64,000 nt of DNA from a virus: positions 38,657-102,656 of the IMG/VR virus record IMGVR_UViG_3300042863_003045; one strand, 5' to 3'. Both the position numbers and the translations under genes were made by a program. The notes under the pieces are model-generated. The model did no database searches. It was not told where the DNA came from and saw only the letters and a list, made by a program, of their open reading frames with translations. Positions 1 through 64,000 of the stretch are shown one piece after another (position 1 is the first letter of the stretch; each line of letters starts with the position of its first letter).

Positions 1-21
1 GAGATTATCAAAGAAGCTGTA

Positions 22-576
22 ATGACAGTAAATGATATCTATAGAGTGAATACCATGATTGATATTCCACAATCTCTTATCAATGCTTATGTTAAAAAAG
101 TAAAAGACACAACTGGAAAAAATCTTAAACAACTATTCGGTGATGTTGTCATCGCAGAAGAAATTGTTAAATTCATAGCACAGAATTACTTGAATGTAGA
201 TCAGTTACCCGCTGGAGCACTAACTGGAGATGCTCAGATACAATCACAGGGACAAGGTCAAATGCAAGGTCAAGCTCAGATGCAAACTCAACCACAAGGT
301 CAACCAGAGGGACAAGGACAATCTCAAGTACAAGTACAGACACAAGGTCAGGCTCAAGGTCAGGCACAAGGTCAAGATCAGGCACAAGGTCAGGCTCAAG
401 GTCAGGCTCAAGGTCAAGGTCAGGCACAAGGTCAGTCTCAAGGTCAGGCACAAGGTCAGGCTCAAGGTCAGGCACAAGGTCAAGGTCAGGCACAAGGTCA
501 AGGTCAGGCACAAGGAGAATTTGAAGAGGTAGATGAAGAAGGAGAAGAGTCAGAAGAAGATGAACTTCCAATTTAA
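22..576 (+). CDS. Hypothetical protein with Gln/Gly low-complexity tract and acidic tail (may be 5'-truncated by the window)
   Basis: ORF with GQAQ repeats, followed by a terminator. Confidence 0.75.
   Translation: MTVNDIYRVNTMIDIPQSLINAYVKKVKDTTGKNLKQLFGDVVIAEEIVKFIAQNYLNVDQLPAGALTGDAQIQSQGQGQMQGQAQMQTQPQGQPEGQGQSQVQVQTQGQAQGQAQGQDQAQGQAQGQAQGQGQAQGQSQGQAQGQAQGQAQGQGQAQGQGQAQGEFEEVDEEGEESEEDELPI
238..516 (+). repeat. Coding tandem repeat (CAAGGTCAGGCA/T units, GQAQ)
   Basis: Visible 6/12-nt periodicity. Confidence 0.95.
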
Positions 577-600
577 TAATTATTAAATATTAATTAATTT

Positions 601-625
601 AAACCCACCAATAGGTGGGTTTTTT
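601..625 (+). terminator. Intrinsic terminator
   Basis: aaacccacc-aata-ggtgggttt followed by T-run. Confidence 0.85.
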
Positions 626-637
626 ATTTTAAAAAAT

Positions 638-646
638 TAATATATA
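638..646 (+). promoter_or_regulatory. Putative late promoter motif TAATATATA (representative copy)
   Basis: Same 9-mer 4-5 nt before ATG at 16599, 18497, 30550, 41213, 41861, 53030, 54355, 55510; analogous to the T4 late promoter TATAAATA. Confidence 0.75.
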
Positions 647-650
647 TGTC

Positions 651-1109
651 ATGAGATATTTAAAGACTTTTGAAAACTTTGATTTTGACTTTGATTCTAT
701 AGATTTAGATGAGTCAGAATATTTATATGTAGAAGATTCTCAAATTCCAAATGCCGGAAAAGGATTGTTTACATCAATTGATATAGAAAAAAATGAGATA
801 ATATCCAAATTCATAGGAGATATTTTATCAGATTATGAAGCAGATATCAGAGCTGATAGAGGTGATGATGATTATTTCATGAATTTACCATCTGGTGAAA
901 TATTAGATTGTAAATTATCAGATTGTTTTGCTAAATATGCCAATGATTCAGAAGGAATAAATAGTGGATTTAAGAATAATTCGTTTATTTCAATGGATGA
1001 TGAAGATAATGTTGTTTTGGTTGCTAAGAGAGATATTTCGGCTGGTGAGGAAATATTTGTTAGTTATGGAAAAAAATATTGGAAAAGAAATAAATATAGA
1101 ATAGTTTAG
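651..1109 (+). CDS. SET-domain protein (putative lysine methyltransferase)
   Basis: SQIPNAGKGLF, AKYAND, AKRDISAGEEIFVSYG motifs. Confidence 0.9.
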   Translation: MRYLKTFENFDFDFDSIDLDESEYLYVEDSQIPNAGKGLFTSIDIEKNEIISKFIGDILSDYEADIRADRGDDDYFMNLPSGEILDCKLSDCFAKYANDSEGINSGFKNNSFISMDDEDNVVLVAKRDISAGEEIFVSYGKKYWKRNKYRIV

Positions 1110-1112
1110 ATA

Positions 1113-1730
1113 ATGAGATATATAAAAAAATTTGAAAATTATAATAACAATTCAATACTAATAATTGTTGACGTACAGAGATCATTTCGATCATTCTTTA
1201 CAGAAATGTATATTCATAAATTAAAGGAATATTGCAAACAATTCACAGAAGTATATCAGATTTTCGATAACCATCATGAAGGCAAAAATGTTGATAAAGA
1301 TTATCTATATGATGATAATCCAGATATTCCAATCAGTGATGAACTCTATACATTTCCAAACCAAAAAGATATAATCGAAAAAAGATATAACTATGATGTG
1401 AATGTTGATTTTTATAAAAAAATCTTAGATAAAGAAACTTATAAAGAATCTAAAGAAAAAGAAGATAATAACACTTTAAAGAAAGGAGATTTGTTTAAAA
1501 CAACCGAGGGAACTGCAATAGTTTATATCGGGAATAATCATAATTGGTTTCATATTCCTAAAAAGCTTTATGAACTATTTTCAAATATTAATGGAAAAGA
1601 AATTGTGATTTCCGGAGGAAGTGATTCCGAATGTTTACAAGATATTTACATTTCTGCTAAATCGATGGGAGTTGATATTAAAAGAGATCATAGATTCATA
1701 TATTCTGCATCACATTGTCCTATAAGGTAA
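1113..1730 (+). CDS. Isochorismatase/cysteine hydrolase-like protein
   Basis: ILIIVDVQ N-terminal motif and SGGSDSECL putative catalytic Cys. Confidence 0.65.
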   Translation: MRYIKKFENYNNNSILIIVDVQRSFRSFFTEMYIHKLKEYCKQFTEVYQIFDNHHEGKNVDKDYLYDDNPDIPISDELYTFPNQKDIIEKRYNYDVNVDFYKKILDKETYKESKEKEDNNTLKKGDLFKTTEGTAIVYIGNNHNWFHIPKKLYELFSNINGKEIVISGGSDSECLQDIYISAKSMGVDIKRDHRFIYSASHCPIR

Positions 1731-1759
1731 TTTGAAAAATAAAAAATAAAATATATCAT

Positions 1760-2005
1760 ATGCCATCAAAATCAAAATCTCAACAACGTTTAATGGGAGC
1801 AGCTTACGCTTATGCTACTGGAAAAAACAAAGATGTTCCAGAAGAAATAAAAAATGTTGCTAAATCATTTATGAAATCTGGAAAAAAGAAAGGAAAAAAG
1901 GCTCTTAGAGATTTTGCCAAAACAAAACATAAGAGCCTTCCTGAGAAAATAAAAGAGAATTTTAATCACATATTATCATTTGATGATTTCAAATGTTCAG
2001 AATAA
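1760..2005 (+). CDS. DUF3008-like small basic protein
   Basis: MPSKSKSQQRLMG...DFAKTKHKSLPEK. Confidence 0.7.
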   Translation: MPSKSKSQQRLMGAAYAYATGKNKDVPEEIKNVAKSFMKSGKKKGKKALRDFAKTKHKSLPEKIKENFNHILSFDDFKCSE

Positions 2006-2154
2006 GAAATTGATTTATCAAATGATTCTGAAAGATAATCTGTATAAGAAATTGATTTATCAATGCTCTCAGAAATATATTCTGAATACTGAATCCGTTT
2101 TGAAAACTTTCTCTTTTCTTTGATCTTTTTTATACTATCCTTTAGATCATTCAT
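1966..2154 (-). CDS. 62-aa protein carrying scaffold-type 14-aa repeats
   Basis: ATG at 2154 overlaps the upstream stop; YSEYISESIDKSIS repeats. Confidence 0.65.
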   Translation of the reverse strand: MNDLKDSIKKIKEKRKFSKRIQYSEYISESIDKSISYTDYLSESFDKSISYSEHLKSSNDNM

Positions 2155-2806
2155 CAATTGTCTCTGTGTTTGTTGGTAGAACTTCAGCCATAAGGAGATC
2201 ACTTCCATCTAAAGTAAGTGCCCATTTTTGAATATCTTCTACCAAAGACTTTGCTTTTGCGTCATAATAGTTGATTATCTTAGAAGCATCTCCGATTCTA
2301 TTTAGAAGTGAAGCAAAAGTACGAGCTTCTTTTGTAAGACCTTTTACTTTATAACCTTGTATAAGATGATAAACATATGTCAATTCGGTTGCATTCATCT
2401 TAACCGCGACAAGCTCACTATCATTCTTAAATTTAGTGTCGTATATAGACTTTAGCATATTATCCAATTCCAATGCCACAAAAAGTGTATTAACATCAAA
2501 TTCTAATTTTTTCAACAATAAATCACTAAGAAGATTGTATTGTGGTCGATTAAAATAGAAATTGAATTTTGCTTCTCTAAGCTCATTCTTATAATCTACA
2601 TAAAGTGATTGAGCATTTGCATAAATCAAATCCTTCTCTATATCACTCATTCCAACTCCATTGTTGTCACTCATGTATTTTTCTACAGATTCCATTTTAG
2701 AATCTAGACTAGATTCAACATCAAAATCCATTATTCTAAACATTTCTTCATTTTCAAAGAATGTCAACTCTGGTTTATTCACTACATTTTCAAATTTTTC
2801 TTTCAT
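2147..2806 (-). CDS. Hypothetical protein
   Basis: 219-aa ORF within a minus-strand operon. Confidence 0.8.
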   Translation of the reverse strand: MKEKFENVVNKPELTFFENEEMFRIMDFDVESSLDSKMESVEKYMSDNNGVGMSDIEKDLIYANAQSLYVDYKNELREAKFNFYFNRPQYNLLSDLLLKKLEFDVNTLFVALELDNMLKSIYDTKFKNDSELVAVKMNATELTYVYHLIQGYKVKGLTKEARTFASLLNRIGDASKIINYYDAKAKSLVEDIQKWALTLDGSDLLMAEVLPTNTETIDE

Positions 2807-2817
2807 TTTTCTTTTTT

Positions 2818-3048
2818 TTATTTTTTTAATCCTAATTCTTCAACTAGTAAATTTAGTGATTCTAATTTATCTTTAGATTCACAATATTGTGTAACCCATC
2901 TATCATGTTCACTCAATAAGTCAGAATGCTCACCAATTGCTGCTAAATTTGCATTTGATAGATACAAAGATAAGTTTGCTTTTGATTCTTCCATTTGAGA
3001 CTCATATTTTTTAGTAAGGGCACTTATATAAATTTTTGATATATTCAT
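2818..3048 (-). CDS. Small coiled-coil phage protein
   Basis: ORF with AIGEHSD motif; likely ATG at 3048. Confidence 0.75.
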   Translation of the reverse strand: MNISKIYISALTKKYESQMEESKANLSLYLSNANLAAIGEHSDLLSEHDRWVTQYCESKDKLESLNLLVEELGLKK

Positions 3049-3067
3049 AATTTTTCTTTTTTCTTTT

Positions 3068-3493
3068 TTAAAAATCAAATTCTTCTACACCGTCCGACTT
3101 TTGTTTTTGGTATAGATCTTCAACTTGATTTGCTCTCATTACTTTTTCAGTTCCCCATTTATTAATAATACTAGCGAAAGTATTAAGATCCGGCCTGATC
3201 ATCTTAATCTTACCACTTTCAACATTAATTGAAACTTTATCCAATTCCTGTTCAATTAGAATTTTTATCGATTCTGCATCAAAAATATTTAAAAGATCTT
3301 CATTCATCATCACCAATAATTCTTTTCCTAATAGGAAAGAATATTGATCAGGCAATTTTGCGATCTTTATTAATTGTTTTTGACTCTCAGATCCAACAAA
3401 CTGAAATCCAACTTGGATTGGAAAAGATTTAGTATTAAAAACACTATTGAACTGATTAACAGTATCATCACTTAATTCATAAAATTTGTTCAT
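3068..3493 (-). CDS. Putative phage metallopeptidase-fold protein, probably inactive
   Basis: ILIEQELDK (HExxH position degenerate) followed by PDLNTFASIINKWG. Confidence 0.5.
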   Translation of the reverse strand: MNKFYELSDDTVNQFNSVFNTKSFPIQVGFQFVGSESQKQLIKIAKLPDQYSFLLGKELLVMMNEDLLNIFDAESIKILIEQELDKVSINVESGKIKMIRPDLNTFASIINKWGTEKVMRANQVEDLYQKQKSDGVEEFDF

Positions 3494-3532
3494 ATTCTTT
3501 TTCTTTATTATAAGTAAAAATGGTTAATTTGT

Positions 3533-3961
3533 TTAAAAAAATATTAATTTAATAATATAAATTAATAAAATAAAAGAGCATATTGGCAAAAGTATTCTAT
3601 AAATAATCTTATTGATTTCCAAAGAATCTAATTGTTTATATCCTATTATAATAAGATAGGAATACTTTTCAACTTTTTTAACAGGTTCGTAAAAATCATA
3701 TAATTCTGATAATCCAATTGAATTTAAGTAAGTACTTAATTTAGAAACATATTCTCTTATATAAGATTCTGAAATTTTATCAACATCAGATTTTTTAAGA
3801 TCATAAGCTTCTCCTATCTCATCACTAGGCACATTCAGTACTGTATATAGACGATCCGCATTATCGATTCTAATATTGAAATTAGACTTTAATTCAACTC
3901 TTTTGGATTTAATTATTCTTTTAAAGAAGAAATAGTTTTTAATATCTTTAATTAAGCTCAT
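3533..3961 (-). CDS. Hypothetical protein with C-terminal TM helix
   Basis: Hydrophobic C-terminus. Confidence 0.7.
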   Translation of the reverse strand: MSLIKDIKNYFFFKRIIKSKRVELKSNFNIRIDNADRLYTVLNVPSDEIGEAYDLKKSDVDKISESYIREYVSKLSTYLNSIGLSELYDFYEPVKKVEKYSYLIIIGYKQLDSLEINKIIYRILLPICSFILLIYIIKLIFF

Positions 3962-3976
3962 ATCATGTATATAAAA

Positions 3977-6900
3977 TTATTCCAATTTGTTTAATTTTGA
4001 AAATTTAACATCTATCTTTGAATAATCTACTGCATAATATCCATTTTTATCATCCACAAGAGCTGATTCAAATTCTGTTCCTATAAGTTCTTGTGCAATA
4101 ACACCCACATAAATCTGATGTGAATTGAATTTGTATGTGAACTCATATATGTTTATTCCAAGAGGAGAAGTTCCTATTTTTCTTATAATGTTTTTAAGTC
4201 TTCTATCAGAAGAAGATACTTGTATATTCCTTTCATTTGTTGAGTTGTCCATTAAATAATTCCTAAGATCACCACTTACAACACTTGAAATACTTGATAA
4301 AATACCCGTCATATTATCCATTTTTTTACCAAGTTTCTGCAGCTCAACTATATTAGGATCAGATTTAGAAGTTCCACCAGATGTTTTTACTGTACTTTTT
4401 TCACTTGTTGATTTTTTCTGATCTTCAAAATCCTTTATTAATTCAGCAAATACACCACCCTTTTCTTCTATCCTGGTAAGAACATCTTCCAACATATCAG
4501 GATCCATAAGTGATAGCATAATCATATTACTCGACATTCCCTTTACCAATGAAAGTTTCTCAACATCCAATCCTTGAATAGAATTAGAAAATTTATTCAT
4601 AGTAGATCCTAATTTATCAAAGGCAATTGCCAACATTGTTATATTTGAGACAGCTTGTTCTAATGGAGTTTTTCCACCGAAAAAAGATGAAATACTCCCC
4701 ATTATTCCACCAGAACCCAATCCACTGAAATTAAGTAATGAAATTATATCTTGAAATTTCTGAAGCGCATAAATAGTTCCATCAATCCATTCTGGTTTTG
4801 GATATTTAGTATAATCCCCTTTCGATATTTCTAATGATATCTCATTTATGGATTCACCAATTGATTTTAAAGTGCTCTTTATTTTTCTAGGACTTATAGA
4901 CTTACCCGAAAGTAATTCAAAAACTGGAACAAAAGCTTGTATCGATCCTGAAACCCCTCTTACCCATTCTTCTGGTGGTGGATTTAAAAAGCTAGCATTT
5001 GATTTTGAGAAAATATTGGCAGATTCTATAAGACCTTCTGTTATCATAAGTATAGCACCTTTCATATCACCCACGGATGGTCCAGAACTAAATATTCCAG
5101 AACTTTTTGCGAGTACCTCAAAAACAGGAGTAAATGCACTTAAAGCACCACCAACTCCTCTCACCCAAGATTCTGTCGGACCTCCACTCCAGATATCACC
5201 AACACCTGCAAATTTCTGACCGGAAGTTATTATACCATCTGTGATAGTACTTATTGCATCTGAAAATTCTTTAGGTCCAACACCACCGAATAATATTTTA
5301 TTCGCCATTAACATGCCATAAACTGGAAGAAATGCTCCCAATGCCAATGATATTCCAGATGACCATTCTTTTGTCGGACCGCCTTTATAATCTCCTGTTG
5401 CTAATGTGAATGAAATGTCTGATATAGTTTGAGCAATTCCTTTGATAGAAGATATACCTACTTCCAAAGTACCAGAATCAATTCCACCGATAACCATAAT
5501 ACCCATGGAAAAAGCAATTAAACTCATGCCAACGCCAGATGACCATTCTTTTGTCGGACCACCTTTATAATCTCCGGTTGCCAATGTGAATGAAATATCT
5601 GATATAGTTTGAGCAATTCCTTTGATAGAAGATATTCCTGATTCTAAATCATCAGAATCTATTCCACCGATAACCATAATGCCCATGGAAAAAGCAATTA
5701 AACTCATGCCAACTCCAGATGACCATTCTAAACCAGGATACTTTGTGTAATCACCACTTGATATCATCTTATCAACAATTGGTATAGCCATAGCTATTGA
5801 CAGTACGGCTTCTATACCAGCATCAATTGGATTCTCTACTAATCCAAGACTAAATGTACTTGCTATACCTCCTACTGAATTCACAACACCAAGTAAAACA
5901 ACTGCTGCTCCAAAAAGAATCAAAGATGTTCCAACTCCTTTAGCCCAATCTAAACCAGGATACTTAGTATAATCACCACCTGATAATATCTTATCTACTG
6001 CAACTATTGTTCCAGCGATTCCCACAATTGCTAAAGCACCAGCTGCTAAAACTACCGCACCAGCACCAGTTGATACTATTAAACCAAGTACAAGTGCTGC
6101 CATTCCAAATCCAACTAAAGAAAGTCCAACTCCTAAAGCCCACGAAAGATTAGGATAAGTAGAATAATCACCTAATGATAGAATTCTAGATGTTAACATA
6201 ATAACGGTTGCAATAACTGCAATAGAAATTCCACCTTTTATGAAATCACCAGGACTTCCAAGTTTACTCATAGAAAAACTCAAAAGTCCAAACGCAAGTA
6301 TAGATAGTCCAGTGGACATTCCCCACATTAAATCAGGAAACTTTTCATAACTACCTAAAGATAAAATCAATGAAGCTAACATTATTGTTGATGCTAAAAT
6401 TAATATTGATTTACCACCCTTTATGAACTCATTTACATCACCCATCTTATTCACCGCTTTTACAGCCAAAGCTAGTACTACAACAGAAAGTGATATTGAT
6501 GCAGATAATAAAAGAAATTTAAAAATACTTGAAATTTCAACTGGTGCCATACCCATCAAAATCCAAGAAGCGAGAGTAACTGCAGCGGTAAGTGCGAGTA
6601 TAACAATAGTTCCTTTTTCAATATCCACATAATTTACATCCTTTATACCAGATAATAAGGGTTTTACAGCATAAGAAAGAACTACGAATGTTGCAGATAT
6701 AAGAATTGCTGTTAGTGCCTGAAATAATCCTATCGGAACAATCGCTTGAAAATACCAAGAAGCTCCTACGATGGCTAGTGATAATGCAATAAGAACTATT
6801 GGGATAGCTGCAGCAGCTATCGCCGCAGTTGCAGGATCAATTCCTTTAAAAGATTCTATCAATTTCCCTATTCCATAAGCCATAACTCCAAAAGCAGCTG

Positions 6901-7693
6901 CTATCAGAATGGCGGTTAGTGCTTGGAATAATCCTATTGGAACAACTGCTTGTAAAATAACTGATGACGCGACGATGGCGATGGATGTTGCTATAAGAAC
7001 AATAGGAAGTAAGAATGAACCTTGTATAGCAACAGCAGGATCAATTTTTCCAAGAGCATTTAATAAAAATCCAAGACCAACTGCGGCTGCGCCAAATGCA
7101 GCAGCAATAAATACAACAGTTATAAGTTGAAAAAGACCTACTGGAACAACACCAGCAAGTATTCTTGATGACACCATTATAGCAAAAGACATCGCCACAA
7201 GAGCAACAGTCGCGCCAACAATTTTACCTGCATCAATTCCCTCTACTTTTGAAATTCTTGCAAAAGCCTCTGCCATTAGCGGTAGAGCAAATGCAATTGC
7301 AAGTACAGAAAGAAAATCGACACTTCCAATAAGTTTAAAAGCCAACCCAATCGCTAAAATAGCACCTGCAATCAATCCAATGACAGCAACCCCATCTTTT
7401 ATCATTTGTTTGGTCTTACCACCACCAGCTTCTTCAAAAACCTTACTTTCGCCGGATGTTTGTTGTTTTTGTAATTTTATTATAGTTTCTTGATTATCTA
7501 AAATCTTTTTAGTATCTTCTTTTATAGATTTTATTCCTTCATTTATCTCTACTAATTGTTTTGAAAAATCCCCTGATTGTAATGAGTTTCCTACATCAGA
7601 TTTTACAGGCGATTTTGATTTATCAAGAGATTCACTTAACTGTTCAAGTGCAATAGAAATATTATTAAGAGCATCAAGTAGCTTTTGGTCCAT
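3977..7693 (-). CDS. Tape-measure-like protein with hydrophobic repeats and C-terminal peptidase S74-type autoprocessing domain
   Basis: Long Ala/Gly/Ile-rich helical repeats; SSDRRLKN...GVIAQEL...YAVDYSKI. Confidence 0.65.
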   Translation of the reverse strand: MDQKLLDALNNISIALEQLSESLDKSKSPVKSDVGNSLQSGDFSKQLVEINEGIKSIKEDTKKILDNQETIIKLQKQQTSGESKVFEEAGGGKTKQMIKDGVAVIGLIAGAILAIGLAFKLIGSVDFLSVLAIAFALPLMAEAFARISKVEGIDAGKIVGATVALVAMSFAIMVSSRILAGVVPVGLFQLITVVFIAAAFGAAAVGLGFLLNALGKIDPAVAIQGSFLLPIVLIATSIAIVASSVILQAVVPIGLFQALTAILIAAAFGVMAYGIGKLIESFKGIDPATAAIAAAAIPIVLIALSLAIVGASWYFQAIVPIGLFQALTAILISATFVVLSYAVKPLLSGIKDVNYVDIEKGTIVILALTAAVTLASWILMGMAPVEISSIFKFLLLSASISLSVVVLALAVKAVNKMGDVNEFIKGGKSILILASTIMLASLILSLGSYEKFPDLMWGMSTGLSILAFGLLSFSMSKLGSPGDFIKGGISIAVIATVIMLTSRILSLGDYSTYPNLSWALGVGLSLVGFGMAALVLGLIVSTGAGAVVLAAGALAIVGIAGTIVAVDKILSGGDYTKYPGLDWAKGVGTSLILFGAAVVLLGVVNSVGGIASTFSLGLVENPIDAGIEAVLSIAMAIPIVDKMISSGDYTKYPGLEWSSGVGMSLIAFSMGIMVIGGIDSDDLESGISSIKGIAQTISDISFTLATGDYKGGPTKEWSSGVGMSLIAFSMGIMVIGGIDSGTLEVGISSIKGIAQTISDISFTLATGDYKGGPTKEWSSGISLALGAFLPVYGMLMANKILFGGVGPKEFSDAISTITDGIITSGQKFAGVGDIWSGGPTESWVRGVGGALSAFTPVFEVLAKSSGIFSSGPSVGDMKGAILMITEGLIESANIFSKSNASFLNPPPEEWVRGVSGSIQAFVPVFELLSGKSISPRKIKSTLKSIGESINEISLEISKGDYTKYPKPEWIDGTIYALQKFQDIISLLNFSGLGSGGIMGSISSFFGGKTPLEQAVSNITMLAIAFDKLGSTMNKFSNSIQGLDVEKLSLVKGMSSNMIMLSLMDPDMLEDVLTRIEEKGGVFAELIKDFEDQKKSTSEKSTVKTSGGTSKSDPNIVELQKLGKKMDNMTGILSSISSVVSGDLRNYLMDNSTNERNIQVSSSDRRLKNIIRKIGTSPLGINIYEFTYKFNSHQIYVGVIAQELIGTEFESALVDDKNGYYAVDYSKIDVKFSKLNKLE
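5356..5729. repeat. 180-bp (60-aa) near-identical tandem duplication inside the tape-measure-like gene
   Basis: ccagatgaccattc recurs at about 5356, 5536 and 5716. Confidence 0.9.
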
Positions 7694-7752
7694 ATCTAAC
7701 TTTTATTTATAAAGTATATATAAAATATATTCTATTCTTTAATATATACTAT

Positions 7753-8232
7753 ATGAAAAAACAAGTCAATGTCATGAACTTTAAAAAATTCCTTTCCTAT
7801 TTCAGTTTGAAAGAATCTTATTTCAAAGATTCTAAACTTAATTCAATACTTGATAAGATGAACAAAGGTGTATCAATAACTAGTCGTGAGCAGAATTTTC
7901 TCGACAACTATGATAACATCATAGATGATGAATTTAAAGATGTAAAGATGCTTACAGCAAATTCAACATTCAATCAAATTATAACACTTTTAGAAAGAAA
8001 TAAAAAAATAATATGCAACATTTCTGATAGAAATGGCACAATTGGACTTCCCATAAAGAAGATTGAAAAGAATTATGAAAACGAAAAGATCATAATAGAA
8101 GTTTCCGGTGGTGAAAAATTAGAACTAAAAGATAATTTCTTTTATGAGATAAATTATAACTTTGATAAAGACAATTACTCACTAGAAACATCAGATGAAT
8201 TCTTTGAAAAAATACCAGTTAAGAATGATTAA
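7753..8232 (+). CDS. Hypothetical protein with LxxILDK helical-hairpin motif
   Basis: KLNSILDKMNKGVSITSREQNFL. Confidence 0.7.
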   Translation: MKKQVNVMNFKKFLSYFSLKESYFKDSKLNSILDKMNKGVSITSREQNFLDNYDNIIDDEFKDVKMLTANSTFNQIITLLERNKKIICNISDRNGTIGLPIKKIEKNYENEKIIIEVSGGEKLELKDNFFYEINYNFDKDNYSLETSDEFFEKIPVKND

Positions 8233-8488
8233 AAGATTTAAGGAATTCAATGAATCAATTTCAGGAACAGAATTTGTTGGATCATTTGGTCCAAATTATG
8301 GGGATACTCAAGTTAAAAACAAAACCATAAGTTCAAATGATACATCAGTCATATATTCTGATCTAACTGGTGAAATATACACCCACGATGATTATAACTC
8401 AATCTATCAGGAATATTTGAAAATAGGAGGAGAACCTCTTCACGGATTTAATTTAGAGAATTTAAATAGAGTTATTTCATTTTTATAA
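8225..8488 (+). CDS. Hypothetical protein with shared N-terminal peptide
   Basis: MIKRFKEFNES; ATG overlaps upstream ORF end. Confidence 0.7.
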   Translation: MIKRFKEFNESISGTEFVGSFGPNYGDTQVKNKTISSNDTSVIYSDLTGEIYTHDDYNSIYQEYLKIGGEPLHGFNLENLNRVISFL

Positions 8489-11335
8489 TTCGCCATATGT
8501 TATTGTTTGCCAATATACTTCTCCTGTAAAAGAAGACATAGTGTTAGAATTTATAACAAATTGTGTATTTGCTTTAGAATCTACACTCCATGACAAAGCG
8601 TCTTCGCCTGAAATGTTTATTGAATAGCTATTATTTGGATAAGGGCTTGTAAAAATAACAGAAAAAGTTCCACTGGAAAAGGAAGCTCCATTAACTACAC
8701 CTGATTTTATTATATTATTTCTTGTTAATGTTGATCTTTCATGTATCTGTGAGAATGTTCCAAAATTTGTTACATTATCTACAATATAAGGAACATATAC
8801 TGTGACTATGCCTCCATTAACTGTATTTCCACTTAATCCAATTGTCAACATAGATGGTTCCGATAATCTTATTGTACCAACTCTAGAACGGCTTTTAATT
8901 ATTTTAGAAGAATTTATTTCAGTAACATTTGTATAGGGTATTATAACTTCTCTAGAATCTGATAAACCAAATTCAGATAAAGACGGTGTTATTGATATTG
9001 GTGATGTTCCTGAAAGAGATCCACCAGAAGAAGACGATTGCACAGTACTTAATCCAACTGAAATAAAAGATGTCCCAGTTGTTGATATTGCGTTTTCTGT
9101 CATTATAAAAGCATCTTCCACAAATATTACAGATCCACTTGGAAACACAGAAGATCCACCGACACCTGGAGAACTTATAGAACTCACTGAGAAATCATTA
9201 CCTTGCTTCATATATCTTTTTGTATCAACAAAATCATGTCCGAGTGATGTTGAAGTTGTTATAAAATCATCCTCTAATCTATTTAATATCTCTCTTGTAA
9301 CAAGATAATTATTAAAATTATCACTCCATCTAAAACTTAATTTTTGAGGAGGAATTCTACCAGGACCATACTCCAATAACCTTGTCCCATAGGAAACAGA
9401 CCAAGTTCCTGATGTATGTACTCTAAGCGTGTCTGATAAAATGAATTCAAAGTCTCTATTTATCCCACTTACAGATAGATTAGGATCAAGAGTAACAACA
9501 ATATCCCCTGTTGGTGTTGCAAACGAATTGTTGCCAAAAAAATAGACCGTTGATGATGTTTCTCCCGCTATCAAAGTATATGATGTGGTTTGCGCCCAAT
9601 TTCTTCTCAGTGTTGTTTCATTTAACGCTACATTATCCCTATACCTTAATATATTTGTTGAATCATCCCACACAACAACTTTATCAATTGAATTATCATT
9701 TTCTAATATTCCAACTTTTGGCATTCCAGTCATTCCTATACTGAAATAATCATTTCCATAATAATCCGAAACATTAAATAATGTATTTGATGGTGTCTTA
9801 CCAATTGATACTGATGGAAATCTAAATCCACCATCTATATCACCATTTACATAAAGAACACGCCCCTCATCATTTCTTAGATCCATTAAAGTATGTGTAT
9901 CCGAAATTCCACTATCAATAACAAATCTTGCCCAATTAGGATCACCTAATGACAAATCTTGCTCTGATTCAATTCCATCAATCAATATACCAGATCCATT
10001 TATATGTAATTTCTTCAAAGGATCCGCAACCGATATGCCTAAATATCTGTCAAAAGTAGTAGATGATGTAGATGAAGGATAAGAACTTGATGTAGAATAA
10101 ACTAAATCATCTGATTCAGTTACAACTCTCGCAGTAGCACCAAGAATCGGAATATACTTTAACTCACTCTCAAAAAGAATTCTACCTTCTTTACCATACT
10201 TTATCTCAGATATATCTATTTTTGTATTATCATCTGCAACTGTCAATAAATCATATATCTCAATATTGCCAACATTATTTATTGTTGAACCAGACGCAGC
10301 AATCAAAGCACCATTCGTTACAACAACTTTACCAGCAGTTCCAATATCCAAAGTTCCACGAACCTCTAAATCACCATATATGTAATATAACTCATTATCC
10401 GGCACAGTAATTGTTTCAACTGACTCAATTATGTATTTTGGTCTTCCCTCAGGTAAAGTAGGGAAAACACTATTTATCTCTATTTCAGTTCCAGGACCAT
10501 ATGAAAAAGATATTCCAGTTCCAGCAATCAAATTTGCTGATATAATTCTTTCTCCTAAACCACCAGTTGATATTGTTATTCCAGTTGCTCCAATTATCTC
10601 TGTTAATAATTCAATCTGTTGCAAAGTTCCAAAACTGAAAGTAGCAACCGAACCAGATCCTGTTAATTGACCATTCAAAATAGTTATATTTCCCCAAGAA
10701 TCAATTCCACCATCAACATTAAGATCACCATAGATAAGATACTGAGAACCAGTACTTACACTTAGAGTAAGTCCTAAAGGCACATCATATCTAAGAGTCC
10801 AAGGCTCTTTTACAAACTCATATTTCGTCCATACTCCTTGTATAAATGAAAATATAGCATCAGTATCATCATCAACTCTTATCGTAGTACCTTCAGTTGG
10901 TATAGTTGGGTTCCAGTTTGAACCATCCCACTCAACAATATAATCATCAAGACCCGACCAAAGACCTGATCCAGAACTAACTAAGTATCTATCACCAATA
11001 GTAGGCGATCCTGGAGGTGTTCCACTTATAGATATAACCGAATCTAACCATTCAGTAGTTGTTGGGACACCAGATATATTTATAATATCCCAGTTTAAGT
11101 TATCCGAAATATCAGGTGAACTTATTTGTTTTAATTGATAAAAATCATCATCATTTATAATATAAACCAACATTCCGAATTGTCTTCTATCAGTTGTTAT
11201 AAGATCTCTATCAGATAGAGTTTGCACTGAATGCAATCCACCTAAGATCTCATTGGATAAAGCAGTCGCAATTGTCATGCCAGGCGAAAGTGGCCTTATA
11301 GGTGATGAAATTAATGTTCCTTGATTTAATGGCAT
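8483..11335 (-). CDS. Virion structural/tail-fibre-like protein with DUF2793-like segment
   Basis: PPGSPTIGDRYLV...W...YIVEWDGSNW...PTEG; Ser/Thr/Gly beta-rich composition. Confidence 0.65.
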   Translation of the reverse strand: MPLNQGTLISSPIRPLSPGMTIATALSNEILGGLHSVQTLSDRDLITTDRRQFGMLVYIINDDDFYQLKQISSPDISDNLNWDIINISGVPTTTEWLDSVISISGTPPGSPTIGDRYLVSSGSGLWSGLDDYIVEWDGSNWNPTIPTEGTTIRVDDDTDAIFSFIQGVWTKYEFVKEPWTLRYDVPLGLTLSVSTGSQYLIYGDLNVDGGIDSWGNITILNGQLTGSGSVATFSFGTLQQIELLTEIIGATGITISTGGLGERIISANLIAGTGISFSYGPGTEIEINSVFPTLPEGRPKYIIESVETITVPDNELYYIYGDLEVRGTLDIGTAGKVVVTNGALIAASGSTINNVGNIEIYDLLTVADDNTKIDISEIKYGKEGRILFESELKYIPILGATARVVTESDDLVYSTSSSYPSSTSSTTFDRYLGISVADPLKKLHINGSGILIDGIESEQDLSLGDPNWARFVIDSGISDTHTLMDLRNDEGRVLYVNGDIDGGFRFPSVSIGKTPSNTLFNVSDYYGNDYFSIGMTGMPKVGILENDNSIDKVVVWDDSTNILRYRDNVALNETTLRRNWAQTTSYTLIAGETSSTVYFFGNNSFATPTGDIVVTLDPNLSVSGINRDFEFILSDTLRVHTSGTWSVSYGTRLLEYGPGRIPPQKLSFRWSDNFNNYLVTREILNRLEDDFITTSTSLGHDFVDTKRYMKQGNDFSVSSISSPGVGGSSVFPSGSVIFVEDAFIMTENAISTTGTSFISVGLSTVQSSSSGGSLSGTSPISITPSLSEFGLSDSREVIIPYTNVTEINSSKIIKSRSRVGTIRLSEPSMLTIGLSGNTVNGGIVTVYVPYIVDNVTNFGTFSQIHERSTLTRNNIIKSGVVNGASFSSGTFSVIFTSPYPNNSYSINISGEDALSWSVDSKANTQFVINSNTMSSFTGEVYWQTITYGEL

Positions 11336-11397
11336 AATTTTAAATTAATTTTCTTATATATTAAATTTTTATATTCTTTAAATTATCATAAATTAAC

Positions 11398-12999
11398 TCA
11401 GATATTTATAAATGATTTCAAATTATTCCAAAGCAATTCCCAAATAATATTATCTTGATCATATTTAATTCTAATTAGATTAATAAAATTTTCCTCACAA
11501 TAATTATTTTTTATTTCATCATTTATTTTATATTTTTCAAAAGCTTCAACTCCACCAAAAAAAGAAATTGGTTGAAAGTGTTGAATACCATCAAATTCTA
11601 TACAGGTTCGTAAACTTTCGATATAAAAATCGAACTTAAGGTAAGATTTATTACGACATTCTGGAAAAATATGCTCTCTTATATAAGAGATTTTATATTT
11701 TTCAAGAAATTTACTTATTTCTCTCTCACCCTTCGAATCACTACACATTCTACAACCACTTCCGCTTAGATGTGATCCCGGCAATTGATGAAAGTGTCCG
11801 TGTAGTGGACACTTTATAGTTATTTTTGCCAAACTATTCACATAAAATGATTTTTCATAATTATATTTATTATTATGTATTTTATTTGATTGTTCAATAA
11901 ATTCTTCTAAAGTTAGTGAATTTCTTAACTCAGGTGCATATATCAAATGGTTATGTGGTAATTGCTCATATATTTTATTATTGTAAATGATTTTAATAGG
12001 AAATTTGCATGAAATAAAATTGGATAATGAATAATCATATTTATCTCCCCATTTTCTTTTCGATTTAATTAAGAAAATTTCTTGATTTAAGAAACCTTCT
12101 ACTGGATATTTTAAATGTGATTTTGGTAATTGTTCATAGACTATACCATCATGAAGTATTTTCACTTTAGTTTTTGAATTTTTGTATTCAGTTAAAGAAT
12201 AATCATATTTATCTCCCCATTTTAATTTTGCATCCATTATAAATTCCTCCGTGCTATATTTCGGTATGTATATTCTGTCTCTATATTTATCACCACATTT
12301 TTTACAACCCATTCCTCTTAAATGTGAGTTAGCAACTTGGAGAAATTCACCATGTTCTATACAGATAATAATAACTTTCTCATTAGAATAAGTATAATTT
12401 GTTTTTGAGTAATCATACTTTGAGTTATGAATTTTATTTGACCTTCTAATGAACTCAAGAGTATCTACTTTGTCTTTTTTTCTTTCTGGTGCATATATCA
12501 AGTGATTCGATGGAGTTTGTTCATAAACTATACCATTGAATATAATTTCAACCTTCTCATTACAATTTTTAAATTTAACGAGTGAATAATCATACTTATC
12601 TTTCCATTTATCTTTAGATTTTTTTATAAAATACTCTAAATTCATATTTGATTCAACAGATTGTCCTTGAAGGTGTGATGAAGAAGTTTGTTCAAAAACA
12701 ATATCATCATAAATTATTTTTATTTTTTTATGAGCACCTTCATATTTAACCAATGAGTAATCATATTTATCTCCCCAAATACTATATGCTTCTTTTAAAA
12801 AATTTTCTGTTGTCTTAATGGGAGTGTTTTTCTCAGGACACCTACCCATTAGATGTTTTACCACACGCTGCTTATATAGTATATCATCAAATACAACATC
12901 AATTATATCATTTGATTTTATAATATCATTCAAATTTAAATAAGAGTATTTAAATCCATGCGTATTTCTTGCTTTTTGGAGGAAATCATATTTATTCAT
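11398..12999 (-). CDS. Putative homing endonuclease: KYDYS (DUF723-like) repeats plus C-terminal PD-(D/E)xK domain
   Basis: Repeated WGDKYDYSL; CxxHG/CxxC; FDFY...IEFDGIQHF. Confidence 0.85.
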   Translation of the reverse strand: MNKYDFLQKARNTHGFKYSYLNLNDIIKSNDIIDVVFDDILYKQRVVKHLMGRCPEKNTPIKTTENFLKEAYSIWGDKYDYSLVKYEGAHKKIKIIYDDIVFEQTSSSHLQGQSVESNMNLEYFIKKSKDKWKDKYDYSLVKFKNCNEKVEIIFNGIVYEQTPSNHLIYAPERKKDKVDTLEFIRRSNKIHNSKYDYSKTNYTYSNEKVIIICIEHGEFLQVANSHLRGMGCKKCGDKYRDRIYIPKYSTEEFIMDAKLKWGDKYDYSLTEYKNSKTKVKILHDGIVYEQLPKSHLKYPVEGFLNQEIFLIKSKRKWGDKYDYSLSNFISCKFPIKIIYNNKIYEQLPHNHLIYAPELRNSLTLEEFIEQSNKIHNNKYNYEKSFYVNSLAKITIKCPLHGHFHQLPGSHLSGSGCRMCSDSKGEREISKFLEKYKISYIREHIFPECRNKSYLKFDFYIESLRTCIEFDGIQHFQPISFFGGVEAFEKYKINDEIKNNYCEENFINLIRIKYDQDNIIWELLWNNLKSFINI

Positions 13000-13124
13000 T
13001 AATTATATATAAAATTATTTCTTCCCCCCTTTGATTCTTTATTGTAAAAAAATATTTCATAATCACATAAAAAATCAAAAGGGGGAAATATTTATTAATA
13101 TATACTTAAAAAATAATAAATAAA

Positions 13125-14351
13125 ATGGCTAAAACACAAACAAAAGAAGTAAAAAGGTTTGAATTCTCAAAAGTTGGATCGATTTTGGATAACATCTCTA
13201 AGTCAATTCCAATTCAAATTGAAAAAGAAATAAAAGAGAAAAAGTTTATATCAACAGGCGTCTACATAGTAGATGCTGCAATGTCTGGTAGATTATTAAA
13301 TGGTGGTGTTGCAACTAACCGTATTAGTGTTTTTGCAGGAGAAAGTGGCTCAGGAAAATCATTTTTAGCATACTCTGTGGCTAAAAATGCTCAGAAATCT
13401 GGATACTCAATAATTTATATTGATACAGAACAAGCTGTCGATCTAGAAGATTTGCCAAAATTCGGAGTAAGTAACGACTTAGATAAATTTAGATTGGTTA
13501 GATCAAATAAAGTTGAAGATATTAATATAACATTAACTCAATTAGTAGATGAATTAAAAGAACAAAAATTAGCAGGATATGAATTGCCTAAATTAATGAT
13601 TGTACTTGACTCATTAGGACAAATGGCTTCTAATAAAGAAAAAGCTGACTTATTAAAAGGTGAAATTAAACAAGATATGACCAAAGCAAAAGCAATTGGT
13701 TCTATGTTTCGATCTATTAATAATGATCTTGGATACTTAGATATACCTATGATTGTGTGTAACCATACATACTTGACGATGGATCTTTTCCCACAAGCAG
13801 TCATGAAAGGAGGTTTATCACTTTTATATTCAGCTTCAGTTATTGGATTTATGACCAAATCAAAATTGAAAACTGGTGAAGAAGATGATATGGATTTAGG
13901 ACAATCAGGTATTACTGTTTTATTTAAAACACAAAAAAATCGTTTAGCAAAACCTAAAAAAATAAGATTTGATATATCTTTTGCAACTGGCATGAATTCC
14001 TTTACTGGATTAGATGCCTTCTGTCGTCCGGAATATTATGATAAAATAGGAATTGCAAAGGGTAAAGAAGAAGTAGATAAATCAACTGGTGAGATAACTT
14101 TTAAACCAGGAGGAAACCGTTGGTTTGTATCACATTTGGGAAAATCAGTAACGACTAAACAATTATTTACGCAAGAAGTATTTACATCAGAAGTTTTAAA
14201 AAAAATGGAACCAATAGTAAATGATTATTTCAGATTCAAATCGATTGAAGAAGTTGAAGAAGTTGAGAAAAATTTCAATTCAATTATTGAAGATGATGAA
14301 ACAACTGATTATGATGGTGATTCATTTGACGCAGAAGATTTATTTGAATAA
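13125..14351 (+). CDS. uvsX: UvsX/RecA-family recombinase
   Basis: GESGSGKS Walker A, YIDTE, IVLDSLG, NHTY, GG-x-LLYSAS. Confidence 0.95.
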   Translation: MAKTQTKEVKRFEFSKVGSILDNISKSIPIQIEKEIKEKKFISTGVYIVDAAMSGRLLNGGVATNRISVFAGESGSGKSFLAYSVAKNAQKSGYSIIYIDTEQAVDLEDLPKFGVSNDLDKFRLVRSNKVEDINITLTQLVDELKEQKLAGYELPKLMIVLDSLGQMASNKEKADLLKGEIKQDMTKAKAIGSMFRSINNDLGYLDIPMIVCNHTYLTMDLFPQAVMKGGLSLLYSASVIGFMTKSKLKTGEEDDMDLGQSGITVLFKTQKNRLAKPKKIRFDISFATGMNSFTGLDAFCRPEYYDKIGIAKGKEEVDKSTGEITFKPGGNRWFVSHLGKSVTTKQLFTQEVFTSEVLKKMEPIVNDYFRFKSIEEVEEVEKNFNSIIEDDETTDYDGDSFDAEDLFE

Positions 14352-14353
14352 TT

Positions 14354-14551
14354 ATGAAACAGATTATCTTCAATATTTTAAGTCAGAAAGACCTTTTAAA
14401 TAAAGGTTATGATATAGAAGAGCTTTATAAGGCAGGTATAGATAATATTATTTTAAGTATAGAATACTATCATGATAAGCCCTATACCTGTCAATCTGTT
14501 CTACAAGAATTATTTCAAAGGGGGGTTTTAAAGAAACTAAAAGAAATTTGA
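14354..14551 (+). CDS. Hypothetical protein
   Basis: ORF directly after uvsX. Confidence 0.6.
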   Translation: MKQIIFNILSQKDLLNKGYDIEELYKAGIDNIILSIEYYHDKPYTCQSVLQELFQRGVLKKLKEI

Positions 14552-14821
14552 TTATCTATATTTTATAACTCCTCCTATATTATTGGTACTTAATTTCATA
14601 TGTTTTGGATAACCGGTTGTTTTCAATTGATATCCTGTTATCTGATCTGGGAATTTAGTAAAGTATTTCACTAAGTCAGATTTTATTTCATCAATAGAAT
14701 CATAGTCTTCTTCTTCAATATTCATAATTTGAATCAATTGTCTGATATTATTTTCAACATATGATTCTGCTGTTAACTTATGTTTTAAATTAAATTCTGA
14801 AAATCCTTTTAAATTATCCAT
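14552..14821 (-). CDS. Hypothetical protein with shared N-terminal peptide
   Basis: MDNLKGFSEF; late motif upstream on the minus strand. Confidence 0.7.
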   Translation of the reverse strand: MDNLKGFSEFNLKHKLTAESYVENNIRQLIQIMNIEEEDYDSIDEIKSDLVKYFTKFPDQITGYQLKTTGYPKHMKLSTNNIGGVIKYR

Positions 14822-14851
14822 TTTGAGAATTATATATTAAAATACTTTTCA

Positions 14852-14859
14852 TATATTTG
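14852..14859 (+). promoter_or_regulatory. Bacteroidota-type -7 promoter element TAnnTTTG (representative copy)
   Basis: Intergenic copies at 21897, 25808, 25872, 40877, 43478, 57296, 61699. Confidence 0.75.
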
Positions 14860-14863
14860 TGAT

Positions 14864-15460
14864 ATGAGAATAGAAACACAAAACATATTTTTCATTTCAG
14901 ATCTGCACATAGGCCATTCCAATGTAATAAAATTTGACGAAAAAGATCACCTAAGTTGAATACAATATCATCCTCACCAACAACAGAGTTCCACCTCTCA
15001 ATTAATTCAGAGTGCATCTCATTAACGTCTTTGAATGGATTTAAAAACTGCAAAATGGTTTGTCAGTCAGTTGAATGGCAAAATATACCATATCATGGGG
15101 AACCATGATAAAATGAGAGATATGGTTGAACTTGGAAGATTTGAAAAGATTTTTGGAGATTCAACTGGACTTGGTGGAGCTACAATACAAGTTCAAGATT
15201 CTGATTCAAACAGAGGTTATCAAGATATTGTAATGTGTCATTATCCTATTCTTTCTTGGAACAAATCACATCACTCTTCCTGGCATCTTCATGGACACAC
15301 CCATCATTCTCTGAGTAAGAATCCTGATATGAAATGGTTCTATGAGAGGAAAGTTCTTGATATGGGTTGTAACGGTTGGGATTATACACCAGTATCTTAT
15401 CTTCAAGTAAAAGAGATAATGAAGGAGAGAGAAATTAAATCAGTAGATCATCATTCATGA
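14864..15460 (+). pseudogene. Calcineurin-like metallophosphoesterase interrupted by an internal ~100-bp inversion
   Basis: SDLHIGH on + (from 14864), LGDL segment on the - strand (about 14939-15038), GNHD, CHYP and HGHTH on +. Confidence 0.9.
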
Positions 15461-15537
15461 AGTCTTTCAGATCAGGGGAAGATCTCGATCTAATTTTAAT
15501 ATATATATTATATTATATATCATGATGTTACATGTTT

Positions 15538-16254
15538 TTAATAATGCGAAGGGTTAATTCCTATAAATTCACTATCACCTTTAACATCTTCACAAGATAA
15601 AATCCATTTAAGAAAGTTCATAGTTAATGAGATAGTTATTTTATCATCAATATCTGATTCTAATTTATCTTTATCAATAAATTTATTTAATAGAAAATTT
15701 ATATCTAAGTGAGGAATTTCTTCGATTTCTACTTTTTTATTAGATACTTTATTAAAAATATATTCTTTTATATTTTCTCTAATAATTTGTATTTCTACTT
15801 CAGTGAATACAATCACTTCAAAATCATTTTGAATATCTTCGACTTGGAATATATGTTTTTCCGAGTCTATAACATTTATACTACTTAAAGAAACACCAAA
15901 TTCATTTGCTATCATTTTTTCGTGTAATATAGATGATTGTTCTATTCCTTTCCATATACAATCACGAATAGAAATAATTTTAAATTCATCTGATTCAAAG
16001 AATTTAAAATTTTCAAATGTTAAAACACCATCTTTTTCCATTGATTCTCTATCATCGAGAACATCATTTATTACACGATTTATATTTTTAATGTCTGATA
16101 ATCCTTTTCTTTCTAAAAAGTTTTTCAATTTATCACTATTTCTAAGGTATTTACCTAATTTCGAAGGTCTAATCTTATGATTATCAATATAATCATCTAT
16201 AAACTCATTTACGAGTTGATAATACTTATTTGCGTCTTCTGAATTTTTTATCAT
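15538..16254 (-). CDS. Hypothetical protein
   Basis: 238-aa ORF, late motif upstream, internal LTFENFKFFES. Confidence 0.75.
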   Translation of the reverse strand: MIKNSEDANKYYQLVNEFIDDYIDNHKIRPSKLGKYLRNSDKLKNFLERKGLSDIKNINRVINDVLDDRESMEKDGVLTFENFKFFESDEFKIISIRDCIWKGIEQSSILHEKMIANEFGVSLSSINVIDSEKHIFQVEDIQNDFEVIVFTEVEIQIIRENIKEYIFNKVSNKKVEIEEIPHLDINFLLNKFIDKDKLESDIDDKITISLTMNFLKWILSCEDVKGDSEFIGINPSHY

Positions 16255-16363
16255 AATAGTAGTATATATATTAAAAAAAATATATTATTTTTAAAACAAA
16301 CAATAATTTCTTTATATATAGTATTACGGAATATTCCGATAAAAAATCAAAAAAGAAAAAATA

Positions 16364-16534
16364 ATGAAAAACGTTTTCGCATTAATGTTTGTTGTTCTTT
16401 TAGCTTCTTGTGGTGCTATCACAGAACAAGAAGTAGAGGCTGTTGACACAACCGCAGTTGAAGTAGTAGCTGCAGAAGTTGAAGTAGTTGAAGTTGATAC
16501 AACAGTTGTTGATACAACTGTTGTTGCTCAATAA
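16364..16534 (+). CDS. 56-aa lipoprotein (not in ORF track)
   Basis: MKNVFALMFVVLLASC lipobox; acidic V/E/D/T-rich body; own terminator. Confidence 0.8.
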   Translation: MKNVFALMFVVLLASCGAITEQEVEAVDTTAVEVVAAEVEVVEVDTTVVDTTVVAQ

Positions 16535-16553
16535 TCTAAAAAGACATCAAATT

Positions 16554-16583
16554 AAAAAGGCCTCCCAAAGTGGAGGTTTTTTT
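16554..16583 (+). terminator. Intrinsic terminator
   Basis: ggcctcc-caaagt-ggaggtt followed by T-run. Confidence 0.75.
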
Positions 16584-16611
16584 ATGCAAAAAATTTTTTA
16601 ATATATAGATA

Positions 16612-17517
16612 ATGAATATCTATTATGTATATGCTTATTTAGATCCAAGAAATCCAGGAAAGTTCAAATATGAGGACATTGAATTTGATTATGAGCCATT
16701 TTATATAGGAAAAGGAAAAAATTCAAGAATGATAAGACATTTGGATCCTAATAATGAACACAATCAACTAAAGAAAAATAAGATAAAAAAAATAATTGGT
16801 AGTGGATTGATCCCTATAATAATTAAGATAAAAGAAGAAATTTCAAATAGTGATGCCTTAAATTTAGAAATAAAATTAATAAATATAATAGGAAGAAAAA
16901 TAAGAAATAGTGGACCTCTTTTAAATTTTTCAAAAGGAGGAGAAACGTTTCTTGGATATAAACACAAAGAAGATTTTAAAAAAAAGTTAAATAAAAGAGT
17001 TATAAAATACGATTTAGAAGGCAATAAATTAGAAGAATATGAATCTGTAAAAGAAGCTGGTGAAAAAAATAATATCCTACCTCAAACAATAAGCAGTTTT
17101 TGTAGTGGATCAATTAAAATATCTAAAGACAATTTTATTTTTTTATATCATAACGAAAAGTTTGAAAAAAGAGAAAGAAATAAAAAGCAATATGTAGTAG
17201 AACGAATAGATTATAATAATAGTATAGTAGAATATGATTCTCTTACAGATGCTGCAATAAAAAATAATGCAAACCTATCAAAAATAAATAGTGTTTGTAT
17301 GGGGAAAAGATTCCACACATCTGGATATCTATGGAGATATAAATGGCATACAGATAAACTTAAATTCGATGAAATAATAAATAGTAATTTTAAAAAATAT
17401 ATTGATTTAATGGATTCTGAAATAGAATTTGAAGGAAATATGTATAAAAATATACTTCATTTAGTAAAAGAAAAAGGATTGAGAATAAACAATATAATTA
17501 AAATGATAAATAGATAA
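16612..17517 (+). CDS. GIY-YIG-like homing endonuclease with NUMOD1-type repeats
   Basis: YYVYAYLDPR...PFYIGKG; EYESVKEA and EYDSLTDAA...ISSFC/INSVC. Confidence 0.85.
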   Translation: MNIYYVYAYLDPRNPGKFKYEDIEFDYEPFYIGKGKNSRMIRHLDPNNEHNQLKKNKIKKIIGSGLIPIIIKIKEEISNSDALNLEIKLINIIGRKIRNSGPLLNFSKGGETFLGYKHKEDFKKKLNKRVIKYDLEGNKLEEYESVKEAGEKNNILPQTISSFCSGSIKISKDNFIFLYHNEKFEKRERNKKQYVVERIDYNNSIVEYDSLTDAAIKNNANLSKINSVCMGKRFHTSGYLWRYKWHTDKLKFDEIINSNFKKYIDLMDSEIEFEGNMYKNILHLVKEKGLRINNIIKMINR

Positions 17518-18422
17518 TGAATTTCACACAGACAAAAACATTCTATAATAATAAACCAATAGAATATATCATAAAAGAAACTTATAATGACCTTAAAGAG
17601 GATAGAGAATTTATTCCACGATTTTCTTTAAAGAAATTTAAAGGATTTGAGAAAATTCCTGTAAATGAGCCAATTAAGTACGATGAAAAACTTATAATTA
17701 AAGCAATTGAATATGGCCTTGTTTTCCTTATTAACTATAAAGGAGAAAAAGATAAAAATTTTGCTGGACATGAAAGGGTTATCTATCCGATGGTAATTGG
17801 ACGTTCCTCAAAAGGAAAAACGCTTATAAGGGGATGGCACCTAAACGGTTGGTCTGTATCAAACAGAAGGCATATTAATAAGATATGGAGACTTTTCAGA
17901 GCTGATAGAATATTATCTATGACTTTTACTGGTTCTTTTTATAGGTTGCCTCCTGCTGGTTATAATATGAATGATAAGGGAATGAGAGGTGGTATAATAG
18001 CTAAAGCAGATTTTAATCAAATAAGAAGGAATCAACAGAAATTAGTTCAGCAGAATGCGATTCAGAATAGAGATGAAGTATCACTTGGAACAGAAGAAAG
18101 GAAATTCGCTACTGTTAGAATAAAAGCAACTGATACTAAACTTGATCTATTGAAAGCAGTTGAGAATCCTTATATAAACAATTTGAAAGATTCAGAAAGT
18201 CTAAGGATATCATTTTTAAAGAGTATTTATGGAAATCAGTATATTGCTATACTTGGTGCGCTTGGAGAGCCTGGCAACACCGTAAAAGTACTTACTGATA
18301 AGGGAAATAATATTGGTGTTTTTAAAGTACTTGACTCAACAACTGGTAAAGTATTGAAAAGTATAAAAAATGTAAAGGGCAATAGCATCTATGATCTTTA
18401 TATTTTTGATAAAAAAATTTAA
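17517..18422 (+). CDS. WYL-like domain protein
   Basis: INYKG...ERVIYP...LIRGW...WRLFRADRILSM. Confidence 0.65.
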   Translation: MNFTQTKTFYNNKPIEYIIKETYNDLKEDREFIPRFSLKKFKGFEKIPVNEPIKYDEKLIIKAIEYGLVFLINYKGEKDKNFAGHERVIYPMVIGRSSKGKTLIRGWHLNGWSVSNRRHINKIWRLFRADRILSMTFTGSFYRLPPAGYNMNDKGMRGGIIAKADFNQIRRNQQKLVQQNAIQNRDEVSLGTEERKFATVRIKATDTKLDLLKAVENPYINNLKDSESLRISFLKSIYGNQYIAILGALGEPGNTVKVLTDKGNNIGVFKVLDSTTGKVLKSIKNVKGNSIYDLYIFDKKI

Positions 18423-18506
18423 ATGGTGAGGATACTAAAGTTTAATCAAATTAATGAATCAAATGAAATAAATATATGGAAATATAGATTTTATTTTAAT
18501 ATATAA
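18423..18506 (+). CDS. 27-aa ORF consisting mostly of the shared N-terminal peptide (possible remnant)
   Basis: MVRILKFNQINESNEINIWKYRFYFNI*. Confidence 0.35.
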   Translation: MVRILKFNQINESNEINIWKYRFYFNI

Positions 18507-18510
18507 TACT

Positions 18511-19623
18511 ATGAGAATATTTAATTATAAAATTTTTAATGAGTCTGCTTCTATTGGAGATGATGATGGTGTGAATCAAATTGTCCAAAATTTATCAAGG
18601 ATAATTAATGATATGAGATTTAAGTTGTTAAATCTTATAGAAATCAATTCAAATATAGATGTTAAAGAGGAATTAGATCTTTTAAAAGATGAGTTTGGCG
18701 AGGATGTTATTAGAGATTTGAATATAGAAGCACTACTTAGAAAGTTATATCAGATAATTTCACTTAAAGGAAGTAACATAAAAGAAAGAATTTCAAATGA
18801 AATAGATTCATATTTAAATTCTTTAGAAAGTAGATTGAATAGTCAAAAAGAAATAAGTGATGATGATCATTTTGATGAATTTGAGGGAGAATATTCAATT
18901 CTGCCAAGAAAAAAATACGAAAAAGAGAAATTTGGACTTCAAGTTGAATTAATGAAACTACAAGAGTGGGTTGTTAAGAATAATAAAAAAGTTGCAATTG
19001 TATTTGAGGGTAGGGATTCTGCTGGAAAAGGTTCGACAATAAAAAGATTCATTGAATATATGAATCCTAAATATTTCAGGGTTGTTGCTCTTGGAATACC
19101 AAGTGAAGAAGAAAGGAACAATTGGTTTGGAAGGTATGAGAATCATCTTCCTAAAGAAGGTGAAATAGTTTTTTTTGATAGAAGTTGGTACAATCGAGGT
19201 GTTGTTGAGCCGGTTATGGGATATTGTACAGAAGATCAATATGATGATTTTATGGACAATGTTGTTAATTGGGAAGAATCTCTAATAAGAGATGGTATTA
19301 TCTTGATAAAATTCTGGTTCTCTATAACGAAAGATAAACAACAACAAAGATTTAAAATAAGACAAGAATCTCCATTAAAATATTGGAAGTTTTCACCAAA
19401 TGATGCAAAAGTAGTTGATAAGTTCGAAATGATAGGAGAATTTAAAAATATTATGTTCCAAAAAACATCAACAAGAACAACTCCTTGGGTTGTTATAAAC
19501 TCCAATGATAAAAAGATCGGAAGATTGAATGCGATCAGATATGCTCTGGATAAGATAGATTATGATGATAAAGATGAATCAAAATGCAAATGGTATCCAG
19601 AGGTAGTTAATGTTTTGTTGTAA
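18511..19623 (+). CDS. ppk2: Polyphosphate kinase 2 with N-terminal extension
   Basis: FEGRDSAGKG, FFDRSWYNR, IKFWFSI, PLKYWKFSPND. Confidence 0.95.
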   Translation: MRIFNYKIFNESASIGDDDGVNQIVQNLSRIINDMRFKLLNLIEINSNIDVKEELDLLKDEFGEDVIRDLNIEALLRKLYQIISLKGSNIKERISNEIDSYLNSLESRLNSQKEISDDDHFDEFEGEYSILPRKKYEKEKFGLQVELMKLQEWVVKNNKKVAIVFEGRDSAGKGSTIKRFIEYMNPKYFRVVALGIPSEEERNNWFGRYENHLPKEGEIVFFDRSWYNRGVVEPVMGYCTEDQYDDFMDNVVNWEESLIRDGIILIKFWFSITKDKQQQRFKIRQESPLKYWKFSPNDAKVVDKFEMIGEFKNIMFQKTSTRTTPWVVINSNDKKIGRLNAIRYALDKIDYDDKDESKCKWYPEVVNVLL

Positions 19624-19640
19624 AATATGATTTAACACAA

Positions 19641-19787
19641 TTAGAGATTCTCTTTTTTAACTTTAGAATATTTATATACACCTCTTAGTAAAGTCCCATT
19701 AAATACATCAGGGAATTTATTGGAGAATTCTGAGGAAGCGAATTCCTCTTTAATAAAATCTAAATATCTTTTAATAATCTTACTCAC
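19641..19787 (-). CDS. 48-aa ORF with shared N-terminal peptide (GTG start, not in ORF track)
   Basis: MSKIIKRYLDFIKEE; AATATATA 4 nt upstream. Confidence 0.5.
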   Translation of the reverse strand: MSKIIKRYLDFIKEEFASSEFSNKFPDVFNGTLLRGVYKYSKVKKENL

Positions 19788-19887
19788 AAGCTATATATTT
19801 AGTTTTAAAACTAAAAAAATAAACAATCCAAAATTATTGAATATAAACCCTATTATAGTTTATAAATTAAAAATAAAATAAAATAAT

Positions 19888-20211
19888 ATGAAAACACAGA
19901 AAGAACAACTTAAAGAACAACTTGGAAAAACAGTTGAATTGTCTAAAAATTTACAAGAACCTAGTAATGAAGATGAACAACAGATGTTAGATAATATTAT
20001 GAATGAAATTAAAGATTTAGATGACTATTTAGATGAAATATCAACAGTTGAAGGAACTGATGGTAAAAAATACAAACATAAAAATAATAAATTAGAAGAT
20101 GAAAATGGTAATATATACACAAAATCAACTGATGATACAGATTATGTTTTTTCAATTGTAAGTAAAGAAACCGGTAAAGAAGCTAAATATACTGTTTATA
20201 ATAAAGATTAG
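19888..20211 (+). CDS. Hypothetical protein
   Basis: 107-aa ORF. Confidence 0.7.
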   Translation: MKTQKEQLKEQLGKTVELSKNLQEPSNEDEQQMLDNIMNEIKDLDDYLDEISTVEGTDGKKYKHKNNKLEDENGNIYTKSTDDTDYVFSIVSKETGKEAKYTVYNKD

Positions 20212-20317
20212 AAAAATAAAAAATTAATTGTTCTTAAAAATTATTAAAAATATACGGTGTGTCTTTTCTAAAATTTTCTAACACTAATGTTAATTCGGAG
20301 AACTGAATCACACTTAC

Positions 20318-20411
20318 ACATAACGGTAAAGTGTATGAGAAGGTTTGTTTAGATGAACTTTCAAATTAGCACAAAAATTTTTAACAAACTTTCTTATACA
20401 CCTTGTTAGCA
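20318..20411 (+). mobile_element. attC-like recombination site
   Basis: acaTAAC...GTTAgca ends enclosing a 19-bp imperfect inverted repeat (20331-20349 / 20383-20401). Confidence 0.65.
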
Positions 20412-20473
20412 CCAGTACGGTTTATTTGGTATAATTTTAAATTTGGAATATTTATATATAAACAAAAACACAA

Positions 20474-20911
20474 ATGGAATTGAGAAAATTTATAGCAACA
20501 ACATTAAGAGAATATCTTAATGAAAATGTAAATATTGAATATTATGAACACGGACAATGTGAATTATTTGCATTAGCACTACATAAAACATTAGGTTATG
20601 ATATGTACTTTTTTATTGATAATAATGCAGAATTTGAAACTGATGAGGGGTTTGATTATGGGGATGCTTTGGTTCATGCATATTGTAAAGACAAAAAAGG
20701 CAACTATTATGATGCAAGTGGATTAATAACATTAAATGATATTGAAAACGACCACGCTGAATATGTTAATGAACCAGAACATATTCTTGTAACAGAAAAA
20801 ATGTTTTATGATTATATCCAAAATGGTTTTATTTCAAAATTTAAAATAACTGAACTAAATAAACTTGAAACTTATATAAAAGAAAATGTTTCAAAATACG
20901 CAGTTCGGTAG
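20474..20911 (+). CDS. Hypothetical cassette protein (papain-like C/H/D motif pattern)
   Basis: GQCELFALALH...VHAY...YYDASG. Confidence 0.7.
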   Translation: MELRKFIATTLREYLNENVNIEYYEHGQCELFALALHKTLGYDMYFFIDNNAEFETDEGFDYGDALVHAYCKDKKGNYYDASGLITLNDIENDHAEYVNEPEHILVTEKMFYDYIQNGFISKFKITELNKLETYIKENVSKYAVR

Positions 20912-21098
20912 TATTGGTGCTAACTATTATATATCTATAACCGATTCAAAACACTTATCAAATCTACTAAAATTAACGAATATTCTTAAAATTTTCGAGT
21001 AAAAATTAAGATGTAAAAATTATTCTCAGATAAGATTTACGATCAAAACTTTACAGTTACTTTTTAAACATTTCTAAAAAAATTTGATATAAAATTCT

Positions 21099-21590
21099 AT
21101 GATAATATATCCGCCAGAAGAGTTAGAAAGGATAAAAAAGGTCCAAGAAACAAATCAGAGACTTGAAGATTTCTTTAAAGTAAGAAGAGAAGAATGGAAC
21201 AATAGTGTTGAACCATTGACTGAGATTTTTAAAATGGATCTAAACACACAAAGTGCAAAAAAGATAATGGAAGTTCAAGCACTTTCTCTCAGTTATAGAC
21301 AAAAAATAAATGATGAGGTTTCAGTTTTTCTTGAGAAAAGATCCAAACAAGATGTTAAGTTAAAGAAGCTAAGACAAGATAAATTCATTTATTATGCTAC
21401 TTCTTTTGCCGTTAAAACAAATACAACTGAAAAGACGATAATGATAGAAGCTCATATTGCAGAAGAAAATAGAAACATAGAAATAATAGATAATTATATT
21501 GACTTTCTTAGATCAACTAATAAAAACATTGAATCTCTACAATTCACAATAAAACATATTATCGAATTGTTTAACTATTTAGGAAGATAA
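21099..21590 (+). CDS. uvsY: UvsY-like recombination mediator
   Basis: Helical 163-aa protein; C-terminal IDFL...IESLQFTIKHIIEL pattern. Confidence 0.55.
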   Translation: MIIYPPEELERIKKVQETNQRLEDFFKVRREEWNNSVEPLTEIFKMDLNTQSAKKIMEVQALSLSYRQKINDEVSVFLEKRSKQDVKLKKLRQDKFIYYATSFAVKTNTTEKTIMIEAHIAEENRNIEIIDNYIDFLRSTNKNIESLQFTIKHIIELFNYLGR

Positions 21591-21892
21591 TGGAAAAGTT
21601 AATAGTAAAAGAAGAAATAAAATTTTTAAATAATACCATATTCAAAAAAGGCGATATCATTGATAAATCAGATACATACAATGTAGAAATAGAAAGTGGA
21701 AATATTGTAATATTTTACACAATGATTGAAAATTTTGTTGAACCATATCATGATATTGATATAAAAATATCAAATCCTTCCGATGACGAAGAAGAAAAAA
21801 TATGGAGAATGCAACTCGATGTTAAAACAACAAGAAAAAAAGCAATAGAAATAGAAAATTTTTTAAGAAAAACTTTAAGAGATTTTATTTAA
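21590..21892 (+). CDS. Hypothetical protein
   Basis: Translationally coupled ORF. Confidence 0.7.
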   Translation: MEKLIVKEEIKFLNNTIFKKGDIIDKSDTYNVEIESGNIVIFYTMIENFVEPYHDIDIKISNPSDDEEEKIWRMQLDVKTTRKKAIEIENFLRKTLRDFI

Positions 21893-21925
21893 TCCTTATA
21901 TTTGTAAATATAAAATCCTAAAAAA

Positions 21926-22837
21926 ATGGATGAAGACGTTAAAAACTACTCAATAGGTGTTGTTGTGGCAAGATTTCAAGTTCATGATCTACATGAAGGA
22001 CATCACCATGTTATCAAACAAGTTGTTGATAATCACAAAAAAACCATTATATTTCTTGGAGTTCCAAAATTTGTAGGAACAAGAAAAAATCCTTTGGATT
22101 TTGATACAAGAAAACGAATGGTACAAACACATTATCCAGATTCAGTGATAATGGCAATTCCAGACCAATCAGATAATAAAAGATGGGCAACTGAATTAGA
22201 TAGAAGAATCAGAGAAGTATATCAACATGGTGAGGTACTTATGTACGGAAGTAGAGATTCTTTTATACCACACTATAAAGAAGGTGGTGGTAAATTTGAA
22301 ACAAAAGAACTTAAACCACTTTCAACAATTGCTGGAACAGATATAAGAAAAATATTATCTGATCAGGTTAAAAATTCCCAAGACTTTAGAAGCGGTGTAA
22401 TATATCACGCATATAATCTATTTCCAAGAGTTATTCCAACTGTTGATGTAGTTATACACAATTCAGATAAAACTGAAATACTATTGGCAAAAAAATATGA
22501 TGAATCAAAATGGAGATTCATTGGTGGATTTCTAAGACCCGAAGACGATAACATAGAATACGCAGCTAAGAGAGTTGTTACAAAAGAAACTGGTAGAAAC
22601 ACAGTTACTGCAGATTACAATTTTCTATTTTCTAAAAAAATAAAAGATTGGAGATTCAGAGGCGAAGACGATGTTATTATGACATCGGTATTCTCTTGTC
22701 AATATCAATGGGGAATGATAACACCATCGGATGACATCATGGAATTAAAATGGTTCAAAATATACGATGTAAAAGACATCGATATTATGGAAGAACACAA
22801 AGAACTTTTCACAGAAACAATTAAAAAATTAAAATAA
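21926..22837 (+). CDS. nadM: Bifunctional NMN adenylyltransferase / Nudix hydrolase (NadM-Nudix)
   Basis: ARFQ..LHEGH (HxGH), KNPLDF, GTDIR; Nudix-like GGF...AAKRVVTKETG. Confidence 0.9.
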   Translation: MDEDVKNYSIGVVVARFQVHDLHEGHHHVIKQVVDNHKKTIIFLGVPKFVGTRKNPLDFDTRKRMVQTHYPDSVIMAIPDQSDNKRWATELDRRIREVYQHGEVLMYGSRDSFIPHYKEGGGKFETKELKPLSTIAGTDIRKILSDQVKNSQDFRSGVIYHAYNLFPRVIPTVDVVIHNSDKTEILLAKKYDESKWRFIGGFLRPEDDNIEYAAKRVVTKETGRNTVTADYNFLFSKKIKDWRFRGEDDVIMTSVFSCQYQWGMITPSDDIMELKWFKIYDVKDIDIMEEHKELFTETIKKLK

Positions 22838-22838
22838 G

Positions 22839-24302
22839 ATGAACTACGACATTTTTAACAACATTCTACTACTTACAGATAGTTATAAACCAACACACTT
22901 TAAACAATATCCTAAAGGAACACAAAAAGTAATTTCCTACCTTGAAAGTCGTGGTGGAAAGTTTGATAACACACTTTTTTATGGACTGCAATACATTATC
23001 AAAAATTATCTTACTGGTAGAGTAGTAACAGAGGAAAAAATCCAACAAGCAAAAAGTTTCTGGGATGCACAAGTAGGCCCAGGAAACTTCTATGAAGAAG
23101 GCTGGAGATTCATTCTAAATGAATTTGATGGTCATCTACCAGTTACAATTAAAGCGGTTCCTGAGGGATCGGTAGTACCAACTGGAAATATACTAATTGA
23201 AGTTGAAAATAATGGAGGAGAACTTACACGATGGCTAACAAACTATCTTGAAAGCATTCTTCTACAAGCTTGGTACCCAATTACAGTTGGAACTCTTTCA
23301 AGAGAAATAAAAAAAGTTCTTATCAATTATCTGAAAAAAACAACAGATTATGATGCAGAAACAATAAATCAGATTGTACAATTTGGTCTTCATGACTTTG
23401 GTTTCCGAGGATGCTCATCTGTTGAAAGTTCAGGAATCGGAGGATCCGCTCATCTAATCAATTTCAGAGGAACAGATACCGCAACTGCTATCCTAACTGC
23501 ACAACATTTTTACAATACAAGTGAAATGTTGGGATTCTCAATTCCAGCATCAGAACACTCAACAATTACTTCTTGGGGAGAAGAGAATGAAGTTAAAGCA
23601 TTTGAAAACATGTTGGATTCTTATAAAGGAATAAGAGCCTGTGTATCAGATTCTTATAATATCATTAGAGCATGTGAAAAATATTGGGGAGAAGATCTTA
23701 GAGATAAAATTCTAAACCTTGATGGAAGACTTGTTATTAGACCCGATAGCGGGGATCCAGTACAAACACTTAAAAAAATATTCTCAATTCTTTGGGATAA
23801 ATTCGGTGGTAGAATCAACTCAAAGGGATTTAAAGTACTTGATGACCACCTTAGAGTTATTCAAGGAGATGGTGTTAACTATGAGTCAATCAAAGATGTT
23901 CTTGATATGATGGTAGATGAAGGATTCTCAACAGAGAATCTAGTATTTGGAATGGGAGGAGCACTGCTTCAAAAAGTAGATAGAGATACTCAGAAATTCG
24001 CTTTCAAGTGTTCAGCAATTGTTTTAAATGGTGAACTAAGAGACGTTATCAAAAGACCAATTGAGATTGATGAGAATGGAGAAATCCAACAATCATTTAA
24101 AACTTCTAAGAAGGGTCCTATGAAACTTCTAAGAAAGGTTAATGGTGATGTTGAAGAATGGGAAACAGTTCAAGAAACAACCGATCTGGTAGGTGATTAT
24201 ATGGTTAAAGTATTTGAGAATGGCAAGATTCTTAAAGAATGGACATTTGAGGAAATTCGAGAAAGAGCCGAGGTTAAATTTAAAGTCAATGAGTATGTTT
24301 GA
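22839..24302 (+). CDS. nadV: Nicotinamide phosphoribosyltransferase
   Basis: TDSYK, LHDFGFRG, IPASEHS, VSDSY, IRPDSG, IQGDG, FGMGG. Confidence 0.95.
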   Translation: MNYDIFNNILLLTDSYKPTHFKQYPKGTQKVISYLESRGGKFDNTLFYGLQYIIKNYLTGRVVTEEKIQQAKSFWDAQVGPGNFYEEGWRFILNEFDGHLPVTIKAVPEGSVVPTGNILIEVENNGGELTRWLTNYLESILLQAWYPITVGTLSREIKKVLINYLKKTTDYDAETINQIVQFGLHDFGFRGCSSVESSGIGGSAHLINFRGTDTATAILTAQHFYNTSEMLGFSIPASEHSTITSWGEENEVKAFENMLDSYKGIRACVSDSYNIIRACEKYWGEDLRDKILNLDGRLVIRPDSGDPVQTLKKIFSILWDKFGGRINSKGFKVLDDHLRVIQGDGVNYESIKDVLDMMVDEGFSTENLVFGMGGALLQKVDRDTQKFAFKCSAIVLNGELRDVIKRPIEIDENGEIQQSFKTSKKGPMKLLRKVNGDVEEWETVQETTDLVGDYMVKVFENGKILKEWTFEEIRERAEVKFKVNEYV

Positions 24303-25017
24303 TGGTAAATCATTTGAAGAACGTTGGAATAAAAGACTTAGAGATATTCGATTAAAAGTTTCTGCTTTTGAGAGAATATCACCTAAACAAGAAAAATTAC
24401 TTAAACTTAGATTTTCTGATAGAAGTTTTGATCCTTCGACAACAGATATTCCAAAAATAAGTTTTATATTTGATTATTCCGTATCGAAACGATCACTGAA
24501 AAGATTTGATAATATTTTATTTGAATTAAATAAAAGAGGATTGGCGATATCATATTTTAAGGATGTTTTGCATCGTCCATTAGAATCGATTGTATATGAA
24601 GATTGTGTAAATTACGTAAAATATGAGGTAGAAGAATCATATTTTAAAATAATGAATAATGAATATGTAAATAGAAAAATTAAATTCATTTCAACTGACT
24701 TAATAAAAATAATCGGCGCTGTTACTATGATAGAAAACGCAGTTGGCATCATATCAAAATATTATGAATATGATTCGGATGGAAATGAAATTTGCAATCT
24801 CCCTTATTCAATTGGAGATATAGTATCATTAAAAAACAATAGAGATTCTGATTATATAGTTAAAAATGTTTATTTTGATGATGAGTTGATGTTCTTTGTT
24901 TCTAAACTTATTTCTCCAATAGAATCAGAAGTTATTTTATTCGATGAAGAAGTTTTAGTAAAAGAATCGGAAATTATTTCTAACAGAGATTTTAGAATTG
25001 ATCAAATTTTAAAATAA
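24289..25017 (+). CDS. Hypothetical protein
   Basis: Likely ATG at 24289; ends RDFRIDQILK. Confidence 0.7.
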   Translation: MSMFDGKSFEERWNKRLRDIRLKVSAFERISPKQEKLLKLRFSDRSFDPSTTDIPKISFIFDYSVSKRSLKRFDNILFELNKRGLAISYFKDVLHRPLESIVYEDCVNYVKYEVEESYFKIMNNEYVNRKIKFISTDLIKIIGAVTMIENAVGIISKYYEYDSDGNEICNLPYSIGDIVSLKNNRDSDYIVKNVYFDDELMFFVSKLISPIESEVILFDEEVLVKESEIISNRDFRIDQILK

Positions 25018-25035
25018 TTTTTGTATATTTACAAT

Positions 25036-25440
25036 ATGAAGTTCTTTAAAGTAAAAACATACGAGACTGTTGAAAGACTGAAAGAGATTGATGAAAAACT
25101 TCCTCAGGATATCTCTGAGAAGGTTCAAAGTATGCCAGGAGATGCTTTTGATGAAAGAGTATCCGAAAATGAAATGATATCATATTTTCATATTGAAGAA
25201 AGTGATTTTTACTTTATAATTAATATATTATTTGAGAATTATGTCAAACTTGAGTACGAAGATATTACTTTTGATGTTTTAATGGATAAATATGAATTTA
25301 AAGATGAAGACTTTGAAATAGTTAAAAAGGACTATATCAAAAATAATACTACTCTTGATATAGTTCTTGATAAAATTAATTTAAAAGGAATAAATTCACT
25401 TAATGATATAGATAAAGAATTATTGGAATCATTCTCCTGA
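25036..25440 (+). CDS. Hypothetical protein with C-terminal DUF6576-like motif
   Basis: LDIVLDKINLKGINSLNDIDKELL. Confidence 0.7.
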   Translation: MKFFKVKTYETVERLKEIDEKLPQDISEKVQSMPGDAFDERVSENEMISYFHIEESDFYFIINILFENYVKLEYEDITFDVLMDKYEFKDEDFEIVKKDYIKNNTTLDIVLDKINLKGINSLNDIDKELLESFS

Positions 25441-25752
25441 TCCAAATGTATGACCACCTGATTTCCAGCTTATATCATCTGATTTTCTGTATCTAAGAAC
25501 CATTCCATCGCTAAGACCTGGTTTACCATCATAATTATCTTCTTTAGCAAGATCCATTACTTTCTCAATTTCAGCATCAGTAGGCATTTTTTTCATTCGT
25601 TTTGAATAAGCGACAATAAACTTATCCAACATATCTTTGAATTCTTCTTCTTTGGTTTTTATTCCAAGTTTCTTTTTTGAAAATGATAGAATATCACTTC
25701 CGATACCTTCATCCACTGAATTGAAATTTTCAAATGTTTTTAAATGCTTCAT
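25429..25752 (-). CDS. Hypothetical protein with shared N-terminal peptide
   Basis: MKHLKTFENFNSVDE. Confidence 0.75.
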   Translation of the reverse strand: MKHLKTFENFNSVDEGIGSDILSFSKKKLGIKTKEEEFKDMLDKFIVAYSKRMKKMPTDAEIEKVMDLAKEDNYDGKPGLSDGMVLRYRKSDDISWKSGGHTFGSGE

Positions 25753-25883
25753 GTTAAAATATTTTTTTTATTCTATATATATTAGTATGAAAAAATCATT
25801 TTTTTACTATATTTGTAATATATATTATTTTTTATATTCTATATATTAGTATAAAAACACACTTTTTTCCTTATATTTGTTAT

Positions 25884-26237
25884 ATGAAAACTCTGAAACA
25901 AGTAATCAATTTTCCAGCTCTCTTACTACACGAAGTTTCACATATTCTGGTTGCTTATCTACTTGGTGGTAAATTAGATTCAATCAAAGTAAAAGAACAT
26001 CAGAAAGGACATCTTGTTTGCCTTTTGAATATCATTGGTCTTAAAGAAAATTATGTTAAATTTGTTGCCTTTTCACCAATTCTTATTCCAATTATTTTCA
26101 TTTTCATTGGATTCACTTTTCCAAAAATTGGTGTTGGATATTTTGTGTATTCAATTCTTACAATTAAAACAACTCTTCCAAGTCCTACTGACTTTAAAGT
26201 ATGTGGATTTAAAGTTCCTGAATTTATCAAAATTTAA
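25884..26237 (+). CDS. Small membrane zinc-metalloprotease-like protein
   Basis: LHEVSH (HExxH), TM segments, PSPTD. Confidence 0.7.
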   Translation: MKTLKQVINFPALLLHEVSHILVAYLLGGKLDSIKVKEHQKGHLVCLLNIIGLKENYVKFVAFSPILIPIIFIFIGFTFPKIGVGYFVYSILTIKTTLPSPTDFKVCGFKVPEFIKI

Positions 26238-26531
26238 TTATTTTGCATAATTTGGTTTTCTACCAGATCCCTTAGATCCTTCTTTCTCAACTCTTCTTTT
26301 TCTAGAAACAGAAGCTTTTTTCTGTTTCTTTGACATTTTTGCAGCAACTCTTACTTTTCTGCATTTTGGATAACCTCCTTTATCAGCATCTTCCCTGCCA
26401 CATGGTGGGTGAGATCCATCTGGATTTGTCTTTGATATATCAACCCATTTTTCTTTGAACCACTTATCTAAACCACCTTTTGGTTTTTTTTCTTCATTTA
26501 TAAACTCATTGAATTCTAATAAGTACTCCAT
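26238..26531 (-). CDS. DUF5872-like basic protein
   Basis: MEYLLEFNEFINEE; GLDKWFKEKWVD, PCGR, YPKCR. Confidence 0.65.
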   Translation of the reverse strand: MEYLLEFNEFINEEKKPKGGLDKWFKEKWVDISKTNPDGSHPPCGREDADKGGYPKCRKVRVAAKMSKKQKKASVSRKRRVEKEGSKGSGRKPNYAK

Positions 26532-27472
26532 TATTTCTTTTTTTTCTTTTTTTCTTTTCTCCACTTACCACCTTTTTTCTTATACCTTTTAGCAGCCGCA
26601 CCAACCGCATAAGCAGATGGCCAAACATCATACTTTGTCTTTGCCCAAGATTTACAAGAACTCCATAAAGACTGATCAACAGCTACATTCTTCTCTAAAA
26701 TAGGAGATTCTGATTCAATCAGATCATTGACATAATCAACCATCTCTGAATATTCATCAACTCCAAATTTCATATCAATGAAAGAAACAATCCTCTCTGA
26801 TTTATCCTTAGGTGATAAAGTATCATCATTGAATATCGAAAGTAATTTGGAATTTATATCAGAAGAAATATTAAAATCTTTTTCCGATAACCAATCAATA
26901 AAAGTATTGCAAATTTCTTCTGATCTGTCCAATTCTTCAAATAAGAAATCGTAATTCTCACTTATACCCAACTCTGATTGCATGTCTTTCTCTATCATAT
27001 CCAATCCTTCTTCAACAGAATCAATAATTTCCTCCATGACAATCTTATCATTCTGAGTTTTTGAAATGAAACCAGAGTCTATATCCAATTCATATTTGAA
27101 CGAATCTCCATTGATCTGATATGTTATTACAATATTATGATCATCTTCATTCTTCCATTCATACATAAGATCTTTACCATCCGAAAAAGACATAACAAGT
27201 TCTTCTAACTCACTTAATTTTTCATCAACATACGATGATTCGTAATTTTTTACAAATTCTAAGAATAATTTTATCCTTCTAGACTCTAATATCTCATATT
27301 CATCTAAATCTGGAATCAAACTTAAAGATGAACCATCATCCCATTTAACCATTATCTGACTTAAATCATCAACTCCAGTTACCAAACCTTCATCGCCAGA
27401 TTTCAACTTTGTATAAGGATCCTCCATTCTTATAAGACGAACTCTTTTACCTATAATTTCCTCCTTTAACAT
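26531..27472 (-). CDS. DUF4314-like N-terminal domain protein with basic WPSAYA tail
   Basis: GDEGLVTGVDD..QIMVKWDDGSSLSLIP; WPSAYA...YKKKGGKW. Confidence 0.7.
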   Translation of the reverse strand: MLKEEIIGKRVRLIRMEDPYTKLKSGDEGLVTGVDDLSQIMVKWDDGSSLSLIPDLDEYEILESRRIKLFLEFVKNYESSYVDEKLSELEELVMSFSDGKDLMYEWKNEDDHNIVITYQINGDSFKYELDIDSGFISKTQNDKIVMEEIIDSVEEGLDMIEKDMQSELGISENYDFLFEELDRSEEICNTFIDWLSEKDFNISSDINSKLLSIFNDDTLSPKDKSERIVSFIDMKFGVDEYSEMVDYVNDLIESESPILEKNVAVDQSLWSSCKSWAKTKYDVWPSAYAVGAAAKRYKKKGGKWRKEKKKKKK

Positions 27473-27527
27473 CTAAACAAAATATATTTTTAATTATATA
27501 TTAGATATAAAATACCTAAAAATAAAC

Positions 27528-28307
27528 ATGAGCCAAAAACTCAAAATACTATTAGAACAATCTAATTTTGATGATCTCCTATCAAAAATAAAAGATCTTA
27601 CAAAAATATCTGATACAATAAAGATAAAAATAGATAATGATTCTATTTTCATGTACGCTATGATAGGAAGCGAAAGTATTGTACTTGCTTTTAAAAGTTA
27701 TGAAATCCCCACAAAGGATTATCTTCTTATAAAAGAAGAATTAACACACACAATCAATATAATTATCACAAGCGCAAAAAGATTTGTTAAAAATATGTCT
27801 TTTATAAAAAAAGACCATAAAATAGAAATGATGATAATACATAAAGCAGAGAATGATAATAATTCAGAAGCTCGCAGTGTTCAAATCAAAAATGATAAAT
27901 TCAAACTAAATATAGAAACCGGAGAAACATCAGAAATAAAAGAAATAACAAAAGAACAACTTAATAAAAGGTTAGATCTTAAGAATAAAAACTGGTCATT
28001 TAGAATAAAAAATTCAGACTTCAACGATATTAAAAGCCTATCAACAATCAATTCAGACGATACAAGAAGAATTTTAAATATAAATATAGAAGACTACAAA
28101 GTTTTCATATCAGAAACAAACCTTTGGGAAATTGAGATAGATTATATAACAGAAGAAAACAAACAACTAAGTATAAATAAAAAATTCCTGTCTTCAATAA
28201 ATGACGGTGGAAAAGATATAGATGCACATGTATTCGAAACATTTATTCTCATTAAAGATGATGAAAGCCAATTAATGATATCATTCGAACAAGATTTTAC
28301 ACAGTAA
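27528..28307 (+). CDS. Putative sliding clamp (gp45/PCNA-like)
   Basis: 259 aa, alternating helix/strand pattern, adjacent to polymerase. Confidence 0.5.
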   Translation: MSQKLKILLEQSNFDDLLSKIKDLTKISDTIKIKIDNDSIFMYAMIGSESIVLAFKSYEIPTKDYLLIKEELTHTINIIITSAKRFVKNMSFIKKDHKIEMMIIHKAENDNNSEARSVQIKNDKFKLNIETGETSEIKEITKEQLNKRLDLKNKNWSFRIKNSDFNDIKSLSTINSDDTRRILNINIEDYKVFISETNLWEIEIDYITEENKQLSINKKFLSSINDGGKDIDAHVFETFILIKDDESQLMISFEQDFTQ

Positions 28308-28321
28308 ATTAAATAATAGAA

Positions 28322-28507
28322 ATGAAACAATCACACATTATAATCAAGGAATTGCAGAATGGAAGAAAACAAGGTATAGTACTATTAAATATAGAAGAAA
28401 TATGGGAATTTGAAGATTTTGAAGAAGCTGAAAGAATTGCAAAAGCCTTTGAAATTAATTCAGATTCTGGTTGGAAATATAAGGTTAAAAGTATTAAATC
28501 AATTTAA
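28322..28507 (+). CDS. Small hypothetical protein
   Basis: 61-aa ORF in operon. Confidence 0.65.
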   Translation: MKQSHIIIKELQNGRKQGIVLLNIEEIWEFEDFEEAERIAKAFEINSDSGWKYKVKSIKSI

Positions 28508-28530
28508 TTATAAAAAATAATAAAAATAAA

Positions 28531-29990
28531 ATGACAAAAGAGGATAAAATAAATAAACTCATGTCACTAAAAAAACAGGCAAGCGAGTTGCAAAGAGAAG
28601 CTGATTACTTCAATGCGTTGCAACTCGCTCTTTTTTGACCCCCTCGGATTAATCTGAGGGGGAGTGGCTAAAACTTATATTGAATGGATCGTATGGTGCA
28701 TTCGCAACGAAATATTTCGTCTTGTTCAACAATTGGGTAGCATCTAGCATAACAGCGCAAGGTAGAGACCTTATAAAAACCATGGATACTATCAACCAAG
28801 ATTATTGGTATAATCAATGGCATTTAGATTTTGAATTGCATAAAAAAATGTGCATTAAAAATATATCTAAGATAGGTGAGAAAGAAACTGTTTCTGTGTA
28901 TGCTGACACGGATTCAATTTTTGTATCATATGATCCCGCGATAAAAAATTCTGAATGGAGAAATCTTCCTCTATCAAAAATAGATAGTTTGCAAAAATCT
29001 TTTGTTATTTTGGAGAAAAGACAAGAAACAATAACAACGAATTCAAATTGTTTAGGAATATTTAGAGAGGTAAGTGATTTTATAAACTTCTTAAAGGACA
29101 ATTCGCCTGATATATTAATAATAGATGGATTTTTTGTTAAAGATTATGAACTCAATTCGAAAGAAAATTCTGAAATCTTATCCAATAATAAGATATTTTG
29201 GAATTGGGTCAATGAATTGGATTATATTCAGGGAATAGATCATTTTAGGATCGGTGGATACTTTAAAAAGTCTCTTGAGGATTATGCAAAAAATTATGGA
29301 GTTGAGAATAGAGAAGATTTTGAATTAGAAAGAATATCAGAGTCAATTATAAATATTGCTAAGAAGAAATATATACAACATATTGTATATGAAGATGGGA
29401 TTACATATGATAGGTTAAATTATATCTTCCCAAAAGGTGTTGAGCTCGTAAGATCTTCAACTCCACTTTTTGCGAGAAATAAGATTGTGGATATAGTAAA
29501 ATATCTTTTTTCACATCCTGATGACTTTAATATAAAAGATCTTTTAAAATTAGTAAAAGATTTAAGAAAAGAATTTGAGTTAGCTGATATTGATGATATC
29601 GCGATGCAATCTTCTGTTTCTAAATACGATACAAAAGTTCTTGATGATAAGAATTCTTTGAGTTTTGTTAGTGGTGCTCACTTTGCTGTCAAAGCATCTG
29701 CTTATCACAACTATCTTTTATTTAAAAATCCTTCATTGCAGTCTAAATATGAATTTGTCAAATCTGGAACAAAGATAAAATATTATTATGTGAAGAATTC
29801 TAAAATAAATGATATGTTTGCTTATGTGCGGGGATCGTATCCAATGGAATTCGGACCTGAGGTCGATTATGATATTCAATTCTTCAAATCTATCATAAGC
29901 CCGATAAATTCAATTATTTCTCCCTTGGGATTGCCAGAAATCACGAAACGTTTGAGTGTTGTAATGGATATTTTCTCAGGAGATTTTTAA
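28531..29990 (+). CDS. Family-B DNA polymerase, C-terminal subunit of a split gene; reading frame interrupted by a 38-nt insert (28633-28670)
   Basis: ATG 28531 gives ...NALQLALF*; the -1 frame resumes LKLILNGSYGAF, ITAQGR, YADTDS, KKKY, KGVELVRSSTP. Confidence 0.9.
28633..28670 (+). other. Candidate translational-bypass coding gap (stop + GC-rich hairpin)
   Basis: TGA 28636-38; stem 28639-48/28653-62 with UUAA loop; flanked by Leu codons CTT and CTA. Confidence 0.7.
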
Positions 29991-30018
29991 CAGAGAAGGA
30001 AGTGTGAATATATAAGAT

Positions 30019-30243
30019 ATGATTAAAGATCATATCTTATATGAACATTTTATTGCTTATGTAAACTCTAAGGCATTTAATAATGGGTATTTCACCATTT
30101 TAAAGAATTCACATTCTTATTTTGAATCTTTTTTAGAAAGATATGAAAGTGATGAGAAGTTTAAAGACAAATTAAATAAAATGGTGAAGTCTTATATAAG
30201 GGAAGAAAAAATTTCAATTATAATGAATGAGATTGATAAGTGA
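30019..30243 (+). CDS. Hypothetical protein
   Basis: ORF ending with IREEKISII motif. Confidence 0.65.
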   Translation: MIKDHILYEHFIAYVNSKAFNNGYFTILKNSHSYFESFLERYESDEKFKDKLNKMVKSYIREEKISIIMNEIDK

Positions 30244-30559
30244 AACAAGTTTGGATGGTATTATAATAAGATATTTTGATGGATGTGATATTAATAAAAT
30301 GTTAAGTCATCCAAGTGATGGTTCTGATGGAATAATGGTTGTTTTCATTAAATCATACAAAGACGAAGAGATCATGTTCAATAGAGATTCTATAATAAAT
30401 TCCATAATTGGTGGCACTAGATTTAAAAAATTATCCGAGATATTTGAACAATTGGATAACCATTATCTGATGATATATCAAACAAGTGGATTTATCGATG
30501 TTGTTTATAAATCGGTTAAAAATAAAATAGAAAATTTTAAATTGAATCTTAATATATAA
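30227..30559 (+). CDS. Hypothetical protein
   Basis: Overlapping ORF in operon. Confidence 0.65.
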   Translation: MRLISETSLDGIIIRYFDGCDINKMLSHPSDGSDGIMVVFIKSYKDEEIMFNRDSIINSIIGGTRFKKLSEIFEQLDNHYLMIYQTSGFIDVVYKSVKNKIENFKLNLNI

Positions 30560-30562
30560 CAT

Positions 30563-31060
30563 ATGAAACATCTTATGAGATATGAGGGATTTAGTTCAAG
30601 TGAAAGACTTGATGAGATATTGGATAAGATATTAAAGTTTGGAATACAATCAATCTCAAGGGAAGAAAAGACTTTTTTAGATTCACATAAAGATGGGAAG
30701 GAAGAGGAAGAGCATATAAATCTTCAATTTTTAGAAAACGAAACTATTCTTGAGGATGATTCAGGACTTTTTAAATTTGAATTTCTTGATATTAAACATT
30801 ATAAAGATGAAACACAAATAATTGGGATAATATATGTACCAGATCTTCGATTTGAAAGTGGAAAGATAATTCAAGGTAGGTTAGAGGGAAAAATAGTTAT
30901 ATATGAGAACGGAGAAACTTCACCAGACTTTTATGTAAATATGAAAAATGGCAATAGAGAAATAATGTTTGATGTATTTGAGTTTCTAAATGGTAAGGAA
31001 TGTGAATTCGATTCTTTTATTGATTATGTTGTTGATGAGCTTAAAAATAAAAAAAAATAG
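30563..31060 (+). CDS. Hypothetical protein with shared N-terminal peptide and DUF6576-like motif
   Basis: MKHLMRYEGF; LDEILDKILKFGIQSISREEKTFL. Confidence 0.75.
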   Translation: MKHLMRYEGFSSSERLDEILDKILKFGIQSISREEKTFLDSHKDGKEEEEHINLQFLENETILEDDSGLFKFEFLDIKHYKDETQIIGIIYVPDLRFESGKIIQGRLEGKIVIYENGETSPDFYVNMKNGNREIMFDVFEFLNGKECEFDSFIDYVVDELKNKKK

Positions 31061-31069
31061 AATTTATCT

Positions 31070-31843
31070 ATGAAATTATTCCGTTATAAAAATTTTATTA
31101 AAGAATCAAAAGAGGACATAGACTCTATATGTAAAAAATTTGGTATAAAGAATTATACCATTAATGAAGACTCAGTTGATGTTGATGGAAATGTTAAACT
31201 ATACGATAAAGGATTAACTAAAATCCCCTTGAAATTTGGAAAGGTAAGTGGTTATTTTTATTGTCATGGTAATAAATTAATAAGTTTAGAAGGTTCTCCC
31301 CTTTCAGTTGGTGGTGATTTTTCTTGTCAGTATAATCAATTAAAGAGTTTGGAAGGTTCTCCCCTTTCAGTTGGTGGTAATTTTAATTGTAGTCATAATC
31401 AATTAAAAAGTTTAGAGGGTTCTCCTCTTTCAGTTGGTGGTCATTTTTCTTGTAGTTTTAATCAATTAAATAGTTTATCAGGCGCTCCCCTTTCAGTTGG
31501 TGGTTATTTTTCTTGTCGTTTTAATCAATTAAAGAGTTTAGAAGGAATTTCTGGAAGGATTTCCGGCGCAATTTATTGCACTGATAATCAACTAAGAGAT
31601 GTTAAAGGAGTTAAAGATGGTTGGTTAGGAGAATTTAGTGTATATGGAAATCCAGTCTATGAAATATTCAAATTATTTCCTAGAGACAACTGGGATGAAG
31701 TTATTGAAATCTTAAATGAGTATGAAGTGATCCGTGATAATGGCAATTTAATTATTTTACAAAGACTTGAACAAGTTTTTCTGGATCTAGGTTTAGAAGT
31801 TCCAGAAATTGAAGAAATTAAAGGATATAAAATTCATTTTTAA
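31070..31843 (+). CDS. Leucine-rich-repeat-like protein (22-aa repeats), paralog 1
   Basis: GGxFxCxxNQLKSLEGSPLSV x5. Confidence 0.85.
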   Translation: MKLFRYKNFIKESKEDIDSICKKFGIKNYTINEDSVDVDGNVKLYDKGLTKIPLKFGKVSGYFYCHGNKLISLEGSPLSVGGDFSCQYNQLKSLEGSPLSVGGNFNCSHNQLKSLEGSPLSVGGHFSCSFNQLNSLSGAPLSVGGYFSCRFNQLKSLEGISGRISGAIYCTDNQLRDVKGVKDGWLGEFSVYGNPVYEIFKLFPRDNWDEVIEILNEYEVIRDNGNLIILQRLEQVFLDLGLEVPEIEEIKGYKIHF

Positions 31844-31860
31844 ATTACTTAGATAGAATA

Positions 31861-32820
31861 TTAGTTAAGTAAATCTCTGAATTTTCCAACTAACGTCATT
31901 CCAAGTATTATAGGATCAGTTCTCGATTCTAATTTTTCCCTTAGTTCTGAAATAACATAATTGCATTTAAAAAGCGAATCAATATTCTTTTTTTCTTTTA
32001 AAGACCAATCAATAAAATTCCTACCAAGTACATTGAATAATTGATCCATATTATCTGGACCATAAGCAGACATTATAAAATGATATATTTTCTCATAATC
32101 AGCAGATTTATCATATATTATATCATAAGTATCCATAATTAGTTTGTTGCTTATTATAGTCGATGATGAACTTATATCTCCGGTATCTTTAATATTTTGT
32201 AATTGTACAATGATTGATCTTAAATCTGGAAATTGTTTATTGATTATATTAATAAGTGTTTCTTTTTTTATATCAATTTTTTCTGATTCTGCAATTTGAA
32301 TAACCTTTTTATAAATTCCAGTTTTTATAAACTTTTCTTCATCTTTATTTAGTACATCAAAATTTATTGAAGTAAATCTGGATTTTATTCCATCAGATAT
32401 TTTATTATAGTGATTTGTTGTAAGTATGAATCTCACATTATTATGATATCTTTCTATAAAAGCTTTCATAGCATCTTGATATTGTATTGATACTCTATCA
32501 AATTCATCGAGAAATACATATTTTATAGGATCTTCTGTTTCAAACATTGGAACAGTTTTGCAGAATCTTTCAATTTCATTTCTAAGAATATCAATTGAGG
32601 TATAAAGTGATGAGTTTATCTCTAAGAAAGCTTTTTCTCCTGAATATTTTCCTATTAGAACTCTAGCAAGTGACGTTTTGCCAGTTCCATAATTTCCATA
32701 AAATATAAAATTTTTGGTTATTCCATTTTTAAAATGATTCGTTATTCTTTCTGGAAGAATAAGGTCTTCAATTTTAGAAGGCCTCCATTTTTCCCAAAGT
32801 AAAAGATTATTAATTGACAT
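31861..32820 (-). CDS. Clamp loader AAA+ subunit (gp44/RFC-like)
   Basis: LWEKWRP, GNYGTGKT, FLDEFD, RFILTTN, IKSRF. Confidence 0.95.
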   Translation of the reverse strand: MSINNLLLWEKWRPSKIEDLILPERITNHFKNGITKNFIFYGNYGTGKTSLARVLIGKYSGEKAFLEINSSLYTSIDILRNEIERFCKTVPMFETEDPIKYVFLDEFDRVSIQYQDAMKAFIERYHNNVRFILTTNHYNKISDGIKSRFTSINFDVLNKDEEKFIKTGIYKKVIQIAESEKIDIKKETLINIINKQFPDLRSIIVQLQNIKDTGDISSSSTIISNKLIMDTYDIIYDKSADYEKIYHFIMSAYGPDNMDQLFNVLGRNFIDWSLKEKKNIDSLFKCNYVISELREKLESRTDPIILGMTLVGKFRDLLN

Positions 32821-32873
32821 ATAGAGATAATTTTATTTAATATATAGTTATAAGAAAATTTTTTAGATTGTTT

Positions 32874-33626
32874 ATGCCAAGAATAGGAGAAGAGTTCAAT
32901 TATAGTGATGTATATTTCAGGGATCTAACCATGTGCCTTCTTGATACATTAGAAGGAAGAGTAAAATGGACAAATAATTTCACATCAGGTGATGTTGAAG
33001 TAAATGTTCCTTTTTATTATTCACTTACTGGATCCGATAGATTCTTATTGGATAGTTTTTCAGATGATATAGTCTCAAATAATAGATTTGTTGAGCTGAA
33101 TACTGATATTATACCGAGAGGACATATAACACTTACAAATTGGCAAATAAGATCTGATGAATTCAGAAATCCTAATATTTGGCTTAGAAATGTAGTTGAG
33201 GATAATCAAGAAGTAAAAAGAGTATTGAATAAGGTAAGAGCGATTCCAATCACTGCGACATATGATCTTACTATTCTTTTAAAAACAGAGATAGATGTTT
33301 TTAAATGCTCACAGGCTATAATGAACACACTTTGGCTTTATAAATTCATGTATTTTGAACATAATTATATGCACATAGATGCGGTTATGACGCAACCAGA
33401 TACAAATGCTATTGAGATTGTTCGTGAGCAGAATTTAACAAGTGAAACTACAATAAAACTAACTGCATCAATAGAAGTTCAAAGTTATTATCCGGCATTT
33501 GTTAGAGACCAAGAAATTAGACCATTTAGAACAAGATGGTTCAACAATATAGTTGCGATGAGAAGTGGTTCTGCAAGACCTGGAAATCCAAATGCAAATG
33601 ATCAAAATCTATCAAATAATGGATAA
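32874..33626 (+). CDS. Tail terminator/sheath stabiliser (gp15-like)
   Basis: VPFYYS, IPRGHI, AIPITATYDLTI patterns. Confidence 0.6.
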   Translation: MPRIGEEFNYSDVYFRDLTMCLLDTLEGRVKWTNNFTSGDVEVNVPFYYSLTGSDRFLLDSFSDDIVSNNRFVELNTDIIPRGHITLTNWQIRSDEFRNPNIWLRNVVEDNQEVKRVLNKVRAIPITATYDLTILLKTEIDVFKCSQAIMNTLWLYKFMYFEHNYMHIDAVMTQPDTNAIEIVREQNLTSETTIKLTASIEVQSYYPAFVRDQEIRPFRTRWFNNIVAMRSGSARPGNPNANDQNLSNNG

Positions 33627-33692
33627 ACCAAAATTGAAAAAAATGACTTTTTTTACATAATATATAGTAATAAGAAAAAATAAAATTTTAAT

Positions 33693-34973
33693 ATGAAGAA
33701 TCTAAAACTCGAACTTTTTAACTTTAAGAAATCCCTATCATTTGATCAAGAGGATGTTTCTTATGTAATTGAAGGACACTTAAATAACTTTGTGGAATTC
33801 GGAGAGAAACAAATGATACACTCTTTGAACGAAAGGCTAAGGCCATATACTTATGATAAGAGTGTTAAAAAATTCCTTGAATCTTTGAATTCAGATCTTG
33901 CTCAGTATGAGCTTGTTTATGAGCTTAAGTCACTTTATAATATCCTAAATACAAAGAATCAAGGTGAATTGCTAAGACAACCAATAAACGTACTATTACA
34001 GACTATCAATTTAGAAACAGATCAAGATAGAATGTCTAAGATTCTTAATGAATTGGCCATTTACGACTGGGTTCCTGAGATAAAACTTTTTGTACACAAT
34101 CTTACAAAGTCTCCAGAGAAAAGAACTAATCTTTTAAGTGGTGGTAAAGGAGAATCTGTTTATACAATTGTAGAACAGGTTGAAGAAGGACATCTTGCTT
34201 TCATAAAGGATTCTTGGTTCCTTTTATCAGAAAGTGCAATTGAAAAAACTCTTTTAGAGAACCATGTAAAGGATGAGAATAAGTTGAGAACACTTAGAAA
34301 CCTACAAACTGCTCTTCAGTTCTGCAATGTTTCTGAAAGTAGAGTTGATTTTAGGATATCTGAATATCTTACCGTTGGTATCGGTGTTCAGAAAAAGGCA
34401 ATTTTTATCAATGATGATGAGTTGAATGGTGAATCTACTTTAGAGAGTATATTCTCATCTCCAATTGTTCCTATCGTAAATAAGAATTTTTATCCACTTA
34501 TACAAGAGGTTGCTAATAATATAGACTCATTTGTAGAATTGGATATTGTTAAAAGAGTATCAAATCTTATTAATCCTACATTAGAAGTATTTGCTTTCAA
34601 TTTTAAGAACAATATGCACGTTTATAGATGTGATGAGAGATATGGATATTCTCTTTTTGCGTATTCTTCAGCCGTTGAGTTAGTAAATGAAGTTAGAAAT
34701 GAGTTGAATTTTGATTTAACGTATTTTTACGAAAATAGACTAAGTAATGAATTAATATCAAAAAGAAAGTTAGAAGATAAAGAAAGACAAATCGAGTTGA
34801 AACTCGAAGATGTTACTTTTAATATATCAAAAGTAAAAGCATCTATTCAGATGTTGGGAGAAAGCAAGGTTCTTAAAGAAGCTCTTTCAAACTTAGAAAA
34901 AAGAAATGATAATCTAAGTACTGAATTACAAGCTGTTAAAGAACTTCAATATAACGAAAGGATTAGAAAATAA
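33693..34973 (+). CDS. Hypothetical late protein with C-terminal coiled coil
   Basis: 426-aa ORF, late motif upstream, terminator downstream. Confidence 0.8.
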   Translation: MKNLKLELFNFKKSLSFDQEDVSYVIEGHLNNFVEFGEKQMIHSLNERLRPYTYDKSVKKFLESLNSDLAQYELVYELKSLYNILNTKNQGELLRQPINVLLQTINLETDQDRMSKILNELAIYDWVPEIKLFVHNLTKSPEKRTNLLSGGKGESVYTIVEQVEEGHLAFIKDSWFLLSESAIEKTLLENHVKDENKLRTLRNLQTALQFCNVSESRVDFRISEYLTVGIGVQKKAIFINDDELNGESTLESIFSSPIVPIVNKNFYPLIQEVANNIDSFVELDIVKRVSNLINPTLEVFAFNFKNNMHVYRCDERYGYSLFAYSSAVELVNEVRNELNFDLTYFYENRLSNELISKRKLEDKERQIELKLEDVTFNISKVKASIQMLGESKVLKEALSNLEKRNDNLSTELQAVKELQYNERIRK

Positions 34974-34987
34974 TTATTAATAGATTT

Positions 34988-35032
34988 AAAAAAGGTGGGA
35001 ATTATAATTATATAATTCCCACCTTTTTTTTT
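34988..35032 (+). terminator. Intrinsic terminator (long stem)
   Basis: aaaaaggtgggaattata-atta-tataattcccaccttttt. Confidence 0.85.
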
Positions 35033-35059
35033 AAACTTTTTTTACTATTAAATGTATAA
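35033..35059 (+). promoter_or_regulatory. Putative third promoter class AAAC-N17/18-TATAA (representative copy)
   Basis: Same spacing at 19821, 21066, 54779 and on the minus strand upstream of 3493 and 32820. Confidence 0.55.
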
Positions 35060-35090
35060 CATGAAACCAAATAAAAAATAATTTACATGA

Positions 35091-35456
35091 ATGTACTTAA
35101 ACAACAAGGATTTATACTATGAGATAATTGTCTCAAAGGCTCAAGGAAAACTCACAAGAAAGGCCGAAAGGATGCTAGAGATTTTAGGCAAAGAAACAAT
35201 AAAAAAAATGAGGTATTGGAGCAATGATGATAGAAATGATTGCTTACAAGGTGGATTACTTGATATGTATGCAAACTGGTATAATTTCAATGAAGAAAAA
35301 AGTGTGAATCCATTCGCTTATTTCACTGAGATATTCAAAAGAGGTATCGCAAAAGCATTCAATGAGATTTATAAGAAAAAAGGAGATCCAGAATCTTCTA
35401 TAAGATTGGTCTCATTAGAAGGATCTAACGGTGGATTGGGACTACACTCACTTTAA
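35091..35456 (+). CDS. Late-transcription sigma factor (gp55-like)
   Basis: YLNNKDL...NFNEEKSVNPFAYFTEI. Confidence 0.85.
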   Translation: MYLNNKDLYYEIIVSKAQGKLTRKAERMLEILGKETIKKMRYWSNDDRNDCLQGGLLDMYANWYNFNEEKSVNPFAYFTEIFKRGIAKAFNEIYKKKGDPESSIRLVSLEGSNGGLGLHSL

Positions 35457-35983
35457 ACCCCAAGCTTTTTAAGTGTAGATTCTGTGATTACTATGAACTC
35501 CCAACCCTTCTTGTCACAAAATTTTATCATGGTCTCCCACTTCTTTAGGTTTTTTTGAGCCATCTTCAATTTATATTCTAGATTTTTTAACCTTTTGATA
35601 GTTGGATTATCTGGTACTTCAAATTTCTTTTCTTGTAAAAGAATTACATCTTTATATTCTGATTCTGGTTTAACCTCAACTATTATTTTTCTTATACCAT
35701 TATTTGATTCGAGCTCATAATAAAAGTCTGAGTAATAGGTATGATTTTTAAGATTTATATCACCATTACTCTCATAGTGAGTTAGTTGATAAGGTATTGA
35801 TATACATTCAGCACCCCATCTTTTAACTTTATCGGAGTTATCAAGGAATATCATCATTCGATATTCAAGCGAACTTCTATAATAGATCCCTCCTTCATTA
35901 TTAAATTTAATAACCTTTTCTCTATTTTTTGGAATATAGTTTCCTTGGTGATAATTTTTATTGTTCGGTTTTGAGTTTATCAT
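35453..35983 (-). CDS. Head completion nuclease (gp4-like, TnsA fold)
   Basis: YRSSLE, IPY, YYSDF, IVEVKP, GWEFIVITE. Confidence 0.85.
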   Translation of the reverse strand: MINSKPNNKNYHQGNYIPKNREKVIKFNNEGGIYYRSSLEYRMMIFLDNSDKVKRWGAECISIPYQLTHYESNGDINLKNHTYYSDFYYELESNNGIRKIIVEVKPESEYKDVILLQEKKFEVPDNPTIKRLKNLEYKLKMAQKNLKKWETMIKFCDKKGWEFIVITESTLKKLGV

Positions 35984-36000
35984 TATTTATATATATAAAC

Positions 36001-36774
36001 ATGAGATTGTTCAGATATAAAAACTTTATTAAAGAATCAAAAGAGGACATAGATTCTATATGTAAAAAATTTGGTATAAAGAATTATACCATCAATGAAG
36101 ACTCAACTATTGATGTTGATGGAAATGTTAATCTACACGATAAAGCATTAACTAAACTTCCCTTGAAATTTGGAAAGGTAAGTGGTAATTTTTATTGTCA
36201 TAGGAATCAATTAATAAGTTTAGAAGGCTCTCCCCTTTCAGTTGGTGGTGGTTTTTATTGTCATAGGAATCAATTAATAAGTTTAGAGGGAGCTCCTCTT
36301 TCAGTTGGTGGTAATTTTGATTGTGGTGATAATAAATTAATAAGTTTAGAAGGTTCTCCTATTTCAGTTGGTCGTTATTTTGATTGCAGTTCTAATCAAT
36401 TAAAGAGTTTAGAGGGTTCTCCCCTTTCAGTTGGTGGTGATTTTTCCTGTAGTTTTAATCAATTAAAGAGTTTAGAAGGAATTTCTGGAAGGATTTCCGG
36501 TGGAATTTATTGTGATAATAATCAACTAAGAGATGTTAAAGGAGTTAAAGATGGTTGGTTAGGAGAATTTGATATAAGAAGAAATCCAGTCTATCAGATA
36601 TTTAAATTATTTCCTATAGACAAATGGGATGAGGTTATTGAATTCCTAAACGAGCATGATACAATTAGAGATGGTAATTTAGTCATTTTACAAAGACTTG
36701 AACAAGTTTTTTTGGATCTAGGTCTAAAAGTTCCAGAAATTGAAGAAATTAAAGGATATAAAATTCATTTTTAA
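36001..36774 (+). CDS. Leucine-rich-repeat-like protein, paralog 2
   Basis: Near-identical ends to 31070..31843; ATG at 36001. Confidence 0.85.
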   Translation: MRLFRYKNFIKESKEDIDSICKKFGIKNYTINEDSTIDVDGNVNLHDKALTKLPLKFGKVSGNFYCHRNQLISLEGSPLSVGGGFYCHRNQLISLEGAPLSVGGNFDCGDNKLISLEGSPISVGRYFDCSSNQLKSLEGSPLSVGGDFSCSFNQLKSLEGISGRISGGIYCDNNQLRDVKGVKDGWLGEFDIRRNPVYQIFKLFPIDKWDEVIEFLNEHDTIRDGNLVILQRLEQVFLDLGLKVPEIEEIKGYKIHF

Positions 36775-36799
36775 TATATAAAGAAAAATAAAATAAAAA

Positions 36800-36988
36800 A
36801 TGAGACATATAAGACCATTTAAAGAAAATAAAACCGATATGATTGAAAGAAAAGATCCAGAGAGTTATAGAAAAGAGATAGTTCAAAAAGTAATAGATGC
36901 GCTTGTTAAAGATCAGAACAATCACCCTGGTTATCAATCATTTAGAGAAGAGTTAGAAGATTTCTTAAGTACTTTCCCAAAAGAATAA
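36800..36988 (+). CDS. Small protein with shared N-terminal peptide
   Basis: MRHIRPFKEN; late motif upstream. Confidence 0.7.
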   Translation: MRHIRPFKENKTDMIERKDPESYRKEIVQKVIDALVKDQNNHPGYQSFREELEDFLSTFPKE

Positions 36989-37037
36989 AAGAGAAGGGAG
37001 GATTTTTTATATATATACTTAAATTTTTGATGTTTTC

Positions 37038-37697
37038 ATGAAAAAATGTAGTAAATGTAGTATTATAAAATCTTTAGATTTATTCAATAATGATAAATCC
37101 TCTAAAGATGGTTTCAGATCAAACTGCAAAGATTGTAGAAAGAATCAAAATAAACTATGGTATTCTAAAAATATCGATAAGATAAAATTAGAAAAAGTTA
37201 AATACTATGAATTGAATAGAGATCTGATTTTAGAAAAAAGTTCTATAAGATATGAAGAAAATAGAGATCAAAAGTTAGATTATCAAAAAGAATATCAAAA
37301 TAAGAATAAAGAAAAAAGAAATCAATATTTATCAAGAAGGCGCAAAAATGATGTGATGTTCAGATTAACTACAAATATTAGAAATTTAATTAATAATTGT
37401 TTTTATGAATCAGGATATTCTAAAAAAACAAGAACTGAAGAAATAATAGGTTGTTCATTTAATGAGATGAGATTCTATCTGGAATCTAGATTTGAAGATT
37501 GGATGGATTGGGAAAATAGAGGAATATACACAGGAGAATTCAATTCTGGATGGGATATAGATCATATAATCCCGATATCTTCCGCTAAAAGTGAACAAGA
37601 AATAATCAATCTCAACCACTATACAAATTTACAACCACTCTGTAGTAAAATAAATAGAGATATTAAAAAAAATAAAATAGAATATGGCATCATATAA
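37038..37697 (+). CDS. HNH endonuclease with N-terminal zinc ribbon
   Basis: CSKC...CKDC; WDIDHIIP...NHYTNLQPL...N. Confidence 0.9.
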   Translation: MKKCSKCSIIKSLDLFNNDKSSKDGFRSNCKDCRKNQNKLWYSKNIDKIKLEKVKYYELNRDLILEKSSIRYEENRDQKLDYQKEYQNKNKEKRNQYLSRRRKNDVMFRLTTNIRNLINNCFYESGYSKKTRTEEIIGCSFNEMRFYLESRFEDWMDWENRGIYTGEFNSGWDIDHIIPISSAKSEQEIINLNHYTNLQPLCSKINRDIKKNKIEYGII

Positions 37698-39372
37698 TCC
37701 ATCAAATAATAGCAATCAATTCCAATATACCATGAACTCCGCTGTTGAGAACAGAGGACTATTTTCTAGGATACTCAGAAACCTCTCATCTTGGGGAATG
37801 AACTACGATGATATGGTAGCTAGAAATCAAGTGGGTGTTGGAATAAACGAAGATCCTTATTCGCAACAAGGAAATTCAATGTATGATTTCTTTTCAAGAC
37901 GAGCAGTTGCATCAGTTTTAAATAAGAAGTCAATACCTTATCTTGATAGATCTTATTCAGATAAAAGAAGAATTTTAAGAGAGTATTCGATAAAAGATGA
38001 GATAAGGGATTTTATATCAAGTGTTTGTGATGAAGCAATAATATATTCTGATAAGGATTTCTGTAGTCCTAAATCTTTATCAACAGATTACTCACAGGAT
38101 GTAAGAGATAAATATCAAGAATATTTTGAAAAAATATACAATCGTTTTGGATTTTCCGATTCTATAACTGCTTGGCAGATGATGAAAGATTTTCTCATAG
38201 ATGGGTATATTGCAGTTGAGATCGTATGGGATGATAAAAAGAAGAATATAATATATTTTAATAGGATGAGACCAGAAACATTGGTTCCAGCATATGAACC
38301 AACCATTGGTAATCTTTGGATTCAATATCCAGAGGATCCACAACTTCGTAGGATATTTTTAGATTCACAATTGATATTCATTTCATATTCATCTCAGAAT
38401 GATTATTCAGAAACCTCTTATGTTGAAGGACTCATAAAGCCATATAATCAAGTAAAGATATTAGAACAAACAAAGATAATGTTCAATATCATAAATGCAA
38501 CACTTTATCAGAAATTCACTGTACCTATTAAAGGTTTGTCAAGACAAAGAGCAGAAGAACAAATCGGTCAACTTATTCAAGACTATTCAGAAGAAGTAGA
38601 ATGGGATGATAGCTTAGGCAGTCTAAGAATAAATGGTCAAAAACATCTTCCTTATAATAAACAGTTCTGGTTTCCAGAAGGAGATGCTGGTACTCCAGGT
38701 ATGGAATTGATGTCACCACAGGGACATAATCTTAATGAAGATGATATGTTGAAATGGTTTTTTGCAATATTAAAAAGAGCATCTAAGATACCTGCTCAAA
38801 GATTTAATGAAGATGGTGGAGGAAATGTTTTTACAGATGCTGCTGAAATAACAAGAGATGAGGCTAAATTCAGTAACTTTATTCATAGATTAAGAGCCAA
38901 TTTTAGGGAACTTATTGTTAAGCCACTTAGATTACAAATGCTTGTTGAGTTTCCAGAATTAAAGAATGATGAAAGGTTTTTAAATGAAGTTGATATTAAT
39001 TTTATTTCTAATCAATTATTCGAAGAATGGAAAAAACTAGGTAATCTTATGAAGAAATCAGAGATATTAACTTCTCTTAATGGAATACAGAAAGCAGATG
39101 GACAACCTTATTTCCATATTGAATATCTTATTGATAATGTTTTAAGTTTAACACCTGAGGAAAAAGAAGAAAATAAAAAGTACTGGTTGAAAGATAGTGC
39201 TGGTGCTGGATCAGGTCCAGAAGGCGCACCAGGAGAAGAAGGTGGTGCCGAAGGAATGGGCGATACGGGAACAGAAGGTGGCGGTGAAACAGAGACTCCA
39301 GAAGCACCAGCTGAAACTCCTGCTCCAGAAGAAGGAGGAGAAGCTGGTGGAGGAACTGAATTTGAATTTTAA
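37684..39372 (+). CDS. Portal protein (gp20-like)
   Basis: FLIDG, SYVEGLIKPYNQVKILE, QFWFP, LKRASKIPAQR, EITRDEAKFSNFIHRLR. Confidence 0.95.
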   Translation: MASYNPSNNSNQFQYTMNSAVENRGLFSRILRNLSSWGMNYDDMVARNQVGVGINEDPYSQQGNSMYDFFSRRAVASVLNKKSIPYLDRSYSDKRRILREYSIKDEIRDFISSVCDEAIIYSDKDFCSPKSLSTDYSQDVRDKYQEYFEKIYNRFGFSDSITAWQMMKDFLIDGYIAVEIVWDDKKKNIIYFNRMRPETLVPAYEPTIGNLWIQYPEDPQLRRIFLDSQLIFISYSSQNDYSETSYVEGLIKPYNQVKILEQTKIMFNIINATLYQKFTVPIKGLSRQRAEEQIGQLIQDYSEEVEWDDSLGSLRINGQKHLPYNKQFWFPEGDAGTPGMELMSPQGHNLNEDDMLKWFFAILKRASKIPAQRFNEDGGGNVFTDAAEITRDEAKFSNFIHRLRANFRELIVKPLRLQMLVEFPELKNDERFLNEVDINFISNQLFEEWKKLGNLMKKSEILTSLNGIQKADGQPYFHIEYLIDNVLSLTPEEKEENKKYWLKDSAGAGSGPEGAPGEEGGAEGMGDTGTEGGGETETPEAPAETPAPEEGGEAGGGTEFEF

Positions 39373-39380
39373 TTGATGGT

Positions 39381-40052
39381 ATGAATTATGATAGGTGGAA
39401 TAAAGATAAACACAAAGAATTTAGAAGGTTAAAAAGATCTGGATATACAGATGATATGTTGATTCAATATTTTGGAGAAGATATTTATTATTCTGGTATG
39501 TATAATAGAAAATCAACAATAATGCCTTGGTTAGAGTTTCTAACAGAGATATTAATTACACCAGAATATACTGAGTATGATATTTCAAAAACTCCATCTG
39601 TTATTTACAAAAATCAATTTGACTATGTAATTAGTTTTGAAAACAATAGTGTTGTTTATATTATCTCATTATTTTATTATATAATAGATGGAGTAGAAAC
39701 ATACAATTTTCTATTGACAACTGATAAACAATGGGAGGAATATAGAAAAAAGTTAAATGAAATTGGATATAAGGGGTATATAACCAATGATGAAAGAAGT
39801 GATTTGATTAATATTGTTGAAAAAGAAACAGTACTCAATCAATTATATCCTGTTATGAAGAAAACATCTTATATTTTGTTTGATGTTTTTAAACAACATT
39901 TAAAAGGTTCTATTATCTCATTAGGAGAAACAAAAAATTTGGTTAAGATAAATTTATATAGAAATATTATCAAAAACTTTTCAGACATTGAAGAAATTGA
40001 AGAAAAGTTTGATGATGTTGGTAATAGATACTTTCTTTATCGAATAAGTTAA
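39381..40052 (+). CDS. Hypothetical protein
   Basis: 223-aa ORF. Confidence 0.7.
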   Translation: MNYDRWNKDKHKEFRRLKRSGYTDDMLIQYFGEDIYYSGMYNRKSTIMPWLEFLTEILITPEYTEYDISKTPSVIYKNQFDYVISFENNSVVYIISLFYYIIDGVETYNFLLTTDKQWEEYRKKLNEIGYKGYITNDERSDLINIVEKETVLNQLYPVMKKTSYILFDVFKQHLKGSIISLGETKNLVKINLYRNIIKNFSDIEEIEEKFDDVGNRYFLYRIS

Positions 40053-40077
40053 GAAAGTATTTCAAATATAAGAAAAA

Positions 40078-40470
40078 CTATTTAAGAATGAATCTCCAAG
40101 AATCTTTCTTAGTAGATAAAGTTAAAATATTTTTCATTTTTTCATATATCTTTCCTTTATCATTCTCAAGGAACTCAACATTAACTTTTAAAGATTCTAT
40201 TTTAAGTTCTGAATCCACAATAACTTCAATACTTTCAATTGTTGCTATTGCATCACCTAATAATATATCATTATCATCATTACAATCTATGTAGTATGGA
40301 CTACCCATAGATGTTTTCATATCTTCTAAGGTTATTAATGATTTCTTACCTAAAAGAGAATTTAACTTGATCTCTCTTAAAAAATCTTTACCTGGTCGAA
40401 ATTGTCTTATATACTTTTCAAATTCAATAAGATCATTGTTTGAATCATCAATTTGTAGATGGTATTGCAT
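40078..40470 (-). CDS. Hypothetical protein, possible degenerate prohead-protease-like fragment
   Basis: LREIKLNSLL motif; VNVEFLENDKGK resembles GEIRLLNTYWGK. Confidence 0.55.
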   Translation of the reverse strand: MQYHLQIDDSNNDLIEFEKYIRQFRPGKDFLREIKLNSLLGKKSLITLEDMKTSMGSPYYIDCNDDNDILLGDAIATIESIEVIVDSELKIESLKVNVEFLENDKGKIYEKMKNILTLSTKKDSWRFILK

Positions 40471-40816
40471 TTCTCTCGCTTATTCTTTTTCTTATTTTAG
40501 TGAATATCTCAGTGTTCTGTATAGGATATTCAACACCATAATTTTCTATTAAAGTTTCTTTTCTCTTTTTTTCAGAACACTTTCTACAATAATATTCTAA
40601 CCATTTATTGTCATACTTTACATAGTTTTTAAATATAACATCTTTAACAACACCACATCCATCACATTTACAAGTTATCTTATAATGAGAACCCTTTGAA
40701 AGTAATTCAACTGGAATTGTTAAGTTTTCACCTATGTTTATATCATATCCAAAATCATCAAAATATTGAAAGTTTGATGAATTTATTTTAATTGTTATTT
40801 CTCTTGTTAGAATCAT
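40448..40816 (-). CDS. Zinc-ribbon protein; N-terminal module of the homing endonuclease family, no nuclease domain
   Basis: CKCDGCG...YYCRKC...ENYGVEYP, homologous to N-terminus of 43939..45519. Confidence 0.7.
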   Translation of the reverse strand: MILTREITIKINSSNFQYFDDFGYDINIGENLTIPVELLSKGSHYKITCKCDGCGVVKDVIFKNYVKYDNKWLEYYCRKCSEKKRKETLIENYGVEYPIQNTEIFTKIRKRISERNAIPSTN

Positions 40817-40888
40817 AAAAAACCGTAAGAATTTAAAGTATATATCTTGAATGGTCATGCCTGTTCTAAAATTTCTTATATTTGATAT

Positions 40889-41182
40889 ATGAGCGAAGTA
40901 GATATGTGGATAGAAGTAATGTCAAGATTAGGATTTCTCTTTATAGAAGAAACATGCACTGGAGACATCAATGTTTTAGAATATGTATGGACTCCAACAA
41001 ATCATACATACCAAATCTATTTTAATCTGAATACAGAAGAGGTCAATTCACTTTTCTGTGTCATTTCATCCACCACGGGAATACCTCCTATCCGAAATTC
41101 CGGTGGTGTTACTAAAAAATCATTTTATAATCAGTATATAAATATATTCAGACAAGTAAAATTAGAATATCTTGATACATAG
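40889..41182 (+). CDS. Hypothetical protein (host-type promoter)
   Basis: TATATTTG at 40877; ends RQVKLEYL. Confidence 0.7.
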   Translation: MSEVDMWIEVMSRLGFLFIEETCTGDINVLEYVWTPTNHTYQIYFNLNTEEVNSLFCVISSTTGIPPIRNSGGVTKKSFYNQYINIFRQVKLEYLDT

Positions 41183-41226
41183 TGTCACTTTCTAAAAAAA
41201 TATGATATTTTTTAATATATAGAAAT

Positions 41227-41859
41227 ATGAAATATGTTAAAAAGTTTGAAGAATTTACAGATAGTACTTTAAAAACTAATATCGATGCTTACAATAGATA
41301 TTATAATAGATATACTAATAGATCAGGTAAAGTAGCTTGGGAAGCAAAAGATTCACAAGAAGATAATTTCAATTTAGTATCGGATCATATAAAATCTGGA
41401 GACTCTGTTTTAGATTATGGTTGTGGTTTAGGTGATTTAATATCACACTTAGAAAAAAAGAAAATACAAATTTCCGACTATTTAGGTGTTGATATAAATC
41501 AGAAATACATAGAAGACGCAAAAAAACATTATTCGGATTCTAATTTTAAACTAATCACTGATATAGATCAACTTTCTGGTAAATGGGATAAGGTTTGTGC
41601 TGTTGGTGTATTCACTTGGTATATAGGAAAAGAAGAATTTATAAAATCAATAAGAAAACTCATCGATTTATCAGAAAAAGAAGTTCTATTGACACTTTTA
41701 TATGATGATGATGTGGATTTCGAATCACCTAATTACTGGGAGTCTAATTATAGATATTATAATGAGGAACTTTTTGAAAATTTATTCCCCGATTTGATTG
41801 ATAATTTTGAGTTTCATAATTCATATCGAACTATATTGGTTAGAATTAAAAAGAATTGA
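41227..41859 (+). CDS. Class I SAM-dependent methyltransferase
   Basis: VLDYGCGLG, YLGVDIN; N-terminus MKYVKKFEEF. Confidence 0.9.
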   Translation: MKYVKKFEEFTDSTLKTNIDAYNRYYNRYTNRSGKVAWEAKDSQEDNFNLVSDHIKSGDSVLDYGCGLGDLISHLEKKKIQISDYLGVDINQKYIEDAKKHYSDSNFKLITDIDQLSGKWDKVCAVGVFTWYIGKEEFIKSIRKLIDLSEKEVLLTLLYDDDVDFESPNYWESNYRYYNEELFENLFPDLIDNFEFHNSYRTILVRIKKN

Positions 41860-41873
41860 TTAATATATAGAAT

Positions 41874-42365
41874 ATGAAATACATCAAAAAATTTGAAATA
41901 AACGAATCAGTTGATCTTACGAAATCATATAAACCAAAATTGAGTTTTGAAAATGTAACAGGTGAGTGGTTAGTAGATCATGAATTTCCATCTGATGTCA
42001 AGGAATATTTGGAAAAAACCATAATACCATATTTTTGTGTGTTTTTATATTTTGATCCAAATAGATCTCATCATTCTTTAGGACAACTTTCTTATTTAAA
42101 ACAATATTATTCAGATTCAATTACTGATTTTATCGAGAATCCTGCTGTTTCTTTTCAATTAAGAACTAATATTGAAGAAAGTTTTTATTCAAATGATAGA
42201 CATTGGTTCTCAGTGGATGATCTTATATCAAATGAGGGATCAATGCCAAAATTACTTAGTATTGCGGAAAAAATAGAAGAATTTAACTCAGTAAGAAATG
42301 TTTATATTTCAGTGATAGATTTTAGATCTCAACAAATCACAATAATTTTTAAAAATACGATATGA
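41874..42365 (+). CDS. Hypothetical protein with shared N-terminal peptide
   Basis: MKYIKKFEINES. Confidence 0.75.
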   Translation: MKYIKKFEINESVDLTKSYKPKLSFENVTGEWLVDHEFPSDVKEYLEKTIIPYFCVFLYFDPNRSHHSLGQLSYLKQYYSDSITDFIENPAVSFQLRTNIEESFYSNDRHWFSVDDLISNEGSMPKLLSIAEKIEEFNSVRNVYISVIDFRSQQITIIFKNTI

Positions 42366-43174
42366 GAAAAATTTTTACAAAACTAAAAAATAATTTAAAA
42401 CAATTTGATTTTGAGTTAGAATCTAGTTCATCAAATTATACAATTAAATTAACACCTAAAAAGGACATGATTGTAGATGATGAATCGATTAAAATATTCA
42501 AAGACTTTTTTAAAATTTTAGAAGATGAGGGAGTTCTTAATATTTCAGATGTGATGATGCAATTCGGCAAAAAGATATCACGGTCAAAATGGGCAACGAC
42601 TCCTTGGAAATGTCAATCGTTTAATTCTGAATCAGATTTGAAAAAAATAATCGGTGAAAAAATACATTTGGTAGAAATTTTTGTTGAATTAGCTGATCTT
42701 GAATATCACGAAACAAATAACCACAAAAGAAATATTGATTACATTCAAAATTTTTTAGATAATAACACAGATTTATTATATAATATTGAATTAAATGTAA
42801 AAAAAGATATAAAAATCGGGAACACATCTCGTTTGGTTGAAAGAATACTACATAATGATCAAAATTTTTGGATAGTAGAATATGATTCTAAACTAATACT
42901 AGTAACAGAAATAGAGAATAAATTAACTGCTGTTTCTTCTATAAGATATACTCTTTCGGCAGAATCATTTTATGTTGTATCAGTTTATACACTTCCTGGA
43001 TATAGAAGAAAAGGATTTTCATTTATCTTGCATAAATATATACAAGATAAAACTGGATTAAAATATAATACAAGACTATCATTAACAAAATCTGGATTAG
43101 GTCATATGCTTTCAAATAGAAAAAAACTTATATCTGAAAATATGAAACATATTAAAAGTTTTAAAAATTTCTAA
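42362..43174 (+). CDS. Protein with C-terminal GNAT-like acetyltransferase motif
   Basis: VYTLPGYRRKGFS...LTKSG; ends MKHIKSFKNF. Confidence 0.65.
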   Translation: MRKIFTKLKNNLKQFDFELESSSSNYTIKLTPKKDMIVDDESIKIFKDFFKILEDEGVLNISDVMMQFGKKISRSKWATTPWKCQSFNSESDLKKIIGEKIHLVEIFVELADLEYHETNNHKRNIDYIQNFLDNNTDLLYNIELNVKKDIKIGNTSRLVERILHNDQNFWIVEYDSKLILVTEIENKLTAVSSIRYTLSAESFYVVSVYTLPGYRRKGFSFILHKYIQDKTGLKYNTRLSLTKSGLGHMLSNRKKLISENMKHIKSFKNF

Positions 43175-43222
43175 AAAACATTTTTTAAATATAATATATA
43201 CTAAAAAATAAAATAAAAAAAA

Positions 43223-43462
43223 ATGAAACATATTAAAAAAATAAATGAATTCAATGACATAGAAGATTCTTATGAAAGAGATGATAATTCACCATCTGAT
43301 GATTGGATGAATGATGAAGAACAAATTGAAACTATGTGGCATCTAGAATTCGATGATAAAGAACCAACTCCAACTGAAAAAATGGAGTGGTATCACAAAA
43401 TGAGAACAAAAGGTTTTGATGGAATATTAATATTCGATGTGGTTGGTCATTTGATGGATTAA
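43223..43462 (+). CDS. Small acidic protein with shared N-terminal peptide
   Basis: MKHIKKINEF. Confidence 0.75.
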   Translation: MKHIKKINEFNDIEDSYERDDNSPSDDWMNDEEQIETMWHLEFDDKEPTPTEKMEWYHKMRTKGFDGILIFDVVGHLMD

Positions 43463-43510
43463 TTTGCATAAAATTACTACATTTGTGATATAATTAAATA
43501 AATAAGAGAA

Positions 43511-43942
43511 ATGCAACATTTAAAACTATTTGAAAACTTTAAAAATGTTAAAACCATCAGAGATTTGATTGGTGATTTTCAATCTACTCTATTATTTCCA
43601 TATAAAGTAGGAAATTTTACTTTTAATAAGTATTTTATAAAAACAACAAATGGAGTTATAGTTAATGGATTTTCCTCTAAAGAAGAATTCAATTTTAATT
43701 TAGATAAAGAAATTCACGTTAAAGATAATCTAGTATATTCAATTTCAAATAAGTACCGCGCAATTGGATGTTTAGGAATAAAAGATGGTGAGATTTTAAT
43801 TTATTCCGACATACCTGGAGACTATCAGGGATCTGCATGGAAAGGCAACACTTTTTATGTGTATGGACACGATGGTCGTGAAAAAATAAATTTAGATGAT
43901 TTAGGAGAATCCGGATTTGCTGATAGAGGTGATCTATATTAA
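43511..43942 (+). CDS. Hypothetical protein with shared N-terminal peptide
   Basis: MQHLKLFENF. Confidence 0.75.
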   Translation: MQHLKLFENFKNVKTIRDLIGDFQSTLLFPYKVGNFTFNKYFIKTTNGVIVNGFSSKEEFNFNLDKEIHVKDNLVYSISNKYRAIGCLGIKDGEILIYSDIPGDYQGSAWKGNTFYVYGHDGREKINLDDLGESGFADRGDLY

Positions 43943-45519
43943 TTATTTAATTCCCATTTAATCTTCCCACAATCCCAAACTCTTGGTAAATCCAACTCAG
44001 ACTCTGAAAGTCCAGTTATACTTCTTTTGAAATTCGATTTATGAACTCTTTTGAAGTCCACTAGATATTTATAATCTGGCTTAGTTTCATAAGCCTTTTG
44101 AAATCCTAACTTTTCATAGAGTATTCCCCTGCTCCAATCTTTATCAGAATAACTTATTATTCTGGTAGGTAAATATTCTTTTGTAAAAAATGTTAAAATC
44201 TTAGAAGCTCCGCCAACAACACTGAATCCAGATTTATTACAGAATCTGTTTAGATTCCATTCAGTTTCTTTCATTTTCTTTCTTCCTTCAAATTTATCAA
44301 ATGTCATTAAACTAACTAATTCAGAATCAAAGAATAATCCAATCTTAACTTTTGAATTCACATAACCTTGAATGTGATTTTTATCCAAAAAATCTTTCAC
44401 TAAAACAGAATCATTTATTTCTCTTACTTCACACTTTCTCGCCATAATAATTGAACTTTTTCCTAAAATATTCTGAATCTGACTTTTCAATATATCAGAT
44501 TTTTCATCCCAATCATCTTCCCATATGTGAAAAATACGAATTTCTTTTTCTTCAAAGAATTCACTTTTCTCAATATGAAAAGTCTTTTCTTTATAAACGT
44601 CTGAATGCCAGTAAACTCCATTGAACTCAAATCCTAATTTGAAATAGGGCAAATAAATATCAATTTCTTTCCTATCAATCCTAAAGTTCTGAATTATTTC
44701 ACCAGGATAAATTGATTCAATAAAATTGAATAATTTAATTTCTTTTCCTGATTGATGAGTATCAACTGGATTACAAATAGTACATATGGTGGTTTTATAT
44801 TTTATTCTTTTTGAATAAACATCAATTCCAATTTCAAATTCATGATCTTTATTGTTATCACATCTGAAAAGAGATTCACCATCTTTTAAATATTTTAAAT
44901 AATTTGGATCATTTGCAATTTTGAAGTTTGATTTTCTAAATTTCTCACTTTTTTTATTGTTTCCTTCTCCCCAGTTCTTTATATAAGTCTGAGTCTTTTT
45001 TTCTTTTGTTTCAGAAGACTGTGATATATTTTCAACACCCCACCTTTCTATGTTGGTTGTTTTCATTTTATTCAAAATTTCTTCATTTTGCAAATGATGT
45101 TCTTTTCCAAACTTTTCTATATTATTCTCTTTTATCTTTTTTTGAATTTCTTTGGATTGAGATATAAACTCAACTCCCCATTTTTCTAAGTTTGTTTTTT
45201 TAGATTTTTCTTTAACAGAATCTAATTGGAATACATTCTCAACTCCCCATTTTTCTAAATTATTCTTTTTTAATTTACATTTTCTACATAGATAATCTCC
45301 TCCAGTATATCCATATTTAAAGTAGTCTTTAAATACTAGATTTTTCTCTACACCACATTCATCACACTTCACAAGTATCTCTGACCTTGATGCGTGCGTC
45401 AAATTTTCTATTGAAACTTGAACAACATCTTTTACTCTAAGATCCTTTTCAAAGAACTTCTGATAATGATTGAAATTTGCTGAATTTATTGTTATTGATA
45501 CTTGATCACTTATTATCAT
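43939..45519 (-). CDS. Putative homing endonuclease (KWGVE repeats, PD-(D/E)xK core, NHIQG/RFCNK C-domain)
   Basis: EIDIY...FEFNGVYWH...IWEDDW; NHIQG; VVGGASK; WDCG. Confidence 0.85.
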   Translation of the reverse strand: MIISDQVSITINSANFNHYQKFFEKDLRVKDVVQVSIENLTHASRSEILVKCDECGVEKNLVFKDYFKYGYTGGDYLCRKCKLKKNNLEKWGVENVFQLDSVKEKSKKTNLEKWGVEFISQSKEIQKKIKENNIEKFGKEHHLQNEEILNKMKTTNIERWGVENISQSSETKEKKTQTYIKNWGEGNNKKSEKFRKSNFKIANDPNYLKYLKDGESLFRCDNNKDHEFEIGIDVYSKRIKYKTTICTICNPVDTHQSGKEIKLFNFIESIYPGEIIQNFRIDRKEIDIYLPYFKLGFEFNGVYWHSDVYKEKTFHIEKSEFFEEKEIRIFHIWEDDWDEKSDILKSQIQNILGKSSIIMARKCEVREINDSVLVKDFLDKNHIQGYVNSKVKIGLFFDSELVSLMTFDKFEGRKKMKETEWNLNRFCNKSGFSVVGGASKILTFFTKEYLPTRIISYSDKDWSRGILYEKLGFQKAYETKPDYKYLVDFKRVHKSNFKRSITGLSESELDLPRVWDCGKIKWELNN

Positions 45520-47050
45520 TATTTAGGTTTTTATTTATATTCAATTCAAATACAATTGTTCCAGAATCATATATTCTGAAATAGTTAAGTTTGTTCATTA
45601 TTTGATGTTCGGTCAATGATATATCAAATCCCTCTTTTATTAGGTCAGATTTATTGAAATTTGATTTATTTATTCTCAGAGTATAATCTTTATGGAAGTA
45701 TGAGTATTCCGGATTTTTTCTAAGTATCTCTTTGAATCCTATATTTTTATATGATTCATATAATGGCCAATCTATACTTGTGCAATAAATTAAACTTTTC
45801 GGATTAAATGTTAATATTAAGTGGTTCAATAATTTTTGAAATGATGCTGGTATGTTATAATTCAATTTATTGCAGAATCTTTTTATTTCGTAACTATTAG
45901 AAGAATTTGATCTGCATATAGATATGGTGCTTATTAAATTTTCTTTAAGAAAAAGTCCAAATCTATACTTTGTTATATAGTGTCCATTAATATGATTTTC
46001 ATTCAAGAAATTCTTAGTTTCAATTAGAGAAATTTCTGATATTATACATTCATCCAAATTGATGCTAATATTTTTAGATATTAAATTTACTATCATAGAT
46101 TTTACTATTTCTTTTTTATTTTTCCAATCATCTTCCCATACATGCACCACCTTTATTCCTAACTCCTCAAAAAAAATACTTTTATCTCTGTGATAATTTT
46201 TTTCTTTATATTTTTCAGAGTGCCACCATAATCCATTACACTCAAATGCCAGATTCATATCAGGCAGATAAATATCCATTTCATATTTTTTGAACATCTT
46301 ACACTTCCTTATTACTTGAGTATTTGCGTTCTTTTCTATAAAATCAGCAACATCCATCTCAAAAAAAGAATCATTGTTGTTTGGATTACAATTCAAGCAT
46401 ATTTTAATATTACCACGATTTCTTTGACTGAATAATGACCTAGTTATAGAAAATGATTTAGAACAATCATTGCAAAATAAATGAAAATTATATTTATCCA
46501 TACTTTCAACAAGATATCCAAGGCTTTCTATATTTTTTTTCGATTTTATCGTATTCGTCTCTGATAATACTTCTTTAATCTTTTTAGATTTCTCTTTATT
46601 GATTTCTTTATTTTTCGATATGTTGTTTACTCCATATTTCTCTATTACCGTTTCAGATCTTTTTTGATTTATTTCTATTCTTTTTTCTTCACTGAATCCT
46701 TCTTTTGTGGAATTCGCTTTTTCAGTCATTAAATTTCTCAAATCCTTGTCATAGTTACACAACGACATCTTTTTTATTCTTGACTCTTTTATCTTATCAT
46801 CTTTATGTGTATGCTCTGCTGCACATTTTTTAGAACAATATTTTCTATATCCCTGTGAAAATTTTATGAATTTAACTTTTGTTTCACAGTTTTTACAACT
46901 TGGTGTTTTAGAAAATCCATTTTGAAAAAGCCAGACATATTCACTCAGTGATATATCCTCCTCCTTTACAAATTCTATCATCTCATCATAAAATTCTTTA
47001 TGATCTCTTTTTAATTTCTTCTCAGTCAATCTATTGGTTGTTTTGAACAT
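45506..47050 (-). CDS. Putative homing endonuclease, same family
   Basis: YCSKKC; EMDIY...FECNGLWWH...VWEDDW; RIYDSG. Confidence 0.85.
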   Translation of the reverse strand: MFKTTNRLTEKKLKRDHKEFYDEMIEFVKEEDISLSEYVWLFQNGFSKTPSCKNCETKVKFIKFSQGYRKYCSKKCAAEHTHKDDKIKESRIKKMSLCNYDKDLRNLMTEKANSTKEGFSEEKRIEINQKRSETVIEKYGVNNISKNKEINKEKSKKIKEVLSETNTIKSKKNIESLGYLVESMDKYNFHLFCNDCSKSFSITRSLFSQRNRGNIKICLNCNPNNNDSFFEMDVADFIEKNANTQVIRKCKMFKKYEMDIYLPDMNLAFECNGLWWHSEKYKEKNYHRDKSIFFEELGIKVVHVWEDDWKNKKEIVKSMIVNLISKNISINLDECIISEISLIETKNFLNENHINGHYITKYRFGLFLKENLISTISICRSNSSNSYEIKRFCNKLNYNIPASFQKLLNHLILTFNPKSLIYCTSIDWPLYESYKNIGFKEILRKNPEYSYFHKDYTLRINKSNFNKSDLIKEGFDISLTEHQIMNKLNYFRIYDSGTIVFELNINKNLNNDNK

Positions 47051-47174
47051 GTATTTAATCTCTTTTACCTATATATCAAGTTCTGTGTTTCCCCTCCTTG
47101 TTATAAAAAATCCACCTTTATTTTTTTTGGTTTTTTACACTTCAATATATATCTGAAAATAAAGCAAAAATTAT

Positions 47175-49265
47175 ATGAAATCAGTACTAATTGTAGAAAA
47201 TGCAACTAACTCGTTATCACTCAATGAGAATGCAAGTCCTAAAAGAGATGAATATCTTTTAAGCGGTGTGTTCACTGAGTTTGATATCGTTAATAGGAAT
47301 GAAAGAATCTACACCGCAGAAAAATTCTTACCTGCTCTACAAGAGTTAAATGAGAGAATAACTTCACTTGGCGTAGTTTATGGTGAATTTGACCATCCCG
47401 ATGTTTTTGACACTTCGCTTTCAAGGTCTTCACACATTTTGAAAAAGGCAGCTTTCGTTAGAGAGTCTAACAGAGTTGAAGGTGAGATAAGATTATTAAA
47501 TACTTATTGGGGCAAAGAGGCTAAGGCACTTGTCAGTGATGGTTGTCCAATATTTGTATCATCAAGAGCAGCAGGTGTAACTGAGGCGAATGGTACAGTT
47601 AGTCTTAAAAAATTATTCACTTACGATATCGTAGCAGATCCTGGATTTTCATCTGCGAGAATGAACATAGTAACTCTTAACGAGTCACTTGGTTATAACA
47701 AAAAATCAAATTTCAGAATCTATGAGATGAAAGATGAATCAAAAATTAATGAATTATTCAACATGAACGCAAATGACTTTGTAACAAAAAAGCAGTTGAC
47801 TGATTATTCTAATTATTTAGTTAATGAGTTGTCAACAACAAAGAAGTCGGTTAAAACGGCTTTGAACAAGGGAAATCTTAACCCTAAGAAAATGGAACAA
47901 CTTTTAGAATACTATGATGAGTTGAACAAGACTAATTCACAGATTGTGAAGTATCTTGATTACTTAGCAGAAAAAGTACAGATTGTTGTTAATGAGAACA
48001 ATACTTTAAGATCTACTCAAGATAAGTTGATCAAACACAATGATTACTTAGCTGAGAGTTTAGAGAAGTCTATAAACTATACTGAATATATCGCAGAAAA
48101 ACTTGATAAGAATATTGAGTATTCTGAGTATATCGCAGAAAACTTGGATAAGAATATTTCTTATGGTGAGTATTTAGCTGAACATCTTGATAAGAACATT
48201 GCTTACTCTGAGTACTTAGCAGAAAATTTAGATAAGAATATTGAGTATTCTGAGTATATCGCAGAGAATTTAGATAAGAATATTTCTTATGCTGAATATG
48301 TTGCAGAGAACTTAGACAATTCAATTGCTTACTCTGAGTACTTAGCTGAACATGTTGAAGGTAACATTGCTTATGCTGAGTATATCGCAGAGAACTTGGA
48401 TGATAACATTGCTTACTCTGAGTATATCGCAGAGAATCTTGATAAGTCTATATCATACTCTGGTTTGATAGTAGAAAAATTAAAAGGTAACAAAAGATTG
48501 TTTGAATCTTATGGATCTGAGGAAGATGAAATGCCATCTTTGGATGACATGGGATTTGAACAAGTTAAAGAAGAAGAAGAAGATGATATGATGATGATGG
48601 GTGATGAACATATGTATCCATCAGTTGATGAAACTCCAGTGATGGTAGGTTCCTATGACGAAGAGGAAGAAGGTGAAGACGGAGAATGTCTTACTTGTGG
48701 TTCCGATGAAGAAGAGGAGGAAACCTACGAATCAACTGGTGATTCTGATACAGAGTTATCTAAATCTATTGATAAATTGATCGAAGAGGCTAAAAAACGT
48801 AAAGTCGCTGAAACAACCGATCTACATTTCTTGAAGTTTCTTAACAAAACTCAGGTAGACAGTTTCTACAGCCTCACAAATGAGGACCAAGAAGCAGTAA
48901 AACTTTACATAAACGAAAAAAGTTTCTTTAGCACGAAAGAAGTGCTTAGTCTAATATCTGAAGCGTTAAGTTCAAAAGAAGAAACTCTTGAACAAAGAGT
49001 AATAAGAATGATGCCAGAAAACGTAAAACCAATCTGGAATCAATTGAACGAGAGTTCTAGAAAGTCAGTTCTATCACAGGCTAGACTTTACCCTGAAGAT
49101 GTGTTGAAAACAGAATCACAAGTTGAACACTTCTGGTTGACTAGAAATCTTAAAAAGAATGAATCTGTGACTAAGAAATTAGTTTCACATGAAGCGTTAA
49201 TTCAAGAAGATAAATTATCTGACAACGAGTTAACATCAATCATGGAAAGATTCAAAAACCTTTAA
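47175..49265 (+). CDS. Prohead protease (gp21-like) fused to scaffold/core domain
   Basis: NRNERIY, GEFDHP, VSSRAAG, YDIVADPGF; coiled-coil repeats; immediately precedes the capsid gene. Confidence 0.92.
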   Translation: MKSVLIVENATNSLSLNENASPKRDEYLLSGVFTEFDIVNRNERIYTAEKFLPALQELNERITSLGVVYGEFDHPDVFDTSLSRSSHILKKAAFVRESNRVEGEIRLLNTYWGKEAKALVSDGCPIFVSSRAAGVTEANGTVSLKKLFTYDIVADPGFSSARMNIVTLNESLGYNKKSNFRIYEMKDESKINELFNMNANDFVTKKQLTDYSNYLVNELSTTKKSVKTALNKGNLNPKKMEQLLEYYDELNKTNSQIVKYLDYLAEKVQIVVNENNTLRSTQDKLIKHNDYLAESLEKSINYTEYIAEKLDKNIEYSEYIAENLDKNISYGEYLAEHLDKNIAYSEYLAENLDKNIEYSEYIAENLDKNISYAEYVAENLDNSIAYSEYLAEHVEGNIAYAEYIAENLDDNIAYSEYIAENLDKSISYSGLIVEKLKGNKRLFESYGSEEDEMPSLDDMGFEQVKEEEEDDMMMMGDEHMYPSVDETPVMVGSYDEEEEGEDGECLTCGSDEEEEETYESTGDSDTELSKSIDKLIEEAKKRKVAETTDLHFLKFLNKTQVDSFYSLTNEDQEAVKLYINEKSFFSTKEVLSLISEALSSKEETLEQRVIRMMPENVKPIWNQLNESSRKSVLSQARLYPEDVLKTESQVEHFWLTRNLKKNESVTKKLVSHEALIQEDKLSDNELTSIMERFKNL
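48040..48460 (+). repeat. About ten 42-bp (14-aa) tandem repeats YSEYIAENLDKNIx
   Basis: Visible in both DNA and protein. Confidence 0.9.
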
Positions 49266-49306
49266 TCTACAGGTTTAAGTAGAAATAAAAATTAAAATTA
49301 AAAATT

Positions 49307-51064
49307 ATGTCACATATTAGAATAGACAAACAAAAAGCCGTTAAGAAGTGGACTCCAGTATTGGAGAACATGGGCGTTACGGGTGACAGAGTCGAATGGA
49401 TGTCAGAATTGGCTGAATTCCACTCTATTAACGAAAACGCTTACGCTAACGCAACTACTGCAGGTATGGGAGCTGTTGTAAATCCAGGTCTTAGTTCACT
49501 GCCAGGTCTTGCTGGTCCAAGTTTTAATCCTGGATTAGGAATAGGATCTGCACTTGGTTCACAAGTGGGATCAGGTGACCTTGGTCAAAACTTACTTCCA
49601 GTAGCTATGAAAATCGCGGGTCAAACTATCGGTCTTGATCTTGTAGCGGTTAAACCTACTCCAGGTCCAAAAATTGATCTTCTTTATATTGATTTCCAAT
49701 ATGACGATCTTACAAATGGTACTACTACTGGTCGTCCACAAGTATTCAAATTAAATGCTACTACTATTGCACCAATCTCAGCAACTCTTTCAGCCTTTGT
49801 ATCTAGCAATGGTAGACTTACTCAAGGTGGTATTGATGGTACTCAAGTATTTGTTGCGTTTAACACATTAGGATCAGGAACTGCAGGAGTATTGACTACT
49901 TCACTTCCTGGTGCTAACGTACAAGGATTGTTAGAGTTTCTTGGTTTCTCAAGAATTGATGGTCTCCCAATGTTTAAAGCTTACAGACAGTCAAATGCAA
50001 CTGGTCAAGCTACTGGTTCAGGAGGAGTTGGAGGATATCCTTTCTACTTTGATCAAACTTTGAATACATTCGGTCCTACTGGATCAATGTTGACTTCTTT
50101 ACAATCAGGTAATTTTGGTGGTGTTACTGCATCTACTTTTGGTACTGCAGCAGTAGAATTGATATCAGCTCTTGAAGATCACCTTCCTGGATTCTCTGCA
50201 AACTGGACAGCTGCTGCTTCAAGTGGTGACTACCCAATGAGTCGTCAGGATGATGATGATAGATACTCAGGTGTTATCGGTCCAAAAATTTCTTCTAAAT
50301 CAGTAGCAGTAGGTACTATTGAAGTATCAACATCTCTTAGAAGAACTGAAATTGAGGATATCAAAGCTAACACTGGTATGGATATCGTTCAAAAAATGGA
50401 ATCTATCCTTGTTAATGAACTTTCTCAGACAATTTCTAAACAAATCGTTAAGAAAATCTTTGAATTAGGAGATACTAACAGAACAAATGCACCTGCTTAT
50501 GGTGGGCCAGCTACATTCGTTGGTGTTCCTGGAACTGCAACTATCTTTGACTTAGATACTTCATATGTTAACGCAAATGGTGGTATCGGTGGTGAAACTA
50601 CTCACGCTGTTCAAAGAAAACTTGTAACTAAGTTGGCACACGCTTCTAACTACATTGCAACAGAAGGTCGTGTTGGCCCTGCTCAGTATGCAATCACAAA
50701 CGGAGGTCTTGCTGCTTCACTTATGGATATTGCTGGTTACACTGTTAACCCGTTAAAATCTAAAATGAACTCACAAGGTCAATTATATCCTGTAGGAACA
50801 ATTGGAGATATTCAAATCTACGTTGATCCATATCAGAGATATAACGATAACAGAATCGTTCTTGGTAGAAAGAACAACCCAGATCAACCTGGTTTGATTT
50901 TCGTTCCATACTTGATGGCTCAATCTATAAGCATCATCTCTGAGGCAACTTTTGCTCCAAGGATGCTTTTGCGTTCTAGATACGCTATTACTGACGTGGG
51001 TTTCTTCCCAGAGAAGCAATTCATGACAATGTATGTTGTGGATGCTGCACAATTCTTGAACTAA
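49307..51064 (+). CDS. Major capsid protein (gp23-like)
   Basis: KKWTPVLE, DLVAVKP, NELSQTISKQI, IYVDPY, FVPY, PRMLLRSRYA. Confidence 0.95.
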   Translation: MSHIRIDKQKAVKKWTPVLENMGVTGDRVEWMSELAEFHSINENAYANATTAGMGAVVNPGLSSLPGLAGPSFNPGLGIGSALGSQVGSGDLGQNLLPVAMKIAGQTIGLDLVAVKPTPGPKIDLLYIDFQYDDLTNGTTTGRPQVFKLNATTIAPISATLSAFVSSNGRLTQGGIDGTQVFVAFNTLGSGTAGVLTTSLPGANVQGLLEFLGFSRIDGLPMFKAYRQSNATGQATGSGGVGGYPFYFDQTLNTFGPTGSMLTSLQSGNFGGVTASTFGTAAVELISALEDHLPGFSANWTAAASSGDYPMSRQDDDDRYSGVIGPKISSKSVAVGTIEVSTSLRRTEIEDIKANTGMDIVQKMESILVNELSQTISKQIVKKIFELGDTNRTNAPAYGGPATFVGVPGTATIFDLDTSYVNANGGIGGETTHAVQRKLVTKLAHASNYIATEGRVGPAQYAITNGGLAASLMDIAGYTVNPLKSKMNSQGQLYPVGTIGDIQIYVDPYQRYNDNRIVLGRKNNPDQPGLIFVPYLMAQSISIISEATFAPRMLLRSRYAITDVGFFPEKQFMTMYVVDAAQFLN

Positions 51065-51087
51065 TTCTTAATAGAATAGTTAAAAAT

Positions 51088-51121
51088 AAAAACACCTCCC
51101 CTAAAAAGGAGGTGTTTTTTT
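51088..51121 (+). terminator. Intrinsic terminator after capsid gene
   Basis: aaaacacctcc-cctaaaa-ggaggtgtttt. Confidence 0.85.
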
Positions 51122-51135
51122 ATATATACTATACA

Positions 51136-52461
51136 ATGAATATAAGTGTGTGTGAATATAAAGAACTTTGTAAGAATAAAAATGGAATATATTCGAGGGA
51201 AGATTATGTTAAAGAAAAATTTCCAAAAATATATTCAATTATAATTGAATCAACCATTGATACTAAGTTCAATGAAAGAGTATATATGTTTTTGAATGAT
51301 ATGAATCACCGACCTAAGTGTTTATATTGTAATGATGAAGTAAAATTTAAAAGTAAAACAATTGGATATCAGAAATTCTGTAGCAATAGTTGTTCAACTA
51401 AAGGATCAAAAGAAGTAGTTACTAAAAAAATATTTGAAAATTGGGGTGTAAATCATCCTTCTTTACTACCACATAATATAGAAAAAAGAAAATTAAAAAA
51501 AATAGAATCGATAAAGATTGTAATAAAAGAAAATGGCAAATTTATAGATTATAATTTTGAAACTGATATATTTACTTTGTTGTGTAATGATTGTGGTAAA
51601 ACACATTATACTTCTTATGAAGTTCTTCGACAAAGGAAATATTTAGGATTGAGTTGGAAAGATTGTATAACTTCTGCCTTTAATACATCATCAGTTGAAA
51701 ATGAATTAAGAAAATTCATACAAGATGAATATAATGGTGTTATCTTATTCAATGATAAAAAAACTTTATCAAATAACAAAGAGATTGATATTTACTTACC
51801 AACTGATAAAATAGCATTTGAATTCAATGGTATTTGGTGGCATAATGAATTGAATAAACCTAAAAGATACCATTATAATAAGTGGAATGAGTGTGAGAAT
51901 TTAGGAATTTCTTTAATACAGATTTATGAAGATGACTGGAAATTTAAAAATAAGATAGTTAAATCGAGAATAAGAAATATACTTGGTATCACTAAAAATA
52001 AAATTTATGCAAGAAATTGTGATATTAAAAGAATAATAGATTTAAGACATGTTGAGTCATTTTTAATAGAAAATCACTTACAAGGATCTATAAAATCTTC
52101 ACACAATTTCGGATTATATTATAATGGAGAATTAGTTAGTATAATGACATTTGAAAATATCAAAGAAGAAATATATGAAATGGTTAGATTTTGCAATAAG
52201 GTTGATTTATTAGTTATTGGATCTGCTTATAGATTATTTGAATATTTTATTAAATTAATGAAACCAGATGAGATAGTAAGTTATTCACATAATGAGTGGC
52301 CTGAAAAAATATATTATGAAATAGGAATGGATTTAGAATGTATTAAAGAAGAATCTTACTGGTATGTTGAAAACGAAGTGAGAAAAAATGAAATTAAAAA
52401 AGATTCTAAAATCATTAGAATTTGGGGATCTGGACAAAAAAAATTCATATGGAAAAAGTAG
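51136..52461 (+). CDS. Putative homing endonuclease, same family as 43939/45506
   Basis: EIDIY...FEFNGIWWH...IYEDDW; NHLQG; RIWGSG. Confidence 0.85.
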   Translation: MNISVCEYKELCKNKNGIYSREDYVKEKFPKIYSIIIESTIDTKFNERVYMFLNDMNHRPKCLYCNDEVKFKSKTIGYQKFCSNSCSTKGSKEVVTKKIFENWGVNHPSLLPHNIEKRKLKKIESIKIVIKENGKFIDYNFETDIFTLLCNDCGKTHYTSYEVLRQRKYLGLSWKDCITSAFNTSSVENELRKFIQDEYNGVILFNDKKTLSNNKEIDIYLPTDKIAFEFNGIWWHNELNKPKRYHYNKWNECENLGISLIQIYEDDWKFKNKIVKSRIRNILGITKNKIYARNCDIKRIIDLRHVESFLIENHLQGSIKSSHNFGLYYNGELVSIMTFENIKEEIYEMVRFCNKVDLLVIGSAYRLFEYFIKLMKPDEIVSYSHNEWPEKIYYEIGMDLECIKEESYWYVENEVRKNEIKKDSKIIRIWGSGQKKFIWKK

Positions 52462-53018
52462 TTTTTTCAAAAAAAGGCCTTAAATTAACTAACGATGAAT
52501 TCATTAAACGACTAAACTCTTTTGGATTCACTAAAGTGGATGAATATGTTGATTCTATAACTTCTATTAGTTTTAAATGTTCTACCTGTGATAAATTATA
52601 TAAAAGAAAGCCAAAAGAATTATCTCAAATAAAGTGCCCTTGTAAAGTTAAACACATTGAATATGAGAAGATTGTCAGTAAAAACTTCATAGTTTTAGAA
52701 AACTACAAAAACATTCGACATAAAATTCTACATCAGTGTAAAATTTGTAAATTAATATTCAAAACATCTCCAAAATCAATAATAAATTCTGTGAATGGAT
52801 CTTTATATGAAAAATTGAATTTCAAAAAAAGTGGAAAAACTCAATTGAATTATTGGTGGGTTGTAAAGGGTGTTAGAAAACACAGATTTAATTACAATAA
52901 AAGAAAGTTGGTCAAACAAGGACACGATAGTACAAAAACTGAGGTAGAGATAATGCACTCACTTGGAAATTTCAGAATATGGGGATGTGGCCAAACAAGA
53001 TATATCTTAAATATTTAA
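52449..53018 (+). pseudogene. Internally deleted homing endonuclease remnant
   Basis: Zinc ribbons joined directly to the family C-terminus (GSLYEKLNF...RIWGCG); no nuclease core. Confidence 0.6.
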
Positions 53019-53043
53019 GTTTTAATAATTAATATATATCTCT

Positions 53044-53541
53044 ATGAAACATATTAAAACATTTAAAATATTTGAATCAGGACCAATTAGAAATCCTTAT
53101 GTTGATCCAAAATTAATGGATAGAAGAGCACCAGAGTTCATTGGAGATATTAGACAACCAGTTGAAATTAGAATTGATGTAGAAGCTTTAGGACATGCTT
53201 TAGGACGACAATGGAGACATGGTGTTACTACTGATAGTGATAAAATAGTCTCAAATATAACAAAGGATGAGATATTAGATACAATTGAAGAGGCGGTTGA
53301 GCAAATAACAATTGCTCTTATGCAAGATGAGTTTGATATCTATCAGAATAAGGATGACTATCCAACTCGTGGTGTTAGGGCAGGTGGTCCAAATCGTTTT
53401 GTAATTAGAAATAAAGAAACCAATTTGAATATTGTTTGTGCTTTATTACCGGGTGATTTGGAATTCAAGCTTACTGTTATTACAGTGATGAAGAAGCCAG
53501 ATTTTAAAGAGTATAGAGGACAATTTGTAGTTGAGGTATAA
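53044..53541 (+). CDS. Hypothetical protein with shared N-terminal peptide (possible RelE-like fold)
   Basis: MKHIKTFKIFES; HALGRQWRH...VITVM. Confidence 0.7.
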   Translation: MKHIKTFKIFESGPIRNPYVDPKLMDRRAPEFIGDIRQPVEIRIDVEALGHALGRQWRHGVTTDSDKIVSNITKDEILDTIEEAVEQITIALMQDEFDIYQNKDDYPTRGVRAGGPNRFVIRNKETNLNIVCALLPGDLEFKLTVITVMKKPDFKEYRGQFVVEV

Positions 53542-53611
53542 TCTGTAAAAAAAATAAAAAATGTAAAAAAGTCATTTTTTTACATTAATATATAAAAATA
53601 AAAAAAAAGCC

Positions 53612-54280
53612 ATGTCATTACCATATTTAAGAATTGATGATGTAAGTTATTCTACTGCATCAAACGTATTAAGTGTTTCTTTAAAAGCACTGAGAATCAG
53701 AGGATACGATTCTGAAAACGATATTATAATTGAGGGATTCTCTCAATCTAAAACAATTCCTATCACAAATGGTTTCTTTGAGGGAAGTGTAACATATTCT
53801 ATTCCTAATTTAGAGACTTCTACTGCTTCAACTAGTCCAACAACTACATATGTTCCAGCTTCTAGAACTTGGACGTTTGCTGGAACGGCTAGTCCGAATA
53901 ATACTGTGAGAGTAAATTCACCTGACTTTGGTGCCGTTGGATCAAATTTATTTATTTTCACGTTTTCATCTACTCAATCTGTGAGTAATGCTGTTGCTAT
54001 TCTTGTTGCAACTGCTTCTCAGAATGCAACTGGTAAATGGGCTGGATTCACTGCTGAGCAAAGTGGTAACACTTTTATTTTAAGTGCTCCTTGGGGAGCT
54101 TATAATAATGGTCTTGATGTTGTTATAACTGCATCTGGATCCTTGACGGTTAGTCCAACTGCTTCTCATTTGGTTGGTGGTGTTACTCAGTATAATCTTG
54201 ACTTTAAGAGAAGTAATCCAGCATTGGGTTCTTTGGGTGTTAATACATTCAACTTTACTGTTGGCACATATTCTCTTTAA
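53612..54280 (+). CDS. Putative virion structural protein (Ser/Thr-rich, beta-rich)
   Basis: Composition, late motif upstream, terminator downstream. Confidence 0.6.
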   Translation: MSLPYLRIDDVSYSTASNVLSVSLKALRIRGYDSENDIIIEGFSQSKTIPITNGFFEGSVTYSIPNLETSTASTSPTTTYVPASRTWTFAGTASPNNTVRVNSPDFGAVGSNLFIFTFSSTQSVSNAVAILVATASQNATGKWAGFTAEQSGNTFILSAPWGAYNNGLDVVITASGSLTVSPTASHLVGGVTQYNLDFKRSNPALGSLGVNTFNFTVGTYSL

Positions 54281-54321
54281 TAAGATATGAAAAGTTCTAA
54301 TAGAACTTTGTGGTTTAATAT

Positions 54322-54355
54322 AAAAAACTCAGATTGTAAAATCTGAGTTTTTTTT
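54322..54355 (+). terminator. Intrinsic terminator
   Basis: aaaaaactcagatt-gtaa-aatctgagtttttt. Confidence 0.85.
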
Positions 54356-54367
54356 AATATATAAGAC

Positions 54368-54757
54368 ATGATAAAAGGAAAGGTGATATTTGAGTCTAAA
54401 AAGGAAAAGTTTCCAAATATTCAAAAAAAACAAGTAGGAGATTTTTTGGTTCTTATTGGCAGGGATGCGGTATCTAATGATTATTTAACAACAATAGAAT
54501 CGTACAGTGATGATCTTTGGTTTCATGCTAAAGGAGTTCCTGGATCACATGTTGTTATTAGGATTAAAGATAAGTTACCAGATAAGTCAGTTATTGAAGA
54601 AGTTGCTAAGATTGCTGCGAAGAATTCCAAATGTAAAGTAGGTGAATGTGTAGTAGTTTATTGCAAGGCCAAGTTTGTTACTAAGGATTCTACTATGAAT
54701 CCAGGTCAAGTAAAGGTGGATCATAGAAATGCAGAAGAAATTAAAGTTAATATATGA
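54368..54757 (+). CDS. Stand-alone NFACT RNA-binding domain protein (DUF814, RqcH C-terminal-like)
   Basis: IGRDAVSNDYLT...DLWFHAKGVPGSHVVIR...PGQV. Confidence 0.9.
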   Translation: MIKGKVIFESKKEKFPNIQKKQVGDFLVLIGRDAVSNDYLTTIESYSDDLWFHAKGVPGSHVVIRIKDKLPDKSVIEEVAKIAAKNSKCKVGECVVVYCKAKFVTKDSTMNPGQVKVDHRNAEEIKVNI

Positions 54758-54810
54758 AGAACTATACAAATCTAAATAAAACTTATTAAATTCATTGAAT
54801 ATAAATTAAT

Positions 54811-55444
54811 ATGAGACGAATATTAAAGTCTGAGTTAGATAAATTTTATACAAAAGTTGACTTAGCAAAAAGACTAATAGAAAAAGTAGATATAGATAAA
54901 TATGATTTAGTTATTGTTCCATGTTGTGGAGATGGATCATTTTATAATAATATATTAAATAATAAAATAGGTATTGATATATCGCCAGATATAGATGATG
55001 TTATAAAAAGTGACTATCTATTATGGGATTATAGTAAATTTTTAAAAACCCCATTTGAGCTTAATGTTTTAGTTATATCAAATCCTCCTTTTGGCAAACA
55101 GGGATCTCTTGCCATGAAATTTGTCAAAAGAAGTTGTGAATTTGCAAATACTGTAGCATTTATACTACCTATAAGTTTTTCAAAACCAAGTATTAAAAAT
55201 AGAATACCGAAATATTTTCATCTTATATATGAAGAGATATTACCAAGTAATTCTTTTTTATTGGATAGTTATGATTATGATGTGAAGTGTGTATTTCAAG
55301 TTTGGGAAAGAAGATTATATGAAAGAGATGATAAATGATATAGTTTCTACACTAAACAATACAGTTTGGGAGGATTTAACAGTTGGACCACGTTCTATTT
55401 CAAAGTCAGAATTAAATTTAATTATTAATTCTATTATCAATTAA
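54811..55444 (+). pseudogene. N6-adenine DNA methyltransferase, apparently broken near 55335
   Basis: DKFYT, PCCGDGSF, SNPPFG; family-like tail TVGPRSISKSEL lies in another frame at 55337-55444. Confidence 0.65.
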
Positions 55445-55458
55445 ACAATTTTATATTA

Positions 55459-55497
55459 AAAAATGTCACAAATATTAATAAGTTTTGTGACATTTTT
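55459..55497 (+). terminator. Intrinsic terminator
   Basis: aaaaatgtcacaaa...tttgtgacattttt. Confidence 0.75.
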
Positions 55498-55523
55498 AAT
55501 ATAAAATACTAATATATAGTCTT

Positions 55524-57263
55524 ATGAAAAGATTAAATTACTCTGATTCACTTTGGGATATACTTGTAGATATAAATGATAAGATTGCTAGTGTAATGAT
55601 GGATTCAGAAAATGTTACTGTTCCAAAAGGATTTGCGGAATATGTTGATGTTTCTGAACATGATTATTCATTCAATGTTATCATAGATGGTATAAAAACA
55701 CACTTAAAAGTTGGTACCTATATAAGGACCGCTTACCCAGATAAGTTTTCAAGACAAGAAATAGGTAGCTTCATAAATAAATATAATGTTTTGAAAGATG
55801 GTGAGTTGCCAGAAGATTCAAGTGCGATTAAATTAGTAGAGGTACCGCCTTTTAAGTTCAATCCAAAAGATTTAAGAAGTACTTTTATTTCTTTAGTGAC
55901 TAAGACTTATCCGCATGGGCATGAAGAAGAAGTCGTTCCATTAATATCTCCAATAGGGCTACAAAAAGATAAATGGGGAAATTATTATAAGATAGTTGGA
56001 AAATCAGAAACTATGTTTACATCACATTTGGACACTGCGGATCGTCAACAATCGGATGTTGTTCTTTATTCCGATATTAAGGGAACTGATGAGATTTTAA
56101 GATCTGATGGAAAGACTATTTTAGGAGCGGATTGTAAGTCAGGAGTTGCTATTATGCTTTATATGATTTCGCATAATATTCCAGGTATTTATTACTTTTT
56201 CATAGGTGAAGAAAGGGGTGGTATTGGATCAAGAGATGTTTCTAATAATTTTGAAAGTGTTGTGCATTTAAAAGGTGTGAAGAGATGTGTATCATTTGAT
56301 AGAAGAAATTATAATTCTGTTATAACATCTCAGTTTGGTGAAGTTTGTTGTTCCGATACATTTGGAAAGGCACTGGCAGGTGAGTTAAATAGGAGTGGAT
56401 TAAAGATGACATTGGATCCTACTGGTATATTCACGGATTCTGCTTCTTTTATGGATATTATACCTGAGTGTACAAATATATCAGTTGGATATTTTGAAGA
56501 ACATACTAGAAATGAGCATCAGAATATGACTTTTCTTCAGAAATTAGCAGATGCTTGTTTAAATGTAAAATGGGAGTCTCTACCTACTGATAGAAAGGCT
56601 GGCATCGATGAAGATGTTCAGGAAGTTTTTGGAAAGTTTCTGAGTGATGTAAAAGAGTCTATAATCTACTGTTCTGCAAAGGTTGTAAAAGAAAGAAAAG
56701 AATCTTACTTAAAATTTGATATAGATGGTGCAAATTTTGAATATGTTAAATCTGATATTTATAGTTTGAGTCATCTTATGGGCAGGAACAAATTGAATAA
56801 TCTTAATATTCATATAGATGACTACTCACTTTTTATTGAACTAAGTGATGATGATATGAAATATAAAAAATATTTAAAATATTTTGAATCATATGATGAT
56901 TTTGATGGATATGATTATACTGGTGATGAAGATTATACTGATAATACTGATAATAGTAATGATGGAGAAGAAGTTCCTGATGATACAGTAGGAGAATTAT
57001 GTTATTGGTTAAGAAAGATGTATAAATCAAATGATTTAGATGCGATTGTTGAGTCTGATACCGGCATGGATGTTACTGCATATGTTGTAATGAAAAAGAG
57101 ATTGAAGATCATGGATATTGTAACTGCATTTGAAGTCACTGAAAAAATAAAAAAAGATCTATTAACAAATCATGTTGTTGAGGTCGAATTATATGAAGAT
57201 AAGAGTGGTTCCTCAGTATTTCAATTTGATTTTATACAAGATGAATTTGAAGAACCTTTTTAA
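55524..57263 (+). CDS. M20/M28-family zinc peptidase-domain protein
   Basis: SHLDT, LGADCKSG, GEERG, SFDR, FTDS, NISVGYFEEH. Confidence 0.85.
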   Translation: MKRLNYSDSLWDILVDINDKIASVMMDSENVTVPKGFAEYVDVSEHDYSFNVIIDGIKTHLKVGTYIRTAYPDKFSRQEIGSFINKYNVLKDGELPEDSSAIKLVEVPPFKFNPKDLRSTFISLVTKTYPHGHEEEVVPLISPIGLQKDKWGNYYKIVGKSETMFTSHLDTADRQQSDVVLYSDIKGTDEILRSDGKTILGADCKSGVAIMLYMISHNIPGIYYFFIGEERGGIGSRDVSNNFESVVHLKGVKRCVSFDRRNYNSVITSQFGEVCCSDTFGKALAGELNRSGLKMTLDPTGIFTDSASFMDIIPECTNISVGYFEEHTRNEHQNMTFLQKLADACLNVKWESLPTDRKAGIDEDVQEVFGKFLSDVKESIIYCSAKVVKERKESYLKFDIDGANFEYVKSDIYSLSHLMGRNKLNNLNIHIDDYSLFIELSDDDMKYKKYLKYFESYDDFDGYDYTGDEDYTDNTDNSNDGEEVPDDTVGELCYWLRKMYKSNDLDAIVESDTGMDVTAYVVMKKRLKIMDIVTAFEVTEKIKKDLLTNHVVEVELYEDKSGSSVFQFDFIQDEFEEPF

Positions 57264-57316
57264 AAAACAAATTTGTGAGTTTAATATATAATATATATAT
57301 TTGTATAATCAAAAAC

Positions 57317-64000: not shown

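Follow-up and report, generated by a model that had tools for sequence, protein, structure and literature searches.

A recurrent coding gap in motif B of a split family-B DNA polymerase of huge phages, a candidate for programmed translational bypass

The stretch of DNA analysed here (64,000 nt of the IMG/VR virus record IMGVR_UViG_3300042863_003045; hereafter the window) carries a gene for a family-B DNA polymerase in which motif B is interrupted by 38 nt with stop codons in all three reading frames, which raises the question of how an uninterrupted polymerase could be made from this locus. Comparison of the gene with its relatives suggests that ribosomes probably pass the interruption by a programmed translational bypass that resembles the T4 gene 60/mobA cassette by analogy and not by homology. 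To our knowledge, long-range bypass has so far been proven only in T4 gene 60 and in some yeast mitochondria, and T4 gene 60 is the one experimentally dissected bacterial case of efficient long-range bypassing, its known relatives all being homologous topoisomerase cassettes. No published description of a polymerase bypass was found in the literature searched.

Identity and anatomy of the interrupted gene

The window gene matches Pfam DNA_pol_B (E = 1.8e-13), and its resumed frame is 100-70% identical to many relatives. This C-half carries motif B (KxxxNSxYG) and motif C (YxDTDS), with the exonuclease and motif A encoded elsewhere, and by these matches the gene is identified as the C-terminal subunit (fingers helix 2, palm, thumb) of a split family-B DNA polymerase. 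The source phage is huge (about 0.5 Mb) and T4-like. In relatives the polymerase is split at the fingers tip, with the two halves about 100-170 kb apart; the N-half was not found on the window's contig, and in a gap-bearing relative, G001 (483 kb, 98% complete), it is a separate 515-aa frame about 96 kb from the C-half. G001 has one C-half and one N-half, and neither a family-A nor a DnaE polymerase was found in it. Judged from this relative, the C-half gene would be needed, the window's own genome being only about 21% complete, so that a second copy is possible there.

Regarding the interruption itself (Table 1), the frame from ATG 28531 reads MTKEDKINKLMSLKKQASELQREADYFNALQLAL (CTT, 28630-32), followed by F (TTT, 28633-35) and TGA (28636-38). 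The gap hairpin has the sequence CCCCCTCGGA/ttaa/TCTGAGGGGG (28639-28662), its G:U pair being G28646:T28655, and on its 3' side lie AGTGG, CTA (28668-70) and AAA CTT ATA TTG AAT GGA TCG TAT GGT (KLILNGSYG). Stops across the insert are located at 28636 in frame 1, at 28655 in frame 2 and at TAA 28650 in frame 3, and the downstream frame is open only from 28653. The locus thus consists of two open frames and a gap closed in all frames; the 38-nt join gives ...QLALKLILNGSYG as in intact relatives, and omission of 28633-28670 gives ...NALQLALKLILNGSYG, matching intact relatives of 472-477 aa, with a joined two-frame product that would be 473 aa long. The layout given in the original prediction (the open reading frame, the TGA, a 10-bp hairpin with one G:U pair, and CTA-AAA) was re-read at the same positions, as were the stops at 28636, 28650 and 28655 by which it had considered all three frames closed, and its claim that a 38-nt skip restores motif B agrees with the match of the joined frame to intact relatives.

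Table 1. Features of the interrupted polymerase C-half gene in the window
Feature	Position	Strand	Basis
Leader, codons 1-34 of the C-half cistron (second fingers helix), take-off codon last	28531-28632	+	Kept in intact and interrupted alleles
Upstream stem-loop, 5' arm AGCGAGTTGCAA, within S-E-L-Q codons	28582-28593	+	Pairing and covariation in type A alleles
Upstream stem-loop, 3' arm TTGCAACTCGCT, last base adjoining the take-off codon	28618-28629	+	Pairing and covariation
Proposed take-off codon CTT (Leu34)	28630-28632	+	CTT/CTC to CTA in 16/16 distinct type A gaps
38-nt coding gap: TTT, TGA, hairpin, AGTGG, landing codon CTA	28633-28670	+	Absent from intact alleles
Zero-frame stop TGA, second codon past take-off	28636-28638	+	First- or second-codon stop in 40/51 distinct gaps
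Gap hairpin, 10 bp, loop TTAA, one G:U pair	28639-28662	+	Covariation
Purine run GAGGGGGAG (hairpin 3' arm and two bases), 3-8 nt before the landing codon	28656-28664	+	Sequence read
Proposed landing codon CTA	28668-28670	+	Comparison of relatives
Resumed frame: motif B (KLILNGSYG), motif C (YADTDS), thumb, to stop	28671-29990	+	Pfam DNA_pol_B; relatives

The codon after CUU is UUU (common in this 28.5% GC genome) and the stop is the second codon. GAGG and GGAG occur 8 and 3 nt 5' of CTA, and the purine run GAGGGGGAG may serve as a Shine-Dalgarno-like landing guide. Take-off at CUU and landing at CUA would produce the predicted junction peptide EADYFNALQLALK.

Gap alleles among related polymerases

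The comparison set of 131 related loci yielded 92 distinct alleles, and gap geometry was counted on 51 distinct gaps. Alignment of the polymerases revealed interruptions of 36-49 nt in 54 of the 92 distinct alleles (59%), with covarying hairpins. Six gap sites lie within 30 nt, at Ala5, Leu6, Val9, Gly12, Ser13 and Tyr14 of ALQLALKLVLNGSYG, and two gaps were detected in one contig (L106). Gap-free and differently gapped alleles coexist among near-identical polymerases, the loci L022 (type B) and L034 (type D) encoding identical proteins with different gaps, and the gap labels require 38 changes on the tree versus 43 for shuffled labels. In LR745206.1 and LR756502.1, the nearest huge phages in GenBank, motif B is intact and has no gap, and the exact pattern of the window allele had no match in the viral contig collection (the window's own record excluded). 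ORFs at least 98% identical to the window gene are present on contigs of several lengths and are all called from after the gap (402-436 aa). Judged across these loci, the gap is a real and recurrent feature of these polymerase genes.

At five of the six sites the putative take-off and landing codons are synonymous. In type A gaps CTT or CTC is matched by CTA in 16/16 cases, and the CUU take-off, 38-nt hop and CUA landing originally proposed for the window fit all of the comparative evidence. Type C gaps pair GTT with GTA or GTT (6/6), type B gaps have a synonymous pair in 7/8, and types E and F pair TCT with TCA and GGT with GGT, respectively. In 40/51 gaps the stop falls on one of the first two codons, being the second in 34/51 and adjacent to the take-off codon in 6/51, so the UUU between take-off codon and stop, earlier regarded as a caveat, proves to be the rule of the family. 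The constant element is the distance from take-off codon to hairpin; the hairpin starts 5-6 nt past the take-off codon in 37/51 gaps and ends 4-8 nt 5' of the landing codon in 43/51, and the 3' spacer of the gap is 58% A across relatives, unlike the AGUGG of the window, which is not A/U-rich. Part of the codon matching and flank conservation could stem from common descent, from co-conversion of a mobile cassette or from a 2-nt target duplication. The bypass rules are not universal, since type D (after Tyr), the largest gap class, mostly lacks a cognate landing codon (TAC in only 2/18) and the upstream stem-loop described below was not found in type D alleles.

Gap lengths fall into mod-3 classes of 14, 18 and 19 (51 gaps), and the stops used in the gaps are TAA (18), TAG (14) and TGA (8); with all frame relations and all three stops in use, a single frameshift or readthrough would be unable to rejoin the frames. 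Conventional recoding would take the form of readthrough, an alternative code or two frameshifts (CUUUUUU run, AUC-UGA) adding about 13 residues, and could draw on the U-run 5' of the stop, CUU-U being a known slippery context in prfB, and on the in-frame gaps of 36, 39 or 42 nt carried by some relatives. It is extremely unlikely in view of the three closed frames of the window, the equal spread of the relatives' gaps over three frame classes and three stops, and the insert 'peptides', which are not conserved. Table 11 leaves the window's long ORFs intact, and no suppressor tRNA was found in G001, in which the encoded tRNAs are only tRNA-Cys, tRNA-Met and tRNA-Gln; neither a suppressor nor a Leu tRNA encoded by the phage was detected on the window's contig or in G001.

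The leader has a pN/pS of 0.28 in 49 interrupted alleles versus 0.23 in 32 intact alleles, ratios indicating that it is under purifying selection in both kinds of allele. Motif-B residues past the gap are kept via synonymous changes, and 119 loci had full-length downstream frames (at least 380 aa), with no frame decay seen. It is very unlikely, then, that these are defective alleles in which a selfish hairpin insert kills the C-half and which persist via co-infecting intact relatives or another polymerase, as could be suspected from the coexistence of near-identical polymerases with and without the gap, from the tie of the insert to a selfish nuclease gene and from a window contig that covers only about 21% of a genome. 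Purifying selection on the leader and the downstream frame argues against it, as do the presence of the gap in 59% of distinct alleles, the diversification of both gap hairpins and upstream stem-loops with compensatory changes, and the lack of an alternative replicase in G001.

With a polymerase that is divided at the fingers tip to begin with, a further split of the gene has also to be weighed, in which a 35-aa leader peptide would end at TGA 28636, a second protein would be reinitiated past the gap with the aid of the G-rich Shine-Dalgarno-like arm and the parts would assemble non-covalently. A Shine-Dalgarno-like run lies 5' of the resume point, and an engineered split in the Pfu fingers is reportedly tolerated (PMC3061061). 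In the window, however, ATG, GTG and TTG are absent in frame from the last stop, TAA 28650, to AAA 28671, which encodes the essential Lys. A start at the first candidate, TTG 28680, would leave out K-L-I of motif B, and relatives do not keep this codon as a start, CTG, TTA and CTT being used there as well. An in-frame start within the gap is present in only 15/51 gaps, the window's not among them, and no start codon is conserved past the gap. As such a split would also leave the matched codons and the upstream stem-loop at the take-off codon without a role, reinitiation is an unlikely explanation.

RNA structures on either side of the take-off codon

On alignment A2 of the gap hairpin, 90.6% of cells pair and the covariation score is 0.498, compared with 0.150 in shuffles (reached by 0/500) and 0.06-0.14 in slid controls. 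G:U pairs are present in 27/51 stems, and the sense strand is the more stable one in 48/51 (p = 8e-10), which indicates that the gap hairpin acts as an RNA structure on the sense strand; the G:U pair of the window had been read as a sign of selection at the RNA level, a reading that holds family-wide. In the window the C5...G5 hairpin is unique (0.02 expected), and no other stem in the entire 102.6-kb, 28.5% GC contig reaches both 9 bp and 6 G:C pairs. The segment 28576-28673 folds with -40.6 kcal/mol (z = -4.83), and 0/200 shuffles were as stable. The hairpin arrangement is more than chance.

In relatives that are at least 90% complete, the C5..G5 hairpin was found only at the polymerase gap, plus one intergenic terminator. 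The latter, at 147.8 kb in G004, lies between convergent genes and is unrelated. A dispersed repeat or mobile mini-element was rejected for the window hairpin, which is unique in the 102.6-kb contig, and so was an intrinsic terminator, the T-run being 5' and not 3' of the hairpin and the hairpin lying inside a conserved frame.

A second structure, found here and not part of the original prediction, is an upstream stem-loop carried by the gap alleles and lacking in intact ones. In the window a 12-bp helix of 28582-93 with 28618-29 stops 1 nt before CTT. The 3' arm ends at the take-off codon, and the location of the stem-loop shifts with the gap site. The mean longest helix is 10.3 bp in type A, 12.0 in B, 9.8 in C, 15 in E and 13 in F, whereas at the same positions in intact alleles this mean is 5.4-6.4 bp (maximum 8). 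In type A alleles 88% of cells of the upstream stem-loop pair and six pairs have compensatory changes; in the 34 intact alleles 44.8% of cells pair, with no covariation signal. Regarding other signals, a downstream 'forward barrier' structure did not differ significantly between gap and intact alleles (p = 0.11), and no gap-specific nascent-peptide signature was found, the Lys-rich leader being equally conserved in intact alleles.

The two strong hairpins flanking the 5' junction could serve recognition of a micro-intron, the main alternative named in the original prediction. In that case the 38 nt would be cut out and the message rejoined, perhaps through a structure-specific nuclease of unknown kind acting with a phage or host RNA ligase, and ordinary translation of an unbroken mRNA would follow. 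A frame-independent gap length suits splicing as much as hopping. Group I and group II self-splicing introns were rejected, as their conserved core of a few hundred nt compares with an insert of 38 nt and no Rfam match was obtained in 28000-29500 at E <= 1. We know of no self-splicing intron near as short as 36-49 nt, nor of any bacterial or phage system excising such short mRNA inserts. Excision would moreover leave unexplained the early in-frame stop (40/51 gaps), the synonymous codon pairs at the borders, the codon-counted spacing of 5-6 nt and the purine run 4-8 nt before the resume point, and with an insert of 36-49 nt that lacks an Rfam match it is an improbable alternative.

Origin of the gap, known systems and a model of bypass

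A homing-endonuclease-like gene is located upstream in 42/62 gap loci and in 0/39 intact loci, the neighbouring nuclease of the relatives matching DUF7487 and phrog_3339/12131. No nuclease gene adjoins the polymerase in the window, where only distant paralogues 12-17 kb away were detected. Its association with the nuclease gene suggests that the gap originated from a selfish element. For the originally suggested gating of replicase synthesis by the gap, or any other regulation of it, there was no evidence. Most likely, the gap was brought in by a homing-endonuclease cassette, and it was probably kept because it destroyed the motif-B DNA target of that nuclease; the window would represent a stage at which the nuclease gene has been lost and the gap alone is left.

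The byps of Magnusiomyces capitatus mitochondria are reportedly GC-rich hairpin inserts of 27-55 nt in AT-rich coding sequence that are skipped in translation, and are said to occur in dozens of copies dispersed over many mitochondrial genes. The polymerase gap shares with them a short GC-rich hairpin insert as well as take-off and landing codons that match, byps having a poorly decoded codon after take-off. It differs in that its hairpin is unique in the contig and confined to the polymerase gene in near-complete relatives, in the bacterial translation system and in the link of the gaps to a homing-endonuclease-like gene. Split gp43A/gp43B polymerases are reported from some T4-related phages and likewise divide a family-B replicase in the fingers region into two cistrons; here, by contrast, a distance of about 100-170 kb separates the halves in relatives and motif B holds an extra untranslatable gap.

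The T4 gene 60 bypass covers 50 nt in a mobA homing-endonuclease cassette, with homologues in myovirus topoisomerase genes (bioRxiv 10.1101/2022.08.31.505936; 10.1101/2024.12.09.627546). [quoted passage not shown] No sequence similarity between the two systems was seen by eye, and the host gene is a topoisomerase in T4 but a polymerase, at motif B, here. The gap is shorter (36-49 nt), and its 10-12 bp C5/G5 stem begins 5-6 nt past take-off, whereas T4 has a small A-site stem beginning at the stop. In the family the second codon is usually the stop (in the window UUU would occupy the A site), and in T4 it is the first; the upstream stem-loop abuts the take-off codon here and lies 9 nt away in T4; six take-off positions with Leu, Ala, Val, Gly, Ser or Tyr codons compare with Gly or Asp. 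The mini Shine-Dalgarno of T4 is 5-7 nt 5' of landing with A/U-rich flanks, and GAGG/GGAG of the window are 8 and 3 nt before CTA. Homology to a MobA element was rejected, the host gene being a family-B polymerase, the relatives' nuclease belonging to DUF7487 / phrog_3339 and the window having no adjoining nuclease gene. In Streptomyces phages, candidate bypassing over short distances at UUA codons (PMC10732093) is similar in being encoded by phages, in having a stem-loop together with a flanking Shine-Dalgarno interaction and in being inferred from comparative sequence only; there the hop spans a far smaller distance, is triggered by a rare codon and concerns other genes and hosts.

The behaviour proposed here for the ribosome is, in each of its steps, deduced from sequence comparison. 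The ribosome would read the 34-codon leader and reach CUU (28630-32) holding peptidyl-tRNA-Leu, with the 12-nt 3' arm of the upstream stem-loop inside the ribosome. The stable 10-bp hairpin, starting 6 nt downstream, would hinder decoding of UUU and UGA, the peptidyl-tRNA would release CUU, and the ribosome would slide past the folded hairpin, with the upstream stem-loop and then the gap hairpin refolding behind it and so giving the movement its direction. The distance may be set by the G-rich 3' arm or by the re-formed hairpin, the same tRNA re-pairing with CUA (28668-70), after which translation would restart at AAA and yield an uninterrupted motif B. CUU and CUA would be readable by one tRNA only if the host has a U34 tRNA-Leu(UAG).

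More tentatively, these genes may represent a mechanistically distinct, modular class of bypass, a possibility that falls somewhat short of an even chance. In this class, two hairpins, one upstream in coding sequence and one of 10-12 bp located 6 nt downstream, would bracket a 9-nt single-stranded take-off window and cause bacterial ribosomes to hop 36-49 nt from six codons, in any frame, with a sense codon in the A site, twice per mRNA in the case of L106, and in the Tyr class without a cognate landing codon. If so, the Tyr class would imply that landing is measured by RNA structure or Shine-Dalgarno distance and not by anticodon re-pairing.

Gene callers give 402-439 aa for these polymerases instead of about 473 aa, a truncation that affects huge-phage annotations and PolB phylogenies. 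If bypass is true, these genes would form a second, non-homologous bypass family. Its natural variants number in the dozens, with six take-off codons and upstream stem-loops that can shift, and would separate the general features of bypass (two flanking structures, matched wobble codons, a purine guide) from the particulars of T4 and provide ready natural 'mutants' for reporter and cryo-EM work. It would also mean that homing-endonuclease cassettes have solved the non-lethal interruption of an essential catalytic motif more than once.

Anatomy of the gap and of the split polymerase

The source of the window is a T4-like myovirus, as seen from its genes for the gp20 portal, gp23 capsid protein, prohead protease and clamp loader, and its relatives have genomes of 0.46-0.64 Mb. 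The family-B DNA polymerase is encoded by two cistrons, divided at the fingers tip, of which the one in the window (28531-29990) begins ~33 codons 5' of motif B; the exonuclease domain or N-half was not detected on the window's 102.6-kb contig, and in near-complete relatives the two halves lie ~100-170 kb apart. Leader, stop, hairpin and landing site are, to the base, as originally predicted, and all three frames are indeed closed across the insert in the window sequence. The gap hairpin occurs once in the window (0.02 expected) and once in the whole contig, which has 28.5% GC. With the 38 nt at 28633-28670 taken out, the product has 473 aa and is colinear with intact relatives, which have 472-477 aa.

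Features of the gap region and other genes of the window
Feature	Position	Strand	Remarks
NAD-salvage auxiliary gene	22839-24302	+	nicotinamide phosphoribosyltransferase (NAMPT_N + NAPRTase, E = 2e-50)
Leader frame	ATG 28531 to CTT 28630-32	+	reads MTKEDKINKLMSLKKQASELQREADYFNALQLAL, then F (TTT)
Upstream stem-loop, 5' arm	28582-93	+	AGCGAGTTGCAA, codons S-E-L-Q
Upstream stem-loop, 3' arm	28618-29	+	TTGCAACTCGCT, codons L-Q-L-A
Zero-frame stop TGA	28636-38	+	after TTT
Gap hairpin	28639-28662	+	10 bp, one G:U pair, directly 3' of TGA
Spacer AGTGG, then proposed landing codon CTA	CTA 28668-70	+	between hairpin and resumed frame
Resumed frame		+	AAA CTT ATA TTG AAT GGA TCG TAT GGT = KLILNGSYG, motif B of family-B polymerases
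Repeat protein	31070-31843	+	257 aa, ~seven tandem 22-residue leucine-rich-type repeats (SLEGSPLSVGG.F.C..NQLK); no Pfam match
Nuclease-like paralogues	43939-45519, 45506-47050, about 40451-40819	-	distant; tblastn E down to 5e-16
Protease-like protein	47175-49265	+	696 aa, far longer than gp21; weak match of residues 1-140 to the T4 prohead core protease (Peptidase_S77)

Gaps and RNA structures in related loci

Alignment of related polymerase genes, proposed with the original prediction, drew on 160 loci fetched from viral and metagenome collections, of which 131 could be parsed into 92 distinct motif-B regions, 54 interrupted and 38 intact. Gaps are 36-49 nt long and occupy six codon positions within 30 nt, falling in ALQLALKLVLNGSYG after Ala5 (type B), Leu6 (type A, including the window), Val9 (C), Gly12 (F), Ser13 (E) and Tyr14 (D). 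Every parsed gap contains a stable hairpin of about 9-16 bp (-18 to -31 kcal/mol, loop mostly 4 nt). In 37/51 gaps 5-6 nt separate the take-off codon from the start of this hairpin, and in 43/51 its end is 4-8 nt short of the landing codon. Its outer C/G pairs are conserved and its inner pairs covary, with a score of 0.498 vs 0.150 when shuffled (0/500) and 0.06-0.14 in slid controls; the alignment, made from sequence only, has 90.6% of cells paired and double changes in 7/10 pairs. Selection on RNA, first suggested by the window's single G:U pair, is borne out by G:U pairs in 27/51 stems and by the sense strand being the better folder in 48/51 (p = 8e-10); the structure is therefore selected in mRNA and not in duplex DNA.

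The 54 nt 5' of the gap region have a GC content of 0.37 in gap alleles vs 0.30 and are also more structured there, because a helix is written into the leader coding sequence. In the window this helix has 12 bp and ends one base 5' of CTT, so that the 9 nt of CUU-UUU-UGA are single-stranded, with a hairpin on either side; the folding energy over the full 98 nt is -40.6 kcal/mol (z = -4.83). The helix moves with the gap, its 3' arm reaching the take-off codon in types A, B, C (4/6 alleles), E and F with mean lengths of 10.3, 12.0, 9.8, 15 and 13 bp, respectively, vs 5.4-6.4 bp (maximum 8) at the same positions of intact alleles. Among 16 type A alleles 88% of cells pair vs 28-39% in slid controls, with compensatory changes in six pairs, some changing leader residues, whereas the same columns in 34 intact alleles gave no signal (44.8% pairing). 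A 5' stem-loop is shared with T4 gene 60; there it is 9 nt upstream of take-off, and the proposal is that ribosomes are driven forward as it folds again behind them. Separately, UCGCU (28625-28629) just 5' of the window's take-off codon and AGUGG (28663-28667) just 5' of the landing codon can form a weak duplex, which would draw the two codons together; forming it comes at the expense of the upstream stem-loop, and it was not seen in relatives.

Probable decoding across the gap

Regarding selection, leader pN/pS is 0.28 in interrupted vs 0.23 in intact alleles, and K-L-[IV]-L-N-G-S-Y-G after the gap is kept via synonymous changes; this evidence says that the polymerase C-half is probably decoded in both frames. 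The original prediction had named an intact spare copy as counterevidence, and none is present in the best available genome, the 483-kb, 98%-complete relative G001 (the window's own contig is ~21% complete). G001 has exactly one C-half, interrupted like the window's, and one N-half, a 515-aa frame ~96 kb off (cistrons near 77 kb and 173 kb), and no family-A or DnaE polymerase was detected in it. A defective gap allele is very unlikely. A further split of the polymerase, its second piece made by re-initiation, would extend the division into cistrons and is improbable: an in-frame start occurs in only 15/51 gaps and not in the window's, and the sole candidate start after the gap, TTG, is swapped for CTG, TTA or CTT in relatives.

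Take-off and landing codons are synonymous at 5/6 sites: CTT or CTC to CTA in type A (16/16), GTT to GTA or GTT in type C (6/6), GCN to GCN in type B (7/8), TCT to TCA in type E and GGT to GGT in type F. Excision of the 38 nt as a micro-intron would give no reason for such borders and is improbable; the best reading of the sequence is a ribosome hop from CUU to CUA. Anatomy, covariation, selection and associations are observed, and everything said of the ribosome is inference. Since the take-off codon is mostly U-ending and the landing codon A-ending, a U34 tRNA would read the former by wobble and the latter by a Watson-Crick pair, although this assumes that the phage's host has one tRNA serving CUU and CUA alike; cassette ancestry could account for some of the codon matching. 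The tRNA genes of G001 are only Cys-GCA, Met-CAT and Gln-TTG, few for a phage of nearly 0.5 Mb.

Type D gaps (L005, L009, L012, L014, L034, L037, L041, L043, L061 and others), after the Tyr of NGSYG, have AAC, TAA, AAA and others before GGA, the landing triplets being mostly near-cognate or unrelated (TAA or TAG 6, NAY 7, TAC 2; n=18). They lack the upstream stem-loop, and in several the gap hairpin is extended to 16 bp and covers the stop codon.

A discrepancy with the bypass model is that the stop is usually not next to the take-off codon, being the first (6) or second (34) codon after it in 40/51 gaps, with TAA, TAG and TGA all used. Readthrough or a double frameshift through the insert would have to pass these stops, and with gap lengths evenly filling the frame classes (14/18/19) is most improbable. 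The hairpin lies in the A site in T4, whereas here it begins further 3', at +9 or +10 relative to the start of the P-site codon, a distance that also differs from the 11-12 nt at which stem-loops have been shown to keep tRNA out of the A site (PMC7282821). Homologues of gene 60 were reported by Manning and Atkins from topoisomerase genes only (bioRxiv 10.1101/2022.08.31.505936), a full-text literature search returned no polymerase bypass case, and the closest published huge-phage genomes have intact polymerase alleles.

Association with a nuclease-like gene and turnover of gaps

Just upstream of gap polymerases, and mostly divergent, lies a ~370-aa gene matching the homing-endonuclease families PF24308 DUF7487, phrog_3339 and phrog_12131, present in 42/62 gap loci vs 0/39 intact loci (Fisher p = 2e-13, relatedness uncorrected). 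None stands beside the window's polymerase, and the paralogues in the window are 12-17 kb from it. Gap sites cluster where the DNA of the polymerase gene is most conserved, which would fit a nuclease target destroyed by the gap, as likewise proposed for mobA and gene 60.

Gap types are scattered near-randomly on the downstream-protein tree (38 changes vs 43 with labels shuffled): the downstream protein of L022 (type B) is identical to that of L034 (type D), and L001, sister to the window, is intact. Thus, gaps are gained, lost and swapped quickly with the enzyme unchanged. One locus, L106 (ERZ724522 NODE-30, 72.7 kb), has both a type A gap (after Leu6) and, eight codons on, a type D gap (after Tyr14), and this allele would require two successive hops on one mRNA.
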